This document shows, piece by piece, positions 1 through 64,000 of a stretch of 64,000 nucleotides of DNA; the stretch's first letter is position 1; each line of letters begins with the position of its first letter. The notes beneath the pieces were generated by a model. That model ran no database searches and was not told where the DNA came from. It worked only from the letters and a program-made list of their open reading frames with translations. The stretch is from an uncultured Dehalococcoidia bacterium (GTDB lineage Bacteria; Chloroflexota; Dehalococcoidia; Lucifugimonadales; UBA3495), in assembly GCA_964343075.1 (NCBI GenBank), contig CAYFGT010000007.1:4318-68317 (forward strand), written 5' to 3'. The position numbers were made by a program, and so were the translations under genes.

Positions 1-209
1 GAAGAGGACAGCGCCAATATAGGGAACTCACTAAGGCCGTAGAGAATAATTCAGAATTGAAAGGTTTGATTGAACAAATGGAATCAATGTATGATGCAGA
101 CAGGCAATCAGAACAAGATGATGCGAAAATCGAGGACTCTGCAAGCCTATCCCCAGAGATAGAAAGCTTCTTGGACGAGATTGGGCAACAGCTGGAAGAT
201 GATAAGTAA
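1..209 (+). CDS. C-terminal fragment of a protein running in from the left edge, probably PAC2 (proteasome assembly chaperone)-family
   Basis: Frame starting at nt 3 reads RGQRQYRELTKAVENNSELKGLIEQMESMYD...LSPEIESFLDEIGQQLEDDK* (TAA 207-209). The 'LIEQMESMYD...EIESFL' pattern resembles PAC2-family C-termini. Confidence 0.55.
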   Translation, partial: RGQRQYRELTKAVENNSELKGLIEQMESMYDADRQSEQDDAKIEDSASLSPEIESFLDEIGQQLEDDK

Positions 210-224
210 TAGTCTAGTTAGGCT

Positions 225-301
225 TGGTAGCGCGGGAGGGACTCGAACCCCCGACCTATGGATTATGATTCCACCGCTCTAACCAGCTGAGCTACCGCGC
301 C
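225..301 (-). tRNA. tRNA-Met(CAT), elongator type
   Basis: Reverse complement GGCGCGGTAGCTCAGCTGGTTAGAGCGGTGGAATCATAATCCATAGGTCGGGGGTTCGAGTCCCTCCCGCGCTACCA folds as a cloverleaf with anticodon CAT, TTCGA T-loop and encoded CCA. G1-U72 pair and no GGG/CCC anticodon stem, so not the initiator. Ile2 is not fully excluded. Confidence 0.93.
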
Positions 302-363
302 AAGATAGATGTTAATACACCCGATCCAACAATTGATGTTACCCTTGCTATTTGTAACTGTCA

Positions 364-726
364 ATGAAATATATAGATTTTCCCCTTGGGTTTATCATGT
401 TTAATCAATCAGATATTGTTCAAGATATTCATGCAATCATAAGAAAGATAATCTGCAATCATGTAGACATTCCGGAGTTTGTATCAGGTTCAGGGATTTA
501 CGGACTGGAGATACTGCATAATGTAGTAGATTTGGGTTGTGTAATGGTTGATCATGTTGGCCAACTAAAATTAGTTAATATCAACATGTTGCGTATGGTG
601 TCGCCTGAAATTGGTGTTAATAACTCTTTGAATATGGAGGATTTGGACGTAGGGCTAGACTATATGGTTATTCTTTTTGCCTCGTTGGTAAAACAATTAT
701 CTGAATCAAAACTTCTAAACATATAA
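364..726 (+). CDS. hypothetical protein
   Basis: 120-aa ORF filling the gap between the tRNA and moaC; no recognisable motif; start uncertain. Confidence 0.45.
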   Translation: MKYIDFPLGFIMFNQSDIVQDIHAIIRKIICNHVDIPEFVSGSGIYGLEILHNVVDLGCVMVDHVGQLKLVNINMLRMVSPEIGVNNSLNMEDLDVGLDYMVILFASLVKQLSESKLLNI

Positions 727-741
727 TAGCTACATAATTAT

Positions 742-1653
742 TTATGACAAGTCAAAGGTGCCGCTGCGCCCACCGGATTTCTGAACTACCTTTATGTTGG
801 ATATTATCATTTGTCTGTCTGATGCTTTAGCCATATCGTATATTGTAAGTGCAGCAACACTTACTGCTGTCAGGGCTTCCATTTCAACTCCTGTTTTGGC
901 AGAGGTTTTAGCGAACCCTTCTATGATTATGGAACTTGTTGGTTCATCAATTTTCAGGTCGACTTCAATTTTTTCTAAAGGAAGAGGATGGCATAATGGT
1001 ATCAAGTCTGATGTCTTTTTCGCGCCCATGATTCCTGCTAGCTGCGCTATAGTGAATACATCTCCTTTTTTTAACAATCCTTCTTTGATCAAGTTTAGGG
1101 TGTGGGAAGACATTGTTATGGTTCCTGTTGCCTTGGCCTCACGTGTGGTGACATCTTTGTCTGCAACATCTACCATACTTGCATTACCTGCTTCATCAAT
1201 ATGGGTTAATTGGTTGTTTTGTTCTTCGGTCACTTCCACCTCTCCTTTACTTGCAGCCTCAGCAGCTGAGTATGCAAGCTTGTCTGCTAATTCATTACCT
1301 TCGTTTCCTGAATGGCCTTTGACCCAGTGCCATATCAAGTGGTGTCTTTTGGCTTCAGCATCGAGCATATCCCATAAATCTTTATTGACATTTCGTTTCC
1401 AGTTTTTTGTCATTGAATTGATTACATAACTGCTGTCAGAGAATATATCTATGCTCGTGCTTGTTTCTATAGCTTTGAGCCCTTCGATAACAGCTGTTAT
1501 TTCCATTTGGTTATTGGTGGTATTTCTAGAGCCACCAGATAATTGCTTGATGATGATGTTGTCAGAATAAATTACTACTCCCCAGCCTCCAGGGCCTGGA
1601 TTCCCTTTGCATGAGCCGTCAGTGTAGATTTGTAGGTTTGATGAAGGCTGCAT
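742..1653 (-). CDS. moaC: RNase HI - MoaC (cyclic pyranopterin monophosphate synthase) fusion
   Basis: N-half has YTDGS..GNPGPGGWG, TTNNQMEITA, FSDS, WVKGH..GNE.ADKLA (RNase HI). C-half has MVDV..K, KGDV, LIPLCHP, TGVEMEALTA, YDMAK, KSGGRSG (MoaC). No stop between them. Likely start is ATG at 1653, just past the moaA stop. Confidence 0.9.
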   Translation of the reverse strand: MQPSSNLQIYTDGSCKGNPGPGGWGVVIYSDNIIIKQLSGGSRNTTNNQMEITAVIEGLKAIETSTSIDIFSDSSYVINSMTKNWKRNVNKDLWDMLDAEAKRHHLIWHWVKGHSGNEGNELADKLAYSAAEAASKGEVEVTEEQNNQLTHIDEAGNASMVDVADKDVTTREAKATGTITMSSHTLNLIKEGLLKKGDVFTIAQLAGIMGAKKTSDLIPLCHPLPLEKIEVDLKIDEPTSSIIIEGFAKTSAKTGVEMEALTAVSVAALTIYDMAKASDRQMIISNIKVVQKSGGRSGTFDLS

Positions 1654-1654
1654 A

Positions 1655-2716
1655 TTAACCTCCAATGTGGAACATTTCGATTTTGTTATTAGTGTTAGTA
1701 GCCTTGCGGCCAGAAGTTCTTTCAACAGAGTACTGGTCGGTTCTAAGGCTCCAAGTTTTATTTATCAATTCTATGAGTTCGGAGTCTGTTGCTCCAGATC
1801 TCATTGGAGTTTTGAGATCGACGCCCCCCTCAGCAAACAAACAGGTTACTAATTTCCCGTCGGTGCTAAGCCGAGCTCTTGAACACTGACCACAGAAGGG
1901 CTGGGTAACAGAAGAGATAAAACCTATTTCCCCTGTTCCGTCTGAATACCTATACCTGTCTGCTACTTCTTCGGGGTAGTTCTTGTTCATGGGTTCAATA
2001 TCCAACTCTTGCTTGATAATATCTACTACTTCTCGTGAAGGTACTACTTGCTTGTAATCCCACTGGTTTTGGTTGCCTACATCCATATATTCAATGAAAC
2101 GCAGGATTAAATTATTATCTTTACAGTACCTGGCGAGATCTATAATAGTGTGTTCATTGACCCCTTTTTGAACTACGCAGTTTATTTTTATGGGATTAAA
2201 GCCAGCATTTTTTGCAGAGGAAATCCCTGCCAATACTTTATCGACCGAGAATCCGACTCCATTCATATGTTTGAATACATCATTATCCAAGGAATCCAGG
2301 CTAATTGTGATTCGTTTAAGTCCTGCTTCTTTAAGCGCATGCGCTTGTTTGGGGAGTAAATAGGCGTTAGTCGTTAGGGCTAAGTCATTCATGCCATCTA
2401 AGGAAGTAAGCATTTCGATTAGTTGGTTGACGTTTGTTCGAAGTAACGGTTCGCCGCCAGTTATCCTCAATTTGCTGACCCCTAGTTCCGTAAAAATCCG
2501 GGCAAGCCTTGTTATTTCTTCGAACGTTAGGATGTCGTGTTTAGGTAGGAATTTATAAGCAACTCCGAATGTTTCTTTAGGCATGCAGTAAGGACACCTG
2601 AAATTACACTTATCAGTGATCGATATTCTTAGGTCTTTTAATGGTCGTTTAAATGTATCGGTTATATACATACTATTCAGATTGAGTTGATTAGTGCTCT
2701 GAGAATGCAGTAACAC
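1655..2716 (-). CDS. moaA: GTP 3',8-cyclase MoaA (radical SAM)
   Basis: CNFRCPYC radical SAM motif, TGGEP, FCGQC..R......G.L..CLF twitch cluster, C-terminal IGG. Start may be 2716 (GTG) or 2671 (ATG). Confidence 0.95.
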   Translation of the reverse strand: MLLHSQSTNQLNLNSMYITDTFKRPLKDLRISITDKCNFRCPYCMPKETFGVAYKFLPKHDILTFEEITRLARIFTELGVSKLRITGGEPLLRTNVNQLIEMLTSLDGMNDLALTTNAYLLPKQAHALKEAGLKRITISLDSLDNDVFKHMNGVGFSVDKVLAGISSAKNAGFNPIKINCVVQKGVNEHTIIDLARYCKDNNLILRFIEYMDVGNQNQWDYKQVVPSREVVDIIKQELDIEPMNKNYPEEVADRYRYSDGTGEIGFISSVTQPFCGQCSRARLSTDGKLVTCLFAEGGVDLKTPMRSGATDSELIELINKTWSLRTDQYSVERTSGRKATNTNNKIEMFHIGG

Positions 2717-2733
2717 CTCTTAATTATACAGGA

Positions 2734-3333
2734 TTAAAGTATTTCTAGTCTCTCGATGAGTAGTTTTATTTTTCTTAAGGCGTCAGCTCGGTGGCTAATC
2801 AGGTTCTTAACATTGGAAGGAAGCTCTGCCATCGTTTTGTTTAAGCTTGGTAACATGAATATAGGATCATAGCCAAATCCGTAGTCTCCCTGGGAAATAT
2901 TGGTTATTATTCCACTTATCCCTCCAATTCCTATAATTGGGGCTGAAGCTAATCCAATTATTGAGATGCAGCAAACAAATCTTGCCTGCCTCTCGTGGCT
3001 GGGAATTTTTGCGAGTTTCGTTAATATGAGTTGGCATCGTTCTTGGTCGGTTAACTTATCGCCTCCATATCGGGCTGAGTAGATTCCAGGGTCACCGCCT
3101 AGAGAATCGATTTCAAGCCCAGAATCATCAGCTAAACAAGGTACTCCAGTTAGTTTGTAACCGTGGGTGCTTTTAATCAGTGAGTTTTCTGCAAATGTGG
3201 CCCCGGATTCTTCTGCTTGGTCCTGTATCCCGAGGTCTGTTAGGGATAATAAATTGTATCCCAGTGGAGAGAGCAGGGTACGATATTCTTCTAATTTGCC
3301 CAAATTCTGTGTTGCTATGAGTAGTTTTTTCAT
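2734..3333 (-). CDS. rdgB: RdgB/HAM1 non-canonical purine NTP pyrophosphatase
   Basis: ATQNLGKLEE, ADDSGL, PGIYSARY, GFGYDPIF, KNLISHR motifs. Confidence 0.95.
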   Translation of the reverse strand: MKKLLIATQNLGKLEEYRTLLSPLGYNLLSLTDLGIQDQAEESGATFAENSLIKSTHGYKLTGVPCLADDSGLEIDSLGGDPGIYSARYGGDKLTDQERCQLILTKLAKIPSHERQARFVCCISIIGLASAPIIGIGGISGIITNISQGDYGFGYDPIFMLPSLNKTMAELPSNVKNLISHRADALRKIKLLIERLEIL

Positions 3334-3359
3334 TGACCGCTGTTGCAATTATGAATGCA

Positions 3360-4556
3360 TTATATGACCTGGTCTTGTGACAATGTTTCTATCTCTGCTG
3401 TTGTATAACCTAGCCATTCTTTATAAATTTCTGTATTATTCTGGCCTAACTGAGGACCTGCATGACGGATCTCACCAGGGTTTTGATCAAACTTAGGTAT
3501 GACTCCTACCATTTTAGTAGGCCCGATAATAGGATCATCAACTTCTACAATATTATTCCGATCTGCTATGTGGGGATCAGTTGCTATGTCTTCGGAGTCA
3601 TATACCTGTCCTACTATGCCTCCAGTAGGTATCAGGTCTTCTAATACTTCTGCCGCTGTTTTATTATCAAACCAAGATTGTATTTCTTCATTCAATTCGT
3701 CTCGATGATTTATACGTGCTTCATTAGTAGCAAATTTCTCAGAACTGAGTAATGATTCAACTCCCATTGCTTTAGCCAGTGTTTCCCAAGTGTTTTGGGA
3801 AGTTGCTGATAATCCAACCCATTTATCATCTGCTGTATGATACAGGTTCCGTGGAGCTGCATCAGGGAAGTTATTTCCGGACCGTCCACGATTTATATTT
3901 AATTTGTCGAACATTGTAACGAAAGGAATCATGAGCCTCATTAATGGTTCGTAAAGGCTTAGGTCTATAACTTCGCCTGTAGATATCGGAGAAGTATCTC
4001 GCTTATAGAGCGCCATCATAGCTGACATCGCGCCAAATACACCTGATACTTCATCGGCCAGTGGTAGTGGGGGTAGGTTTGGAGGGGAGTCTTCGAAGCC
4101 TGCCATATTAACGTAACCACTCATACATTCTGCGACTGTCCCAAATCCTGGTCGGTCTTTATAGGGACCAGTTTGACCAAAGCCCGAGTAGCGAAGGATC
4201 ACTAGATTTGGATTGATCCTGTGTAGTTCCTCCGGGGCTAACCCCCATTTTTCTAGGGTTCCCGGCCTGAAACCTTCTATTAAAACATCTACTTGCTGAA
4301 TTAATTCTTTGAATATTTGTTGTCCTTTCGGGTTATTCAAAGACAAAGTGACCGATTTCTTGTTTCTCGAATGCACAGTCCACCAAACAGAGGTTGCCTG
4401 TATGAATGGTCCCCAATTTCTTAAAGGATCTCCTCTGCCAGGATTTTCTATTTTGATAACCTCGGCCCCAAAGTCTGCCATCAAACTGCTCGCAGTGCCA
4501 CCTGCAACGATCATAGAAATATCTAGTACTTTTATTCCTGATATAGGTCCTTTCAT
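3360..4556 (-). CDS. CaiB/BaiF family III CoA-transferase
   Basis: GIKVLD, ADFGAEVIKIE.P..GDPLR, RNKKSVTL, FRPG, SGFGQTGPY, catalytic Asp in LPLADEVSG. Confidence 0.92.
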   Translation of the reverse strand: MKGPISGIKVLDISMIVAGGTASSLMADFGAEVIKIENPGRGDPLRNWGPFIQATSVWWTVHSRNKKSVTLSLNNPKGQQIFKELIQQVDVLIEGFRPGTLEKWGLAPEELHRINPNLVILRYSGFGQTGPYKDRPGFGTVAECMSGYVNMAGFEDSPPNLPPLPLADEVSGVFGAMSAMMALYKRDTSPISTGEVIDLSLYEPLMRLMIPFVTMFDKLNINRGRSGNNFPDAAPRNLYHTADDKWVGLSATSQNTWETLAKAMGVESLLSSEKFATNEARINHRDELNEEIQSWFDNKTAAEVLEDLIPTGGIVGQVYDSEDIATDPHIADRNNIVEVDDPIIGPTKMVGVIPKFDQNPGEIRHAGPQLGQNNTEIYKEWLGYTTAEIETLSQDQVI

Positions 4557-4569
4557 AAGTTTGCTCTTC

Positions 4570-5421
4570 CTAATTTTCTAATAAGAATTCTGAAACGACG
4601 GCCAAAGTCTCTTCAGGGAATTCAAGTGGTAAGAAGTGGCTGCCAATACCCATAGCTTTAACTCTTGCATCTTCTGCAGTATCGATCCATCTTAATATAG
4701 CGGGGTCATCAGCGATCTGTCCTCCGTCATAGTTACCTAGGAGCAATAAATACTTTCCTTTAAGTCCAGTAAAATATTTGTCTACTTCCATTCCGTAGCG
4801 GGTCTGGTAATAGTGAGCTTCTACCGCTGGAGGACACAGAAGTTGTACTTGACCGCCCTCTAGGGTTTTTGTTCCTCCATCAAGATACCCTTCAAATGAT
4901 TCTTCACACCAGTTTTTGAATGCATTACGATGTCTATAAGCTTCATATATAGCGTCCCGAGATTCCCATACCAGTCGTTTGCTACGCGTGCGATTTAGTC
5001 GCGATTCCAACTGCTCGGGAGTGATCATAGAAGATCTGTTACGAAGAGTGGTTTCAGTTAGTGCTATTTTCGAATATCTCCCCGGAAGCATGTGTGATGC
5101 CATAAGAGTTACTAATCCTCCGGAAGAGTGACCTATACCGTGAAGGTTGGTCAAATTAAGTTCTTCGATGAATGCTGCCACATCTTGACCTACTAATTCA
5201 AAGTCATATTCTCCGGTAGGTTGGTCTGTATATCCATGCCCACGTTGGTTAAGGCAGATGACATGGAAACTTGCTGATAATTTCTGTGCGTAAGGATTCC
5301 ATACATGTGCACATAGCCCAGTAGCGTGGATCATTAATAAAGGAGGTGCTCCTGGGTTTCCCCAGTCTAGATAGTGTTGAGTGATTCCGTTTGCTTGGAT
5401 GTATTTGTCAGTAGGTGTCAA
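4570..5421 (-). CDS. alpha/beta fold hydrolase
   Basis: IHATG oxyanion region, QRGHG, GHSSGG nucleophile elbow, GSHFLPLE catalytic His. Confidence 0.88.
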   Translation of the reverse strand: MTPTDKYIQANGITQHYLDWGNPGAPPLLMIHATGLCAHVWNPYAQKLSASFHVICLNQRGHGYTDQPTGEYDFELVGQDVAAFIEELNLTNLHGIGHSSGGLVTLMASHMLPGRYSKIALTETTLRNRSSMITPEQLESRLNRTRSKRLVWESRDAIYEAYRHRNAFKNWCEESFEGYLDGGTKTLEGGQVQLLCPPAVEAHYYQTRYGMEVDKYFTGLKGKYLLLLGNYDGGQIADDPAILRWIDTAEDARVKAMGIGSHFLPLEFPEETLAVVSEFLLEN

Positions 5422-5536
5422 GGTGTCCTCATTAAGTTTACAGATTTTGATTGTATATTAACAAATTTCTTCAAATGTTTTGATATCAAATCCTAAAACT
5501 TAAGGATAGAAGTTACTATTGCAGGCGTCTCTCATA

Positions 5537-5545
5537 TGGTATAAT
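5537..5545 (+). promoter_or_regulatory. extended -10 sigma70-type promoter of the nuo operon
   Basis: TGGTATAAT upstream of the nuoA SD (GAGGAG) and ATG 5584. Confidence 0.5.
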
Positions 5546-5583
5546 CCGTGATGGCTTAGCATTGAGGAGAGGTTTTTTTAAAA

Positions 5584-5967
5584 ATGCCTGTTGAATACTC
5601 TGTTCAATATGGAATGATTGGAATTTTGGCGGTGGTGGCTACTGCAATCCCCACAAGTTTGATTCTCGTTTCGTGGTTGTTAGAGAAAATAGGGTTGCGC
5701 CCAAAGAATCCAACTGAGGTTAAATTGGACCCCTATGAATGCGGGATGGAAGCTATAGGTGGTCCGTGGCATAAATTCAATTTCAAATACTACATGTACG
5801 CTATATTGTTTGTGATTTTTGATGTAGAAGTTATATTTCTGTATCCTTGGGCAGTGAAATTTTTAGATCTGTCTCTTTTTGCCCTTATTGAAATGTTTAT
5901 TTTCGTCGGTATTTTGCTACTGGGCTGGTTGTATGCTTGGAGAAAGCGTGACCTGGAATGGAGATGA
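5584..5967 (+). CDS. nuoA: NADH-quinone oxidoreductase subunit A
   Basis: [26 protein letters not shown]-terminal LEW. Confidence 0.95.
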
Positions 5968-5968
5968 T

Positions 5969-6577
5969 ATGATCAATAACGATTGGCTTAATGAAGGGTT
6001 GTCACTTCCCGAAAGAACCCTTCCCACAGATAGAAAAGAGGGATCTGAAATTCAAGAAATGATCAGTAACTCTGCCGAACCAATTCCAGGAGATGTACTC
6101 GAAATTCCTGATGACTTGCAGAATAATGTCGTAGTAACCTCAGTGGATGCATTGGTAAATTGGGGAAGGAAGTCTTCCTTGTGGCCTGTCTCATTTGGCC
6201 TTGCCTGCTGCGCGTTTGAAATGATGGCTTCAGCAATGAGCAGATTCGACCTTTCTAGATTTGGAATGGAAGTATTCAGAGCATCGCCGCGACAGGCGGA
6301 CTTGTTGATAATAGCGGGTACTGTCACATGGAAAATGGCTCCAGCTATTAAGAGAATATATGACCAAATGCCGGATCCTAAGTGGGTTATATCGATGGGG
6401 GTTTGTGCCACTAGCGGAGGTCCATATTATGGCTCTTATAGTGTTGTCCCAGGAGTAGATCATATAATTCCGGTGGATGTGTATGTGCCTGGATGCCCTC
6501 CAAGACCAGACGCCCTGCTGTATGGGATTATGGAACTCCATGAAAAGATAAAGAAATTCGGCAATCTCAAGAAATGA
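5969..6577 (+). CDS. nuoB: NADH-quinone oxidoreductase subunit B
   Basis: [38 protein letters not shown]. Start moved to ATG 5969, just after the nuoA stop. Confidence 0.95.
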
Positions 6578-6586
6578 TGCGTTAAG

Positions 6587-7030
6587 ATGGTATTAAGAGA
6601 TTTAAATGGGAAAATAGTAGCTGATAAGCTTTTAGAAGTTTTCCCTGGCTGTGTGGATAAAGCTGACAACGATAATGTGTGGGTGCATCCTGAAAATTTG
6701 GTGAAGATAGGTGAATTTCTTAAATCCGAAAATGGCTTCACGATGGACTATCTGAACGCTATCACGGCTGTGGATTTTATAGATCATTTTGATGTTATAT
6801 ATCAACTCACATCCACAGTAACTCAGAATCGTATAGCCATCAGAACAAGCCTCATCGGGCGAGAACACTTGGAGCTTGATTCAGTTATGGGGTTATGGAA
6901 AGGGGCAAATTTACAAGAAAGAGAAATTTGGGATCTGATGGGAATTTACTTTAAAGGTCATCCCAATATGAAACGTTTATTGTTATGGGAAGGATTTGAA
7001 GGACACCCTCTCCGAAAGGATTTTCTGTAG
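6587..7030 (+). CDS. nuoC: NADH-quinone oxidoreductase subunit C
   Basis: EREIWDLMGI.F.GHP...RLL, GHPLRKDF. Confidence 0.95.
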   Translation: MVLRDLNGKIVADKLLEVFPGCVDKADNDNVWVHPENLVKIGEFLKSENGFTMDYLNAITAVDFIDHFDVIYQLTSTVTQNRIAIRTSLIGREHLELDSVMGLWKGANLQEREIWDLMGIYFKGHPNMKRLLLWEGFEGHPLRKDFL

Positions 7031-7037
7031 GTAGCAA

Positions 7038-8147
7038 ATGAGTATTAGAACTGAACCAATGACAGTAAATATAGGACCTCAGCATCCGAGTACTCACGGA
7101 GTATTTAGAATAAGGGTTACATTTGACGGTGAAGAAATAGTAGAAGTGGAACCCATATTGGGATATTTGCATAGAGGGACTGAAAAATTAGCTGAAGAAC
7201 GAAACTATGTTCAGATCGTTACCTTGACTGATAGACTGGATTACACTGCGTCTATGACCAATAATCAAGCTTATTGTTTGGCAGTAGAAAAATTATTGGA
7301 GATTGAAGCTCCCGAACGAGCTAAGTATCTCAGAACAATGACAGCTGAATTGCAACGAATTGCCTCGCATCTGATCGCTGTTGGTTTTTTCTTGCAAGAA
7401 TTAGGAACTTTCGGTGGTACTCCCCTTATGTATGCTTTTAGGGCGCGAGAACGTATTTTGGATATGTTTGAAATGTTATGTGGCGCTCGCATCACGTTAA
7501 GTTATATGCGCCCCGGTGGAGTATTCTGGGATCCTCCTGCAGAATTCTGGATTGCCCTTAACGAGTTTTTAAAAGAATTTCCTGGAGAATTGTCCGAAAT
7601 GGAAGACTTGTTGTTAGGCAATGAAATTCTAATGGTCCGGACGCGTGACGTAAGTCCACTTTCTGCTGAAGATGCCATAAATAATTCTGTGAGTGGCCCT
7701 GTTTTACGAGCGAGTGGAGTACCGATGGATCTGAGAATATTGGACCCATACGATGCCTATGACAAAGTGGATTTTGATGTTCCTGTCGGTTCTAAAGGAG
7801 ATAATTACGACAGATTTTGGGTACGGATGCAAGAAGTTAGGCAAAGCCTTCGGATCATTGAACAATGTGTTGAACAAATAGAACCGGGGGATTATCGTTT
7901 GGATCTTCCAAGAGTCTTGAGAGCAGAACAAGGGACTGAGAGTTATGGGAAAGTTGAAGCTCCTAAAGGAGAATTAGGATTCTATTTATTTAGCGACGGA
8001 AGTGTTTCCCCATACAGAATGAAGATTAGATCCCCTTCTTTAATTAATTTGAGCGTTATTGATCAGCTTTTAGTTGGTTGGAAGTTGGCGGACATGATCG
8101 TCTCGCTTGGAAGTATTGATATAAACATGGGAGAAGTTGATCGATGA
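7038..8147 (+). CDS. nuoD: NADH-quinone oxidoreductase subunit D
   Basis: NIGPQHPSTHGV, GYLHRGTEK, DRLDY, EAPKGELG, C-terminal GEVDR. Confidence 0.96.
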   Translation: MSIRTEPMTVNIGPQHPSTHGVFRIRVTFDGEEIVEVEPILGYLHRGTEKLAEERNYVQIVTLTDRLDYTASMTNNQAYCLAVEKLLEIEAPERAKYLRTMTAELQRIASHLIAVGFFLQELGTFGGTPLMYAFRARERILDMFEMLCGARITLSYMRPGGVFWDPPAEFWIALNEFLKEFPGELSEMEDLLLGNEILMVRTRDVSPLSAEDAINNSVSGPVLRASGVPMDLRILDPYDAYDKVDFDVPVGSKGDNYDRFWVRMQEVRQSLRIIEQCVEQIEPGDYRLDLPRVLRAEQGTESYGKVEAPKGELGFYLFSDGSVSPYRMKIRSPSLINLSVIDQLLVGWKLADMIVSLGSIDINMGEVDR

Positions 8148-9364
8148 GCTGCTCCTTACAAGGGTTTTATCAAACTAATGCTTTGTACCAAGCTATTCAT
8201 GGGTTCTTGGCAAGTTTCCTTCCGTGCTCTTTAGCAACTATAGGTACCGGAATAATGTTTTCTCTGTTTCTGGTCAATATATTTTTGGTGAGTACGGCGT
8301 TGATGACATGGGGCGAACGGAGACTATTAGGAAGATTTCAAACAAGAGTAGGGCCAAATCGATGGGGCCCATTTGGGTTATTGCAACCAATAGCAGACTT
8401 GATTTCTTTGCTATTCAAAGAGAATCTTATTCCGCGTGGGTCTGACAAACTTTTATTTATTGTCGTTCCGATTCTCATAATGATGCCGGTAATCATGGTG
8501 TTAGGCGTGATTCCATTATCACCAGGGATAGCACTCGCCGATTTGAATGTAGGAGTGTTATATATTTTAGCTATAACTTCAGTCTCGTCATTGGGTATCT
8601 TTATTGCCGGCTGGTCTTCTAACAACAGATTCGCGATATTTGGTGCCGTACGCGGGGTTGCTGTTTTAATTAGTTATGAAGTCCCTGTCGTGATTTCATT
8701 ACTGGGAATAGTAGTAGTTACGGGTTCTATGTCACTGTTAAGTATTGTAGAGGCTCAAGCTATTCCATTCTTAATGGTTCAACCCATGGCATTACTTGTG
8801 TTTTTCATTGGGAGTAGTGCTGAAATGAACCGCACGCCATTTGATATTGCAGAGGCTGAATCTGAAATTATCGCTGGATATCACACCGAATTTAGCGGGA
8901 TAAAGTTCGCGGTGATTCAGGCTGCTGAATATGGAGCAATGATTGTTGCCTCAGCCATCATAGCTATTGTTTTTCTTGGGGGATGGTCCGGACCGTTGCC
9001 CGAATATCTTGGTTGGTTGTGGATATTTATCAAGATATTGATAGTAGTGTTTGTGTTTACTTGGGTTAGGGCTACGTTGCCCAGATTAAGAATAGACCAA
9101 ATAATGGCATTTTGTTGGAAAGGATTACTCCCAATGAGTCTCATTAATTTATTAGCTGTTGTAATAGAGACCTTTGTGCTGAAAGGACCGGATGGGCAAC
9201 TTAGTGTATCCGACTTATGGATTATGTGTGTTATAAACACTATAATCACCGTTTGCACTGTAGTCGTATTAAATAAGTTAATATCGGATAAAGTTGACCC
9301 TGTGAGGTCAGAATCGAAAATATTATCGGCTCAAGAATTGTACGCGGGCAGACAGGGGGATTAA
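8144..9364 (+). CDS. nuoH: NADH-quinone oxidoreductase subunit H
   Basis: ERR....Q.R.GPNR.GP.GLLQPIAD, SYEVP, AEMNRTPFDIAEAESE, RATLPRLRIDQ. Confidence 0.95.
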   Translation: MSCSLQGFYQTNALYQAIHGFLASFLPCSLATIGTGIMFSLFLVNIFLVSTALMTWGERRLLGRFQTRVGPNRWGPFGLLQPIADLISLLFKENLIPRGSDKLLFIVVPILIMMPVIMVLGVIPLSPGIALADLNVGVLYILAITSVSSLGIFIAGWSSNNRFAIFGAVRGVAVLISYEVPVVISLLGIVVVTGSMSLLSIVEAQAIPFLMVQPMALLVFFIGSSAEMNRTPFDIAEAESEIIAGYHTEFSGIKFAVIQAAEYGAMIVASAIIAIVFLGGWSGPLPEYLGWLWIFIKILIVVFVFTWVRATLPRLRIDQIMAFCWKGLLPMSLINLLAVVIETFVLKGPDGQLSVSDLWIMCVINTIITVCTVVVLNKLISDKVDPVRSESKILSAQELYAGRQGD

Positions 9365-9930
9365 TGTACGGTATAGAAATGGTCAAAGGACTATTGGTTA
9401 CTCTCAAAAATTTCTCTAAGAAACCTGTCACGATTCAATATCCTGAGCAACGAGTTTCTCAGCACCCCAGATTTAGAGGCGAAGAATTCACGTGGTACGA
9501 AGAAAGATGCACTGGATGCGCTTCTTGTGCAAAATATTGTCCTCTCGGAATTATAGAAATTGTTACCGATCCTAGTGAAACCGCTGTAAAACAAGGTGAT
9601 AAATATAAGTTAGAAAAATTTGACATCCAATTATTTCGGTGCATGTTTTGTGGTTTGTGCGTAGAGGCCTGTCCATATGACGCCTTATTCATGGGAAGTG
9701 GATTTGAAGAAGGGAAATACACCCGTAGTGACATGGTTATAACGATTGATGATTTGAGGAATGCTCCGAAAAATCCTTCTACTTGGTATAGACCGCAATT
9801 GGAAGCCAAGAAATATGACCCGAGAAGCGGTCAACAATTGGGCTGGAAAGAAGTAGGGCGAGAATCATGGAATTGGCACAAAAATGAGAAGGCAGGAATG
9901 AGGATCTCTTCGGAATCCGAAGAAGACTGA
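9364..9930 (+). CDS. nuoI: NADH-quinone oxidoreductase subunit I
   Basis: TIQYPE, CTGCASCAKYCP and CMFCGLCVEACP (two [4Fe-4S] motifs); C-terminal extension. Confidence 0.94.
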   Translation: MYGIEMVKGLLVTLKNFSKKPVTIQYPEQRVSQHPRFRGEEFTWYEERCTGCASCAKYCPLGIIEIVTDPSETAVKQGDKYKLEKFDIQLFRCMFCGLCVEACPYDALFMGSGFEEGKYTRSDMVITIDDLRNAPKNPSTWYRPQLEAKKYDPRSGQQLGWKEVGRESWNWHKNEKAGMRISSESEED

Positions 9931-9935
9931 TATTT

Positions 9936-10478
9936 ATGATCGAAGATTTGATATTTAGTATGTTCGCAGTTGTTGCATTGGCAGCAGCTATTGGGATGAT
10001 CGCTTTAAAAGACCTATTTAGAGCCGCGCTGTGTCTGGTAATTGTTTTTGTGTCAATCGCCGGGATTTATGTCATGCTGAATGCGGAGTTCCTTGCAGTG
10101 ATACAAGTCCTTGTATATGTCGGAGCAATTTCCATATTGTTGATATTTGCTGTCATGCTGTCTGATGACGTTAAGCGAGCTAATTTGTCTAACAGATTAC
10201 AAATCCCAGCGATACTTCTGTGTGGGGTGATACTAGCAGTGTTATTAGTAGCCGTTGTGTCTACTCAATGGAATGTAATCTCTGAAGTTAATAGAAGCCT
10301 AGTCGATACAGTGCAGATCTATTCTGTGAATCCTGAAATATCTAATCAAGACGACGACTTTTCTCTTGCATCTTTGTTATTGACCGATCACGTATTGGCA
10401 TTTGAATTAGTGTCCGTTTTGCTTTTGGCGGCCTTAATTGGAGCATTGTCTCTGATGCGCGGGAACGGTGAAAAATGA
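9936..10478 (+). CDS. nuoJ: NADH-quinone oxidoreductase subunit J
   Basis: LNAEFLAVIQVLVYVGAI..L.IFAVML; FELVSVLLLAALIGA. Confidence 0.94.
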   Translation: MIEDLIFSMFAVVALAAAIGMIALKDLFRAALCLVIVFVSIAGIYVMLNAEFLAVIQVLVYVGAISILLIFAVMLSDDVKRANLSNRLQIPAILLCGVILAVLLVAVVSTQWNVISEVNRSLVDTVQIYSVNPEISNQDDDFSLASLLLTDHVLAFELVSVLLLAALIGALSLMRGNGEK

Positions 10479-10804
10479 TGTCATTAGAAACCATATTAGG
10501 CTTGGCGGCTATGCTGTTTGTTATAGGCCTGTTCGGGGTGCTTACTAAGAAAAATATCATAGCTGTCTTTATGTCGCTTGAATTGATGTTTAATTCAGTT
10601 AATTTGACGTTTGTAGGTTTAAGTTACTATGTGATGCCAGTTAATCTAGTAACAGACTTAAGTAATGCAATGACTGGCCACATATTTGCCATCTTTGTTA
10701 TTGCTGTGGCTGCCGCTGAAGTAGCGGTAGGTTTAGGAATAGTATTTGCTCTGTACAGAAGTAGTGGATCTATAGAATTAACTTCTGATATGGGGAGGTC
10801 TTAG
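10475..10804 (+). CDS. nuoK: NADH-quinone oxidoreductase subunit K
   Basis: MSLELMFNSVNL, VAAAEVAVGL. Confidence 0.94.
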   Translation: MMSLETILGLAAMLFVIGLFGVLTKKNIIAVFMSLELMFNSVNLTFVGLSYYVMPVNLVTDLSNAMTGHIFAIFVIAVAAAEVAVGLGIVFALYRSSGSIELTSDMGRS

Positions 10805-10808
10805 TCCT

Positions 10809-11003
10809 ATGTGGATGGAATTCAAGAAGGTACCTAATTTAATGACGGCCGAAATATGGAAAGAGGCTATAGAAGCAGAAGGCCTTCCTGTAAAAATACT
10901 TCCTGAAGGGGGATTGTCCGCATGGACATATAATAACCCGTTTACAGTATATGTTCCCAAAGGGAAAGAACATGTTGCGCAAGAAATCCTGAGGAAATTA
11001 TAG
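10809..11003 (+). CDS. small DUF2007-like (putative signal-transducing, ferredoxin-like fold) protein inside the nuo operon
   Basis: 64 aa with AEIWKEAIEAEGLPV.I ... VYVP.....AQEIL pattern typical of DUF2007; 4-nt and 1-nt gaps to nuoK and nuoL. Confidence 0.7.
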   Translation: MWMEFKKVPNLMTAEIWKEAIEAEGLPVKILPEGGLSAWTYNNPFTVYVPKGKEHVAQEILRKL

Positions 11004-11004
11004 T

Positions 11005-12966
11005 ATGTCAGCGTTAACCATATGGACTGTCTTTCTTGCGCCAGTAGCAGGTTTTTTAGTTATTTCATTGATAATTAGACCGTTCTTTGGCAAGCATCAA
11101 TGGATAAGCCCGTTCGTATTAATAGCAGCGTTGCTTGTGTCACTAATAATAGCAGTCATGCTATTTATTGATACTTTGGCCACGGGAGGAGCTGGCTACA
11201 ATAGTGCTTATGAATGGATCAAGATTAATGAATCAGCAATTATTGACCTAGGTACTTACATCGATCCAGTAAGTGCATCTACTTTGGTAGTGGTTGTTTT
11301 AGTGAGTTTACTTGTTCAAGTATACTCTATGGGATACATGCATGGTGATCCAGGATACAGCCGGTATTTTGCTACAATGGCGCTTTTTACTGCGTCTATG
11401 ATTGGCCTAGTTATTTCTTCCAATATTCTGCAACTTTATGCTTTTTGGGAATTAGTTGGTTTATCTTCCTATTTGTTGATTGGATTTTGGACGGAACGTC
11501 CGTCCGCAGCAGCAGCAGCAAAAAAGGCTTTTATTATCACCCGTATTGGAGATGTAGGTTTCTTGATTGGTATATTGTTCTTGATTAATCATTCATTTTC
11601 AATGGACAGCGTTGCAGGAATTAATGTGTTGCACATACCAGACATTTGCTCAATCGGGGGAACTATGTCAGGTGTTATCGTGACTGTGATAACACTTGGA
11701 ATATTATCGGGGGCGATGGGTAAGTCAGCGCAATTCCCCTTTCATACGTGGCTCCCAGATGCAATGGAAGGTCCTACCCCCGTCAGTGCGTTGGTACACT
11801 CAGCAACTATGGTGGCAGCGGGTGTATTTTTGCTTATCAGGCTTTTCCCTTTCATAAGCGACTCTGGAACTACTATGCTAGTGATTGCTGGTGTTGGCGC
11901 CTTTACTGCTGTTTTTGCCGCTACCATGGGCCTGGTCGTTCATGATATCAAGAGAGTCCTTGCCTATTCTAGTATTAGCCAACTAGCTTACATGTTCGCA
12001 GCGATTGGTCTTGGAGCATATGGCCCCGCTATATTTCACTTGATCACACACGCATTTTTCAAGGCTCTACTATTCCTGTGCTCAGGTAGCGTTAATCACG
12101 CAACACATACCTTTGATATGCGAGAGATGGGCGGGTTACGAAAAAGCATGCCATGGACGTATGGGTTAATGATGATATCCTCTCTAAGCCTAATTGGACT
12201 GCCCCCATTGGCAGGTTTCTGGAGCAAAGATGAAATCATGTTATCCGCCTGGGACTCATTGTTGCATGGCGCAATATTTGAGCTGATTATATTTGGATTA
12301 TTAGCAATTGGTGTGATATTGACTGCTTTTTATACTTGGAGAATGATTAGTCTCACATTCCACGGAACATACAGGGGAGATAGCCATTCCATTCATGAAT
12401 CGCCTACGATAATGATTGCCCCTATGTTTGTATTAGGTATATTGACTGTCATAGCGGGAGTTCTGACGAATCCCCCTATCAATTTAGGAAGCCTTCACAA
12501 GCACTGGTTAGGTGATTTTATTTCGTCCAGTACAGTATTTCATCATGGGCACCACGTCGCGGAATTCAGTGTGATGATCGCTACAATATCGACTATGTTG
12601 GGTTTGTTAGGCATATTAGCAGGAATATACTATTTCAAGAAAAGCAAACAAGGTATTGAAGAGCCACTAGAATCCCTGAAGTCAGTACATACATTGGTGT
12701 ATAACAAATACTACTTAGATACCCTATATGAAGATATTATAGTCAAAAATTTCCTACAAAAACGTATCGTTAATATAACGGCTTTATTTGATAAATATAT
12801 TGTAGATGGATTGGGAATCACCATAGGTTTTATGGTTCGTAATGTAGGGCATATATTGGGACTCATCCAAAATGGGAATGTGCAGTTCTATACTTTTATA
12901 ATTAGTTTAGGAGGCGTTATAGGCTTGATTCTTTTGCTGATGTATGCGCCAGGGATAGGTGGGTGA
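11005..12966 (+). CDS. nuoL: NADH-quinone oxidoreductase subunit L
   Basis: WELVGLSSYLLIGFW, KAFIITRIGD, GKSAQFPFHTWLPDAMEGPTPVSALVHSATMV, HAFFKALLFL. Confidence 0.96.
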   Translation: MSALTIWTVFLAPVAGFLVISLIIRPFFGKHQWISPFVLIAALLVSLIIAVMLFIDTLATGGAGYNSAYEWIKINESAIIDLGTYIDPVSASTLVVVVLVSLLVQVYSMGYMHGDPGYSRYFATMALFTASMIGLVISSNILQLYAFWELVGLSSYLLIGFWTERPSAAAAAKKAFIITRIGDVGFLIGILFLINHSFSMDSVAGINVLHIPDICSIGGTMSGVIVTVITLGILSGAMGKSAQFPFHTWLPDAMEGPTPVSALVHSATMVAAGVFLLIRLFPFISDSGTTMLVIAGVGAFTAVFAATMGLVVHDIKRVLAYSSISQLAYMFAAIGLGAYGPAIFHLITHAFFKALLFLCSGSVNHATHTFDMREMGGLRKSMPWTYGLMMISSLSLIGLPPLAGFWSKDEIMLSAWDSLLHGAIFELIIFGLLAIGVILTAFYTWRMISLTFHGTYRGDSHSIHESPTIMIAPMFVLGILTVIAGVLTNPPINLGSLHKHWLGDFISSSTVFHHGHHVAEFSVMIATISTMLGLLGILAGIYYFKKSKQGIEEPLESLKSVHTLVYNKYYLDTLYEDIIVKNFLQKRIVNITALFDKYIVDGLGITIGFMVRNVGHILGLIQNGNVQFYTFIISLGGVIGLILLLMYAPGIGG

Positions 12967-14467
12967 AGTGATGGATTACCCTGCAATTTTATCAATAGTG
13001 ATTTGGCTTCCATTTCTATTAGCCATAATATTCTTGGTTACTCCGTTAAAAGATACATTGGTCAAACAAGCCGCTTTGGCCATCACTTTGATTGATGCCG
13101 TTTTGGCTTCACTACTATTTTTTAATATCGATAAAAGTATGCCTTTAGGTGGATTTCAATGGGTAGATCGAATTATATGGATAGACACCGCGTTATTGAA
13201 ATCCCAGTACTTGGTTGGAGTGGATGGTCTTAGTGCTCCTCTTGTGATGCTTACTGCGGTGCTTGGAGTTTGCGCGGTTGTCGCATCTTGGCATATCAAA
13301 ATACGGGTGAAAGAATATTTCATTTGGTTGTTGATTCTTCAAACCGCTATTCTGGGAGTATTTACATCGCTTGACTTGCTTTTGTTCTTTTTATTCTGGG
13401 AATTAGAATTGATTCCAATGTATATGCTAATTTCAGGATGGGGGAGCGGTAGGAAAGAGTATTCATCTATGAAATTCTTGATCTTCACAATATTAGGTAG
13501 TGCTTTTATTATTGTTGGAATCTTGACCACATTTATAACATCAGATCCTCATACTCTGGATATGACCATGCTGATTTTGAATAGCGGAGGAAATCTTGTT
13601 CAATTGGGCTTCTATGGAGCTACGTTTGTGTATTTTTGTTTCTTCATAGGATTTGCAATAAAGCTCCCTGTGTGGCCCATCCATACATGGTTGCCAGATG
13701 CCCATACGGACGCTCCCACAGCAGCGAGTGTCATACTAGCCGGAGTAATGCTAAAAATGGGAGGATATGGACTAATCAGAATTAATGTCACTATGTTTCC
13801 TTTGCAAACTGTCGCATATTCATATCTCATAGTTGCCTTGGGAGTTATTAGTGTATTGTATGGTGCGTTTATGACGCTTAAGCAAACGGATTTGAAAAGA
13901 TTGATAGCATACTCCAGTGTGAGTCATATGGGTCTAGTGCTAGTAGGTATTGGATCATTCACTGCTTCGGGGTTAACAGGGGCGGGTATGCAATTGTTTA
14001 CCCATGGAACGATCACTGGATTATTATTCCTGTGCGTAGGTTTGATATACGAGAAAGCGCATACTAGAAGCATTCCTGATTTGGGTGGATTGTTTATAAG
14101 AATGCCCGTAGTAGCTATAACTTTCACGATCGCAGGATTAGCTTCTTTGGGATTACCTGCACTTAGCGGTTTTGTCTCTGAAATACTAGTGTTCGCTGGA
14201 GCCTTTTCTGGATTTCCCTTAATGACCATATTAGCGGTATTAGGGATCATTTTGGCTGCAGGATATATATTGTGGATGATCGAACGCGTGTTATTTGGAG
14301 AAGTGAAACCGAGTGTCCAAAATGTTTCAGATGCAACAGTTTTGGAGGCTTTCCCCCTAGTGTTGCTCGTGCTTATGATCATAGGGATCGGGATATTCCC
14401 AGGGATACTGATAGGTGTCTTGGATCAGGCGATTCTACCAATTGTAGCCAATTTTGGAGGAGCATAA
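12959..14467 (+). CDS. nuoM: NADH-quinone oxidoreductase subunit M
   Basis: FWELELIPMY, KLPVWPIHTWLPDAH..APTAASV.LAG...KMGGYG, LKRLIAYSSVSHMG. Start may be ATG 12971. Confidence 0.96.
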   Translation: MGEVMDYPAILSIVIWLPFLLAIIFLVTPLKDTLVKQAALAITLIDAVLASLLFFNIDKSMPLGGFQWVDRIIWIDTALLKSQYLVGVDGLSAPLVMLTAVLGVCAVVASWHIKIRVKEYFIWLLILQTAILGVFTSLDLLLFFLFWELELIPMYMLISGWGSGRKEYSSMKFLIFTILGSAFIIVGILTTFITSDPHTLDMTMLILNSGGNLVQLGFYGATFVYFCFFIGFAIKLPVWPIHTWLPDAHTDAPTAASVILAGVMLKMGGYGLIRINVTMFPLQTVAYSYLIVALGVISVLYGAFMTLKQTDLKRLIAYSSVSHMGLVLVGIGSFTASGLTGAGMQLFTHGTITGLLFLCVGLIYEKAHTRSIPDLGGLFIRMPVVAITFTIAGLASLGLPALSGFVSEILVFAGAFSGFPLMTILAVLGIILAAGYILWMIERVLFGEVKPSVQNVSDATVLEAFPLVLLVLMIIGIGIFPGILIGVLDQAILPIVANFGGA

Positions 14468-14470
14468 CCT

Positions 14471-15991
14471 ATGAATATCTATGATTTGTTCCTCATAGGT
14501 CCGGGATTATCTGTAGTCTTAATCGGCTTTGTGGCCTTGGTGGTCGATTTACTGACCAAAAACAAAAAAGTTCTAGTTTGGTTTATATTAGCACTTCTAC
14601 TAGTTCCATTGAGTATTTGTGTAGTTCAATTACAAATGATTGGTGGCTCTGGAACTTTAGATATGACATTAGGGTCAGGCACGCTAGATGATGTGTACAA
14701 TGTGGATCTGTTTTCAATTGTCCTTCAGATGCTTGTAGTGTTCGCCGCTATGATTACAGTCATGATCTCGAGCAGTTATTTGCCTAATGAGTTTAGTATG
14801 AAAGGTGAATACTATACCTTAATGCTGTTTTCAGCATCTGGAATGATGACTCTGGTTAGCGCATCTGAATTGATATTGTTGTATATCGGCCTAGAATTGA
14901 CTGGGTTACCCATCGCGTTACTTATAGCACTAACCCTTACAAGATCTGCAGCGAGTGGGGCATTGAAATTCTTAGTGATTAGTGCTTTGAGTTCCGCAAT
15001 AACACTGTATGGAATGGCATTTTTGTTTGGTTTTACTGGTACTACAATTATTCCAGAAATGTCGAGATCTATAGTCACTCAAGGCTCAATTGCGACATTA
15101 GGAACGAATACCATAATGTTAGTTGCGGTCTCACTAATCATTGTTGGAATAGGTTTCAAACTGTCTGTAGTACCGTTTCATATGTGGGTACCTGATGTTT
15201 ACGAATCCGGTCCTCCTCCTATAGTAGGCTTTTTGTCTGTTGCTAGTAAAGCCGCTGCCTTTGCGTTGCTTTTGCGTATTGTTTACCAAGTGTTCGGTGA
15301 TATATATGTGAATTGGCCATTAATAATTGCTGTCATTGCAACTGGATCCATGATTATTGGAAATATAATGGCAATGGTGCAAACTAACATAAAACGAATG
15401 TTAGGATTTAGTACTATTGCCCATGCAGGGTATCTTCTAATTGGGGTTGCAGCAATAGCTACGGTTAGTAGTGGTACTAATTTCACTTTGAACATTGATA
15501 GTGGGAGTGCGGTTCTGTTTTATCTGGTCACATACGCTTTTGCGAACCTGACTATTTTTGCAGGTATAACCGTAGGGGCAAATAATCTACAAGGTGATGA
15601 TATAAGCCACTATAAATCAATGATACGAAAATCCCCTCAACTTGCGATAATGATGAGCGTGGCATTAATCGCCCTTATCGGTATCCCTCCGACAGGGATT
15701 TTCATATCTAAATTTTACGTGTTTAGTGCGGCTGTGGAATATGGATTAACCTGGCTGGTTATTGTTGGTGTGATTAATAGCGTGATATCTGCATATTATT
15801 ATGTGAGGGTTATCAAGATCATGTTTCAGACAGATCTCTCTGATGATGAATCAAATAAAATTGAGACGCCTCCATTGACTTTGTTGGCTCTTTACCTAAC
15901 CACGGCGGGAACAATTTGGTTAGGAATATCTCCTTCGTCTCTTATTAAAATGATTGAGCAAGGCGTAGCGCTAATATCAGGACTAAATTAA
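14471..15991 (+). CDS. nuoN: NADH-quinone oxidoreductase subunit N
   Basis: FKLSVVPFHMWVPDVYE, QTNIKRMLGFSTIAHAGY, GIPPTG.F..K, NSVISAYYY. Confidence 0.96.
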   Translation: MNIYDLFLIGPGLSVVLIGFVALVVDLLTKNKKVLVWFILALLLVPLSICVVQLQMIGGSGTLDMTLGSGTLDDVYNVDLFSIVLQMLVVFAAMITVMISSSYLPNEFSMKGEYYTLMLFSASGMMTLVSASELILLYIGLELTGLPIALLIALTLTRSAASGALKFLVISALSSAITLYGMAFLFGFTGTTIIPEMSRSIVTQGSIATLGTNTIMLVAVSLIIVGIGFKLSVVPFHMWVPDVYESGPPPIVGFLSVASKAAAFALLLRIVYQVFGDIYVNWPLIIAVIATGSMIIGNIMAMVQTNIKRMLGFSTIAHAGYLLIGVAAIATVSSGTNFTLNIDSGSAVLFYLVTYAFANLTIFAGITVGANNLQGDDISHYKSMIRKSPQLAIMMSVALIALIGIPPTGIFISKFYVFSAAVEYGLTWLVIVGVINSVISAYYYVRVIKIMFQTDLSDDESNKIETPPLTLLALYLTTAGTIWLGISPSSLIKMIEQGVALISGLN

Positions 15992-15993
15992 TC

Positions 15994-16851
15994 ATGAATT
16001 TTGTCGGGATAATATACAACTCAATGAACCCTAAGGCTGTCGATTTGGCTCAAAGAATAAATGAACGCATTGCTCCTATACAGGAAACCTGGATCAATCC
16101 TGCTGACGATATAAATGAGCTGGACTTAAATATAAAAACTAGCGATTTGATTATCACTGTTGGAGGAGACGGAACTATTCTGCGAGTGAATCGTGTTGCT
16201 GCTAATTTCGGAACGCCTATTTTGGGAATTAATATGGGGCGTCTGGGTTTCATGACTGAGTTAACAGCGGAAGAAGCAATGGATCGAATTGGTGATTATC
16301 TAGATGGATCGTTCAGGCTTGAAGCTAGAAACATGTTACAAAGCACTATACAATCTCAAACGTTTGAAGATAGTTTAGGTCCTCATCACGCTTTAAATGA
16401 TATTGTTTTAGCACGGGGAACGTCATCACGTGTAGTAACGATAAAAGTTGTTATCGATGGAGCAGTTTTGACTGTGTTTAGATCTGATGCTGTTATCGTA
16501 AGTTCTGCTACAGGGAGCACGGGCTATAACTTGTCTGTAGGAGGCCCAATTCTTGATCCTTTGTCGTCAAGCATAGTAGTGAAGCCGGTTGCGGCCCATA
16601 TAGGGTTATCTACTGGAATAGTAGTAAATGATTACTCGACAGTGGAGATGGTAGTTGAAGGGTTGCAAGACTCTATCATGAGTATAGATGGAGCATATGA
16701 TTATCCTCTGCGGCCGGGAGATTCTGTGGTGATCAAGCAAAGTGATAGGAAGGCACGATTTGCCCGTGCTAATGGACCGGAACATTTCTATGAAACCTTA
16801 ACTCGGAGACTAGGATTCGGTTTAGATGTGTCCAGAGCGGTACGATATTAA
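15994..16851 (+). CDS. nadK: NAD(+) kinase
   Basis: GGDGT, GINMGRLGF, ALND, D..IVSSATGSTGYNLSVGGP. Confidence 0.93.
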   Translation: MNFVGIIYNSMNPKAVDLAQRINERIAPIQETWINPADDINELDLNIKTSDLIITVGGDGTILRVNRVAANFGTPILGINMGRLGFMTELTAEEAMDRIGDYLDGSFRLEARNMLQSTIQSQTFEDSLGPHHALNDIVLARGTSSRVVTIKVVIDGAVLTVFRSDAVIVSSATGSTGYNLSVGGPILDPLSSSIVVKPVAAHIGLSTGIVVNDYSTVEMVVEGLQDSIMSIDGAYDYPLRPGDSVVIKQSDRKARFARANGPEHFYETLTRRLGFGLDVSRAVRY

Positions 16852-16852
16852 T

Positions 16853-17398
16853 ATGCGACCAGACAATTCTGAGAAAAGAATCAAGTCTGAACTCATATAT
16901 GACGGGAAATTAATAAAGCTTTCTAAAGATACTGTGCTATTGCCGGATAATAGGGAGTCAATTCGAGAAGTGGTAGACCATACCTCAGTGGTTTGTGTCA
17001 TACCCTTTGACCAAAATGGATATGTACATATGGTAAAACAATATCGATACGCTATACGCCAGACTTTATTGGAAGTGCCTGCTGGAGGCATTGAAGAAGG
17101 AGAAACCCCTGAGCAGGCTGCGATTAGAGAACTTCAAGAAGAAATTGGTAAATTACCTAATCAGTTAATTGAACTTGGCGGATTCTGGCTTACACCTGGA
17201 TGGTGCAACGAATACATGTATTCGTATTTAGCGCTTGATTTAGAAGATTCAAAACTTGCTGCTGATGATGATGAAAATATTGAAGTGGTTAAAATTCCTC
17301 TCAGCGAAATAGTAAGAGAGGTGAATTCTGGATTAATTAATGATGCGAAGACTATAGCTACGATTTTATTGGGTAATAATTACCTTAACAGACTATAA
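16853..17398 (+). CDS. Nudix hydrolase, ADP-ribose pyrophosphatase-like (NudF)
   Basis: VKQYRY, LLEVPAGG.EEGE.PEQAAIRELQEEIG Nudix box, TPG..NE, DDDENIEV, INDAKT. Confidence 0.88.
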   Translation: MRPDNSEKRIKSELIYDGKLIKLSKDTVLLPDNRESIREVVDHTSVVCVIPFDQNGYVHMVKQYRYAIRQTLLEVPAGGIEEGETPEQAAIRELQEEIGKLPNQLIELGGFWLTPGWCNEYMYSYLALDLEDSKLAADDDENIEVVKIPLSEIVREVNSGLINDAKTIATILLGNNYLNRL

Positions 17399-17408
17399 AT
17401 ATATTGGA

Positions 17409-17437
17409 TTGAGATGCTGAATATGAGATACTATTAT
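17409..17437 (+). promoter_or_regulatory. putative sigma70 promoter of sdhA
   Basis: TTGAGA-N17-TATTAT upstream of SD GGAGG and ATG 17470. Confidence 0.4.
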
Positions 17438-17469
17438 TTTGATGCTTTGAAAATACGGAGGAAGAATTA

Positions 17470-19149
17470 ATGCTGGAACATGATGTGTTAGTTGTAGGTG
17501 CTGGCTTAGCTGGAATGAGAGCGGCCATTGCTGCTAGTTCTAGAGGCGCCAATACAGCAATCTTGAGTAAAGTTCATCCAGTAAGGAGCCACTCCAACGC
17601 CGCCCAAGGTGGCATTAATGCGGCTCTATCGGATAGAGGAGATGCATGGGAAGATCATGCATATGACACAATAAAAGGTAGCGATTTTTTGGGAGACCAA
17701 GACGCTATAGAAGTAATGTGTAAAGCTGCGGGCCAATCCTTGATTGATATGGAGCACTTTGGTGTCACTTTCTCTAGAGATGAAGAAGGAAGATTAGGAA
17801 CTAGGGCATTCGGTGGGCAAAGACGCCAAAGGACATTTTTTGTAGGTGACTTCACTGGACAGGCTTTATTACATGTGATGTTTGAACAGCTGTTGAAATC
17901 CGGAGTTAGGAGCTATGAAGAATGGTTCGTTACCTCCTTGATCATTGAAGATGGTGTTGTGGCAGGGGTCATGGCACTGGAAATTAGAAGCGGAGAAATT
18001 TTTGCCATAAGAGCCAAAACCGTTATCTTTGCTACCGGAGGATGTGGCAGAGTGTTTGAACCAAGTACTAATGCGCTGATAGTAACCGGAGATGGTTTAG
18101 CATTAACTTATAATGCTGGGGCTAGCTTGATGGATATGGAGATGGTTCAGTATCATCCGACAACGTTGGCAGGCAGCGGTGTTTTGTTGTCTGAAGCAGC
18201 CAGAGGCGAAGGTGCTTATTTATTAAATAAAGACGGCGATCGATTTATGAAAGTATATGCACCTAATATGCTCGAATTAGCATCAAGAGATGTTGTTTCA
18301 AGATCAGAACAGACAGAAATTAATGAAGGTCGTGGGATCAATGGATGTGTCTTGTTAGATCTGAGGCATTTAGGCGAAAACCTGATCATGGAAAAGTTAT
18401 GGCAGATTAGAGAACTAGGAATGGACTTGGTGGGAGTGGACATGATCCGCGAACCTATACCAATAAGACCTGGAATGCATTACATAATGGGTGGAATTAA
18501 AACAGACGTCGACGGTTTGACCAATATTCCTAGGGTTTATGCAGCTGGAGAGTGTGCCAATGTTAGTGTACATGGTGGCAACCGATTGGGAGCCAATTCA
18601 TTATTGGACACTATTGTGTTTGGTGAAAGATCTGGAAACCACGCAGCAGAGGCTGTCAAGTCTATAGATTTTATTGACTTTGATGAACAAGCGAGAATTA
18701 AGGAAGAGAAAGACCGTATTCAAGGTATATTAGACCGGCCTCAAAATGGAGATAGAGTTTCTAAACTTCGTTTGGATATGGGAACTTCTATGAACAATAA
18801 CATCGCAGTATATAGAGACGAACAAGGTATACAAGAGACTCTAAGTGATCTCAAAGATATGAAGGTGCGATATAAGGATGTGCCAGTGGATAGTAAAGGC
18901 AAAGTGTTTAACACTGACCTTATATTCCACTTAGAATTAGGGTTTATGCTAGATGTGGCCGAAACCATCGCAGCAGGAGCGCTCGAACGAAAAGAAAGTA
19001 GAGGTGCTCAAAGCCGCACCGACTACCCAGAAAGAGATGATGAAAATTGGCTCAAGCATATATTAGTAACTAAAAGTGAGGAAGGTCCAGTTTTATCGAC
19101 TTCCGAAGTGTCAATAACTCAATGGGAGCCAGTGGAGAGGACGTATTAA
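17470..19149 (+). CDS. sdhA: succinate dehydrogenase/fumarate reductase flavoprotein subunit
   Basis: [16 protein letters not shown] (covalent FAD His), [42 protein letters not shown]. Confidence 0.95.
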
Positions 19150-19151
19150 TT

Positions 19152-20108
19152 ATGAATGTAACTTTAAGAATTAAGAGATTTAATGCAGACGGGGATAATC
19201 CTGAACAGTATTGGGAAGAATTTACTACTGAAGTAGCCGATAATGCAACCGTTTTAGATGCATTGATTCAGGTTAGAGAAGATCAGGATGGTACATTAAG
19301 TTTACGATGTTCATGCAGGAGTGCTATTTGTGGCTCCTGTGCGATGAGGATCAATGGTCAAGGAGGACTTGCCTGCAAGACCCCAGCGACCAGTGCATTG
19401 ATTGACGGCGTAATTACTGTTGAACCAGCAGGAAATATGCCGGTTATTAAAGATTTGGTAACTAATTTTGATGGATTTTGGGACAAAATCAATCAAGTGA
19501 CTCCGTATTTGCAACCACAAGGACCTGAGCCAGAGGCAGAATATATTGCCTCTAATGAATCCATGCTCCATTTGTCTGGCGTCACTGCTTGTATTATGTG
19601 CGGTTCTTGTGTTTCAGACTGTACCGTACTAGAGGTGGATTCAAGCTTTTTAGGCCCTGCTGCTCTAGCAAAAGCATACCGTTTCACTGCAGATCCAAGA
19701 GATGGTGATGAAGATGGTGTATCGTTAGATCGCTTAAAGGAACTTGGTCAAAAATCCGGTATGTGGGATTGCACCCGTTGCATGGCATGCGTAACAGCTT
19801 GTCCTAAAGGAGTAGATCCAATGGACAGGATTATGGCGCTCCGAGAACAAGCGATGGATGCAGGCCTAACTAATAATAACGGGGCTAGGCATGCAGAAGC
19901 TTTCGTAGAACTCGTAGGCCATAGTGGTAACTTAGATGAACTCAAATTGCCAGTAAAAACCGTTGGAATGTTTAACATTCCAGCCCTATTATCATATGTC
20001 CCAGTTGGTATTCGGAGCTTACGACGAGGCAAACTGCCTAGTTTGTTCCACAAAAAAATAGAAGGTGTTGAAAACGTACGCCGATTAGTCAAGAAATTAG
20101 AAAAATAA
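19152..20108 (+). CDS. sdhB: succinate dehydrogenase iron-sulfur subunit (extended, two CxxCxxCxxxC clusters)
   Basis: SCRSAICGSC [2Fe-2S], CIMCGSCVSDC, CTRCMACVTACP; long C-terminal extension. Confidence 0.93.
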   Translation: MNVTLRIKRFNADGDNPEQYWEEFTTEVADNATVLDALIQVREDQDGTLSLRCSCRSAICGSCAMRINGQGGLACKTPATSALIDGVITVEPAGNMPVIKDLVTNFDGFWDKINQVTPYLQPQGPEPEAEYIASNESMLHLSGVTACIMCGSCVSDCTVLEVDSSFLGPAALAKAYRFTADPRDGDEDGVSLDRLKELGQKSGMWDCTRCMACVTACPKGVDPMDRIMALREQAMDAGLTNNNGARHAEAFVELVGHSGNLDELKLPVKTVGMFNIPALLSYVPVGIRSLRRGKLPSLFHKKIEGVENVRRLVKKLEK

Positions 20109-20142
20109 AAATATACAACCAGTTTAGGAAGAGAGGTTTAAA

Positions 20143-21024
20143 GTGAAATTTGCATTTTATCCTGGATGCGTGTCTAGAGGCGGATGTCCAGAACTATATA
20201 CAGCAGCCAATTTGGTATGTGACAAACTCGGAATCGAATTAGAAGAGATGCCAGGAGCATCCTGTACAGGTGCTGGCGTTTTGCAAGAGAAGAACCGTTT
20301 ACTCGGTGATATATTGAACGCTCGGACGTTCGCTATGGCTGAAAAAATAGGTTCTCCTATCATGACCATATGCAGTACATGCCAAGGAGTGATGGCTCAA
20401 GCTCGGCATCGAATGAGTACAGATGCGGCTTACCTTGAAGAAATTAATAGTCATCTTGCCGATGAGGATTTGCATTTTTCTGGTGACATTGAGATTAAAC
20501 ATTTATTATGGGTATTGATTGAAGACTATGGACTGGAAAAACTGTTGCCTTTAATTACTAAACCTCTTAAAGGTATTAGATTGTCTCCTTTTTATGGGTG
20601 CTATATAGTAAGGCCAACAGAAGCATTGCAAACTGATGATAACCCGGCTAGGAAAGTCGCTTTGGAAACACTAATTGAAGCTTTGGGAGCTACGCTAGTG
20701 GATTTTGAAGGGAAAACTAGATGTTGTGGGTTCCCTATCCTGACAATTAATGCTAAAAATTCTATGGCTATGGTTGCTAAGCACACAAGTGATGTGAAAG
20801 ATCTTGGCTCAGATGCGATGGTAACGCCATGCCCTTTGTGCCATCTTAATCTAGATGGATTTCAACCTAAGGCAGCCTCTCAAGCGGGGAGATCTATCGA
20901 CATGCCCATTATCCATCTTCCGCAAATGATAGGTATGGCTTTGGGCATTGCTCCCAAAGACTTGGGTATGAAACGGCATATTGTTAGTACTCAGAAGCTA
21001 GAACTGAAGTTACAAGAGGCGTAG
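20143..21024 (+). CDS. CCG-domain (HdrB-like) membrane-anchor subunit of type E succinate dehydrogenase
   Basis: FYPGC...SCTG...CSTC and FYGC...RCCG...PCPLC duplicated CCG domains; directly follows sdhB; no transmembrane SdhC/D present. Confidence 0.88.
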   Translation: MKFAFYPGCVSRGGCPELYTAANLVCDKLGIELEEMPGASCTGAGVLQEKNRLLGDILNARTFAMAEKIGSPIMTICSTCQGVMAQARHRMSTDAAYLEEINSHLADEDLHFSGDIEIKHLLWVLIEDYGLEKLLPLITKPLKGIRLSPFYGCYIVRPTEALQTDDNPARKVALETLIEALGATLVDFEGKTRCCGFPILTINAKNSMAMVAKHTSDVKDLGSDAMVTPCPLCHLNLDGFQPKAASQAGRSIDMPIIHLPQMIGMALGIAPKDLGMKRHIVSTQKLELKLQEA

Positions 21025-21031
21025 GAGTTTA

Positions 21032-22342
21032 TTACAAAGATCTTGCTATTTGCGCAAGTGTGGCATCTATTGCTTCTTTGGTAGCATCGATATCTTCTTG
21101 CGAATGAGCTGCAGAAGGATAAAATTTCTGAGGCCATGCTTTTAATATTCCTTTGTCTAGTAACCCCGAATTGAATTGGGCGTGTAGTTGAGAATTAGTT
21201 GATAGGCCATCACGGTAATTGTTTACTTCTCTATCTGTAAAAAACAAGCCAAAGATTTGGTTCTCTCCGCAAACTTGGATAGGGATATCGTATCTTTCAG
21301 AAGATTCTTTTATGAAATCACGGATTTCTTTCCCTGTATTGTTAATACGGGTATAATTCTCTGTATTTTGTAGTTCAGTTAATGTTGCTATTCCAGCCGC
21401 GCATGCAATAGGGTTGCCATTCAGTGTTCCTGTTTGTGGAACAAAGCCGTCATTGTCAGATGACAACTCATAGGAGGACATGATATCAGCTGTCCCTGTT
21501 ACCGCTGCAAGAGGGTAACCTCCACCCATGATTTTTCCAACACAGGCGAGGTCTGGAGTCACCCCGTAATACTGCTGGGCTCCTCCATAAGATAAACGGA
21601 ATCCTGTTACTACTTCATCAAATATTAGAGGGATTCCATGTTTCTTGGTGATGTCTCTTAATCCTTGTAAGAATCCAGGTTGAGGTGCAATAACTCTCTG
21701 TAAAGGCTCTACTATGACAGCTGCTATGTCATCTTTGTGAGCTTCTATGATCTGGGTCGTTGTTTGTAAATCATTAAATGGTGCCGCAAGAACTAGGTCG
21801 GAGATGGCTTTAGGTATTCCTGAGCTGTTTGCTTGTGTCTGAGGATACTCTATTGATGCATTAGGGGTTACGCTCATCATGGCGTAATCGCTACTGCCGT
21901 GGTAACCACCTTCAAATTTGAGGATTTTCTCTTTTCTCGTGAATGCTCTGCATACCCGCATAGCTTGGAAAGTTGCATCGGTACCACTCACGGTAAATCG
22001 GACTTGTTCCGCGCAAGGTATTGCATTGCAAAGTAATTCGGCTAGTTCCACTGCTTTTTCATGGGTTGCGAAAAAAGTGCTTCCGTCTTCGACTGCTTTG
22101 ATTACAGCTTCGATCACACTAGGGAAAGCGTGCCCCAGGACCATCGGACCTGAACCCATCAACCAATCTATATATTCGTTTCCGCTGACATCCCATATTT
22201 TAGATCCGAGACCTTTCTGAACTAGAAAGGTTTGGTGGTCACCAACCTTGAAATTACCGTTCGTACCGTCAGGTAGGAATTGGTTGGCTTTGCCTAATAA
22301 TTCAGATTCTACGCGGGTAGTGATTTTAGAATAATTTGTCAT
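21032..22342 (-). CDS. class III PLP aminotransferase, glutamate-1-semialdehyde aminomutase-like
   Basis: WDVSGNEYID, SGTDAT, KFEGGYHG, LIFDEVVTGFR, GKIMGGG, GTLNGNP. Lacks the HemL GGVNS motif, so likely a paralog. Confidence 0.85.
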   Translation of the reverse strand: MTNYSKITTRVESELLGKANQFLPDGTNGNFKVGDHQTFLVQKGLGSKIWDVSGNEYIDWLMGSGPMVLGHAFPSVIEAVIKAVEDGSTFFATHEKAVELAELLCNAIPCAEQVRFTVSGTDATFQAMRVCRAFTRKEKILKFEGGYHGSSDYAMMSVTPNASIEYPQTQANSSGIPKAISDLVLAAPFNDLQTTTQIIEAHKDDIAAVIVEPLQRVIAPQPGFLQGLRDITKKHGIPLIFDEVVTGFRLSYGGAQQYYGVTPDLACVGKIMGGGYPLAAVTGTADIMSSYELSSDNDGFVPQTGTLNGNPIACAAGIATLTELQNTENYTRINNTGKEIRDFIKESSERYDIPIQVCGENQIFGLFFTDREVNNYRDGLSTNSQLHAQFNSGLLDKGILKAWPQKFYPSAAHSQEDIDATKEAIDATLAQIARSL

Positions 22343-22345
22343 AAG

Positions 22346-23278
22346 CTAACTATTTTTCTCCATTACTTCTACTAGTTCTTTGACACTAGCTATAGAATTA
22401 TCCAACGCCTGTTTCTCTTCTGGGAGAAGTTCGATTTCCATTACTTGTTCAACGCCATTTGATCCAATTTTAACAGGGACTCCCACGCACAGCCCATCAA
22501 CGCCATATTCTCCTTCGAGGGATACGCAGGCGGGTAATATTCTTTTTTTGTCAAGTAGTATTGACTCCACCATTTGAACTATTGATGCGGAAGGAGCGTA
22601 AAATGCGCTACCGGTCTTCAGCAAACCTACAATCTCGGCGCCTCCGTCACGAGTCCTTTGGACTAGAGATTCTATTGTTTTAGAATCGAGTAATTCCGAA
22701 ATTGGGATACCTCCTATAGTGGTGTATCTGACTAGAGGGACCATATCGTCACCATGTCCGCCAAGTACGTATGCTTGGACATCTTCAACTGATACATCTA
22801 GTTCTTGCGCAATGAAAGTTCTAAATCGTGCTGTATCTAGTACTCCGGCCATACCTAGTACTCGGTTTCTAGGGAAGCCACTGACTTTGAGTATATTATG
22901 AACCATAGCATCTAAAGGGTTTGTTACAGGCATTAATATGCAGTTAGGAGAGTATTTAACTATTTCTTCTGTCACAGCCCCAGTGATCTTCATGTTTGTC
23001 AAAAGGAGATCATCTCTACTCATGCCTGGTTTTCGTGCTATGCCAGCTGTGATTACTACCACATCTGAATCAGCAGTTTCTGCATAGCTATTCGCTCCTG
23101 TAATTGTTCCGTCAGATCCAATGACTGGTCCTGATTCTGCCATGTCTAGAGACTTACCCTGAGGCAAATCTTCTACAACATCTACTAGTACAACATCAGC
23201 ATATCCCAACTGATGCAATCTTTGAGCTGCAGTTGCTCCTACGTTCCCTGCTCCGACTACCGTTACTTTGTGTCTCAT
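22346..23278 (-). CDS. mdh: malate dehydrogenase (LDH-like)
   Basis: [41 protein letters not shown]. Confidence 0.96.
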
Positions 23279-23309
23279 TTGGTTGTTCTCCTGATTGTAT
23301 TACTACTAT

Positions 23310-25538
23310 TTATATTTGGTCTATGATTGTATTGAAAGTGTTACTGGGTCTCATGGCTTGGGAGGTTAGTTCATCATTGGGGAGATAATAGCCCCCTATG
23401 TCTACTGGATTTCCCTGGACTTCTATTAATTCCTGGACAATTTTATCTTCATTATCTGTAATTTCTTTGGAGACTTTACTGAATATTGATTGTAATTCAG
23501 GATCGTCTGTTTGATTGGATAACGCTTGGGCCCAATATAATGCTAGATAAAAATGGCTTCCTCTGGTATCGAGTTCGTTAACTCTTCGAGACGGTTGTCG
23601 TCTGTACTCCATGTGGTCACCAATAGCTTGGTCTAGCGTATCGGCTAACACTTGGGCTCGGTTATTTTTGTGAACTGCAGCATAGTGTTCGAACGATGCT
23701 ACCAATGCACAAAACTCTCCCAAAGAATCCCATCGTAAGTGACCTTCTTCAACAAATTGTTGGACATGCCTAGGAGCTGATCCTCCAGCACCAGTCTCAA
23801 AGAGACCACCTCCAGCTAGAAGAGGTACTACTGAAAGCATCTTTGCGCTAGTTCCTAATTCGAGTATCGGGAAAAGGTCTGTTAAGTAGTCCCGTAAAAC
23901 ATTACCTGTTACAGAAATTGTATCTTGGTCGTTCCTACTTCGGACAAGAGTATAATTCATAGCGTCTACAGGAGACATGATTTGAACTTCAAGTCCGCTA
24001 GTGTCATGGTTCGGTAGATATTTATTAACTTTCTTGATTACTTCTGAGTCATGAGGTCGGTCATCATCTAACCAAAAAATAGCTGGCGCTCCAGTAATCC
24101 TAGCACGGTTCACTGCTAGCTTAACCCAGTCTTCGATTGGTGCGTCTTTAGTTTGGCACATTCTGAATATGTCTTCTCGTTCAACTTTTTGCTCCATGAG
24201 GACTGTTCCTGTGTCATCTTTAACCCGAATTATGCCATCGCCTGGGGCTTTGAACGTTTTGTTGTGAGACCCGTACTCTTCTGCTTGAGCCGCCATCAAG
24301 CCAACATTTGAAACGCTTCCTAATGTTGCTGGATCGAATGCTCCATTTTTCTGACAGTCTTCTATCACTGCTTGATAAATTGGGGCGTAAGACCGGTCAG
24401 GTATCATAGCAATAGTGTCGTGCAATTCATTGTCAGGACCCCACATACGTCCTCCATCCCGAACGATGACTGGCATGGTTGCGTCTATAATCATATCGCT
24501 TGGTACGTGTAGGTTTGTTATTCCGCGACTTGAGTTCACCATTCCTAGTTCAGGTCTGACCTTATAGGTATTCTCAATATCTGCCTCAATTTCTTTGCGT
24601 TGTTCATCAGGCAATTCTTGGATTTTGGTGTACAATTCAGCGATCCCATTATCAGGGTCTACTCCAAGCTTATTGAACACTGTGGCATGTTTTTCTAAAA
24701 CATCTTTGTAATAAACAGATACGCAATGTCCGAAGATAATTGGATCGGAAACTCTCATCATTGTGGATTTTATGTGCAGAGAAAGTAGGACATTGTTAGC
24801 TTTAGCATTATCCATTTCATTTGCGTAGAAGTCCCTCAATGCAGACACGCTCATCGTTGAACAATCAACGATTTCATTGGCTACCAATGCAACGTCATTT
24901 TTAAGGGTTACTCTCTCTCCGTCTAGTGATTCGAATTCGATTGTTCCTATGCCTGACTGTGAAATAGTTATTGATTTCTCGCTACCAAAAAAGTCACCTT
25001 CAGTCATATGGCCGACACGAGTATGTGAGACATCTGGCCAGTCTTGCATCATTTGATGGGGGTTACGCTTCCCATGTTGTTTTACTGCAGTTGATGATCT
25101 CCGGTCAGAGTTTCCTTCTCGTAAAACAGGGTTCACGGCACTGCCTAATACTTTGGAATACCCATTGAAAATAGCTCGTTCCTCGTCATTTTGAGGTTCA
25201 TCTGGATAATTGGGAACATCGTACCCTTTATTTTGAAGTTCTTGGATCGCACCTTTCAATTGAGGAATCGATGCGCTAATGTTAGGCAGTTTGATGATGT
25301 TAGCTACGGGGTCGAAACAAAGTTCTCCGGCCATGGTTAAATAGTCTGGAATTCTTTGTTCCTCGGTCAGTTTCTCCGGAAAGTTAGCAAGAATCCTTCC
25401 TGTCAAAGAGATGTCCCAGTTTTGTAGTTCGATACCTGCATGTTTAGTGAATGCTTGTACTATAGGTAGTAAAGAGTATGTCCCTAAAGCTGGAGCTTCG
25501 TCTGTTTGGGTATAAATAATAGCGGATGTATTTGCCAT
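23310..25538 (-). CDS. icd: monomeric NADP-dependent isocitrate dehydrogenase
   Basis: 742 aa; YTQTDEAPAL, KLPNISAS, SAVNPVLREGNSDRR, GNVLRDYLTDLFPILELGTSAKMLS, FETGAGGSAP.H. Confidence 0.96.
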   Translation of the reverse strand: MANTSAIIYTQTDEAPALGTYSLLPIVQAFTKHAGIELQNWDISLTGRILANFPEKLTEEQRIPDYLTMAGELCFDPVANIIKLPNISASIPQLKGAIQELQNKGYDVPNYPDEPQNDEERAIFNGYSKVLGSAVNPVLREGNSDRRSSTAVKQHGKRNPHQMMQDWPDVSHTRVGHMTEGDFFGSEKSITISQSGIGTIEFESLDGERVTLKNDVALVANEIVDCSTMSVSALRDFYANEMDNAKANNVLLSLHIKSTMMRVSDPIIFGHCVSVYYKDVLEKHATVFNKLGVDPDNGIAELYTKIQELPDEQRKEIEADIENTYKVRPELGMVNSSRGITNLHVPSDMIIDATMPVIVRDGGRMWGPDNELHDTIAMIPDRSYAPIYQAVIEDCQKNGAFDPATLGSVSNVGLMAAQAEEYGSHNKTFKAPGDGIIRVKDDTGTVLMEQKVEREDIFRMCQTKDAPIEDWVKLAVNRARITGAPAIFWLDDDRPHDSEVIKKVNKYLPNHDTSGLEVQIMSPVDAMNYTLVRSRNDQDTISVTGNVLRDYLTDLFPILELGTSAKMLSVVPLLAGGGLFETGAGGSAPRHVQQFVEEGHLRWDSLGEFCALVASFEHYAAVHKNNRAQVLADTLDQAIGDHMEYRRQPSRRVNELDTRGSHFYLALYWAQALSNQTDDPELQSIFSKVSKEITDNEDKIVQELIEVQGNPVDIGGYYLPNDELTSQAMRPSNTFNTIIDQI

Positions 25539-25603
25539 TGGTATTCTCCTAAAAACTCTAAGTTAATGAATAATTTTGAACCTTTACAGGAACCATTCTT
25601 TTG

Positions 25604-25631
25604 CGTCTGCTCATTATACAACTGGCAGACG
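25604..25631. promoter_or_regulatory. inverted repeat enclosing a minus-strand TATAAT upstream of icd
   Basis: CGTCTGC-N14-GCAGACG; ATTATA at 25613-25618 reads TATAAT on the minus strand. Confidence 0.4.
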
Positions 25632-25645
25632 ACAATCTCCACTGC

Positions 25646-27685
25646 TTATTTTGAGGTTCGCTGACGGATTTGCTTCGCAAGAGTATCCGAGTCGTTGGCA
25701 GGCTCGTTACAAGCATAGTTTTCACACATATATGCGGTTGCGTTCCCCGCAATTCGTTGCTTACCTTCCATAATTGGCAATTCAGGCATGTCAGAAGTTT
25801 CTCCAACTATAACCTTGTTTGGCATGTAACTCTTGTGGATTATGGATAGAAAATCTTTTACGTAGTTGTCTCCAATCTCTCCTGTAATTGCAAATTCTTG
25901 TCCGCTATTCAGATACATATCCAGGGCAGATAACCATGTACCAGCTGCTGAAGGAGCACGCATCAATATGGGAGCAACACTCCTTAAAGATTTCTCAGCT
26001 ATCATAGAATATTTTGAATCTCCCGTGATTTTAGATAGCTTGAGTAATAATTTAGTAGCTGCTGATGCTCCACAGGGTTGTGCATTGTCGAAGACTGTAC
26101 GAGGTCTTGTGATAATGATAGGTTCATTATCGGAAGTATCATAGAAACAACTGTTTTGATCGTCCCAGAAAAGTGTGCATAGTTTATCGGACAGAGCGAT
26201 TGACGTTGTTAGATACTTCTGGTCCAAAGTAGATTCGTACAATGTTAACAAAGCGTCAGAGAATAAAGAGTAATCTTCTAGATTTCCATTAATCTTAGAG
26301 GTTCCATTTCGCCATATTCGAGTTAATACCCCATCTGCAGATAAGAGATTGGACAAAATAAAATCAGCATTTTTTACTGCAGTTTGTAAGTATTCGTCAT
26401 TGTTTAGGACTACAGCTGCTTGGGCTAATGATTTCAACATCATGGCATTCCAAGCCAATATGATTTTGTCGTCTTTGAAGGGGGGTACTCTTTTGTATCT
26501 CTCTCCTAGTAATATGTCATTCAAGATAGTGATTTGTTCAGGGTCGGGAGCTGATTTAGGCTGCGAGCTTAGTTTTTTATCGGGCCTACTCAGGATGTTG
26601 TGACCTTCGAAGTTTCCTGATTTTGTGATTGAATAGTTTGTTAGAGCTATTTCAAATAAATCAGCGGGCAAGATGTTCTGTATCTCATCATGCCCCCATA
26701 CAAAATATTTTCCTTCTATACCTTCACTATCCGCATCTTGCGACGAAAAAAATCCTCCATCAGGATGGGTCATGTCGCGGATTATATATTCGATTGTTTG
26801 TTGAACAACCATGTTGTACTCGGAGTTACCAGTGATTATATAGGCGTTTAAGTATGAAGATATTAATAGGGCGTTGTCATATAACATTTTTTCAAAATGA
26901 GGGACCAGCCAGTAGGAATCCGTTGAATACCGATGAAACCCTCCACCGATTTGGTCGTAAATACCGCCATACATCATACAGTCTAGAGTTTTTGTTGCTA
27001 AGTCTAATGATTTTGAGTCGAGGTATTGATTATGGTATTGCAACAGAAAATCAAGAGTCATAGGTTGGGGAAACTTGGGAGAAGTACCAAACCCTCCATT
27101 TTGATAGTCGAAATTTTTACTCAGGGTGGAAACAGCACTCGTTAAAATATCTTCAGTCAATAAAGATTCTTGTGTTACCAGCGACATATTATGACGCAAC
27201 TGCGAAGTAACTTGATCGGATACTTTGGATATTTCTTCGGGTTTAGATGAATACGCTTCAGCTACTGAGGTTAGTACCACATCGAACCCAGGCATTCCAT
27301 GTCGGGCCTGAGGAGGAAAGTAAGTGCCTGAAAAAAAAGGCTTAAGTTCGGGAGTTAAAAACATTGTCATAGGCCATCCACCGCTGCCTGTCATCATTTG
27401 CACAGCTTCCATATATATAGAGTCCAAGTCCGGCCTTTCTTCTCTATCGACCTTAATATTTATAAATAATTTATTCATCAGGTCAGCTATTTGTTCATTT
27501 TCAAATGATTCCTTTTCCATCACATGGCACCAGTGACACGCAGAATAACCAATACTTAATAATATTGGTTTATTAAGAGATTTAGAAAGTTCAAGTGCTT
27601 CGTCACCCCACGGGTACCACTCTACGGGATTTTCTGAATGCTGCAGTAAGTATGGGCTGCTTTCGTTTTTTAATCTGTTAGACAT
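25646..27685 (-). CDS. YyaL/SSP411 family thioredoxin-domain (DUF255) protein
   Basis: [65 protein letters not shown]. Confidence 0.93.
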
Positions 27686-27765
27686 GTGGTTTTAACCTTT
27701 GTGATTTTGTATAATTAATTATAGTACTCAAGTTTAAAACATATAGGAAGTGATAAGGTTAGATA

Positions 27766-28452
27766 TTGCGTAGCATTCTATTAGGTTCGATGGTAATAAT
27801 ATTGGTATTATCTTTGGCTTGTAGCAGCCAAGATAATTCACTAGAAAATAGTATAATCATTCCTGAAAACCAGTTTGTCGAACAACAGAAATCTAAGCCA
27901 GATCAACTTGATCCCGTCTCAAACATTTTCGAATCCTCAGGACAAATAACAGAATCCTCTCCTTTAACGCAAAGTCTCGTTCAGCCACAGATTGCAGTGG
28001 GTCAAACTTCTGCGAATACCCAAGGCTACACCCCCAAATTTGAAGGTCAATTTGAGTTTGAATTATCAACGGGGCTTCAGATTAATAATGAGGATGTTCT
28101 TACTGGGAGACCAGTTTTTATGTTGTCGGTTTCTGAATATTGAGGAACTTGCATGCGCGAGTTACGCGCTCTGGACCCGTTGTCTAAACAATATCCCCAA
28201 ATTGACATTTACATAATTTCCTTGGACAAGAGATCAGATCTACCTGAAATCCAGAAAAAGAATAATGATAAAGGACGGACTTTAACTTTTGTGAGCCCAT
28301 TAGGAGATTCTTTGAAGAGTCTTGGTATATTGAGCAGATCTAACAAAATAGCTTTTGATGAATCAGGCGACATAGTATACAGAGCATCTATGGGGAAAGG
28401 ATCCCCTGGGGACTGGGATTCATTATTTCAAGAATTGGTAAGCGAGTCTTAG
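27766..28452 (+). CDS. selenocysteine-containing thioredoxin-fold (TlpA/redoxin-like) lipoprotein with UxxC motif
   Basis: ORFs 27766..28143 and 28153..28452 are in the same frame, joined by TGA-GGA-ACT-TGC: ...GRPVFMLSVSEY-U-GTC-MRELRAL... at the redoxin CxxC position. N-terminal lipobox LSLAC; hairpin after the UGA; selA in the window. Confidence 0.85.
28155..28169 (+). promoter_or_regulatory. candidate bacterial SECIS hairpin
   Basis: GCGCG-AGTTA-CGCGC, a 5-bp all-GC stem starting 11 nt after the UGA (28141-28143), with G at loop position 2. Confidence 0.65.
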
Positions 28453-30248
28453 ATAGCTCTTTCTGTGACTGCTTCAAATACGAGTGTTTGGAATTCGGAT
28501 AACGGAATTGCTCCTAGATTTGAACCGTCCCTAAGCCTCACAGATACTGATTGAGATTCTTGTTCAGAGTCTCCTACAATTATCATGTAGGGGATTTTTT
28601 GCATCTGCGCATCTCGAATTTTTGCATTCATTCTATCTCGGCGACTATCCACTTCGATTCTAATACCATTTTCCCAAAGAGCTTTCTGGACTGACCATGC
28701 ATATTCTAGGTGCCGATCCGATATAGGAATGATAACCGTTTGTACAGGAGCTAGCCAAACAGGGAATGCCCCTGAATAATGCTCAATAAGTATGCCAATG
28801 AAACGTTCTATAGACCCCAATATAGCACGGTGGATCATATAAGGTTGTGTACGCTCTCCATTGTCATCCTGGAATACAAGGCTAAATCTTTCTGGCAAGT
28901 TGAAATCAAACTGAACGGTCGTACATTGCCAATCTCTGTCTAATGCGTCTTGTATGTTTAGATCTATCTTAGGTCCATAGAAAGCGCCACCACCGTCATC
29001 AATGGTGTATTGCAACCCACGTGATTCAATTGCTTTGCGCAAAGAATCCGTCGCGTGCTCCCACATGTTAGAGTCACCTACGTATTTTTCGGGTCTGGTT
29101 GATAAGGCTATGGTGTACTGCGAGAACCCAAACGCTTCTAGGAGTTCAAATGTTAAATCCAAAACTTTCCCGATTTCTTCCTCTATTTGGTCGGGCATGC
29201 AAAATATATGAGCATCATCTTGAGTAAACCCTCGAACTCGCATTAACCCGTGCAAGACTCCGCTGCGTTCGTACCTATAAACAGTGCCGAGTTCTGACAA
29301 TTTTAACGGTAATTCTCGGTAACTACGCAATGAAGACTTATACACCATGATATGGAAAGGACAATTCATTGGCTTTAAGTAGTATTCTTGTTCATCGATT
29401 TCCATTGGTGCATACATGTTCTCGTTATAGAATCCTAGGTGCCCACTGGTTTCCCAAAGATTCGCTCGACCAATATGTGGTGAATACACAGGCTGGTAAC
29501 CATGTTTTATATGTAGTTCTCTCCAATATTGTTCTACGATGGAGCGGAGAATGGAACCCTTAGGGTTCCATATGGTTAATCCTGGACCGATCTCATCATG
29601 CGTAGAAAATAGATCAAGTGCTCGCCCAAGAGTTCTGTGATCTCGTTTTTCTGCCTCTTCAAGCCTGGTTAAATGTTCGTCTAGGGCTTCTTGGCTCTCA
29701 AAAGCAGTTCCATATATCCTTTGCAGCATGGTATTGTTTTCATTCCCTCTCCAATATGCTCCGGCCACAGTTAGTAATTTGAATGCGGTTATGTCAGTTG
29801 TTGAATCTACGTGAGGCCCCTGACATAAATCTTCAAATGAGCCGTGAGAGTATGTAGATATTGGTTCGTTATCTGGAAGATTTTCTATTAGTTCTATTTT
29901 ATATGGTTGCTGCTCAAACTTGACTTCTGCTGAGTCTCTAGTAATAGTTGTTTTGTTGAATGAATAATTTCGTGAAATTATTTGTTTCATGCGTTTTTCA
30001 ATTTTCAAAAGATCGCTTGGAGTAAAAGGGGTTTCTAATTCAAAGTCGTAATAGAATCCGTCTTTTGTAGGGGGGCCAATACCAATTTTTGCGTCTGGGA
30101 ATAATTGCATGACTGCATCTGCCATCACATGTGCTGCGGAGTGCCGGATTCGCTGCCGTAAAATGGTAATCTGATCTGCTTCTTGCCCTAAAGGTTCAAA
30201 TTCAAGTGAACTATGGTCTAACATTATTCTACCTATAGCTAATATCAC
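28449..30248 (-). CDS. thrS: threonine--tRNA ligase
   Basis: RHSAAH, DLCQGPH, GAYWRG, RDHR, KPMNCP.H, RVRGFTQDDAH, FYGPKID, HRAILGS.ERF. True start may be slightly downstream. Confidence 0.97.
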   Translation of the reverse strand: MILAIGRIMLDHSSLEFEPLGQEADQITILRQRIRHSAAHVMADAVMQLFPDAKIGIGPPTKDGFYYDFELETPFTPSDLLKIEKRMKQIISRNYSFNKTTITRDSAEVKFEQQPYKIELIENLPDNEPISTYSHGSFEDLCQGPHVDSTTDITAFKLLTVAGAYWRGNENNTMLQRIYGTAFESQEALDEHLTRLEEAEKRDHRTLGRALDLFSTHDEIGPGLTIWNPKGSILRSIVEQYWRELHIKHGYQPVYSPHIGRANLWETSGHLGFYNENMYAPMEIDEQEYYLKPMNCPFHIMVYKSSLRSYRELPLKLSELGTVYRYERSGVLHGLMRVRGFTQDDAHIFCMPDQIEEEIGKVLDLTFELLEAFGFSQYTIALSTRPEKYVGDSNMWEHATDSLRKAIESRGLQYTIDDGGGAFYGPKIDLNIQDALDRDWQCTTVQFDFNLPERFSLVFQDDNGERTQPYMIHRAILGSIERFIGILIEHYSGAFPVWLAPVQTVIIPISDRHLEYAWSVQKALWENGIRIEVDSRRDRMNAKIRDAQMQKIPYMIIVGDSEQESQSVSVRLRDGSNLGAIPLSEFQTLVFEAVTERAI

Positions 30249-30373
30249 ATAGATTATACCTTACTATAGTTAGATATTCAGGCTTTAGGAGGCAAATATA
30301 TGATAGTTAATTTGTTTTATACACAACTATCCTATGATATGCTTAAACCCTAGTTTTTAGATGAGGTTTATCC

Positions 30374-31469
30374 ATGGAAGATTTGAAGGAAAAAACGCAC
30401 GGACTCCTTATTAGGATAAATGACTTGATGGAGCGTCTTTGACTTAGCCTCTAAGCAGCAATTAATCACCTCAATTGAATTGGAATCTGAAAGTAATGAC
30501 TTTTGGTCAAATCACGAGATTGCTTCCAGTAAAATGCAACAATTGGCGTCACTTAAAGATACGGTGTTATTCTGGACTTCCCTAAAAGATGAATTGAACA
30601 CCCTTTTGGAATTGATAGAGCTTTCTATTTCAGACAATGATACGAGTTTTCGTCATTCAGCTGAAGAAGAACTTGCTAATGCTACTTCTTCTCTAGAAAC
30701 AGAAGAATTTAAACTGCTTTTATCCGGGGAATATGATAGCAGGTCTGCTATAGTAACGATCCAAGCAGGAGCAGGTGGTACTGATTCCCAAGATTGGACT
30801 GAAATGCTTTTCAATATGTATATAAAATGGAGTCAATCACACAATAGATCTATCCAGGTTTTAAATGTTTCTCATGGAGAAGATGCAGGATATAGAACCG
30901 TGACAGTGCAGATCGAAGGGGAATATGCCTATGGTTATTTAGGGAAAGAAACTGGAGTTCATAGATTAGTTCGTCAATCTCCATTTGACCCAAATAACGC
31001 TCGGCACACTTCATTTGCTGTGGTTGAAGTTATACCGGTTGCGTCAGAACATTCAGATCCGGTTATAAGAACTGAAGATATTAAAATGGATGCCTTTAGG
31101 TCTAGTGGACCAGGTGGTCAGAATGTGCAAAAAGTCGCCTCCGCCGTGAGACTGACCCATATACCGACCGGGATTGTCGTTTCTTGTCAGACCGAGCGCT
31201 CCCAGCATCAGAATAGAGAATATGCGATGAGGATTCTCAATGCTAAATTACTAGCAGCAGAAAAAGATCGTAGAGATCAAGAAGTTGCAGAATTACGAGG
31301 AAATCGAGTTAATCCTGAATGGGGTAACCAGATAAGAAGTTATGTATTGCATCCATATAAGCAAGTCAAGGACCATAGAACCGATTTCGTGAGCACAGAT
31401 CCGGGTTCAGTACTAGAGGGTGATATTGATGATTTTATCAAGGCTTACATGGTTTCAACCTTGGCATAA
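30374..31469 (+). CDS. prfB: peptide chain release factor 2, expressed by +1 programmed frameshift
   Basis: ATG 30374 leads to CTT-TGA-C at 30437-30443, preceded by internal SD-like GGAG. The +1 frame continues into the ORF with GAGGTDSQDW, SPF and GGQ motifs. Confidence 0.95.
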
Positions 31470-32675
31470 TCACATATCAATCATGTGTCCCATTCGTGAT
31501 TTTTTGGTGTCCAAATAAGGGTGGTTCTCTGTATTCACTGCTGGTTGCATGGGAATGCGTTCTGTCACTTCCAAATTAAATCCAGATAATCCAGCAATTT
31601 TTTGTGGGTTGTTGGTCAATAGCCTGAGTTTGGTGACTTTAAGGTCTGCCAGGATTTGGGCACCGATGCCGTATTGTCGTAAATCACTATCAAATCCCAA
31701 TCTACGATTGGCCTCAATTGTGTCTAACCCTGCGTCTTGCAGCGAATAAGCCTTGATTTTGTTGTGGAGCCCAATACCACGCCCTTCCTGTCGCATATAC
31801 AGAAATACTCCAGAACCATTATTGGCTATAATTTCCAGTGATTTTTCAATCTGATCCCCGCAGTCACACCTAAGACTTCCTAACGACTCCCCGGTCAAAC
31901 ATGCACTATGCACGCGAGTTAACACCTCGTCTCCTTCGTTCCAATCTCCAATAACTAAGGCGATATGTTCTCCAGGTTCAATGTCACTTTCATATCCCAG
32001 AATTGTAAATTCACCGTATTTTGTGGGCATTCTGGCTTCGGCTACTCGTTTCACGAGATTTTCTGTTTGGCGTCTATGAGAAATTATCTGAGCAATACTC
32101 AGTATCTTGATATCGTGCTTTCCAGAAAATTTTTCTAAGTCAGGCATTCTGGACATAGTTCCGTCTTCGTTCATGATTTCGCATATAATCCCAGCTGGGT
32201 AGAGGTCTGCTAATTTGCAAAGATCAACGGTAGCTTCGGTATGGCCAGCTCTGGCCAACACTCCAGCCGGATTTGCTCGGAGCGGGAACAGGTGCCCTGG
32301 TTTAACAAAGTCGTTAGGTTCAGAGGCTTCATTAAGCAAAGCCTTTACTGTATCGGATCTATCCTGGGCAGAGATACCAGTTTCTGTGCCTATTTTATAG
32401 TCAACGGATATTGTGAATGCAGTAGAGGGTTGACCATCCCATTCTAGGGGATCTGACATCAATGGGATCTTGAGGTCATCTAATCGTTGACCTTCCATAG
32501 GCATGCACAGCAACCCTCTGGCATGCGTGACCATGAAGTTGACAGCATCAGGTGTTACATGCTCAGCAGCCATTAGTAGATCACCCTCGTTCTCTCTTTG
32601 CTCATCGTCAACAACGATGATCATTTTCCCCGATTTTAACTCTTGTAACGCTTCCTCTATGCTACATAACGTCAT
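31470..32675 (-). CDS. ribBA: bifunctional DHBP synthase / GTP cyclohydrolase II
   Basis: DDEQRENEGD, GISA.DR, PGHLFPL, RAGHTEA; RVHSACLTG...GSLRCDCG, QEGRGIGL, LLTNNP.K. Confidence 0.96.
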   Translation of the reverse strand: MTLCSIEEALQELKSGKMIIVVDDEQRENEGDLLMAAEHVTPDAVNFMVTHARGLLCMPMEGQRLDDLKIPLMSDPLEWDGQPSTAFTISVDYKIGTETGISAQDRSDTVKALLNEASEPNDFVKPGHLFPLRANPAGVLARAGHTEATVDLCKLADLYPAGIICEIMNEDGTMSRMPDLEKFSGKHDIKILSIAQIISHRRQTENLVKRVAEARMPTKYGEFTILGYESDIEPGEHIALVIGDWNEGDEVLTRVHSACLTGESLGSLRCDCGDQIEKSLEIIANNGSGVFLYMRQEGRGIGLHNKIKAYSLQDAGLDTIEANRRLGFDSDLRQYGIGAQILADLKVTKLRLLTNNPQKIAGLSGFNLEVTERIPMQPAVNTENHPYLDTKKSRMGHMIDM

Positions 32676-32688
32676 ATGATCCCACCTC

Positions 32689-33258
32689 TTACGTTGCGTT
32701 GAGAACGTATTTTGCTAAGATATCAACCTCTATATTTACTTGATCTTTTGTATTTAGATTTTGTAAGTTTGTATGGCTAAAAGTATATGGTATCACACAT
32801 ATTGTCAATGTTGAGGCATCACAGTCTGTTACTGTTAAGCTTATACCGTTAATTGCAATGTAACCTTTTTCTACAACGTACTTTGAATAAGCTGGAGGGA
32901 AAGAGAAAGTCATATAGTAGGATTCAGAATCTGGGTTTACTCGGAGGAGTTCGCCTGTCATGTCAACGTGCCCTTGGACGTAATGGCCTCCAAATCTACT
33001 ATTTACCGACATCGCTCGTTCTAGGTTGACTGGACTACCTATCCTTAATTGAGAAGCGTTAGTACGATCGAAGGTTTCTGGTGATATATCCACCTTGAAT
33101 AGAGATGAGGCCATGGATGTGATTGTTAAGCACATTCCATTAGTGCAGATGCTATCACCAATATTAGCATCTGTTAACACTGTTTCACACGCGACTGCTA
33201 ATTCATTGTCTTCTAATGCAATCACAGTGCCTACTTCTTCAATAATTCCTGTAAACAT
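32689..33258 (-). CDS. ribE: riboflavin synthase (alpha)
   Basis: MFTGIIEE, GDSI..NG.CLT, VNLERA, GGHYVQGHVD, NGISLTV, VNIEVD. Confidence 0.96.
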   Translation of the reverse strand: MFTGIIEEVGTVIALEDNELAVACETVLTDANIGDSICTNGMCLTITSMASSLFKVDISPETFDRTNASQLRIGSPVNLERAMSVNSRFGGHYVQGHVDMTGELLRVNPDSESYYMTFSFPPAYSKYVVEKGYIAINGISLTVTDCDASTLTICVIPYTFSHTNLQNLNTKDQVNIEVDILAKYVLNAT

Positions 33259-33276
33259 TTACCCTCCGGCCATTCA

Positions 33277-34365
33277 TTAGACGTACCCGGTTATGCAGAT
33301 ATCGCCTTCTAAGTCATTCATTTGGACATTCTTTAAATTTAGAGCTTGAGAAATAAGTTCGTGACCTAGTCCCCCTATAGGACTTTTGGATTCTGTTCCG
33401 CCAATTATTATCGGAGCTACAAAAACAACCACTTTGTCTACTAATCCGCAATCGAATAAGTTTCCAAGCAAATTGTTTCCACCTTCTACCATGATATTTA
33501 TGAATCCTAAATTTGCTAAGTCAGACATTAGTACCTCTAGGTCAACTCTGCCAAACTCATTAGGTGTCACTACATGAATAGCTACGGATTCTGGCAGGAG
33601 GTGGTGCTGAGTCACGATGGTTGAGGCTATCATGGTCTTTCCTGGTTGGTTGAATATGTTTAGGTCTGGCTGACGTCCGGATCTTAGTTGGCTATCGGTT
33701 ATGATGCGGGTAGGTTGTCGATCTGTCCATGGAAGGTCATCTGGGCCTCTCGCCGTCAATGATGGGTTGTCTGCTAGTACAGTTCCTATCCCAGTGAGTA
33801 TTGCATCTGATTTTCTTCTGATATTATGGACGATACGCCTAGATTGGTGATTACTTATCCATTTCGAATCTCCCGTACGAGTGCAAATCTTCCCGTCAAG
33901 GCTCATTGCAAATTTTGCAGTAACATAAGGCTGCTTGGCGGTAATGTATTTGGTGAATCCCGTGTATATTTCTGAACATGCTTGTTGGTCGGGCCAAATC
34001 ATTACTTCTAAACCGTGCTCTAGGAGTTGTTCTCTACCTCTACCGCTTACCACAGGGTTCGGGTCTGTATACCCTATAAATACTTTTTTGATACCAGCCT
34101 GTATTATTAAATCGGTACAGGGCCCAGTTTTACCATAATGGCAACAAGGCTCTAGAGTTACGTATAGATCGGCGCCATAAGGATCTAGTGTACAAGATTC
34201 AAGAGCTATAACTTCTGCATGTTTGCCTCCCGCTGGTTGGGTAGCACCTTTCCCTATTATTTCTCCGTCTTTTACTATAACTGCCCCAACTGAAGGGTTA
34301 GGACTAGTGTTACCTTGATTATCAATAGCTAGGGCCAATGCTAATTCCTGAGCTAATGGATTCAT
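33277..34365 (-). CDS. ribD: riboflavin biosynthesis deaminase/reductase RibD
   Basis: PNP.VGAVIV, HAE, LEPCCHYGKT.PC, K.AMSLDGK, SKWIS, VEGG. Confidence 0.96.
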   Translation of the reverse strand: MNPLAQELALALAIDNQGNTSPNPSVGAVIVKDGEIIGKGATQPAGGKHAEVIALESCTLDPYGADLYVTLEPCCHYGKTGPCTDLIIQAGIKKVFIGYTDPNPVVSGRGREQLLEHGLEVMIWPDQQACSEIYTGFTKYITAKQPYVTAKFAMSLDGKICTRTGDSKWISNHQSRRIVHNIRRKSDAILTGIGTVLADNPSLTARGPDDLPWTDRQPTRIITDSQLRSGRQPDLNIFNQPGKTMIASTIVTQHHLLPESVAIHVVTPNEFGRVDLEVLMSDLANLGFINIMVEGGNNLLGNLFDCGLVDKVVVFVAPIIIGGTESKSPIGGLGHELISQALNLKNVQMNDLEGDICITGYV

Positions 34366-34380
34366 AGAAACACCTTTGGG

Positions 34381-34959
34381 TTAAGTTTGAGGATCCGAAT
34401 AATTTTCGTAATATCGGCTCGGGGTAGGGTCAGATTGCCCTTGATATTTACTGCCGAGTTCTTTGGAGCCATAAAGACGCGTAGCGGGAGTTGTTAATTC
34501 CAAAAACGAAATTTGACCAATTTTCATTCCGTAAAACAATGTGATTGGTAAGTTGGAAAGGTTACTTAATTCCAATGTTAGGTGTCCTTTCCAACCAGGA
34601 TCTACGAATCCGGCGGTTGAGTGTATTACCAGGCCCAGCCTGCCTAAACTACTTTTTCCTTCAAGGCGGGCTACTAAATGCGCGGGCAATTCTATATGCT
34701 CAGACGTACTTCCTAGGACAAACTCTCCTGGATGTAAAATGAAAGGGGTGGATTCATCGATTTCTACAACCTCAGTTAAATCTTCTAAACTGTCTCTAAC
34801 GTCTATATAAGGCCTAAGAGAATTGCTGAATACTAAGACCTTATTGTCAAAATGTAAATCTACACTGGCTGGCTGTACATCATCCTCATTTAACGGTGAT
34901 ATCACGATATCACCAGATTTTATACATTCTAGTATTGTTTTATCACTTAAAACACTCAT
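34381..34959 (-). CDS. dcd: dCTP deaminase
   Basis: QPASVDL, LHPGEFVL, EGKSSLGRLG, TAGFVDPGW.G.LTLE, KYQGQ. Confidence 0.95.
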   Translation of the reverse strand: MSVLSDKTILECIKSGDIVISPLNEDDVQPASVDLHFDNKVLVFSNSLRPYIDVRDSLEDLTEVVEIDESTPFILHPGEFVLGSTSEHIELPAHLVARLEGKSSLGRLGLVIHSTAGFVDPGWKGHLTLELSNLSNLPITLFYGMKIGQISFLELTTPATRLYGSKELGSKYQGQSDPTPSRYYENYSDPQT

Positions 34960-34982
34960 TTACTTCCCTCTGCTATATATGA

Positions 34983-36212
34983 TTATCCTCTGAAATCTAC
35001 TCTTCCGTTTATTAGAGCACGAGACATGACATATTTATGAATTTCTGACGTGCCTCCCCCTATTCTTGCATGCCGTAGGAGTCTAAACCAATGGGAGATC
35101 GGCATATCTAGAGTTTCTCCTAAGCCTCCAAATATTTGCATAATTTTGTCTATACTTCTAGATCCCCACTCTCCTGCACAATATTTTATCATTGAGGCTT
35201 CAACTCTAACGTCTTTGCCTGCATCTGCCTGAATCGCCGTTTCTCTTACTAAGGCTCTAAGGCTCATTATGTCGATATACGCATCGGAAAGCATCCACTG
35301 GATTGCCTGTCTATCCGATATAGGGCTACCATAGGTGACTCGCTCGTTTGCCCAGGTTATAGCCATTTCTAGAGCTCGGGTTAAGATCCCGGTTGCCATA
35401 GATCCTCGCAATAGCCTGTCGTGGTGGACTAGCCATTTTTGCCCTAAGTTAAATCCTTGCCCAATTTCTCCAAGAACTTTTGTTTGAGGCACTCTGACTT
35501 CGTCGAGGTTTACATAAAACTGTTGTGACTTGGTTGGGGTGATCCATATGCGGATTGGATCAAATGAAAGTCCTTCAGATGGATTATCAACTATGAACAT
35601 AGTGATGCCTCCACGTTGCCTCTTAGTGTCGTCAGTTACTGCTTGTACTAACAAAAAGTCGGCCGAAGCCGCTCCTGAGATGTACATTTTAGTCCCTGTA
35701 AGAACCCATTCATCTCCATCCTTGATTGCTCGCGTTTGCATCATCCCTCCCGGGTCAGAGCCAGCTTGTGGTTCTGTTTGGCAGAATGCGTAATTTAATT
35801 TTCCGTCTATGGCTGGGATCAGGTATTCGGACTCTTGCTCAGGAGTACAAGAATCTATCATCATCATAGGCACAGGAGAAGTTGGGAGTTGGACGATACT
35901 GCGATGAATCTCTTCGTCCATTACCACATGGCCCAGGGCACCCATCCCTCCTCCTCCATATTTTTCAGGTACGAAGAGTGTGTAAATCCCAGTTTCTTTG
36001 GAAATTTTTTCTAGATGATCCCATTTTTCTTGAGGCAATGTGCCTACTATGCCTTGCACCGTTTCTGCTATGCCTTTAGGCCCACTATCGTCATTTTCTT
36101 GCGGAGGGTTAGCTAGATAGTCTGATTCTAGAGGGATACATTCATTTTCAACTATGTCACGAATTGTTAGTTTTAAAGCTTCTAGTTCTTCGGGAAGTTT
36201 GGTGTCAGGCAT
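34983..36212 (-). CDS. acyl-CoA dehydrogenase family flavoprotein
   Basis: TEPQAGSD, GTKMYISGA, R.TYG.PI...QAIQW, QIFGG.G, RIGGGTSEI. Confidence 0.9.
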   Translation of the reverse strand: MPDTKLPEELEALKLTIRDIVENECIPLESDYLANPPQENDDSGPKGIAETVQGIVGTLPQEKWDHLEKISKETGIYTLFVPEKYGGGGMGALGHVVMDEEIHRSIVQLPTSPVPMMMIDSCTPEQESEYLIPAIDGKLNYAFCQTEPQAGSDPGGMMQTRAIKDGDEWVLTGTKMYISGAASADFLLVQAVTDDTKRQRGGITMFIVDNPSEGLSFDPIRIWITPTKSQQFYVNLDEVRVPQTKVLGEIGQGFNLGQKWLVHHDRLLRGSMATGILTRALEMAITWANERVTYGSPISDRQAIQWMLSDAYIDIMSLRALVRETAIQADAGKDVRVEASMIKYCAGEWGSRSIDKIMQIFGGLGETLDMPISHWFRLLRHARIGGGTSEIHKYVMSRALINGRVDFRG

Positions 36213-36281
36213 GAATCGTCTCCTGTCCGATAAAGTAGATTTGATTGTGGGATTGATATGTTCGGTTAAATTAGTCGGTAA

Positions 36282-36476
36282 TTAGTGAAAAGGACACACA
36301 AATAAGAAAGCTGATTTGGCGTAATTTGAGTTTTCTGAATCGGACAGAGTACGAGTGTATTTAGCAGAAGCTTCTGCTGACTCATCCAAAGCGCCCGTAA
36401 TAGAGCCAAAGATTGATACTCCCATGGACAGGGTCAGAATCAAACCGGTACAGATTGCAACCAATCGAATCTTCAT
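36282..36476 (-). CDS. small membrane-anchored/secreted hypothetical protein ending in CPFH
   Basis: 64 aa: MKIR plus hydrophobic helix, polar spacer, C-terminal AFLFVCPFH; fills the intergenic gap. Confidence 0.55.
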   Translation of the reverse strand: MKIRLVAICTGLILTLSMGVSIFGSITGALDESAEASAKYTRTLSDSENSNYAKSAFLFVCPFH

Positions 36477-36608
36477 TGTGCTCTAAATTCCAATCCTTAT
36501 TATATTGACTTATATTTGTGCTGTAATTGTATAACGTTGTAAAATATTTAGCTAGCTGGGACGAGACGATTAAAGTAGTGGCTTAATTCACTAGTAGGAT
36601 TCAAAGTA

Positions 36609-37976
36609 ATGAATATGCAATTAAGAAAAATACCAAGTGTAGAATCAGTGATGAATACTGCGGTATTGCATGATCTAGCTACTAAGTACCCAAGGGAATG
36701 GATTGTAGATGTCATCCGCGAAAAGATAGCAAATAACAGACAAGATGTTCTTTCTGGGGAAGATGTAAAAGATGCGTTAGCCATATCAATTGATGTTGAA
36801 TTACATATCCATAGTATGCTTGCACCCAAGCCACGAAATGTAATAAATGGGACTGGCGTTATTATTCATACGAATTTGGGTCGAGCCCCTTTAAGTGATG
36901 ATAGTATGCAAGCTGCCATTAAGTGCGCAGCTGGTTATAGTGACTTGGAATTAGATTTACATACAGGTAAAAGAGGCGGGCGGTTAGGTACTATAAAAGC
37001 ATTGCTTACCCAACTCACTGGGGCGGAAGATGCTGTGGTGGTTAATAATAATGCTGCGGCGCTATTGTTGGCGTTATCTGCGTTATGTGTAGGTAAGGAA
37101 GTAATAGTGCCTCGGAGTGAAGCCATCGAAATCGGTGGCGGATTTCGGATACCAGATGTTCTAACTCAAAGTGGAGCTAAACTTGTAGACGTTGGGACGA
37201 CCAATCGGACATACATACAAGATTACAGAAGAGCTGTATCCGAGGAAACAGGAGGATTTCTTAAAGCCCATTCGAGCAATTTTGTCATCAAGGGGTTTAT
37301 TCATGAAGTGACAGTGTCGGAATTGTCTGAACTGGGGTCCGAGCTTGATATTCCTGTTATGCATGATGTAGGGAGTGGTGCACTGATAGACACCCGATTA
37401 TACGGACTATCATATGAACCTACTCCTCAAAGCAGTATATCAGAGGGCTCCGATTTAGTGTTTTTCTCCGGAGATAAATTGTTGGGAGGGCCGCAGGCAG
37501 GAATTATTGTAGGGAAATCGAAGTATGTATCGATTTTAGAAAAACACCCAATGATGAGGGCGATTAGAATGGATAAAATGAATCTAGCTGCTCTCTCAGC
37601 TACATTGGCCCATTATATTAAAAATGAACATGAGTCAAAGATTCCTGTCTGGAGAATGATTTCTGCAAGCTTAGATTCCCTAAGAGCCAGGATAAAAGTG
37701 TGGGAAGAGATTTCGAATGAATCTCTTGAAGCTATATCAACTGATTCGGCTATTGGAGGAGGTAGTTTGCCTGGAGAGACTATTCCAACTTATGCACTCA
37801 AAGTTAAGACCTCTCAAACAGCATATAGCGCCCTAGAGATTTTAAGCAAGCTCCGGCATAGCCAGATTCCAATAATTGCAAGGATAGAGGAAGAAGATGT
37901 GCTAATAGATCCCAGAACAGTACTGCCTGAAGATGATGGACATATATGTATGGCGTTAAAAGGAATTTTGAACTAG
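36609..37976 (+). CDS. selA: L-seryl-tRNA(Sec) selenium transferase
   Basis: VINGTGVIIHTNLGRAPL, VVNNNAAA, EIGGGFRIPDV, VGTTNRT, FSGDKLLGGPQAG, RAIR.DK. Confidence 0.95.
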   Translation: MNMQLRKIPSVESVMNTAVLHDLATKYPREWIVDVIREKIANNRQDVLSGEDVKDALAISIDVELHIHSMLAPKPRNVINGTGVIIHTNLGRAPLSDDSMQAAIKCAAGYSDLELDLHTGKRGGRLGTIKALLTQLTGAEDAVVVNNNAAALLLALSALCVGKEVIVPRSEAIEIGGGFRIPDVLTQSGAKLVDVGTTNRTYIQDYRRAVSEETGGFLKAHSSNFVIKGFIHEVTVSELSELGSELDIPVMHDVGSGALIDTRLYGLSYEPTPQSSISEGSDLVFFSGDKLLGGPQAGIIVGKSKYVSILEKHPMMRAIRMDKMNLAALSATLAHYIKNEHESKIPVWRMISASLDSLRARIKVWEEISNESLEAISTDSAIGGGSLPGETIPTYALKVKTSQTAYSALEILSKLRHSQIPIIARIEEEDVLIDPRTVLPEDDGHICMALKGILN

Positions 37977-38021
37977 TATTTGAAGGTAACCATAAAAGAT
38001 TATGAATTCTAAGGATGTTTC

Positions 38022-38771
38022 GTGAAAGATTATGTGATTGTCCACACGGCGGGGCAGAGTTCGTGGCATTGGAGCAAAGTATGGGCTTTGATGACAGCTC
38101 CTCAAACTCATCCTCCTGCGTTATTCCGCCGAAGTGTTAACGTGCATTTGGTTGACTTGCCTGGGCATGGATCAAATGATCACGGAGATGCGGGAGAAGT
38201 ACTCCGTGAAGAATGTGTATTTGAAATTGAAAAAACGATTGAAAATAACAAGCTTAATGATTATGTACTAGTGGCACATGGATTTTCAGCTAGCCTGGTA
38301 ATGCAGAGTCTTAGTTCGGTTACCAAAATGCCAAATAAAATTGTACTAATCAGCGGAATAGTAAACCAAACCGGTAAGAGTTTAATTTCTCAATTGCCAT
38401 TTAGGTCTCGCCGTTTGTTTAGATTAGCAAGAATTAAGTCAAAGTTCTCGAGAAAGCCCGCCAAATTGTCCGCTTCAGTCATTAGGAATTATGTATGTAA
38501 TGGAATGGATCCCATGGAGATCATCCAGAACTTAGGGTTTTACGAGTCGTTACCGCATGAGATGCTAGAGCAAAAATCTGCGACTTTCATTGCTCCTGAC
38601 AATGTGTCGGTAGTTTACGTTAAACTAAATCAAGATCGGATTTTGCCCCCTTCTGCACAAGATCAGATGGCCAAAGAAATAGGAGCGTCTAAGATTATAG
38701 ACATGGATTCATGTCATCAGGTGTCATTGCAGCATCCGTCAGAGTTAGCAGAATTGTTGCTAAATGTTTAA
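38022..38771 (+). CDS. alpha/beta hydrolase fold protein (methylesterase-like) with degenerate nucleophile
   Basis: IVH.AG..SW.W, VDLPGHG, LVAHGFS (no GxSxG Ser), QDRILP, DSCH. Confidence 0.75.
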   Translation: MKDYVIVHTAGQSSWHWSKVWALMTAPQTHPPALFRRSVNVHLVDLPGHGSNDHGDAGEVLREECVFEIEKTIENNKLNDYVLVAHGFSASLVMQSLSSVTKMPNKIVLISGIVNQTGKSLISQLPFRSRRLFRLARIKSKFSRKPAKLSASVIRNYVCNGMDPMEIIQNLGFYESLPHEMLEQKSATFIAPDNVSVVYVKLNQDRILPPSAQDQMAKEIGASKIIDMDSCHQVSLQHPSELAELLLNV

Positions 38772-38810
38772 CCACTCAGATTGGTAATTAATAACTGAGT
38801 TAAGAATAAA

Positions 38811-39425
38811 ATGAAATTTTTGCTTAGGGAAATGCAATCGACTGATATAGATCAAGTGGTTGCTATTGAAACTGAAGCATTCTACCCTCTGAATATTGGT
38901 ACGTCATTCACTATACAATTAAGAAACAAATATTCTAAATATCTGGTAATTGAAAGAACAGATGAATCCCTTGGGCGATATAATTTAAGTAAACAAAATG
39001 TATTATTTGGTATAATAAAGAACTTATTTAGGGAGAGATGCGTTAAACGGACAGAAATCGTAGGTTACGTAGGTATATGGTTCCAAGGAACCGAAGGACA
39101 CATCTCTGAGATAGCAGTTAAGAAGAACTTTAGGGGGAATGGATTAGGCGAACTACTTCTTATAGGGGCAATACGTACATCTATTAGTGTAGGATTACAG
39201 ATTATGGGTTTAGAAGTACGAGCATCCAATATACAAGCTCAACGGTTATACCAAAAATATTATTTTCAAGAGAGTGGAATTCGGAAAGAGTACTATTCAA
39301 ACGATAGGGAAGATGCAGTAATCATGACGACTGGTTTGATTCACAGTCCGGATTACCAAAACAAGTTTATTGAGCGTCAGCGACAGTATTTAGATTCGGG
39401 CAAAGAATTGAATTTAAGTATATGA
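38811..39425 (+). CDS. rimI: RimI-type GNAT N-acetyltransferase
   Basis: HI..IAV...FRGNGLG, LEVRASN..AQ.LY.KY.F...GIRK.YY...EDAVIM. Confidence 0.9.
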   Translation: MKFLLREMQSTDIDQVVAIETEAFYPLNIGTSFTIQLRNKYSKYLVIERTDESLGRYNLSKQNVLFGIIKNLFRERCVKRTEIVGYVGIWFQGTEGHISEIAVKKNFRGNGLGELLLIGAIRTSISVGLQIMGLEVRASNIQAQRLYQKYYFQESGIRKEYYSNDREDAVIMTTGLIHSPDYQNKFIERQRQYLDSGKELNLSI

Positions 39426-39461
39426 TGGAGCCATGGTGGAATTTTATATGGACGGGTTCAT

Positions 39462-40052
39462 ATGGTAGTAATAGGTCTCACAGGGGGCATAGCGACAGGC
39501 AAGAGTGAAGCTTCAAAGATTCTTGAAGAACTTGGAGCAGCAATCATCAACGCAGATTTGATTGGCCATGAGGCTTATCGACAAGGGTCTGTGGGCTGGG
39601 AAAGTGTTGTTCAAGCCTTTGGTAAAGGAATATTAGACTCTAGCAATGAAATAGACCGTTCCAAACTAGGAGCTATTGTGTTCTCGGATGAATCGGCATT
39701 GCAGCACCTTAACGAGATAATGCATCCGATTATGGAACGATTGGTTGAAGAAAACATTAACGCTCTCAAGGAGGGTGGCACACAAGTCATTGTGGTTGAA
39801 GCGGCACTTATGTTCGAAGCTGGTTGGGATAAATTAGTGGATACTGTTTGGGCAACGGACTCACCCGTGGAGACAGTAATATCAAGGTTAGAGTCGCGAA
39901 ACGGATTTGGGAGAACTGAAGCAGAGAAACGGATTGGTTCCCAAATGAATAGGAATGAAAGGTTGGCGAAATCAGATGTGGTGCTATCAAATACAAGTGA
40001 CCTAAAAGCGTTCAAAAATGTTATATTAGATGCTTGGTCAGAAATAAACTAA
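39462..40052 (+). CDS. coaE: dephospho-CoA kinase
   Basis: IGLTGGIATGKS, IDR.KLG.IVF, HP.., RI.SQM. Confidence 0.94.
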   Translation: MVVIGLTGGIATGKSEASKILEELGAAIINADLIGHEAYRQGSVGWESVVQAFGKGILDSSNEIDRSKLGAIVFSDESALQHLNEIMHPIMERLVEENINALKEGGTQVIVVEAALMFEAGWDKLVDTVWATDSPVETVISRLESRNGFGRTEAEKRIGSQMNRNERLAKSDVVLSNTSDLKAFKNVILDAWSEIN

Positions 40053-40072
40053 AAAGGTAAGGATGATAAGAA

Positions 40073-40969
40073 ATGGTAGATGGAACAAACGCAGAGCCCA
40101 AAGAATACGCTATTGAAGAGTTCTTAGTCAAAGAGAAACCCTACTATAAACCGGTAGGTGACGAAGAAGATTTGTTTAATGCAGCGTACAACCAGCATAT
40201 ACCGTTGTTGCTAAAAGGACCAACAGGTTGTGGCAAAACCAGGTTCGTTGAATACATGGCCTGGAAACTTGGTAGACCAATGACTGTTGTTAAAAAAAAT
40301 GGCGCTAAAGGTAAATCTAGTGAGTCAGAGAAGCAAATACCTTTAGTAACCATCGCTTGCCATGAAGACCTTACTGCTAGTGACCTTGTAGGTAGATATT
40401 TATTGGATGCTGAAGGGACTAAATGGATCGATGGGCCAATGACTCGAGCAGTTAAAAATGGCGCCATATTGTATTTAGATGAAGTAGTGGAAGCTCGTAA
40501 AGATACAACGGTTTTAATACATCCCCTGACCGACCACAGAAGAGTATTGCCTGTTGAAAAAACTGGAACTATCATTGAAGCCGACGATAGATTTTTGTTG
40601 TGCATATCGTATAACCCTCACTATCAGAGTGCCTTGAAAGATATCAAGCAAAGTACTAGGCAACGATTCATCTCTGTTGAATTTGATTACCCTCCAGTGG
40701 AAGTGGAGGCTGAAATTGTCTTCCAAGAAAGCGGTTGTACCGAAGAAGAAGCGATGTCTCTAGCCAGGTTGGGTGAAAAAATCAGACATTTGAGAGATAG
40801 TGGACTCCAAGAAGGAGCAAGTACGCGATTGCTTATATATGCAGGTCGTCTGATCAAAGAAGGGATATCTGCTAGAAGGGCCTGTCAAGTGGCTATAGTG
40901 TGGACATTAACTGATGAGCCCGAACTGCAACGAAGCATAGAAGAAGTTGTTTCTTCCATATTTGAGTAA
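40073..40969 (+). CDS. CbbQ/NirQ/NorQ-family MoxR AAA+ ATPase
   Basis: PYY, Walker A GPTGCGKT, CHEDLTASDLVG, W.DGP, Walker B LYLDE, HPLTDHRR, SYNP.YQ, STRQRF, EGASTRLLIYAG. Confidence 0.92.
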   Translation: MVDGTNAEPKEYAIEEFLVKEKPYYKPVGDEEDLFNAAYNQHIPLLLKGPTGCGKTRFVEYMAWKLGRPMTVVKKNGAKGKSSESEKQIPLVTIACHEDLTASDLVGRYLLDAEGTKWIDGPMTRAVKNGAILYLDEVVEARKDTTVLIHPLTDHRRVLPVEKTGTIIEADDRFLLCISYNPHYQSALKDIKQSTRQRFISVEFDYPPVEVEAEIVFQESGCTEEEAMSLARLGEKIRHLRDSGLQEGASTRLLIYAGRLIKEGISARRACQVAIVWTLTDEPELQRSIEEVVSSIFE

Positions 40970-40974
40970 ATATT

Positions 40975-41568
40975 ATGGAATTTTCAGTCACTCGCTTAAA
41001 AGATGTATTGTCTAATAGGCCTGTAGTTGAAGAGAGAGATAATGGCGAATATATGCCTGCTGCTGTGATGGTGTTGGTGTATGAAAAAGATAGCCAGTTT
41101 TGTGTATTGTTAAATCAAAGATCGCAACTGGTTGAGCACCACAAAGGTGAAATGTCGTTTCCCGGAGGAGCGAAAGATCCTGATGATGGCGTGTTTATTA
41201 ATACCGCACTGAGAGAAACTGAAGAAGAAATGGGGATCAAAGTGCAGGACATTACAGTATTAGGACAATTAGACGACACAATCACAAGGAGCAATTTTGT
41301 GGTTAAAGTCTTTGTTGGGACTATTGATTACCCATATGATTTTAATCCTAGTGACATTGAGATTGCTGAGGTTGTAGAGATCCCGATAGGTGAACTGTTG
41401 TCCCCTGAGAATCAATATACAGAGACTCGCTGGGATGGAGTCTCTTCTGTTGATGCTACTTCGTATGGTTATGGTAAATATTTAATCTACGGCGCAACGG
41501 CGACTATATTGTCTCAATTTTTAGAAGTAGTTTCGAATAATTTTAATATGGAGGCACATGTCAATTGA
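40975..41568 (+). CDS. Nudix CoA pyrophosphatase (NudL/NUDT7-like)
   Basis: NuCoA-type motif LLNQRS....HKGEMSFPGG followed by Nudix box TALRETEEEMGI; IYGATA.IL. Confidence 0.9.
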   Translation: MEFSVTRLKDVLSNRPVVEERDNGEYMPAAVMVLVYEKDSQFCVLLNQRSQLVEHHKGEMSFPGGAKDPDDGVFINTALRETEEEMGIKVQDITVLGQLDDTITRSNFVVKVFVGTIDYPYDFNPSDIEIAEVVEIPIGELLSPENQYTETRWDGVSSVDATSYGYGKYLIYGATATILSQFLEVVSNNFNMEAHVN

Positions 41569-44500
41569 GCGCAGAGGATTGGAAAGAATTAGAGTCGTCA
41601 TTAAAGACATTACCAGGTTCTGTAGGTGATGCTTATGAAGAATCCAAAACATTGATGACCGAAATATTTAGTGATGATGAATTGCTATTATGGGGCAAAG
41701 AAGGACTGGCTATAGGAACTCAAACAGTAAGATCTTGGGAAGCAGCGATCGAGTATTTTAATGTAAGTTCGGAAGTTGTTAAATCACTTGCTTTTCCTTC
41801 ATTTATGCAATGGGCTAGGTGTGGGACTCACCTTTCTCAAGATGCCCCGTCATTAGCTTCTTCTTTCTTTTCTGTAAGCCCATCTATTGTTACTAACTTG
41901 CGACCGCAATATATACCAAGATGGGTAGGTTTAGGACGAGGTCTATATAAAGGAACATGGAAATCGGGGAATTTAGCTAGCAAGTTTTTTGAATGTAGTC
42001 CTGAATTGGTTCGTAATTTACCATTTTGGGACGTAGAAATTTTCGCTTCTTTGTTGGAATCCATCTCGAGTAAGTCATATGAAGTTGCGGCCGACTGTTT
42101 GGATCTTGGATCAACAGTGTTACCTGCAATGGGTAGAGAACGAGAGGTATTTCTGTCAATGTTGAGATCTTTAACGGATTCTAGTTGGAGAGAAGTAAAG
42201 AGTTGCCTCGAAGTAGTCCCTAAAGTAGCTAAAGATGTTGAGGATACACAAATAGGACGATTCTTGAAGTTAGGCGAAAGATTAGCTAAATCGGGGATGA
42301 AAGACACTTCTAGATTCATGTCTGATGGGACACAAGCGTTGAGCGGATTACCTCCCAATACTCATGGCAAAATATTAGATTTATGTGATTCACTAGTAGA
42401 AGTAGACTACGATGCAGTACAGCCTTTCTTGAAGAGTTTGGAGATAGTATTGTCTGGGATCACTATCGCTCAATTAGACCAGTGGTTTGAGACTGGATTG
42501 AACTTAATCAAAGAAAATAAAGAAGCAGGATTAGCATTTTATAAGATCGAATCTAATACATCTGAATCTGTTTTGAAAACGTTATCATCTAGTGTGGATT
42601 TAGACCTAATAAAAGGAATTGTCAAATTATATTGTACTGCTCTTACTGGGGAAGACATTGAGATTAGCAATAGCCAAGAATTAGTGGATAAAGGTATTGG
42701 CTGGGTGGACGAGAGCTGGGCATCTACAGATGGTACTCAAGTGTTTCTACCTTCGGTTGTAGACCAGTATGATGACAAGCAATCAAACTTTTCATGGTTT
42801 AAAGTAATCGCAACTCATCAAGTAGGAAGGTTAGAATTTGGTAGCTTTGAATTTCAATTTGATAAAGAATCTAATGTTTTTAGTAACAGAAGATCCGAAA
42901 CCGAGCAGCGTCAAGCAGAAAAGTTATATCAGCTTGGACAACCAGATGAAGGAGGTAATGTACGGACTTACACAGATATAGGTAAATTCCTTAATTTGTT
43001 TGATGAGACGAAATTAGCTTTTGATATTTTTACTGTTCTCGAAGATTGTAGATTGGATTATTTGATAAAGACATTATACCCAGGTATTAAAACTGCCACT
43101 AAACAAATACAAGATGACGCTATTTTACGGCGACCCGAGATAACAGAACTCCCTTTGAAGGAAGCCATGCTCGAATTATTGATACGTTTTAGTTTGGGGC
43201 AATTTAATGGACTGAAGGTCCCGGAAGGATATGAGGAAGTTGTAGGAACATTAGCCAACTTAGTTCATACGTTAGGAAATTCCGATTCCAATATTGAGGA
43301 TTCCGCTGAAGCAACGATAAGGGCATATGAACTAATATCTAAAATAGTGAACGAAACCAAACCTGAAGATGAATGGGAAGATGAAGATCTAGAAGATCAA
43401 TTAGAAGACTTCGATGAAGACGAATTTGAATCTCTGGTGGAGAAGATGCAGCAGTCACTGGAAATGAGTGGAGAAGATGGAGAAGGAGACCCATACGATT
43501 CCCCGTCTCCTGTTGAATACCGCGGTGATTTTAAACCAGAAATGGTACAACTAATTTCTAAATTACAGAGTGACGCAGCAGAAGCTGGAGAAAATCAACC
43601 CCTTACACAAGAAGAGCTTGAGCAATTACTTCAAGAAACAGATGAATTGGAGCTGGATGCGGAGCAAGGCGAAATTGATGCAGGAATGTTTGCTGCCTGG
43701 GTTGAAAATATCATGAAAGAAGCAGGTATGCCTCCACCAGAAGGAGAGCCTGGAGACGGTCAGGCTCCAGTCATGTCTGGAGGAGAAGAAGAAGGTGAAC
43801 TAGAACCACAAGAACCTAAAACTTATGCTTATGATGAATGGGATTTTAGAGCAGATGACTATAAACCTCGGTGGTGCATAGTAAAAGAGAAAATTTTAGA
43901 AGAAGGTGAGCAATCCTTCTATACTGAGGCATTAAGTAACTATTCTGGTTTATTGGCTCATATCAAGCGACAGTTCGAATTGATAATGCCTGAAACTTGG
44001 CGTAAGACGTATAGGCTAGTTGATGGAGAAGATATCGACTTAAATGCCGCATTGGAAGCGGTTTCGGATTTACGTATGGGTGTTCCTCCAGATGACAAGA
44101 TTTATTGGAGACGTAACAAAGTTGAAAGAGATGTTGCCGCAGTTTTTCTCCTAGATATGAGCGCATCTACAGCCGAAGCAATAGATGAAGGGAGGCAAAA
44201 TTCAGACGATACTGATGCGCCCGACGACCCAGTGGAATATATGGTTTGGCTTAGGCGGCGCAGAGAAGGACTTACACGACGTAATTACAAAAGAATTATA
44301 GATCTGGAGAAAGAAAGCACAGCGTTGATTATTCAAGCTATCGAGTCTATAGGAGATCAGTATGGTATATATGGGTTTTCTGGGTATGGGCGAGAGAATG
44401 TTGAATTCTATGTAATAAAAGATATAGATGAGCCTTTTAATGACAAAATAAAGCGGCGTATAGACAAGATTACTCCGTTACATGCCACTAGGATGGGGGC

Positions 44501-44816
44501 ATCCATAAGGCATGCGATCACTAAACTAGAAGATAAAGATGCTACCACTAAGATCATGTTTTTAATTAGCGATGGACGACCTCAAGATCGAGGCTACAGT
44601 AGAGAAGGGGTAGAGAAAGAATATGCTGTACATGATACGCATCAAGCATTAATTGAAGCACGGCGTAAGAATATTATACCGTTTTGCTTGACAGTCGATA
44701 AGGCCGGACACGACTATCTGAAAGAAATGTGTGGCGACATGGGATACGAAGTACTAGATAATATTTGGTCTCTTCCGGAACGTCTTCCCATGGTGTACAG
44801 AAATTTAACTAAGTAG
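41565..44816 (+). CDS. CbbO/NorD-like VWA-domain protein with N-terminal helical repeats and acidic linker
   Basis: FTVLEDCR, YDEWD....DY.P.WC, DGEDIDL.A, MIDAS DMSAS...TRMG..IRHA...SDGRP.D, FCLTVD, LPERLP.VY. Confidence 0.9.
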   Translation: MSAEDWKELESSLKTLPGSVGDAYEESKTLMTEIFSDDELLLWGKEGLAIGTQTVRSWEAAIEYFNVSSEVVKSLAFPSFMQWARCGTHLSQDAPSLASSFFSVSPSIVTNLRPQYIPRWVGLGRGLYKGTWKSGNLASKFFECSPELVRNLPFWDVEIFASLLESISSKSYEVAADCLDLGSTVLPAMGREREVFLSMLRSLTDSSWREVKSCLEVVPKVAKDVEDTQIGRFLKLGERLAKSGMKDTSRFMSDGTQALSGLPPNTHGKILDLCDSLVEVDYDAVQPFLKSLEIVLSGITIAQLDQWFETGLNLIKENKEAGLAFYKIESNTSESVLKTLSSSVDLDLIKGIVKLYCTALTGEDIEISNSQELVDKGIGWVDESWASTDGTQVFLPSVVDQYDDKQSNFSWFKVIATHQVGRLEFGSFEFQFDKESNVFSNRRSETEQRQAEKLYQLGQPDEGGNVRTYTDIGKFLNLFDETKLAFDIFTVLEDCRLDYLIKTLYPGIKTATKQIQDDAILRRPEITELPLKEAMLELLIRFSLGQFNGLKVPEGYEEVVGTLANLVHTLGNSDSNIEDSAEATIRAYELISKIVNETKPEDEWEDEDLEDQLEDFDEDEFESLVEKMQQSLEMSGEDGEGDPYDSPSPVEYRGDFKPEMVQLISKLQSDAAEAGENQPLTQEELEQLLQETDELELDAEQGEIDAGMFAAWVENIMKEAGMPPPEGEPGDGQAPVMSGGEEEGELEPQEPKTYAYDEWDFRADDYKPRWCIVKEKILEEGEQSFYTEALSNYSGLLAHIKRQFELIMPETWRKTYRLVDGEDIDLNAALEAVSDLRMGVPPDDKIYWRRNKVERDVAAVFLLDMSASTAEAIDEGRQNSDDTDAPDDPVEYMVWLRRRREGLTRRNYKRIIDLEKESTALIIQAIESIGDQYGIYGFSGYGRENVEFYVIKDIDEPFNDKIKRRIDKITPLHATRMGASIRHAITKLEDKDATTKIMFLISDGRPQDRGYSREGVEKEYAVHDTHQALIEARRKNIIPFCLTVDKAGHDYLKEMCGDMGYEVLDNIWSLPERLPMVYRNLTK

Positions 44817-46025
44817 CTTAGCAAGTTCTATTAGAGCAGTATTGGCAGCTCTTCGTTTGATGGTAATCCTTCGTGCTGGTACGGTTGTTGATGTTTCAAA
44901 TATAGTGTCAGCGGTTGCAATTGATATATATAACATGGCTGATCTGATTGTTGTGTTATCGGTAGGTTCACTCTCACTAATTAAACCGATTCCTATATCG
45001 GTATCCATTTCTTCCCTGATACATTTTGCCATTTGATTGGCAGTGCTTTGGCTGATACTTGTAACTTTGTTATCTGAACTTAAGGATAACCCTAAATGGT
45101 ATATGTCTGAATCTGTGCTTACCATGCCTCCTTTGTAGACCTGGTTATGTCCTTCCATTTGGGTCAGCAAGTCAGCCAACATACCTCCTGTGCAGCCATC
45201 CCATGTTGAAAGGGTGAGGTTATTGTCCCTTAATAATTTTCTACAAGATTCAGATGGGGTATCGTCATCAAATCCCCATATATAATCTTTTAATTGGCCT
45301 TTTATAGATTCTTCCATTGGGTGTAGTATTTCCAGAGCTTCAGGTTCTGTTTGAGCTTTTGAAATCATGCGAAGATGGATCCCATCTTGTTTGGAATATA
45401 TACCTAGATATGGATTAGTTTGCCCAAAGTGTTTTGTCAATAATTCGTCTATACGACCTTCAGACATACCCAATGTTTTTATTGTTCGGGTAAGTGTTAT
45501 TTCACCTGTAGTAAGCTGTTTTAGTTTAGGTTCAACTTGTTCTAGCCACAAAGGATTCATCTCTCCAGGAGGTCCCGGAAGGTTTATGATGATTTTACCG
45601 TTCTTCTCGGACCACCACCCAGGAGCTGTACCATATTTATTAGGGATGAATTCGGCTGACGGTATTAGGTGGGCCTGTTTGATATTGGTTTTAGGCATTA
45701 CTTGCCCTCTGGAAGCGAAATATTCTGTCAGTTGTTCCACAATGTCGTTTTGCACACTGGGTGTCTCGTTTAAAACTGCAGCAACTGCTTCTCTAGTTAG
45801 ATCATCCTGAGTTGGTCCAAGGCCTCCTGTTGTAACAACTAGATCTGATCTGGAAAGCGCTAAAGATATGGTTTCTACCAATCTATTTATATTGTCACCA
45901 ACTATGGAGATTTGATTAAGAGAAATTCCAAGTTTGGGAAGCTTAGTGGCTATCCATGCGGCATTGGTATCTGTTAATTCGCCCATCAACAGCTCATGCC
46001 CGATAGATAAAATATCAGCTTTCAT
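44805..46025 (-). CDS. cinA: CinA family protein (MoCF-like N-domain, degenerate PncC C-domain)
   Basis: SIG.ELL.G...DTN, VGDN, TGGLGPT.DDLT, N..GTAPG, LPGPP.EM; C-domain DGCTGG in place of ESCTGG. Confidence 0.88.
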   Translation of the reverse strand: MKADILSIGHELLMGELTDTNAAWIATKLPKLGISLNQISIVGDNINRLVETISLALSRSDLVVTTGGLGPTQDDLTREAVAAVLNETPSVQNDIVEQLTEYFASRGQVMPKTNIKQAHLIPSAEFIPNKYGTAPGWWSEKNGKIIINLPGPPGEMNPLWLEQVEPKLKQLTTGEITLTRTIKTLGMSEGRIDELLTKHFGQTNPYLGIYSKQDGIHLRMISKAQTEPEALEILHPMEESIKGQLKDYIWGFDDDTPSESCRKLLRDNNLTLSTWDGCTGGMLADLLTQMEGHNQVYKGGMVSTDSDIYHLGLSLSSDNKVTSISQSTANQMAKCIREEMDTDIGIGLISESEPTDNTTIRSAMLYISIATADTIFETSTTVPARRITIKRRAANTALIELAKLLS

Positions 46026-46029
46026 GATT

Positions 46030-46584
46030 CTAATCGGCTTGTTGAGCTGGGGTATATGGCGGATTAACGGCTAAGTCATTGATGACCCTAGCCCACATTT
46101 CTGCCACAGTAAAAATACTTGATTCAGTGGTTAGTCTTACGTATTGGCTGTTGTTGTCTGGGGTTGTATCTCCAAGATGGAACTCAAATATATGTCCACC
46201 TTTTTCCGTCACTTTTACGATGGATTCAGGCGGATCCAGCCCGTATGAAGACAAAGGCTCTTTTGCTTCTAGCAACTCCCGTTCAATTTGTGGTCCTCCA
46301 AGCAGGAAAGGTGTACCACTCCATTTGGGTCCATACACTTGCACAGGAGGATCGTCATCAATGAGCCATATCCAGGAATTGCTACCCGGGGGATTATTTT
46401 TTACAAACTTTACGTGGTTCTCTTTGTAAGTTACTTCGATCTCTATTATATCTGTGTCAGATATTTTGTAGAGCCATTCTCTTTCTACATGTTCTTTATC
46501 GGGTTTATTCGCCCAGTAGTACGCTGCAGAACCTCCAACTATAGCCAAAACTGCTACCAGCAAGATTGTGAGTCTGAAGTTCAT
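46030..46584 (-). CDS. DUF4340-type membrane-anchored protein of a Gld-like ABC module
   Basis: N-terminal TM helix; L..YGLD.P and G..TP....YV motifs; last gene of the gldAFG-like operon. Confidence 0.7.
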   Translation of the reverse strand: MNFRLTILLVAVLAIVGGSAAYYWANKPDKEHVEREWLYKISDTDIIEIEVTYKENHVKFVKNNPPGSNSWIWLIDDDPPVQVYGPKWSGTPFLLGGPQIERELLEAKEPLSSYGLDPPESIVKVTEKGGHIFEFHLGDTTPDNNSQYVRLTTESSIFTVAEMWARVINDLAVNPPYTPAQQAD

Positions 46585-46587
46585 TAT

Positions 46588-48405
46588 TTATCTCCTAATC
46601 CACCACATGGATAGTGCTGCGAGAGCTAATAGTCCAGGTAATATGAACCAGGAAGAAAATCTCACAAAGTCATATTCATTGGCGTCAAGATTAAATTCTC
46701 GGTAAACAAATGCTCGGTCTCTGATTGATATTAGAGAATAATCCCCTAGTACATAATTCACGGTATTCAGCAACAAATTGGTACCGCTCCCTCTTTCTAA
46801 GAAAGTGTTGGAAGCGAAATCTGAATCTCCAAAAATTGCGATGTGTGTTAATTGATTTGGATCTGGAGCGCCAGATAATGGCGCTGCACCGAGCTGACCA
46901 ACTGCTAACATATAAGCTGATGAGAAAAATGGTCCCATGGGGTCTGCATTTTCTTCACCAGGGGGTACAGGCTCTGTCCGTTCAGTGTCATCAATTAAGA
47001 AGCTTAAAGGAGAGGTTACAGTTAATGGTACAGGCCATCGGAGATCGTCTTGAATCGGGACTAAGCTCGTTGCTCCAGGCATATATATTTGGCCAAGCTG
47101 GCCGCTTTCTGGGCTAGTAATGCTTCGCAAGGCATCGACCATTATGGTTGCCTGGTCTGGCGGTAGGAGCTCAAAATCTTCTGCCCTGATTTGGTTTAAG
47201 TTCATGGGTTCTGCTCGCAGAATGTTGGGATTATCACTTACGCCTAATTCTAAATCTAGGATATATCCTGGTTGTAGGATTATTCCCCACATCGCCATTA
47301 GAGCTTTGAATGATTCTGGGGTATTAGGTTCTCCTAGGAATATTAGTCGGCTAGATTCTCTCCGGGGAGTATCATCCGGATTCTTCCCTTGGAGGAATTT
47401 ATGAATAACTTCCGCATGATGATCTGGTAGTTCTAGAGTAGGTCCAGGTATGACTAAAAGAGCTGCGTTTTCAGGCACTGAAACGTTTTCATCGGTTGGG
47501 TCCCATGTCAAAATCTCAGTATGGTAATTATCTTGGTTTAGGATTTCTTTAAAAGTAGAGTAGCCCTTTGCAGATGAACTTAGAATGGATTTTTCCCCGT
47601 GTCCTTCAAGGAAATATATCGTTTTTTGCCCTTTGCTGGTAGCAATCAGCATACTTGTGTAAAGATCTTGTTCTAGTTGACTATAATCAATGTCACTTGG
47701 TTGGACAATAGATGTTAGTTCGGGATTGTCAGAAAACACCACTATGGATTCGTATGCATTGACTCCATAAGATCTAGCCAAATCAGGTTCTAGATCTGGG
47801 TCGCGAACCTCGTAAGAAAAGTCACTCGATCGTTTGGAGAATTCACTTAGCATATCGGATACTTTTGAGAATCGAGAAATGGCGTCGACATTTTCACTAA
47901 TGTCAGAAGGGTAGAAAGCGATAGCTTTTACGGGTGATCCTAATTCATCAAGCAATTCTTTTGTGCTTGGTGCTAGGCTGAACTGATTATTGGCTGTTAA
48001 GTCGAAGCGTTTATTATTTTCGATAGATAATAAATTAAGTATTATGACGATTATTATAAAAGCGCTGATCATTATTAGCGTGTTGGTGCCGTACTTTCCA
48101 CTTCTACTAAGGAATGCGGAAGTAACTTTGCTTAATGAAATGCCACCCATTAGGACCAGAAGCGACATCCCGAGGCCTATCAGTATAAGAGCGTATGGGG
48201 TTAGCGTCTCGATAAATAAAAGAATTATTAGCCCTAATATGGTTGAGAATACTGCCCCGATTAATATGGGCGTGGCATAACTACTTAATAAGTCTAGTAT
48301 GGATTTTAGCCGGCCTTGGGTTTCCAAAGGTGTTGAACTTGATTGGGCGGCTCGTTCAGCTCTGCTGAGGCGTCGCCAATCTCGATTGTTGTTTGGGTTT
48401 TGCAA
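46588..48405 (-). CDS. GldG-like ABC auxiliary protein
   Basis: RFDLT.N..FSL...T, DPD..P..A..YGV, YFL.GHGE, GDSDF.SN, N.VNY, C-terminal TM ending W.RR. Confidence 0.85.
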   Translation of the reverse strand: MQNPNNNRDWRRLSRAERAAQSSSTPLETQGRLKSILDLLSSYATPILIGAVFSTILGLIILLFIETLTPYALILIGLGMSLLVLMGGISLSKVTSAFLSRSGKYGTNTLIMISAFIIIVIILNLLSIENNKRFDLTANNQFSLAPSTKELLDELGSPVKAIAFYPSDISENVDAISRFSKVSDMLSEFSKRSSDFSYEVRDPDLEPDLARSYGVNAYESIVVFSDNPELTSIVQPSDIDYSQLEQDLYTSMLIATSKGQKTIYFLEGHGEKSILSSSAKGYSTFKEILNQDNYHTEILTWDPTDENVSVPENAALLVIPGPTLELPDHHAEVIHKFLQGKNPDDTPRRESSRLIFLGEPNTPESFKALMAMWGIILQPGYILDLELGVSDNPNILRAEPMNLNQIRAEDFELLPPDQATIMVDALRSITSPESGQLGQIYMPGATSLVPIQDDLRWPVPLTVTSPLSFLIDDTERTEPVPPGEENADPMGPFFSSAYMLAVGQLGAAPLSGAPDPNQLTHIAIFGDSDFASNTFLERGSGTNLLLNTVNYVLGDYSLISIRDRAFVYREFNLDANEYDFVRFSSWFILPGLLALAALSMWWIRR

Positions 48406-48406
48406 C

Positions 48407-49150
48407 TTACCTCCACCGACGCGATTCTAAAATTCTTATAGATAAGAAAATGAATAGTAATGTGATAGTTACGAAATAAACAATATCATGTGAATCAATG
48501 ATTCCTTTGTGAAAATCATCGAAATGGCTCTTTATACCAATCTCTTGTATAAAAGTGGACCAGAATCCCGTTACGACTGTAGATGCATAGTCTGCAAAAT
48601 ACAGGATTAATAAAATCCCCATGGCAACGACTGCTGAAACAATCTGATTACTATTTAAGGTAGAGGCTAGTAATCCTATTGATAAAGTTAATGCACCGTA
48701 TAGAATCAATCCCAAATAGCCGGAGTATATTGGTCCTGGGTCTGGGTCAGCTAATAAAAATAGTAATATGGGATAATATAGTGTGAGCCCAATCATGAAC
48801 AATAGGAATATGAAACTGGCTATGAATTTACCTATGATTATCTCCCAATCTCGAACAGGTGAAGTAAGCAGTAATTCGATTGTGCCTAATTTTTGCTCTT
48901 CAGAAATCAGCCGCATGGTCAGGATAGGAGCAATCAAAATCAAAATTAGAGTGACGCCCCCGAATGTTGTTTGACCAAAATCTAGGCCTACAAAAAATCT
49001 GGTTAACGATGCTTCAGGGAACGGATTGCCTAAATCTATTGTGAAGAAAATGCCTGTTCCTATTAAGAAGATCATGCCGACGATGTAACCAGTAGGGCTT
49101 GTAAAGAAAGATAAAATTTCTTTGGTAATGATTGCTCGTAGTCCTCGCAT
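48407..49150 (-). CDS. GldF-like ABC-2 permease
   Basis: KE..SFF.SP..Y, PILTMRLISEE.KLGTIELLLTSP, IGKF.A, NQIVSA, HFDDF.KGIID, LESRRWR. Confidence 0.9.
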   Translation of the reverse strand: MRGLRAIITKEILSFFTSPTGYIVGMIFLIGTGIFFTIDLGNPFPEASLTRFFVGLDFGQTTFGGVTLILILIAPILTMRLISEEQKLGTIELLLTSPVRDWEIIIGKFIASFIFLLFMIGLTLYYPILLFLLADPDPGPIYSGYLGLILYGALTLSIGLLASTLNSNQIVSAVVAMGILLILYFADYASTVVTGFWSTFIQEIGIKSHFDDFHKGIIDSHDIVYFVTITLLFIFLSIRILESRRWR

Positions 49151-50110
49151 TTAAACTCCTTCGGTTGTGGTGAGTTTTAGGAAAATTTGCTCCAAACTCA
49201 TGGAATTTAATTGTATGCTTAATAGGCTACAGTTGTTCTCAATGATCACTCTTGATATTTCGTCTCTAACGTCATATCCATCAGCTACTGATATTTCGAA
49301 AGTGGTATTCTCACTGTCTCTTATTCTCCTCACATCAGTCACCCCTTCAATGTTTTCTAGGACGGGTTGGATTTTTGTATTTGTGTTGGTAATTTCTACT
49401 AATATTTGTTGCGTTGCTTGTAACCTCGTGGCTAAATTGTCGGGTGTGTCCTCTGCGACGATTTGGCCTTGGTTTATGATCAATACTCTTCCACATACCA
49501 TGCTGACCTCTGGCAAGATGTGACTGCTCAATACTACCGTTTGTTGCTTGCCAATATCTTGGATTAGTCTTCTGGTTTCTACCACTTGAATTGGATCTAT
49601 GCCGATAGTTGGTTCATCCATAACAAGAATTTCTGGTTCATGTAAAATTGCTTGAGCAATACCCACTCTTTGCCGATAACCCTTAGATAACTTCCCTACT
49701 ATCGTTTTGTAGTAATCTTGTAATCTGCAAATTTCAACCACATTGTTAATTTGGTCATTGATACTTCTTCGTGACATCCCTCTGAGTGATCCCATAAAGC
49801 TTAAATAATTCTTTACGGTCATGTCGGTGTGGAGTGGTACAGTTTCAGGTAAATACCCAATCTTCTTACGACATTCTAATGAATCTTTGACAATATCCAT
49901 GCCATCAATTTGGACAGTCCCTCTTGTCGGAGGCATGTATCCTGTTAGTATCCTCATAGTGGTTGTTTTACCTGCGCCATTAGGACCTAAAAACCCAAGT
50001 ATTTCACCTCGTTGGACCTTGAAATCAACATTATCTATGGCAGGTTGTGGCCCATAGTAATGCGTCAAGTTGTCAGCTTCGATAATAAAATCTAAGTTTT
50101 CAGTAGTCAT
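49151..50110 (-). CDS. GldA-like ABC transporter ATP-binding protein
   Basis: GPNGAGKTT, LSKGYRQRVG, MDEPT.GIDP, SSHIL.EV. Confidence 0.93.
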   Translation of the reverse strand: MTTENLDFIIEADNLTHYYGPQPAIDNVDFKVQRGEILGFLGPNGAGKTTTMRILTGYMPPTRGTVQIDGMDIVKDSLECRKKIGYLPETVPLHTDMTVKNYLSFMGSLRGMSRRSINDQINNVVEICRLQDYYKTIVGKLSKGYRQRVGIAQAILHEPEILVMDEPTIGIDPIQVVETRRLIQDIGKQQTVVLSSHILPEVSMVCGRVLIINQGQIVAEDTPDNLATRLQATQQILVEITNTNTKIQPVLENIEGVTDVRRIRDSENTTFEISVADGYDVRDEISRVIIENNCSLLSIQLNSMSLEQIFLKLTTTEGV

Positions 50111-50201
50111 ATTGTTACCTAAAGTGGCATTTTATTTATTAAATTGTACTATAAGTTGAGGAATGATATTCTATACGACGAATTTTGCCAAGGGGATGTA
50201 T

Positions 50202-50612
50202 ATGCATTTGGCCATTGACGGCTTTGACGGAGACCCCGATTTGATGTGGGATGAAACTAGGCTTTATCAGTTTTTGATTGATTATCCCGCTGAGTTAAAT
50301 ATGACGCGTATAACGGATCCTCAGGTCGTGACTTATACGGATGCTAAAGGAGATGACTCAGGTATATCTGGATTCGTTATAATTGCAGAGAGCCATATTA
50401 GCGTTCATACGTTCCCTAACAGAAATTATGTGAATATTGACATATTTTCGTGTAAAGATTTTGATACTGAAAAAGCTCTGGATGACGCAAAAAAATTATT
50501 GGCGTTAACAAGAGTTAAGTCGTGGTCTCTTAATAGAGGTCTAGAATGGTTAAATGTTGAAGATGGAATTGCTAATGTTGCGAGTCAAAGATTAAGCTTG
50601 AATGATGGTTGA
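50202..50612 (+). CDS. speD: pyruvoyl-dependent S-adenosylmethionine decarboxylase family proenzyme (may be an Arg/Orn decarboxylase homolog)
   Basis: HL.ID, G.SGFVIIAESHISVHTFP...YV.IDIFSC with ES cleavage site; SD AAGGGG before ATG 50202. Confidence 0.85.
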   Translation: MHLAIDGFDGDPDLMWDETRLYQFLIDYPAELNMTRITDPQVVTYTDAKGDDSGISGFVIIAESHISVHTFPNRNYVNIDIFSCKDFDTEKALDDAKKLLALTRVKSWSLNRGLEWLNVEDGIANVASQRLSLNDG

Positions 50613-50632
50613 ACCGTTGAAATTTGTGATAT

Positions 50633-51532
50633 ATGCACTTTAGTACAGACAAAGACAGCTGTTTCCTTGGCTTGCGAGCCCCTGCAAAAAATGAACCATT
50701 GGAGTGCCTCTTGGTTCCAGTTCCTTATGATAGTACTATGTCTTTCCAAACCGGATCTAAAGACTCCCCTGCGGCTATTATGAAAGCCTCATACCAGTTG
50801 GAGGATTATGATTGGGAACTAGAGATTGATCTCAGTGATTATGCGATAGCTACTACTGAAGCGTTAAAAGTTGAAACCCTCCAACCCGAGGATATGATAG
50901 GAGGTATTGAATCTGCCGTTAAGCATATTATGAACACGCATGATGTTAAATTGCTTGGACTGATTGGCGGAGAGCACTCAATCAGTACAGCGGGCGCTAG
51001 GGCTTTGCGGAGTCGATTTGAAAGCCTTTCCGTATTGTATTTAGATGCCCATGCAGATTTGAGAGATGATTATCAGGGTACTCGTTGGGGCCACGCAAGT
51101 GGAGCCCGCAGGATCTCGGAATTTACAAATATCACGATAGCAGGCGTTAGAAGTATATCGTATGAGGAAGTACAATTCGCGAAGATGCATAACGTTCCTA
51201 TAGTGTTTTGGAATGGTAAGAGCGCTCCAGAAACATTCATAGACCAAGCATTAGAACACTTAAATACTAATGTTTACTTGAGTCTAGACCTAGATGTGTT
51301 AGAACCTCATGTGATCGGGAACGTTGGTAATCCAGAACCAGGTGGTATGGATTGGATCACTCTGATGGATTTGCTTAAAACACTAACGACCAGACATAAT
51401 TTGGTAGGGTTCGATATTTGTGAACTGGTGCCCGTACCTGGGAACGAGTTAGGCAGCTACGCGGCGGCTAAGATTATTTATAAACTGATCAGTAATAATA
51501 TTAAAGGCGATGATTCGGAAACAGTCGTTTAG
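50633..51532 (+). CDS. speB: agmatinase (ureohydrolase)
   Basis: PYDST.S, GGEHS, DAHADLRD, HAS, SLDLDVL, GNPEPGG, GFDICEL.P. Confidence 0.9.
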   Translation: MHFSTDKDSCFLGLRAPAKNEPLECLLVPVPYDSTMSFQTGSKDSPAAIMKASYQLEDYDWELEIDLSDYAIATTEALKVETLQPEDMIGGIESAVKHIMNTHDVKLLGLIGGEHSISTAGARALRSRFESLSVLYLDAHADLRDDYQGTRWGHASGARRISEFTNITIAGVRSISYEEVQFAKMHNVPIVFWNGKSAPETFIDQALEHLNTNVYLSLDLDVLEPHVIGNVGNPEPGGMDWITLMDLLKTLTTRHNLVGFDICELVPVPGNELGSYAAAKIIYKLISNNIKGDDSETVV

Positions 51533-51565
51533 AGCTCCTGTATATTCGTTTGTGAGCCGGGGATA

Positions 51566-51574
51566 TGGTAAAAT
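51566..51574 (+). promoter_or_regulatory. putative extended -10 promoter of iscS
   Basis: TGGTAAAAT upstream of SD GAGG and GTG 51610. Confidence 0.35.
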
Positions 51575-51609
51575 TCAAGGTATTAATACTAATAAATTGA
51601 GGCCAATTA

Positions 51610-52797
51610 GTGGTAAATACAATTTATCTAGATCATGCAGGGACAACTGGTGTTTCAGAAGAAGTATTGCAAGCGATGCTACCATACTTCACAGAAAGAT
51701 TTGGGAATGCTTCTAGTGTTCACGCGGTGGGACAGGAAGCAAAATTTGCCCTGGACAATGCTAGAGAAACTGTTGCGGGACGATTAAACTCGAGGGTTGG
51801 AGACATAATTTTTACCAGTGGGGGCACTGAATCTGATAACGCTTCTATTATTGGTGCTGCTCTGGCCTTGAAAGATACGGGAAAACATATAATTACCACT
51901 GCAATAGAACATCATGCAGTATTGCATGCTTGTCAATATCTCGAAAATATGGGTTTTCAAGTTACGTATTTGCCGGTAGATGCTACAGGGAAAATTGATC
52001 TGGCTCAGCTAAGTAAAACAATTACAGATGAGACGATATTGGTCAGTGTGATGTATGCCAATAATGAAATAGGAACAATTAATCCGTTGTCGGAGATCTC
52101 CCAAATTGTTAAAGACCGAGCATCTAGCCTGGATCGTACTATTGTTATGCATAGCGACGCTGTTCAAGCTGCTGGATTTTTGTCGTTAGACACCAAAGCC
52201 CTAGGAATTGATATGCTGAGTTTGTCAGGGCACAAATTTTATGGACCCAAAGGAACTGGCGTATTGTATTTGAAACGAGGAACACCTTTCTTACCTATAC
52301 TTTTTGGAGGCAACCAAGAGCGAGAAAGGCGGCCAGGAACTGAAAATGTTGCTGGGGCAGTGGGTTTGAGTACTGCATTGGACATCGCCGATTCATATAG
52401 AGAAGAGACGAGCATGCACTGTAAGATGTTACGAGACACGTTGATAACAGGGATTAATGATACCATCCCAGGAAGTGTACTTAATGGGTGCACCAAAAAC
52501 CGATTGGCAAACAATGTAAATTTTTCTTTTGAAGGAGTGCAAGGGGAATCAATACTCCTTGGACTGGACTTAGCGGAAATTTCTGCATCAAGTGGAAGTG
52601 CCTGTAGTTCTGGATCGTTAGAACCTTCCCATGTTTTATTGGCTTTAGGCCAGAGTTCAGAGCTTGCAAGAGGAAGCTTACGTATGACTTTAGGAAAAGC
52701 TAACACTTTAGATCAAATTCAATATGTGTTAGAAGTGCTGCCTAAATTAGTGCAGGAGTTACGAGGAATGCCTACACTATCATCGAGTGGTATATGA
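51610..52797 (+). CDS. iscS: group I cysteine desulfurase (IscS/NifS)
   Basis: [54 protein letters not shown]. Confidence 0.94.
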
Positions 52798-53357
52798 TGC
52801 GATTAATGACAAAAAGATTTCTAGTCATAAGTTTAGTTATGATTGCAATGCTTGTGTTGGCAGGTTGTTCTTCAGATTCGTCTAAACTAGGCCGTTATTA
52901 CCAAGGGAAAGTTCTCCATATTAGCGTTGCTGAGATTGAACGTTCCGGAACGGTATCATTTTCTACCGTAAATCCAGAGGGGTTAATTCGTAGTTTTCAG
53001 CTCAACCCGTCTTCTGAAAAACGAGAAATTGTTAGGTTTAGGGTAAAAGTAGAAAATCACACAGCCGCCACAGCTATAGTTAACATTGACGAAAATGCTG
53101 TGATTTTAAATGATTTTTTCTCTAATGATTACAGACCTATTAACATATATGAATACCAAATATCTGAACCCAGTTCTGAAGGTTCTGTATCGCTAACACC
53201 ATTATGGAACAACATTACTTCACAAGACGACTCTGAATCTTTTGCTCTTCCAAGAGGGACAGGGATTGATGGCTGGATGTTTTTTGACGTTCCAAAAGAT
53301 ACTCATTTTAGAGAGTTTAAATGGCGAGCAGGAGATTCCTTAGGAATTGAGTTCTAA
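52794..53357 (+). CDS. lipoprotein, DUF4352-like Ig-fold
   Basis: Lipobox LAGC; V.V.N..., [12 protein letters not shown] pattern; ATGA overlap with iscS. Confidence 0.6.
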
Positions 53358-53363
53358 ATGATC

Positions 53364-54668
53364 TTAAGCATAGTGAGATGTGCTAAATCTGCCTAGTTGC
53401 AATTCTGTATATTGCTGCCTATTAAGTCGCTGTTTGAATTGATCGATAATTTGGCGTGCTCCTTCCGCTTGTTGTGACAAAAGGTCAATTGCCACCATTG
53501 ACATGATTTTAGCTGGATTAATTACCGCAGTATTGTAATTTTTGATTATGTAATCATTGCTATGTCCAGTGCCAGATGCACCTGTACAGTATGGATGACA
53601 TACTGGTATTACATGACTAAGATCTCCCATGTCTGTTGATCCTCCGCTTTTTTCCGAAGGATTCAAAGTGATCACTCGATTATTCCCTAGTAATTTACTG
53701 GAATTGGATACAAAGATCGATTGCAGCTTGGTATCGTTGATCATGGGTAGATAGCCAGGGGTTGTTTCAATAGTCACTTCACATCCCGTCGCTAATGCTG
53801 CGGCACGGAAACATTGATCGGTGATCCGAGAGTAGTTCTCTAGAGCCGCCAGATCCGAGGCTCGAATCCTCCATTCTAGTTGTGATTGTTTGGTGTGATT
53901 TTCGGCAGGTTGTATAAGAATTCCGTGACTCCTGGGAGTGTCTTCTCCTTTAAACAAGTCGCGATTATAATTTAACGCTTGTATGGCAAATGAAGCGGCG
54001 TTTTGAGTCGAATCTGTGGTTGACTCTGAAAGGTCAGAGAAAGTGACAATTTTAGTCACATGGGTAGTGCTGGACCCGCCAACCGCGAATACTTTTTCAT
54101 TAGAACCTGACGCTGTGTGGCACATAAATGCTATATCTATATCGTCAAAATGACCTAATGAGATCAGTTCTTGTTTTCCTCCCAGAAAAGTGATTTGTCC
54201 TTGTCGTTTTAGCGCAAGTCTATCTGGAATATTGATGAATTCTTCAGCAGGGACTGCAAATGGTACGATACTGCCGTACAGATTTTTCAGGATGGGTTCT
54301 TGATTTAAGCCAATCATGCACCCTATCATCATTGCGATTTGGCAGTTGTGCCCACATGCATGAGCCGAATTTGTAACAGGATCAGCATTGGGATGATCGT
54401 GAACTACTAGCGCATCCAACTCGCTGAGTATACTAATTGTAGGCCCTTCATGTTCTCCCGATAATTTGCCTTTTACGCCTGTGATTGCCAAGTTGGTTTT
54501 TACGGGGATGCCCATGTCCGTTAGCGTAGCACTTACTAGAGATGAAGTTTTATATTCTTGGAATCCTACTTCAGGATGAGAAAGAATCTGCCTAGCGATG
54601 TTTTCGATAAATGGAGCATGTTCTTCTATTTTGCGACACGCTAAGGTTTTAAGCTCGTTGATTTCCAA
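53364..54668 (-). CDS. M20 family amidohydrolase (Acy1-like/AbgB-like), paralog 2
   Basis: HPEVGFQE, ELDAL, HACGH, PAEE, GGKQE, STDMGDLS; dimerisation domain diverged. Confidence 0.87.
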   Translation of the reverse strand: MEINELKTLACRKIEEHAPFIENIARQILSHPEVGFQEYKTSSLVSATLTDMGIPVKTNLAITGVKGKLSGEHEGPTISILSELDALVVHDHPNADPVTNSAHACGHNCQIAMMIGCMIGLNQEPILKNLYGSIVPFAVPAEEFINIPDRLALKRQGQITFLGGKQELISLGHFDDIDIAFMCHTASGSNEKVFAVGGSSTTHVTKIVTFSDLSESTTDSTQNAASFAIQALNYNRDLFKGEDTPRSHGILIQPAENHTKQSQLEWRIRASDLAALENYSRITDQCFRAAALATGCEVTIETTPGYLPMINDTKLQSIFVSNSSKLLGNNRVITLNPSEKSGGSTDMGDLSHVIPVCHPYCTGASGTGHSNDYIIKNYNTAVINPAKIMSMVAIDLLSQQAEGARQIIDQFKQRLNRQQYTELQLGRFSTSHYA

Positions 54669-54672
54669 GGTT

Positions 54673-55998
54673 TTAACTATCGTACGTGGCGTCGCTATTA
54701 AGGTTTCTCATATAAGCTAAGTATTCAGCAGCTGTCATATTAGGACGGTGTTTCCCTAGAATTTCATTTCCCAACCTTCCTGAATTGCTGAGTAGATCAA
54801 TTGCGGTACTAGCCAATGCTTTCGCTGCCGTAATCACAGCTAGTTGGTAATCTTCTATCACATAGGTAGCACCATGACCTAATCCTGTTGCTCCTCCGAC
54901 ATAAGGGTGAATCACAGGCATTATCTGGCTGAGGTCTCCCATGTCTGTAGAACCTGTACCGTGAATTCTTCTCCCTATATTTTCGTCTCCTACAAGGTTT
55001 ATTGCATTTGCTTTAAAAACATCCATTAAATTTGGGTCTTGACTGAGTGGCATGTACCCAGGAATAGTTTTGATATTTACTTGAGCCCCAACTGCTAGAG
55101 CACCAGCTCTGAGGGCACGGTCCACCTTTGAATTGGCGTCCATTATTGCTTCCATGGTTTTTCCTCGTATGAATGTTTCCATCGTAACTTCAGATGGCAC
55201 TGCGCTAACGGCTTCGCCTCCCTTGGTGATGATTGGATGTATTCTTATGGTGTCGTTGTCTCTAAACGTCTCTCTGTTATAGTGAATGGCTGATAATGCT
55301 AGAGATGCAGCGTTTAATGCGTTGATCCCAAGATGTGGTGCCCCTCCTGCATGAGCGCCTTTGCCAATAAACTTAATTTTTTTTGCTACAGTCCCATTAT
55401 TAGTACCGCTGATACATAGTTGTTTTTCTTCAGGCGTACTAGTCGTGTGCATCATCATTGCTATATCTATGTCATCGAATTCGCCAATCCTGATAAACTC
55501 GGGCTTGCCACCAAGAAATTCGAGTTTCCCTAAAGCCCGAAGGGTATCCCTATATTCAATTTCTATATACTCCTCTGCGGGGACGGCCATTAATACAATA
55601 CGACCACATAATTGTTCTTTCATGATTTGGGTGTTTAAGGCCATACCTGCAGCTAACATCATCCCGATTTGACAATGGTGACCACAAGCGTGAGCAGCGC
55701 CAGTTTTTGGGTCGGCGAAGGGATGTTCCTTAACAATCAAAGAATCTAGTTCGCCCAATATGGCTATTGTAGGTCCTGGGTTATTGAACATGATTTCTGC
55801 GCGAGAACCTGTTAAGGCTAATCCAGTCTTAAATGGCACACCCATTGAGGAGAACATTTCGTTGACTGTTTTGCCTGTTTTAATTTCTCTGAATCCTGGT
55901 TCGGGGTTATCTAATATGGAAGAACACACGTTGAGGATTTTCTCAGAATTTGATTCTATCTCTTCGTAGGCTGCGGCTTTCAAGGAATCTAAAGTCAT
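54673..55998 (-). CDS. M20 family amidohydrolase (Acy1-like/AbgB-like), paralog 1
   Basis: PEPGFRE, ELDSL, HACGH, PAEE, GGKPE, GKGAHAGGAPHLGINALNAA, GSTDMGDLS. Confidence 0.92.
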   Translation of the reverse strand: MTLDSLKAAAYEEIESNSEKILNVCSSILDNPEPGFREIKTGKTVNEMFSSMGVPFKTGLALTGSRAEIMFNNPGPTIAILGELDSLIVKEHPFADPKTGAAHACGHHCQIGMMLAAGMALNTQIMKEQLCGRIVLMAVPAEEYIEIEYRDTLRALGKLEFLGGKPEFIRIGEFDDIDIAMMMHTTSTPEEKQLCISGTNNGTVAKKIKFIGKGAHAGGAPHLGINALNAASLALSAIHYNRETFRDNDTIRIHPIITKGGEAVSAVPSEVTMETFIRGKTMEAIMDANSKVDRALRAGALAVGAQVNIKTIPGYMPLSQDPNLMDVFKANAINLVGDENIGRRIHGTGSTDMGDLSQIMPVIHPYVGGATGLGHGATYVIEDYQLAVITAAKALASTAIDLLSNSGRLGNEILGKHRPNMTAAEYLAYMRNLNSDATYDS

Positions 55999-56087
55999 AT
56001 TTCACCTGCTCAATGTGAAGATTGGGGCTATTGAAGTTATTTTACCATAGTACTATTTTCATAAATAAGTTGGTGTTTGGTATGAGT

Positions 56088-56115
56088 TTGAATGGACTTC
56101 AATCCCATATATAAT
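56088..56115 (+). promoter_or_regulatory. putative sigma70 promoter of glycerate kinase
   Basis: TTGAAT-N16-TATAAT upstream of TTG 56147. Confidence 0.35.
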
Positions 56116-56146
56116 TGTCTTAAAATTTGATCAGGACCCTGTGTAA

Positions 56147-57295
56147 TTGAATATTGTTGTTGCTCCTCAAAATTTTAAAGGTAGCCTAAACGCTTATGAT
56201 GCTGCTGTGGCTATTGAAAAAGGGATTTTGGAAGTCTGCCCAAATGCCAACACTACATTGATACCTATCGCGGATGGAGGAGACGGGACCTTGGACGCTT
56301 TAGTAATTGGTGCTGGCGGTACAATCATTGAAAGTGAAGCTTGTGACCCTTTAGGTAGACTGATCACTACTAACTGGGGAGTAATGAAAGATGGGACCAC
56401 TGCTGTTATAGAAATGGCCAGAGCTTCTGGTTTGGCTCTGATAGATAGGAACGAACGTAATCCATTTACAACTAACACTTACGGTACAGGACAATTGATC
56501 CTGCAGGCTATAAACGATGGCTATAAGAAATTAATTATAGGACTTGGAGGGAGCGCGTCGAACGATGGAGGCACCGGAATGGCTCAATGTCTTGGATACC
56601 GTTTTTTTGATGTCAACGGCCAATTACTCGAACCCAATGGAAGATCTCTAGGTCAAATTCATTCTATAGATAGTTCCAATGTTGATCCTCGGATATTTGG
56701 AACGGAGTTTATTGGAGCGTCTGACGTCACCAATCTGTTATGTGGGGAAGAGGGAGCAGCTGCTATTTTTGGACCTCAAAAAGGAGCTTCGCAAACCGAT
56801 ATTGAATTACTTGATCAAGGCTTACAGAACTTGACGGATGTGCTCCTTAAAGATCTACATATAGATGTGTCTAAGTCCGTCTCGGGAGGCGCCGCGGGAG
56901 GACTCGGCGCAGGAATATTAGGGTTCTTAAAAGGACGTCTTGTTTCGGGCATCGACATGATTGCCAATACGTTGGACCTTGAACAGAACATTGCCAAAGC
57001 CGATTTGGTAATTACTGGGGAAGGACAAACAGATAGATCAAGTGTGTTTGATAAAGGACCTGTTGGTATTGCAAAAATAGCATCCAAATACGGAGTGCCT
57101 ACTGTGATATTGACTGGTTCCTTGGGCAGAGGTTATCGACAAGTGTACAGATATGGAGTATCAGTAGTGGTCCCTATATCCGATCGCCCTATGCGTTTTG
57201 AGATAAGCTTACAACGGACACGTCAATTGCTGCAGTCATGTACCGAACGGGTGATGATCCTGCTTTCATTGGGTAAAAACATACAGGATAGTTAG
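56147..57295 (+). CDS. glxK: glycerate kinase (GlxK/GarK family)
   Basis: [54 protein letters not shown]. Confidence 0.93.
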
Positions 57296-57696
57296 ATTAT
57301 TACTCTTTCTTTAACAAAATCCAAGACAATTCCTGATAGCTCTATCGCTCTTTCAGAGTCAGCAAGCTCAAATGCTTCAGAGGGAATCCCTCCAGGCAAA
57401 AATGCAGGATATCTAGTCATTTCAAAATATTTGTCCAGCTGCCTTGCTTCATTTTTGATTGTATCAAAGAACATCTCGAATAATTTAGCGTCTTCACACA
57501 AGTCGCTAAGAGAGTGCCCCCATACATCTTCTGCCCCTCTGAAATAGAGGTAGCCTTTTACAGCTTTCTCCGCTGCTTGCTGGCTTAAGAAACAGGCGAG
57601 ATTATGTTTCTCCCCTTGTTGATTGAAGCTAGCATCTAGTAAATCTTGCTCTGCTTGCTTAACCCATCTTGATCCTTCGTTATGATTCATCGTCAT
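57292..57696 (-). CDS. HEPN domain protein (COG2250-like)
   Basis: [29 protein letters not shown]...TRYP; SD GAAGGGAG before ATG 57696. Confidence 0.87.
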
Positions 57697-58048
57697 AAAT
57701 AGTTCTCCCTTCACTACAAGCTTTCATTAGAGCTGGTAGTTCGTTGATTAATCTCGAAAATTCTTCTGGCGTATATACAATAGTTTCGACGGCTACATTT
57801 GCATTCAAATGGTAGGTCCAGAAGTCCTCTCGGCGTACAAAATTAGCACTGGGCATCCCAGAGCAAACATCAATTTCCTGGATAGCTATAAGTTTGATAG
57901 GGCTATCAGGGGAATAGTTCTCCGTAGCCATGTCACCTGTTAATATAACTTTCTTTACTCCAAGGGTTGGTAGTAATTCTTGTATATTTTTAAGTTCTTC
58001 TTCGAGCATTTGCTTTCTGAAATCGGTGAATCCTATTCTCATTGGCAT
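57680..58048 (-). CDS. minimal nucleotidyltransferase (MNT)-fold protein with degenerate catalytic motif
   Basis: [11 protein letters not shown]......DSPIKLIAI aligns with KVILFGSxA......SDIDLLVI; V...VYTPEEF and EG..IY patterns; overlaps the HEPN start. Confidence 0.7.
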
Positions 58049-58065
58049 GATGTAGTCCTTAATAA

Positions 58066-58956
58066 TTAGATTTGTATTCCATTAAATACACCTATCCCAT
58101 TTTGCTTGCGATCGCTTTCTGTCAGTTTGGGATGGACTTGTATGTAGTGTTCATATCCTAAGATCGACTCTATTACATTTTTAGGCGCATTACGATAAGG
58201 CCAGTTTGGACCAGTTTGTGTTTTATGGCATAGGATACTGCTGATTTTGCGATCAAGATAATTACGGACATCTTGCACAAAGTCTATCTCATTGGAGGGC
58301 GTTCCATGAGTCAATTGCTCATCTGAAGGTACAGGCATATCGATACCGTGTGAAGTCAATTTGTCGTACCATTTTTTCCTGTAACCTAGGGGCCGAGCAC
58401 AATATATTAACTTATTGACCTTCCATGGAGCGATTGGCTGATTTGAGTCGGGTTGATAGGATGACTTCCCGCTGTAATGGAAGGCATCCGTTGCTTGCTG
58501 TGAAATAGCAATGTGATCAGGGTGCCCGTATAGACCTGTGGGTTCAAATGTGAGTAGTACGTGAGGTTTGAAAGAGCGAATTTCTTTAACCAGCTGAGAT
58601 CTTATGATAGATGGATCGGCGTTTATATATGCATCTGGATCCTTGTTAGCATCCCAGCCTGCCATACCTGAATCTTTGTAATCTAATATGTGAAGGCGAT
58701 TTATGCCCAGTTCTTGGGCAGAATTTCGTAGTTCTGTGCTTCGTACATTTCCAAGAGTATCTTTTGTAGCGAGACCATCTTGACGAATCTCTCCTAGTTG
58801 TCCTGAAGTTGTAGTTATCAAGGCGATAGATGCACCTAAATTAGAATACATCGCTAATGTGCCTCCTACTGGGAATGCTTCATCATCTGGATGTGCAAAA
58901 CAAGCCAATAAGCGGTAGTTAGAAAAGTTTGTGATTGTTGAGGTAGCGATTTCCAT
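58066..58956 (-). CDS. PIG-L/LmbE family deacetylase (MshB/BshB-like)
   Basis: FAHPDDE, T.G..GE, R..EL..S...LG, Y.DSGM, G.YGHPDH, HKTQ. Confidence 0.9.
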   Translation of the reverse strand: MEIATSTITNFSNYRLLACFAHPDDEAFPVGGTLAMYSNLGASIALITTTSGQLGEIRQDGLATKDTLGNVRSTELRNSAQELGINRLHILDYKDSGMAGWDANKDPDAYINADPSIIRSQLVKEIRSFKPHVLLTFEPTGLYGHPDHIAISQQATDAFHYSGKSSYQPDSNQPIAPWKVNKLIYCARPLGYRKKWYDKLTSHGIDMPVPSDEQLTHGTPSNEIDFVQDVRNYLDRKISSILCHKTQTGPNWPYRNAPKNVIESILGYEHYIQVHPKLTESDRKQNGIGVFNGIQI

Positions 58957-58963
58957 AAGACTA

Positions 58964-60058
58964 CTATGATATACAACCACGGGCTTGGATATCCCAAACG
59001 TTCTCTACGAAATCTCCTCTGACACATATGAATTCATTCCATCTACTTACCATTGCATCCTGTTGTGAAGGAATAAAATACAATTGATCACCAATTTCAA
59101 GGGTAGTTTGGTTTCCTATCGATACTGTACTGTTAGATGTAGTCATGTTTATAACGTGAATGTCATCATTGTCTTCTATTACAGGGACGCCTCTGAGGGA
59201 GCTGATATGCTTCAATCCTATGTTAATAATCGCTGACGCAATGGTAGGTTTTGATATTACTGTTCCAAGTATTTTGCATACTTGTTGGAATTCTGTCATG
59301 TATGCGTAATCTGTTTCCATTAGTAAATAGCTTCCGCCCTGGATTTCTGTCACTCCTTCAATGTCGGCCGCAACGTCATAGCTCCATGTCTCTCCGGTCG
59401 ATATTATTGGAAGTACATAGCCGAGAGACTCCAAATGTTTTTTTGCAGTGATTACTTTTTCAATGACTTTTTTTGCTTCTGTATGTCGTGTTTCTAAGTC
59501 GGGTTCTCCTGAAATCGTTTGGTGACTCATTAAGCCGGTCAGGCTCACGTTGTGTAGCCCTTTGATACTGTCAGCTAAATTTAACGCTTCATCAGCGTCT
59601 TGCACTCCACATCTACCCATGCCAGTTTCGATCTCAATGATTAAGCCAATTTTTGCGCCAAACGTATTGGCTATAGAGTCTATAGTTTTGGCATTTTCAA
59701 TACTGTCTATTGCAACATTGATTTCGGCACGCCTCGCTAAGGCAACCATTCGGGATATTTTAAGGGGATCAACAATTTCGCTTGTTATCAGTACGGATTT
59801 TATCCCGTTGTTCACCATAACTTCCGCTTCCGACACTTTGGAGGCACATACTCCGCCTACAGTCCCCCCATTATTAATTTGCATATGAGCTATCGCAGGA
59901 GTTTTGTGGTTTTTGGCATGAGGCCGCATTTTCGAAGATCTGTTTGAGTAGAAATCACTCACGTAATCCATGTTACTTTCTAACTTATCCAGGTCTATGA
60001 TGAGACATGGGGTGTCCAGATCGTTTATGTGAGTTCCTATTTGAGGTTTAGTTTTCAA
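58964..60058 (-). CDS. fold-type III PLP enzyme, D-threonine aldolase/DSD1 family (PLP Lys retained)
   Basis: LDTPCLIIDL, RPHAKNHKT, KVSEAE, GMGRCGV, EIQGGSYL, W.IQARG. Confidence 0.85.
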   Translation of the reverse strand: MKTKPQIGTHINDLDTPCLIIDLDKLESNMDYVSDFYSNRSSKMRPHAKNHKTPAIAHMQINNGGTVGGVCASKVSEAEVMVNNGIKSVLITSEIVDPLKISRMVALARRAEINVAIDSIENAKTIDSIANTFGAKIGLIIEIETGMGRCGVQDADEALNLADSIKGLHNVSLTGLMSHQTISGEPDLETRHTEAKKVIEKVITAKKHLESLGYVLPIISTGETWSYDVAADIEGVTEIQGGSYLLMETDYAYMTEFQQVCKILGTVISKPTIASAIINIGLKHISSLRGVPVIEDNDDIHVINMTTSNSTVSIGNQTTLEIGDQLYFIPSQQDAMVSRWNEFICVRGDFVENVWDIQARGCIS

Positions 60059-60074
60059 TATTTCTCCATGTATT

Positions 60075-61166
60075 CTACGAATAGAGCCCTCGGCCAGTTA
60101 TTTTTTTATAACCAATGAAAGTGTCGGCTTGTATGAAACGAATCATATCAAATTGGTTGAAGCATAATTCCATTGATTGTGGTAGCAGCCGGATTTTATC
60201 CCGAACTTTGATTTGGTTAAATTGACCTTCATCGAATCTAATAGCTCCATGTTCTGCACTGAATTTTAAAGGTTTTAAACTTTGAGAGTATTCATGCTTA
60301 GCATCATATATAACGGAAGGGATCCCGAGATCAGTTCCAAAAGTTTTGTGTCCTGAATCAATAACGAGATGGTCTCGAGTTGGTTTACTAATGATTTGAG
60401 ATAGTACTGATGCTGATATAGATAACTCAGGGAATTGCATCAGGTACGGGATATCTGGAATTGGGTAGCATCCTGCTATCAGATAATCAAAAGAACTGTG
60501 TGCTTCAAGATTTCTGAGGTAAAATTCTCCCATTGCTATTATTTCTGATTCAGGCCATTTCGATTTGATTAGGCTAATTAATTGAGAGTAATCTTCCTCT
60601 ACCTTCGTATCTTGTTTTGCGGCTTGTAATGATTCTTCTAACAATAAACCCTTGTATTGCATATTCGGACTTGATGTGCAGTGTTCTACCGTTGCGATTA
60701 TAGTGTCTTCTCTATCCGGTGATTGTGAAACCGGTTGGATAATTATCCCAAGCGACTGGCCTATAGAGGGGTAAGCTTGTTGAAAGTTGGTTACATGCTG
60801 GAGGTTTGTGACTACAACATCCACTTGTACGTTTTGGGTTAGAGCCCAAAGTCGTTCAATTTGATTTCTGGATATAGGAGTGGATTTGATTATTAGTTTT
60901 TGCAACCCTAAGTCAGATAGTTCTTCTGCTTCAGAGATGGAGTTGGTGCATGCAATATTCGTAGTTTTATTACCTTGTAACTGATATTTAAGAATATCTC
61001 GCGAACCATGTACTGACGAGTATGGAATGATTGAGATGTCGGCCTTTTCAGCTAAAGTGTTGAATTTTTTGATGTTAGATATCAAACGTTCGGCGTCTAT
61101 CAAAAGCGCTGGCGTATCTAAGTCGTAGTATTCTATGCCGGGTGATTGAAAAATTAGTTGTTCCAT
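60075..61166 (-). CDS. D-threonine aldolase/DSD1-family paralog lacking the PLP lysine
   Basis: LDTPALLID, IIPYSSVHGS in place of RPH.K.HK; retains DSGHK and SAEHG; C-terminal ITGRG. ATG 61166 lies 6 nt after a TATAAT. Confidence 0.75.
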   Translation of the reverse strand: MEQLIFQSPGIEYYDLDTPALLIDAERLISNIKKFNTLAEKADISIIPYSSVHGSRDILKYQLQGNKTTNIACTNSISEAEELSDLGLQKLIIKSTPISRNQIERLWALTQNVQVDVVVTNLQHVTNFQQAYPSIGQSLGIIIQPVSQSPDREDTIIATVEHCTSSPNMQYKGLLLEESLQAAKQDTKVEEDYSQLISLIKSKWPESEIIAMGEFYLRNLEAHSSFDYLIAGCYPIPDIPYLMQFPELSISASVLSQIISKPTRDHLVIDSGHKTFGTDLGIPSVIYDAKHEYSQSLKPLKFSAEHGAIRFDEGQFNQIKVRDKIRLLPQSMELCFNQFDMIRFIQADTFIGYKKITGRGLYS

Positions 61167-61227
61167 GTTGGTATTATAGAGAAAAAGCCACAACCGGTAC
61201 AGCACAATTAAGGAGTAGTTTATTTGT

Positions 61228-61256
61228 TTGACCTCAGAGGAGTATAGAATTATAGT
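61228..61256 (+). promoter_or_regulatory. putative sigma70 promoter of the alcohol dehydrogenase gene
   Basis: TTGACC-N17-TATAGT, then SD AGGAG and ATG 61294. Confidence 0.5.
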
Positions 61257-61293
61257 TGTACTGATCAACCACTTTGCTTTATAGGAGTTTCAG

Positions 61294-62391
61294 ATGAAAA
61301 CAACTGCAGCAGTTCTTTATGAGGTAAACCAACCATTAGTTGTGGAACAACTTGATATTGATGAACCTAAGAATGGAGAGGTCCGAGTAAAAATAACATC
61401 GGCGGGTGTATGCCATTCTGATTACCATTGTATGAAAGGTGAATGGACAGTTCCTTTGCCAATGGTGCTTGGACATGAAGCAGCTGGAATTGTAGAGTCT
61501 ATTGGACCAGGCGTAACTAATGTTGTGCCTGGGGACCATGTGATTCTAAATTTCAGACCTAATTGTGGATGGTGTAAATTTTGTACAGTAGGGCGTCCTG
61601 TTCTCTGTAATGGTGCAGATACAGATCGCTGGATGATGTTTGATGGTACTGCTAGGCTTCATAAAAATGGTTCAGATGTTTTCCACTTTGCGCGAACTGC
61701 ATCTTTTTCAGAATATGCTGTGGTTAATCATTCTGGAGTGGTAAAAGTTAGAGACGATATGCCTTTGGATAAAGCTTGCTTGGTTGGCTGCTCTGTTATG
61801 ACTGGGGTAGGTGCAGTAATAAACACTGCTAAAGTTAACCCTGGGGACAGTGTTGTAGTCATTGGTTGTGGTGGAGTGGGACTCAATGTGATTCAAGGGG
61901 CTGTATTAGCTGGTGCCGGTAAGATCATCGCAGTAGATCTCTTGGAAAACAAATTGGGGTATGCTCTTCAGTTTGGAGCTACTCACGTCATAAATGCTGG
62001 GACAACTGACGCTGTAGCAGAGATTCACGATTTAACTTATGGAGGTGCTGATCACGCATTTGAGGCAATCGGTAATTCCAAAACTATACTTCAGGCCTAT
62101 CAGGCGACATGTTTGGGCGGAGTGACAACAATTGTAGGAATGGCTGCCGAAACAGATGAGGTTGCGATTAACTGCTTATCTTTGCCACGTACTGAAAAGA
62201 CTATACAAGGAAGCTGGTACGGCGGGGCTAGGCCTTCGGTAGATTTACCCAAAATGGTCGATCTATATATGGAAGGAAAACTGAAAGTTGATGAATTGGT
62301 GAGCAGGACTTACCCATTTCATGAGATTAATGAAGCTTATGCGGCATTGGATTCAGGTGAGGTAGCCCGTAGCATTTTGTTGTTTGATTAA
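61294..62391 (+). CDS. Zn-dependent alcohol dehydrogenase (class III-like MDR)
   Basis: GVCHSD, LGHEAAG.V, CGWCKFC..GRPVLC, GC.VMTG.GA, GCGGVG. Confidence 0.93.
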   Translation: MKTTAAVLYEVNQPLVVEQLDIDEPKNGEVRVKITSAGVCHSDYHCMKGEWTVPLPMVLGHEAAGIVESIGPGVTNVVPGDHVILNFRPNCGWCKFCTVGRPVLCNGADTDRWMMFDGTARLHKNGSDVFHFARTASFSEYAVVNHSGVVKVRDDMPLDKACLVGCSVMTGVGAVINTAKVNPGDSVVVIGCGGVGLNVIQGAVLAGAGKIIAVDLLENKLGYALQFGATHVINAGTTDAVAEIHDLTYGGADHAFEAIGNSKTILQAYQATCLGGVTTIVGMAAETDEVAINCLSLPRTEKTIQGSWYGGARPSVDLPKMVDLYMEGKLKVDELVSRTYPFHEINEAYAALDSGEVARSILLFD

Positions 62392-62435
62392 GTTATCCTA
62401 GCGATCGTGCATGTCCATTGAATATACTGTCGGTG

Positions 62436-63923
62436 TTATTCTGAATGGTATGCAATCGTAGCTTTTACCGCTTGGGTCCAGCGGTGCGTCAATTGATCAC
62501 GGTGATTAATATGCATCGTAATATCTGCATCATATGAGCTGTTCCAGTTATTAGATATGTCTTGAAGTGAAGATATTACCCCATATCCTAACCCGGATAA
62601 CATCGCAGCTCCGAGAGATGTGCTTTCCATAGCGAAAGGTCTTTGAATTTGTAGCCTGGTGATGTTGGCAAGAAATTGTAGAAACCACTGGTTCGCTACC
62701 ATCCCACCATCTACCCTCATAACACTTAAATCTACTCCGTCTCTCGCCATAGCGGCAATCAGGTCGTTTGTTTGATATGCCACAGATTCAACGGCGGCTC
62801 TGACTATGGCATTTCGGGTCGTTTGGCGAGTCAGGCCATAGATAGCTGCTCGTGTATTTGGTTCCCACCAAGGAGCTCCTAAACCGGTAAAAGCAGGAAC
62901 CATATACACATTATGGTCATCAGCAGTGGATCTGCACATGTCTTCGATTTGGGAATAATCTTCTATGATTCCCAAGTTATCTGATAACCAATCAGAAGAT
63001 GCACCTGCGATAAATATTGAACCCTCTAACCCGTATGCCAAGGTGTCTTGTATCTGATAACTTATGGTCGTTATCAAGTTATTGTCAGACTTCAAAATTT
63101 TGTCACCTGTATTAACTAAGGCAAAACAGCCTGTTCCGTAGGTTGACTTTACTTGTCCTTCTTCAAAACACGATTGCCCTACTAGAGCCGCTTGTTGGTC
63201 CCCAGCAACTCCATAAATTGGTAGTGACTGTCCTACTATTGAGCGGGAAATATCTCCGAAATGGTCTGTGCATTTCTTTACTGAAGGGAGGACATTGCCT
63301 GGGATGTTGTATATATCTAGTAAGTCATCATCCCAAGTAAGGGTGTGTAAATTGAACAAACTGGTCCTGGATGCATTGGTTACGTCAGTAGCGTGCACCT
63401 CGCCGTTGGTAAGTTTCCAAATCAAATATGTATCTACAGTCCCAAATAACAGTCTTCCTTGTTTAGACAAATTTCTGGCATTAGGGACGTTATCTAATAT
63501 CCATAGTATCTTACTCGCTGAAAAATATGGATCTAGCATCAATCCTGTTTTGGCTTTGATTTGCTCTTCTAAATTTTCGTTTTTTAATGTTTGAATGAAG
63601 TCTGCTGTTCGCCTATCTTGCCACACTACAGCATTGTATATAGGCTGCCCTGTGTGTTTGTCCCAGATGATAGTAGTTTCTCGCTGATTGGTAATTCCTA
63701 CGCTTAGGATTTGGATCCCGGTAGTTTTAGCTTTTTGATACTCTTCAGTAAGTACTGAAAGAACTGAATTAAGTAATTCAGTTGGATTTTGTTCCACCCA
63801 CCCGTTATCTGGATAGATTTGACGTACAGGACTGCGTGAACTACTAATTAGTTCACCATCTGTAGTAAATGTAATACCTTTGGTGCTTGTTGTACCTTGA
63901 TCAATTGCTAGTATAGCGTCCAT
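62436..63923 (-). CDS. glpK: glycerol kinase
   Basis: DQGTTS, GWVEQ.P, ITNQRET, WQDRR, DPYFSA.K, TDVTNASRT, GDQQAAL.GQ, K.TYGTG, PAFTGLGAP.W, DGG. Confidence 0.96.
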   Translation of the reverse strand: MDAILAIDQGTTSTKGITFTTDGELISSSRSPVRQIYPDNGWVEQNPTELLNSVLSVLTEEYQKAKTTGIQILSVGITNQRETTIIWDKHTGQPIYNAVVWQDRRTADFIQTLKNENLEEQIKAKTGLMLDPYFSASKILWILDNVPNARNLSKQGRLLFGTVDTYLIWKLTNGEVHATDVTNASRTSLFNLHTLTWDDDLLDIYNIPGNVLPSVKKCTDHFGDISRSIVGQSLPIYGVAGDQQAALVGQSCFEEGQVKSTYGTGCFALVNTGDKILKSDNNLITTISYQIQDTLAYGLEGSIFIAGASSDWLSDNLGIIEDYSQIEDMCRSTADDHNVYMVPAFTGLGAPWWEPNTRAAIYGLTRQTTRNAIVRAAVESVAYQTNDLIAAMARDGVDLSVMRVDGGMVANQWFLQFLANITRLQIQRPFAMESTSLGAAMLSGLGYGVISSLQDISNNWNSSYDADITMHINHRDQLTHRWTQAVKATIAYHSE

Positions 63924-64000
63924 TTGAATTCCTTTGTTTTCTTTTAAAAATGTGCCCTACGTGGTAGGATACGGCGATTATAAAACAATCTAAAACAACT

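Follow-up and report, generated by a model that had tools for sequence, protein, structure and literature searches.

A probable surface-tethered, thioredoxin-fold selenoprotein gene spans an in-frame TGA in a marine Dehalococcoidia bacterium

In the window, a 64,000-nt stretch of contig CAYFGT010000007.1 from an uncultured Dehalococcoidia bacterium, two consecutive ORFs, 27766-28143 (125 aa, TTG start) and 28153-28452 (99 aa), share one frame and are interrupted solely by the TGA at 28141-28143 (Table 1). This arrangement had been pointed out in an earlier sequence-only reading of the DNA and was recovered here together with the redoxin-type motif described at the time, as the read-through product (P0001) comprises 228 codons and contains VSEY-U-GTC-MREL. 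Public gene predictions hold the halves only, namely P0002 (125 aa) and P0057/P0004 (99/97 aa), bearing out the suggestion that standard gene calling had overlooked a selenoprotein gene, and a profile search of a large protein collection returned seven proteins, none of them named. The window contains 13 other candidate pairs of ORFs parted by an in-frame TGA, two of which were scanned against Pfam; the pair at 6575 was discarded as adjacent nuoB and nuoC in one frame, and the pair at 9831 (minus strand) matched no Pfam family.

Table 1. Coordinates, within the window, of the proposed selenoprotein gene, its features and selA.
Feature	Position	Strand	Remarks
Proposed selenoprotein gene, whole	27766..28452	+	228 codons then TAG stop; TTG start
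Putative Shine-Dalgarno-like TAAGGT, read from sequence	27754..27759	+	6 nt upstream of TTG start
Predicted signal peptide with lipobox L-S-L-A-C	27766..27822	+	Cys19 (27820-27822) predicted to be lipidated
S/Q/P/E-rich low-complexity tether, residues 20-89, predicted disordered	27823..28032	+	pLDDT 49-69
TlpA/ResA-type thioredoxin-fold domain, residues 90-228, spanning the TGA	28033..28449	+	AF2 pLDDT at least 94
UGA read as selenocysteine, U126	28141..28143	+	First residue of the U-G-T-C redox motif, N-terminus of helix alpha1
Resolving cysteine C129 (TGC)	28150..28152	+	Column invariant in alignments A1 and A3
bSECIS hairpin	28155..28169	+	Stem GCGCG 28155-28159 / CGCGC 28165-28169, apical loop AGUUA 28160-28164
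selA (selenocysteine synthase)	36609..37976	+	TIGR00474 530.5 bits; PF03841 2e-130; 8.5 kb downstream

Matches to the selenoprotein were found in 74 of the 101 genomes searched from the same taxonomic family. All listed matches reaching across the site have TGA in frame, and the two listed rows that lack it are fragments limited to residues 188-227 and 1-35. A single-protein scan of named genomes found no relative. Thirty loci were fetched, and in all of them TGA fell exactly at query position 126, embedded in U-x-x-C-x-[A/R]-E-L, with this column kept down to 23-30% identity among relatives.

A GC stem-loop with an early loop G, which the sequence-only reading had placed 11 nt after the UGA, was confirmed with a geometry inside the bounds for bacterial SECIS elements (bSECIS). 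Its onset is 11 nt past the TGA and the second loop base is G. As set out in the available text of PMC13188914, those bounds are a loop of 3-9 nt, a stem of 4-16 bp, a G within the first two loop bases, a UGA spacing of 16-37 nt and an MFE of -7.5 or lower; judged by that text, the window hairpin falls within all of them, having a 5-bp stem, a 5-nt loop whose positions 2-3 are G and U, a UGA-to-loop spacing of 16 nt and an energy of -8.2/-9.6 kcal/mol. Among 200 shuffles, 101 folded at least as well as the window hairpin (-9.6 kcal/mol; z = 0.20). The significance of the hairpin therefore comes not from single-sequence energy but from comparison, that is, from a TGA column shared by 30 of 30 loci, a hairpin in the same place and compensatory changes. 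It folds at the identical offset in every one of the 30 loci, the AGUUR loop is invariant across them, and 84.7% of cells in the hairpin alignment are paired. Nucleotides G19-T23 after the TGA are also invariant, including a synonymous Glu third base (GAG throughout) and a Leu codon restricted to TTR. The covariation score was 0.517, compared with 0.160 in shuffles (none of 500 reached 0.517) and at most 0.129 in slid controls, as scored in coding sequence and among related genomes, both of which inflate shuffle tests. Stem pair 18-26, which couples a synonymous third codon position to the second position of a Gln/Arg codon, was U-A in 15 loci, C-G in 12, U-G in one and unpaired in none.

Genes for Sec incorporation were recovered from the same genome. 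The selA gene, noted earlier as 8 kb away, lies 8.5 kb downstream and is intact, as is selB (a 634-aa frame, 324 bits). A first search of the assembly for selD returned only ThiL-like, AIR-synthase-like and PurL matches, and that for tRNA-Sec only tRNA-Ser-like matches below the cut-off, with aragorn reporting 43 tRNAs and no SeC. Both genes seemed absent because both are cut by contig ends. A 97-nt tRNA-Sec(UCA) appears when the ends of contigs C7 and C5 are joined via an exact 54-nt overlap, and is seen only across this junction, whereas selD is represented by its last 52 codons at the very end of contig C30, which are 94% identical to a SelD of the same genus. Among relatives, a Sec-containing selD was encoded in 20 of 20 genomes and a tRNA-Sec of at least 61 bits in 17 of 20, including all three of the same genus. 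The idea of an incomplete Sec machinery was rejected, as synteny with these relatives puts selC and selD at contig breaks. Hence, of the three genes that the sequence-only reading had named for confirmation, selB was found, selC was found across the C7/C5 junction, and selD was found in part, as its 3' end only. A genome can thus appear to be without selC and selD merely through contig breaks inside genes, and in this case synteny resolved the matter.

The thioredoxin fold, UxxC motif, lipobox and S/Q/P-rich linker that had been read from the DNA were all confirmed by AF2, Foldseek and sequence. At the N-terminus, MRSILLGSMVIILVLSLAC precedes a long S/Q/P/E-rich stretch that is poorly conserved between relatives. 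Its lipobox presumably fits the usual bacterial pattern, lipoboxes ending in AC are common to homologs, and AF2 models residues 4-14, within the signal peptide, as a helix. With Lgt and LspA also encoded in the genome, the product is predicted to be exported, lipidated on Cys19 and located outside the cytoplasm. For the domain itself, Foldseek retrieved ResA (1e-9, target TM about 0.8) as well as TlpA, CcmG, Etrx2 and SdbA, the target TM spanning 0.7-0.84 over ResA, TlpA, CcmG and Etrx2, and the family profile matched the PDB at 2e-21. The N-terminal beta-hairpin and central insert of the TlpA/ResA/CcmG-type fold are both present (AF2, Foldseek), and the active site, U126-G-T-C129-M-R-E132, is of the CxxCxxE type with Sec for the first Cys. 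In the AF2 model, strand 117-122 lies upstream of the TGA and helix 127-142 downstream, so that the thioredoxin fold, as modelled, needs both halves.

Selenoproteins termed 'Prx-like protein' or 'Prx-like thiol:disulfide oxidoreductase' (PF00578, UxxC/UxxU) are catalogued in prokaryotic selenoproteomes according to the available parts of PMC13188914 and PMC9312934, and the available part of PMC1088965 gives 22 Prx-like selenoprotein sequences from the Sargasso Sea. The selenoprotein described here appears to fit these catalogued UxxC "Prx-like / thiol-disulfide" classes, known since 2004-2005, in a comparison of descriptions in those texts rather than of exemplar sequences. In line with those descriptions, it has an apparent, distant AhpC/TSA (PF00578) homology, a redox motif of the thioredoxin-like UxxC rather than the peroxiredoxin TxxU type, a marine metagenomic origin and existing Cys homologs. 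A lipoprotein anchor, a long linker and a missing cis-Pro loop, as seen or predicted here, find no mention in the available parts of those texts. PF00578 was the best Pfam family for P0001 at 17.1 bits (E 0.005), under the cut-off of 26; all 37 family members matched it at E <= 0.01, the best at 3.8e-22. Likeness to the TlpA-like UxxC selenoprotein class was seen in matches to PF13905 (30/37 members) and PF13098 (12/37) at E <= 0.01, although P0001 itself matched neither at E <= 1.

Among characterized structures, ResA (1su9, 4nmu), CcmG/DsbE (2b1k, 2g0f), TlpA (4txo) and Etrx1/Etrx2 (2yp6, 4hqz) share the fold, the beta-hairpin and C/UxxCxxE with the selenoprotein, and the pneumococcal surface proteins Etrx1/Etrx2 are, by their PDB titles, lipoproteins too. 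Unlike ResA, CcmG, TlpA and Etrx, the selenoprotein has Sec in place of the N-terminal Cys and S-T/N-K in place of the cis-Pro loop, and it differs from CcmG in that a separate canonical CcmG-like gene exists in its genome. The NCBIfam models for DsbE, TlpA and ResA have cut-offs spanning 123-359 bits, and P0001, scoring 12-16, was far under them (TIGR00385, 15.7 vs 123 bits; NF047696, 12.8 vs 230; NF002854, 12.3 vs 170). Two further NCBIfam families, NF041054 (ResA-like WAxxUGC) and NF053656 (TUGYCR-motif thioredoxin fold), likewise describe Sec-containing ResA/TlpA-like redoxins, but P0001 was unmatched by either at E <= 1, the motif here being [YWT]-U-[GPS]-x-C. No NCBIfam model seems to be dedicated to this clade, a gap that would account for the split annotation.

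Known partners of Cys-type extracytoplasmic thioredoxins are apocytochrome c, Sco/CuA and MsrAB. In common with these thioredoxins, the selenoprotein would be tethered to the membrane outside the cytoplasm in a genome encoding a CcdA-type donor, here a CcdA-like membrane protein of 288 aa that scored just under the cut-off (26.3 vs 27.1 bits). Genes for CcmC-like and CcmF proteins are present as well, and ResB was not found in the genome, which is 95% complete. Given that a separate Cys-type ResA/DsbE-like (CcmG-like) ORF adjoins ccmF, the selenoprotein was dropped as a candidate CcmG and probably has no role in cytochrome c maturation. Shared gene context was confined to nine of the 30 loci, through a divergent DUF255/Thioredox_DsbH gene (eight loci) and/or a ThrRS gene (seven), and varied in the rest, and no CcdA, Msr or Sco gene was adjacent to the selenoprotein gene. 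The neighbourhood therefore yielded no conserved operon partner.

We consider it very likely that 27766-28452 is one gene in which UGA encodes selenocysteine and whose product has an exported, TlpA-like thioredoxin fold. During its synthesis, SelB and Sec-tRNA(Sec) would recognise the hairpin 11 nt past the UGA, inserting selenocysteine instead of terminating. A Sec-type lipoprotein signal peptide would then direct export, with lipidation on Cys19, and the disordered linker of roughly 70 residues would tether the domain to the outer face of the cytoplasmic membrane. There, the exposed U126 selenolate could attack an oxidised substrate outside the cytoplasm, either a disulfide or a sulfenic/selenenic species, C129 would resolve the mixed intermediate by forming an intramolecular Se-S bond, and the CcdA-like membrane electron carrier may re-reduce this bond. 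We lean, with some reserve, toward such a reductase mechanism with a CcdA donor, for which we infer the lipidation, topology, electron donor and substrate class.

The same selenoprotein might instead perform other chemistry, acting as a Sec-based peroxidase or sulfenate reductase or in metal (Cu) handling rather than as a disulfide reductase, a prospect that we judge unlikely. It draws support from the cis-Pro loop. Profile alignments place S192-x-K194 ('QSTK'/'RSNK') opposite I-P-A of 2m72 and the CcmG Pro144 position, no conserved Pro occurs at the cis-Pro loop position in the family alignment, and the family hardly varies at S192 and K194. As aligned, the clade is without the usual cis-Pro loop and has S-T/N-K instead, and given this absence its chemistry may differ from that of a plain disulfide reductase. 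The best Pfam families, AhpC-TSA and Redoxin, and the separate encoding of a canonical CcmG-like gene also point toward other chemistry, as do matches touching SCO1-SenC in 12 of 37 members and the deiodinase family in four of 37. However, the active site is U/CxxCxxE of the TlpA/ResA/CcmG type rather than peroxiredoxin TxxC/U or Sco CxxxC, every one of the nearest solved folds belongs to a thiol-disulfide oxidoreductase, and the loop replacement is seen in sequence alignment only.

A bolder proposal, to which we give little credence, is that the 'QSTK' clade forms a distinct cell-surface selenoenzyme family with a chemistry or substrate beyond those of ResA, CcmG, TlpA and Etrx. The clade has Sec as well as Cys forms and, as aligned, no cis-Pro loop, its members have a predicted lipid anchor and a long flexible tether, and a single marine Dehalococcoidia genome often encodes two to four paralogs, in tandem or dispersed. 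If this were true, the family could have a role in reducing oxidised sulfur/peroxide species in dissolved organic matter or surface proteins.

The identity of U126 as selenocysteine was weighed against three other accounts of the TGA. Were the TGA a nonsense mutation of a Cys codon, with true termination leaving only a 125-residue lipoprotein stub, gene callers would be right to end the gene there, as they do in P0002, and a hairpin that alone is not significant in a single sequence would be no surprise. Such a pseudogene is highly improbable in light of the conserved TGA column, which persists in 30 of 30 loci at the low identities given above, and of a fold that would be incomplete without the 3' half. 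Over the 96 codons past the TGA, dN/dS was 0.071/0.871 against relative G050 and 0.192/1.395 against G031 (range 0.08-0.14), a pattern indicating that the 3' half is under purifying selection. The same TGA was also read in independent samples, where bridging was accepted with at least 31 letters on both sides of the TGA, a length of which runs X14 and X5 fell short. A DNA contig from another study (X4) bridges the TGA with 0 differences, as does an RNA-library contig of 1,990 nt (X3), for which transcription is unproven since DNA is possible in such libraries. TGT or TGC at this site, which would have spoken against the sequence-only reading, appeared in neither contig.

Decoding of the TGA as a standard amino acid (Trp, Gly or Cys), via a changed code or a suppressor, is similarly hard to credit. 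In P0012, one of the uninterrupted homologs, the residue at the site is Trp, as a table-4 style call would give, and this residue may itself be a TGA called under another code. Yet Cys, the usual partner of Sec, occupies the column (as CxxC) in the other 18 of the 19 aligned uninterrupted homologs, so that the search for Cys-bearing homologs proposed earlier was borne out. Elsewhere in the genome TGA is a normal stop: of the 902 ORFs that reach 250 aa or more, 182 end with it, and the next in-frame stop follows after a median of seven codons. The dedicated, covarying hairpin and the presence of selA, selB, tRNA-Sec and the 3' end of selD likewise argue against a standard amino acid. Least credible of all is a pair of proteins, a small lipoprotein and an independently initiated 99-residue protein from the ATG at 28153, four codons past the TGA in this genome. 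An ATG follows the TGA in only two of 30 loci, and the 3' half has no conserved start codon; most of the other loci have at +7 a TTG, which encodes the Leu of the hairpin loop. Pfam and NCBIfam thioredoxin-fold matches were obtained with the read-through product only, neither half matched any Pfam family by itself, and both halves form one domain in the AF2 model.

As a selenoprotein gene, the locus appears to be an added example of an already catalogued selenoprotein class, in a marine Dehalococcoidia bacterium. Public collections hold its two halves and no NCBIfam model reaches the gene, so automated pipelines will keep missing a family found in about three quarters of the sampled family genomes (74/101). 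Marine Dehalococcoidia are heavy selenium users in the available account of BSepDB. The gene adds to this picture of selenium-heavy marine Dehalococcoidia and, at its predicted location, would put a selenol at the cell surface.

The sequence-only reading had described two ORFs in one frame parted by nothing but a TGA, and this layout was found in the sequence, together with the hairpin 11 nt beyond the codon (table below). When the TGA was read as Sec, both ORFs formed one protein of 228 residues (P0001, carrying C in place of U as a query), in which the N-terminus, MRSILLGSMVIILVLSLAC, is followed by a long S/Q/P/E-rich stretch and the active-site region reads ...PVFMLSVSEY-U-GTC-MRELRAL... 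Public gene predictions contain halves only, so that standard gene calling had indeed missed the gene, and 27766-28452 is very probably a real selenoprotein gene.

Features of the selenoprotein locus and its surroundings (window positions unless a contig is named)
Feature	Position	Strand	Basis or remark
First ORF, TTG start, 125 codons	27766-28143	+	direct sequence reading
TGA, sole interruption between both ORFs	28141-28143	+	direct sequence reading
Second ORF, same frame as the TTG-initiated ORF	28153-28452	+	direct sequence reading
Hairpin GCGCG-AGTTA-CGCGC	28155-28169	+	direct sequence reading
S192-N193-K194	28339-28347	+	family protein alignment A3
DUF255/Thioredox_DsbH protein, 679 aa, CHWC motif, without signal peptide	25646-27685	-	divergent neighbour
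prfB (release factor 2)	30374-31469	+	TIGR00020, 428 bits
selA, 8.5 kb downstream of the selenoprotein gene	36609-37976	+	profile match
tRNA-Sec, split	end of C7, C7:81149-81231, beyond the window; end of C5, C5:84903-84957		54-nt overlap

The TGA is a conserved codon and no accident. A public protein of 128 aa (P0003, 49% identical) terminates at the identical point, ...VFMLSVSEY. In a six-frame search, 74 of 101 same-family genomes, the source assembly G000 included, gave a match, and every listed match spanning the site carried an in-frame TGA, the two rows lacking one being short pieces (residues 188-227 and 1-35). The codon at query position 126 was TGA, in the context U-x-x-C-x-[A/R]-E-L, at all 30 fetched loci. 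A HMMER search of 1.84 billion representatives returned 51 matches, many of them fragments that stopped at residue 124/125 or started after 130, a pattern that gene calling would give if it cut the relatives at the same place. Of the 30 matches spanning the site, 19 uninterrupted homologs were aligned, and 18 of the 19 had the anticipated Cys at the Sec column, as CxxC, with Trp found solely in P0012, where it may reflect translation of a TGA with a different code. Marine metagenomes and metatranscriptomes from several studies contain the gene stretch. Of four public runs compared, two (X14 and X5) fall short of spanning the TGA, and contigs from the other two span it with 0 differences: X4, with a 710-nt DNA contig of an independent study, and X3, with a 1,990-nt RNA-library contig (depth 27.7), the latter alone being no proof of transcription. 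TGT or TGC in reads, which the earlier reading had named as contrary evidence, was not listed for any of these four runs, and both bridging contigs carry TGA.

The 3' half is translated within the same protein as the 5' half. For the 96 codons that follow the TGA, dN/dS was 0.071/0.871 against the ortholog in the relative G050, 0.192/1.395 against G031, and 0.496/1.444 against G004. An ATG four codons past the TGA was present at only 2 of 30 loci, and the TTG at +7 in most remaining loci is a Leu codon within the SECIS loop. Neither half alone matched a protein family in the Pfam and NCBIfam scan, and no NCBIfam model reached P0001; weak matches to AhpC-TSA, Redoxin, DsbE, TlpA, and ResA that extend across the TGA came from the read-through product. 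In an AlphaFold model made from an alignment of 37 sequences, residues 90-228 had pLDDT of at least 94, with a strand (117-122) before U126 and a helix (127-142) directly after it.

Sequence comparison identifies the hairpin as the predicted SECIS element. In the window sequence alone it is no better than chance (-9.6 kcal/mol, z = 0.20, 101 of 200 shuffles folding equally well or better), so that its main support comes from comparison between relatives. A hairpin folds at the identical offset in 30 of 30 loci, and in the ungapped nucleotide alignment A2 no variation occurs at the five nucleotides G19-T23 past the TGA, including the synonymous third base of a Glu codon (always GAG); the Leu codon in this region is always TTR. 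In a 7-pair helix joining columns 13-19 to 25-31, scored on 28 distinct rows, 84.7% of cells were paired and covariation was 0.517 vs 0.160 in shuffles, a value reached by 0 of 500, although such shuffle counts overstate significance for related sequences in a coding region. With the partner shifted by 1-3 columns, covariation was at most 0.129. Pair 18-26, coupling the third position of an Ala/Arg codon to the second of a Gln/Arg codon, was U-A in 15 rows, C-G in 12, U-G in 1, and unpaired in none; pairs 16-28 and 17-27 flip together in 4 rows, and at the outermost pair, 13-31, most rows lack pairing. PMC13188914 gives bSECIS constraints of a 3-9 nt loop and 4-16 bp stem, a G at loop position 1 or 2 with G/U next, 16-37 nt spacing, and MFE <= -7.5; with a 5-nt loop opening A-G-U, a 5-bp stem, 16 nt spacing, and -8.2 (centroid) or -9.6 (MFE) kcal/mol, the window hairpin falls within all four.

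TGA is otherwise a stop in G000 (1.55 Mb, 46 contigs, 95% complete, 40.6% G+C), terminating 182 of 902 ORFs of at least 250 aa, after which the frame closes again at a median of 7 codons. selA (530 bits), which had been placed about 8 kb away, and selB (634-aa frame, 324 bits) are intact. A full selD was not found in the G000 contigs, where the best matches were ThiL-like, AIR-synthase-like, and PurL, nor was tRNA-Sec in the unjoined contigs, where the best RF01852 matches were tRNA-Ser and aragorn called 0 among 43 tRNAs. Absence of both genes was rejected, since synteny with relatives places them at contig ends. Among 20 relatives, selD was above cut-off in all, with one in-frame TGA each, and tRNA-Sec reached at least 61 bits in 17, including all three same-genus genomes, in which it lies ~49 kb downstream of the selenoprotein gene's ortholog. 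The corresponding position in G000 is the end of C7, continued by the end of C5; these ends, between which the tRNA-Sec gene is split, overlap by exactly 54 nt, and both contigs are therefore adjacent in the genome. Once they were joined by script, aragorn called a 97-nt tRNA-SeC(UCA). Followed into G000, the syntenic neighbourhood of selD leads to the extreme end of C30, whose last 156 bases (C30:10172-10327) encode 52 residues 94% identical to the same-genus SelD C-terminus. The proposed machinery check hence held outright for selB and, after joining, for selC; for selD it held for the last 52 codons only, C30 stopping inside the gene. By its in-frame TGA in the 20 relatives, SelD is itself a selenoprotein. 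A small thioredoxin-like ORF (142-aa frame, C5:84611-84772) adjoins the tRNA-Sec.

A second UGA recoding site, the classic and known programmed +1 frameshift of prfB, lies 2.3 kb from the selenoprotein gene; its 22-codon leader runs in frame 0 from ATG 30374 to CTT TGA C (30437-30443), and the main frame resumes at GAC 30441, into an ORF listed from 30480. Another candidate, 5867-7027 (+), was rejected as ordinary same-frame neighbours, nuoB-like (PF01058) and nuoC-like (PF00329), with the TGA at 6575 between them.

The thioredoxin fold with UxxC was upheld. The A3 profile matched solved structures of TlpA-like extracytoplasmic thioredoxins (2m72, 2e-21; CcmG/DsbE, 3e-17; also ResA and the pneumococcal lipoproteins Etrx1/2), and Foldseek returned ResA (1e-9, target TM up to 0.84), then TlpA-Sco, SdbA, CcmG, and Etrx2. 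Among 37 aligned members, matches at E <= 0.01 numbered 37 for PF00578, 32 for PF08534, 30 for PF13905, and 12 for PF13098. The lipobox and linker noted earlier were likewise recovered. The protein starts with a lipoprotein signal, lipoboxes of the ...AC form recur among homologs, disorder is predicted for residues 20-89, and G000 carries genes for Lgt and LspA. The organisms carrying the family are Dehalococcoidia, presumably those labelled SAR202; of 67 loci in named genomes, 59 were titled "Dehalococcoidia bacterium" (one of these "Chloroflexi bacterium") and 8 were weak partial matches in other phyla. Many larger Dehalococcoidia genomes hold 2-4 tandem paralogs (e.g., G087:C1:2361381-2363948, G069:C174:7377-9401, G032:C2:2844072-2845513). 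The C-terminal extension of P0008, a Cys form, ends ...FLFFAATW, as though another domain, one with Sec, came next. Nine matches at different places in G006, all 103-aa open frames with one TGA (e.g., C4:323686-324021, C6:608328-608663, C7:790482-790817, C1:624287-624622) and four with equal E-value, look like repeated copies of a truncated gene form, perhaps as part of a repeat or mobile element.

The clade's U/C-x-x-C-x-x-E active site has the same form as in ResA and CcmG. Compared with Cys, Sec has a lower pKa and is the stronger nucleophile. On the model of ResA, CcmG, TlpA, and Etrx, U126 would use its exposed selenolate to attack an oxidised substrate outside the membrane, C129 would resolve the adduct into an Se-S bond, and a CcdA-type carrier would re-reduce it, a plausible mechanism that we modestly favour. 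A CcdA-like membrane protein on C14 (288 aa, two Cys-containing motifs) scored 26.3 bits vs a cut-off of 27.1. The chemistry may nonetheless differ from that of a plain disulfide reductase, an alternative retained because S192-x-K194, nearly invariant in Sec and Cys forms of the clade ('QSTK'; RSNK in G000), stands in the position of the cis-proline loop of TlpA-like thioredoxins. It aligns with the I-P-A loop of 2m72 and with Pro144 of CcmG, and Pro is kept there in more distant Cys homologs (alignment A1); the clade thus appears from these alignments to replace the loop by S-T/N-K. As for partners of the favoured reductase, G000 encodes CcmC-like and CcmF proteins, and ResB had no match in this 95% complete assembly; a separate 196-aa Cys-type ResA/DsbE-like protein (WCAPC) adjoins CcmF, which makes a role of the selenoprotein in cytochrome c maturation unlikely. 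No partner emerged from the gene neighbourhood at 30 loci: 9, likely orthologs, have as neighbour a divergently oriented gene for DUF255/Thioredox_DsbH (8 loci), a gene for ThrRS (7 loci), or both, and the rest are paralogs in varied contexts. The DUF255/Thioredox_DsbH pairing is kept mainly in closer relatives.

The protein belongs to a known kind of selenoprotein. PMC1088965 describes a Prx-like family distantly related to Prx, with a thioredoxin-like UXXC and 22 Sargasso Sea sequences, and in BSepDB, Dehalococcoidia genomes are listed as having 46-49 selenoprotein genes. The finding is of value for annotation, as a demonstration that contig breaks can hide selC and selD, and for the absence of the cis-Pro loop.
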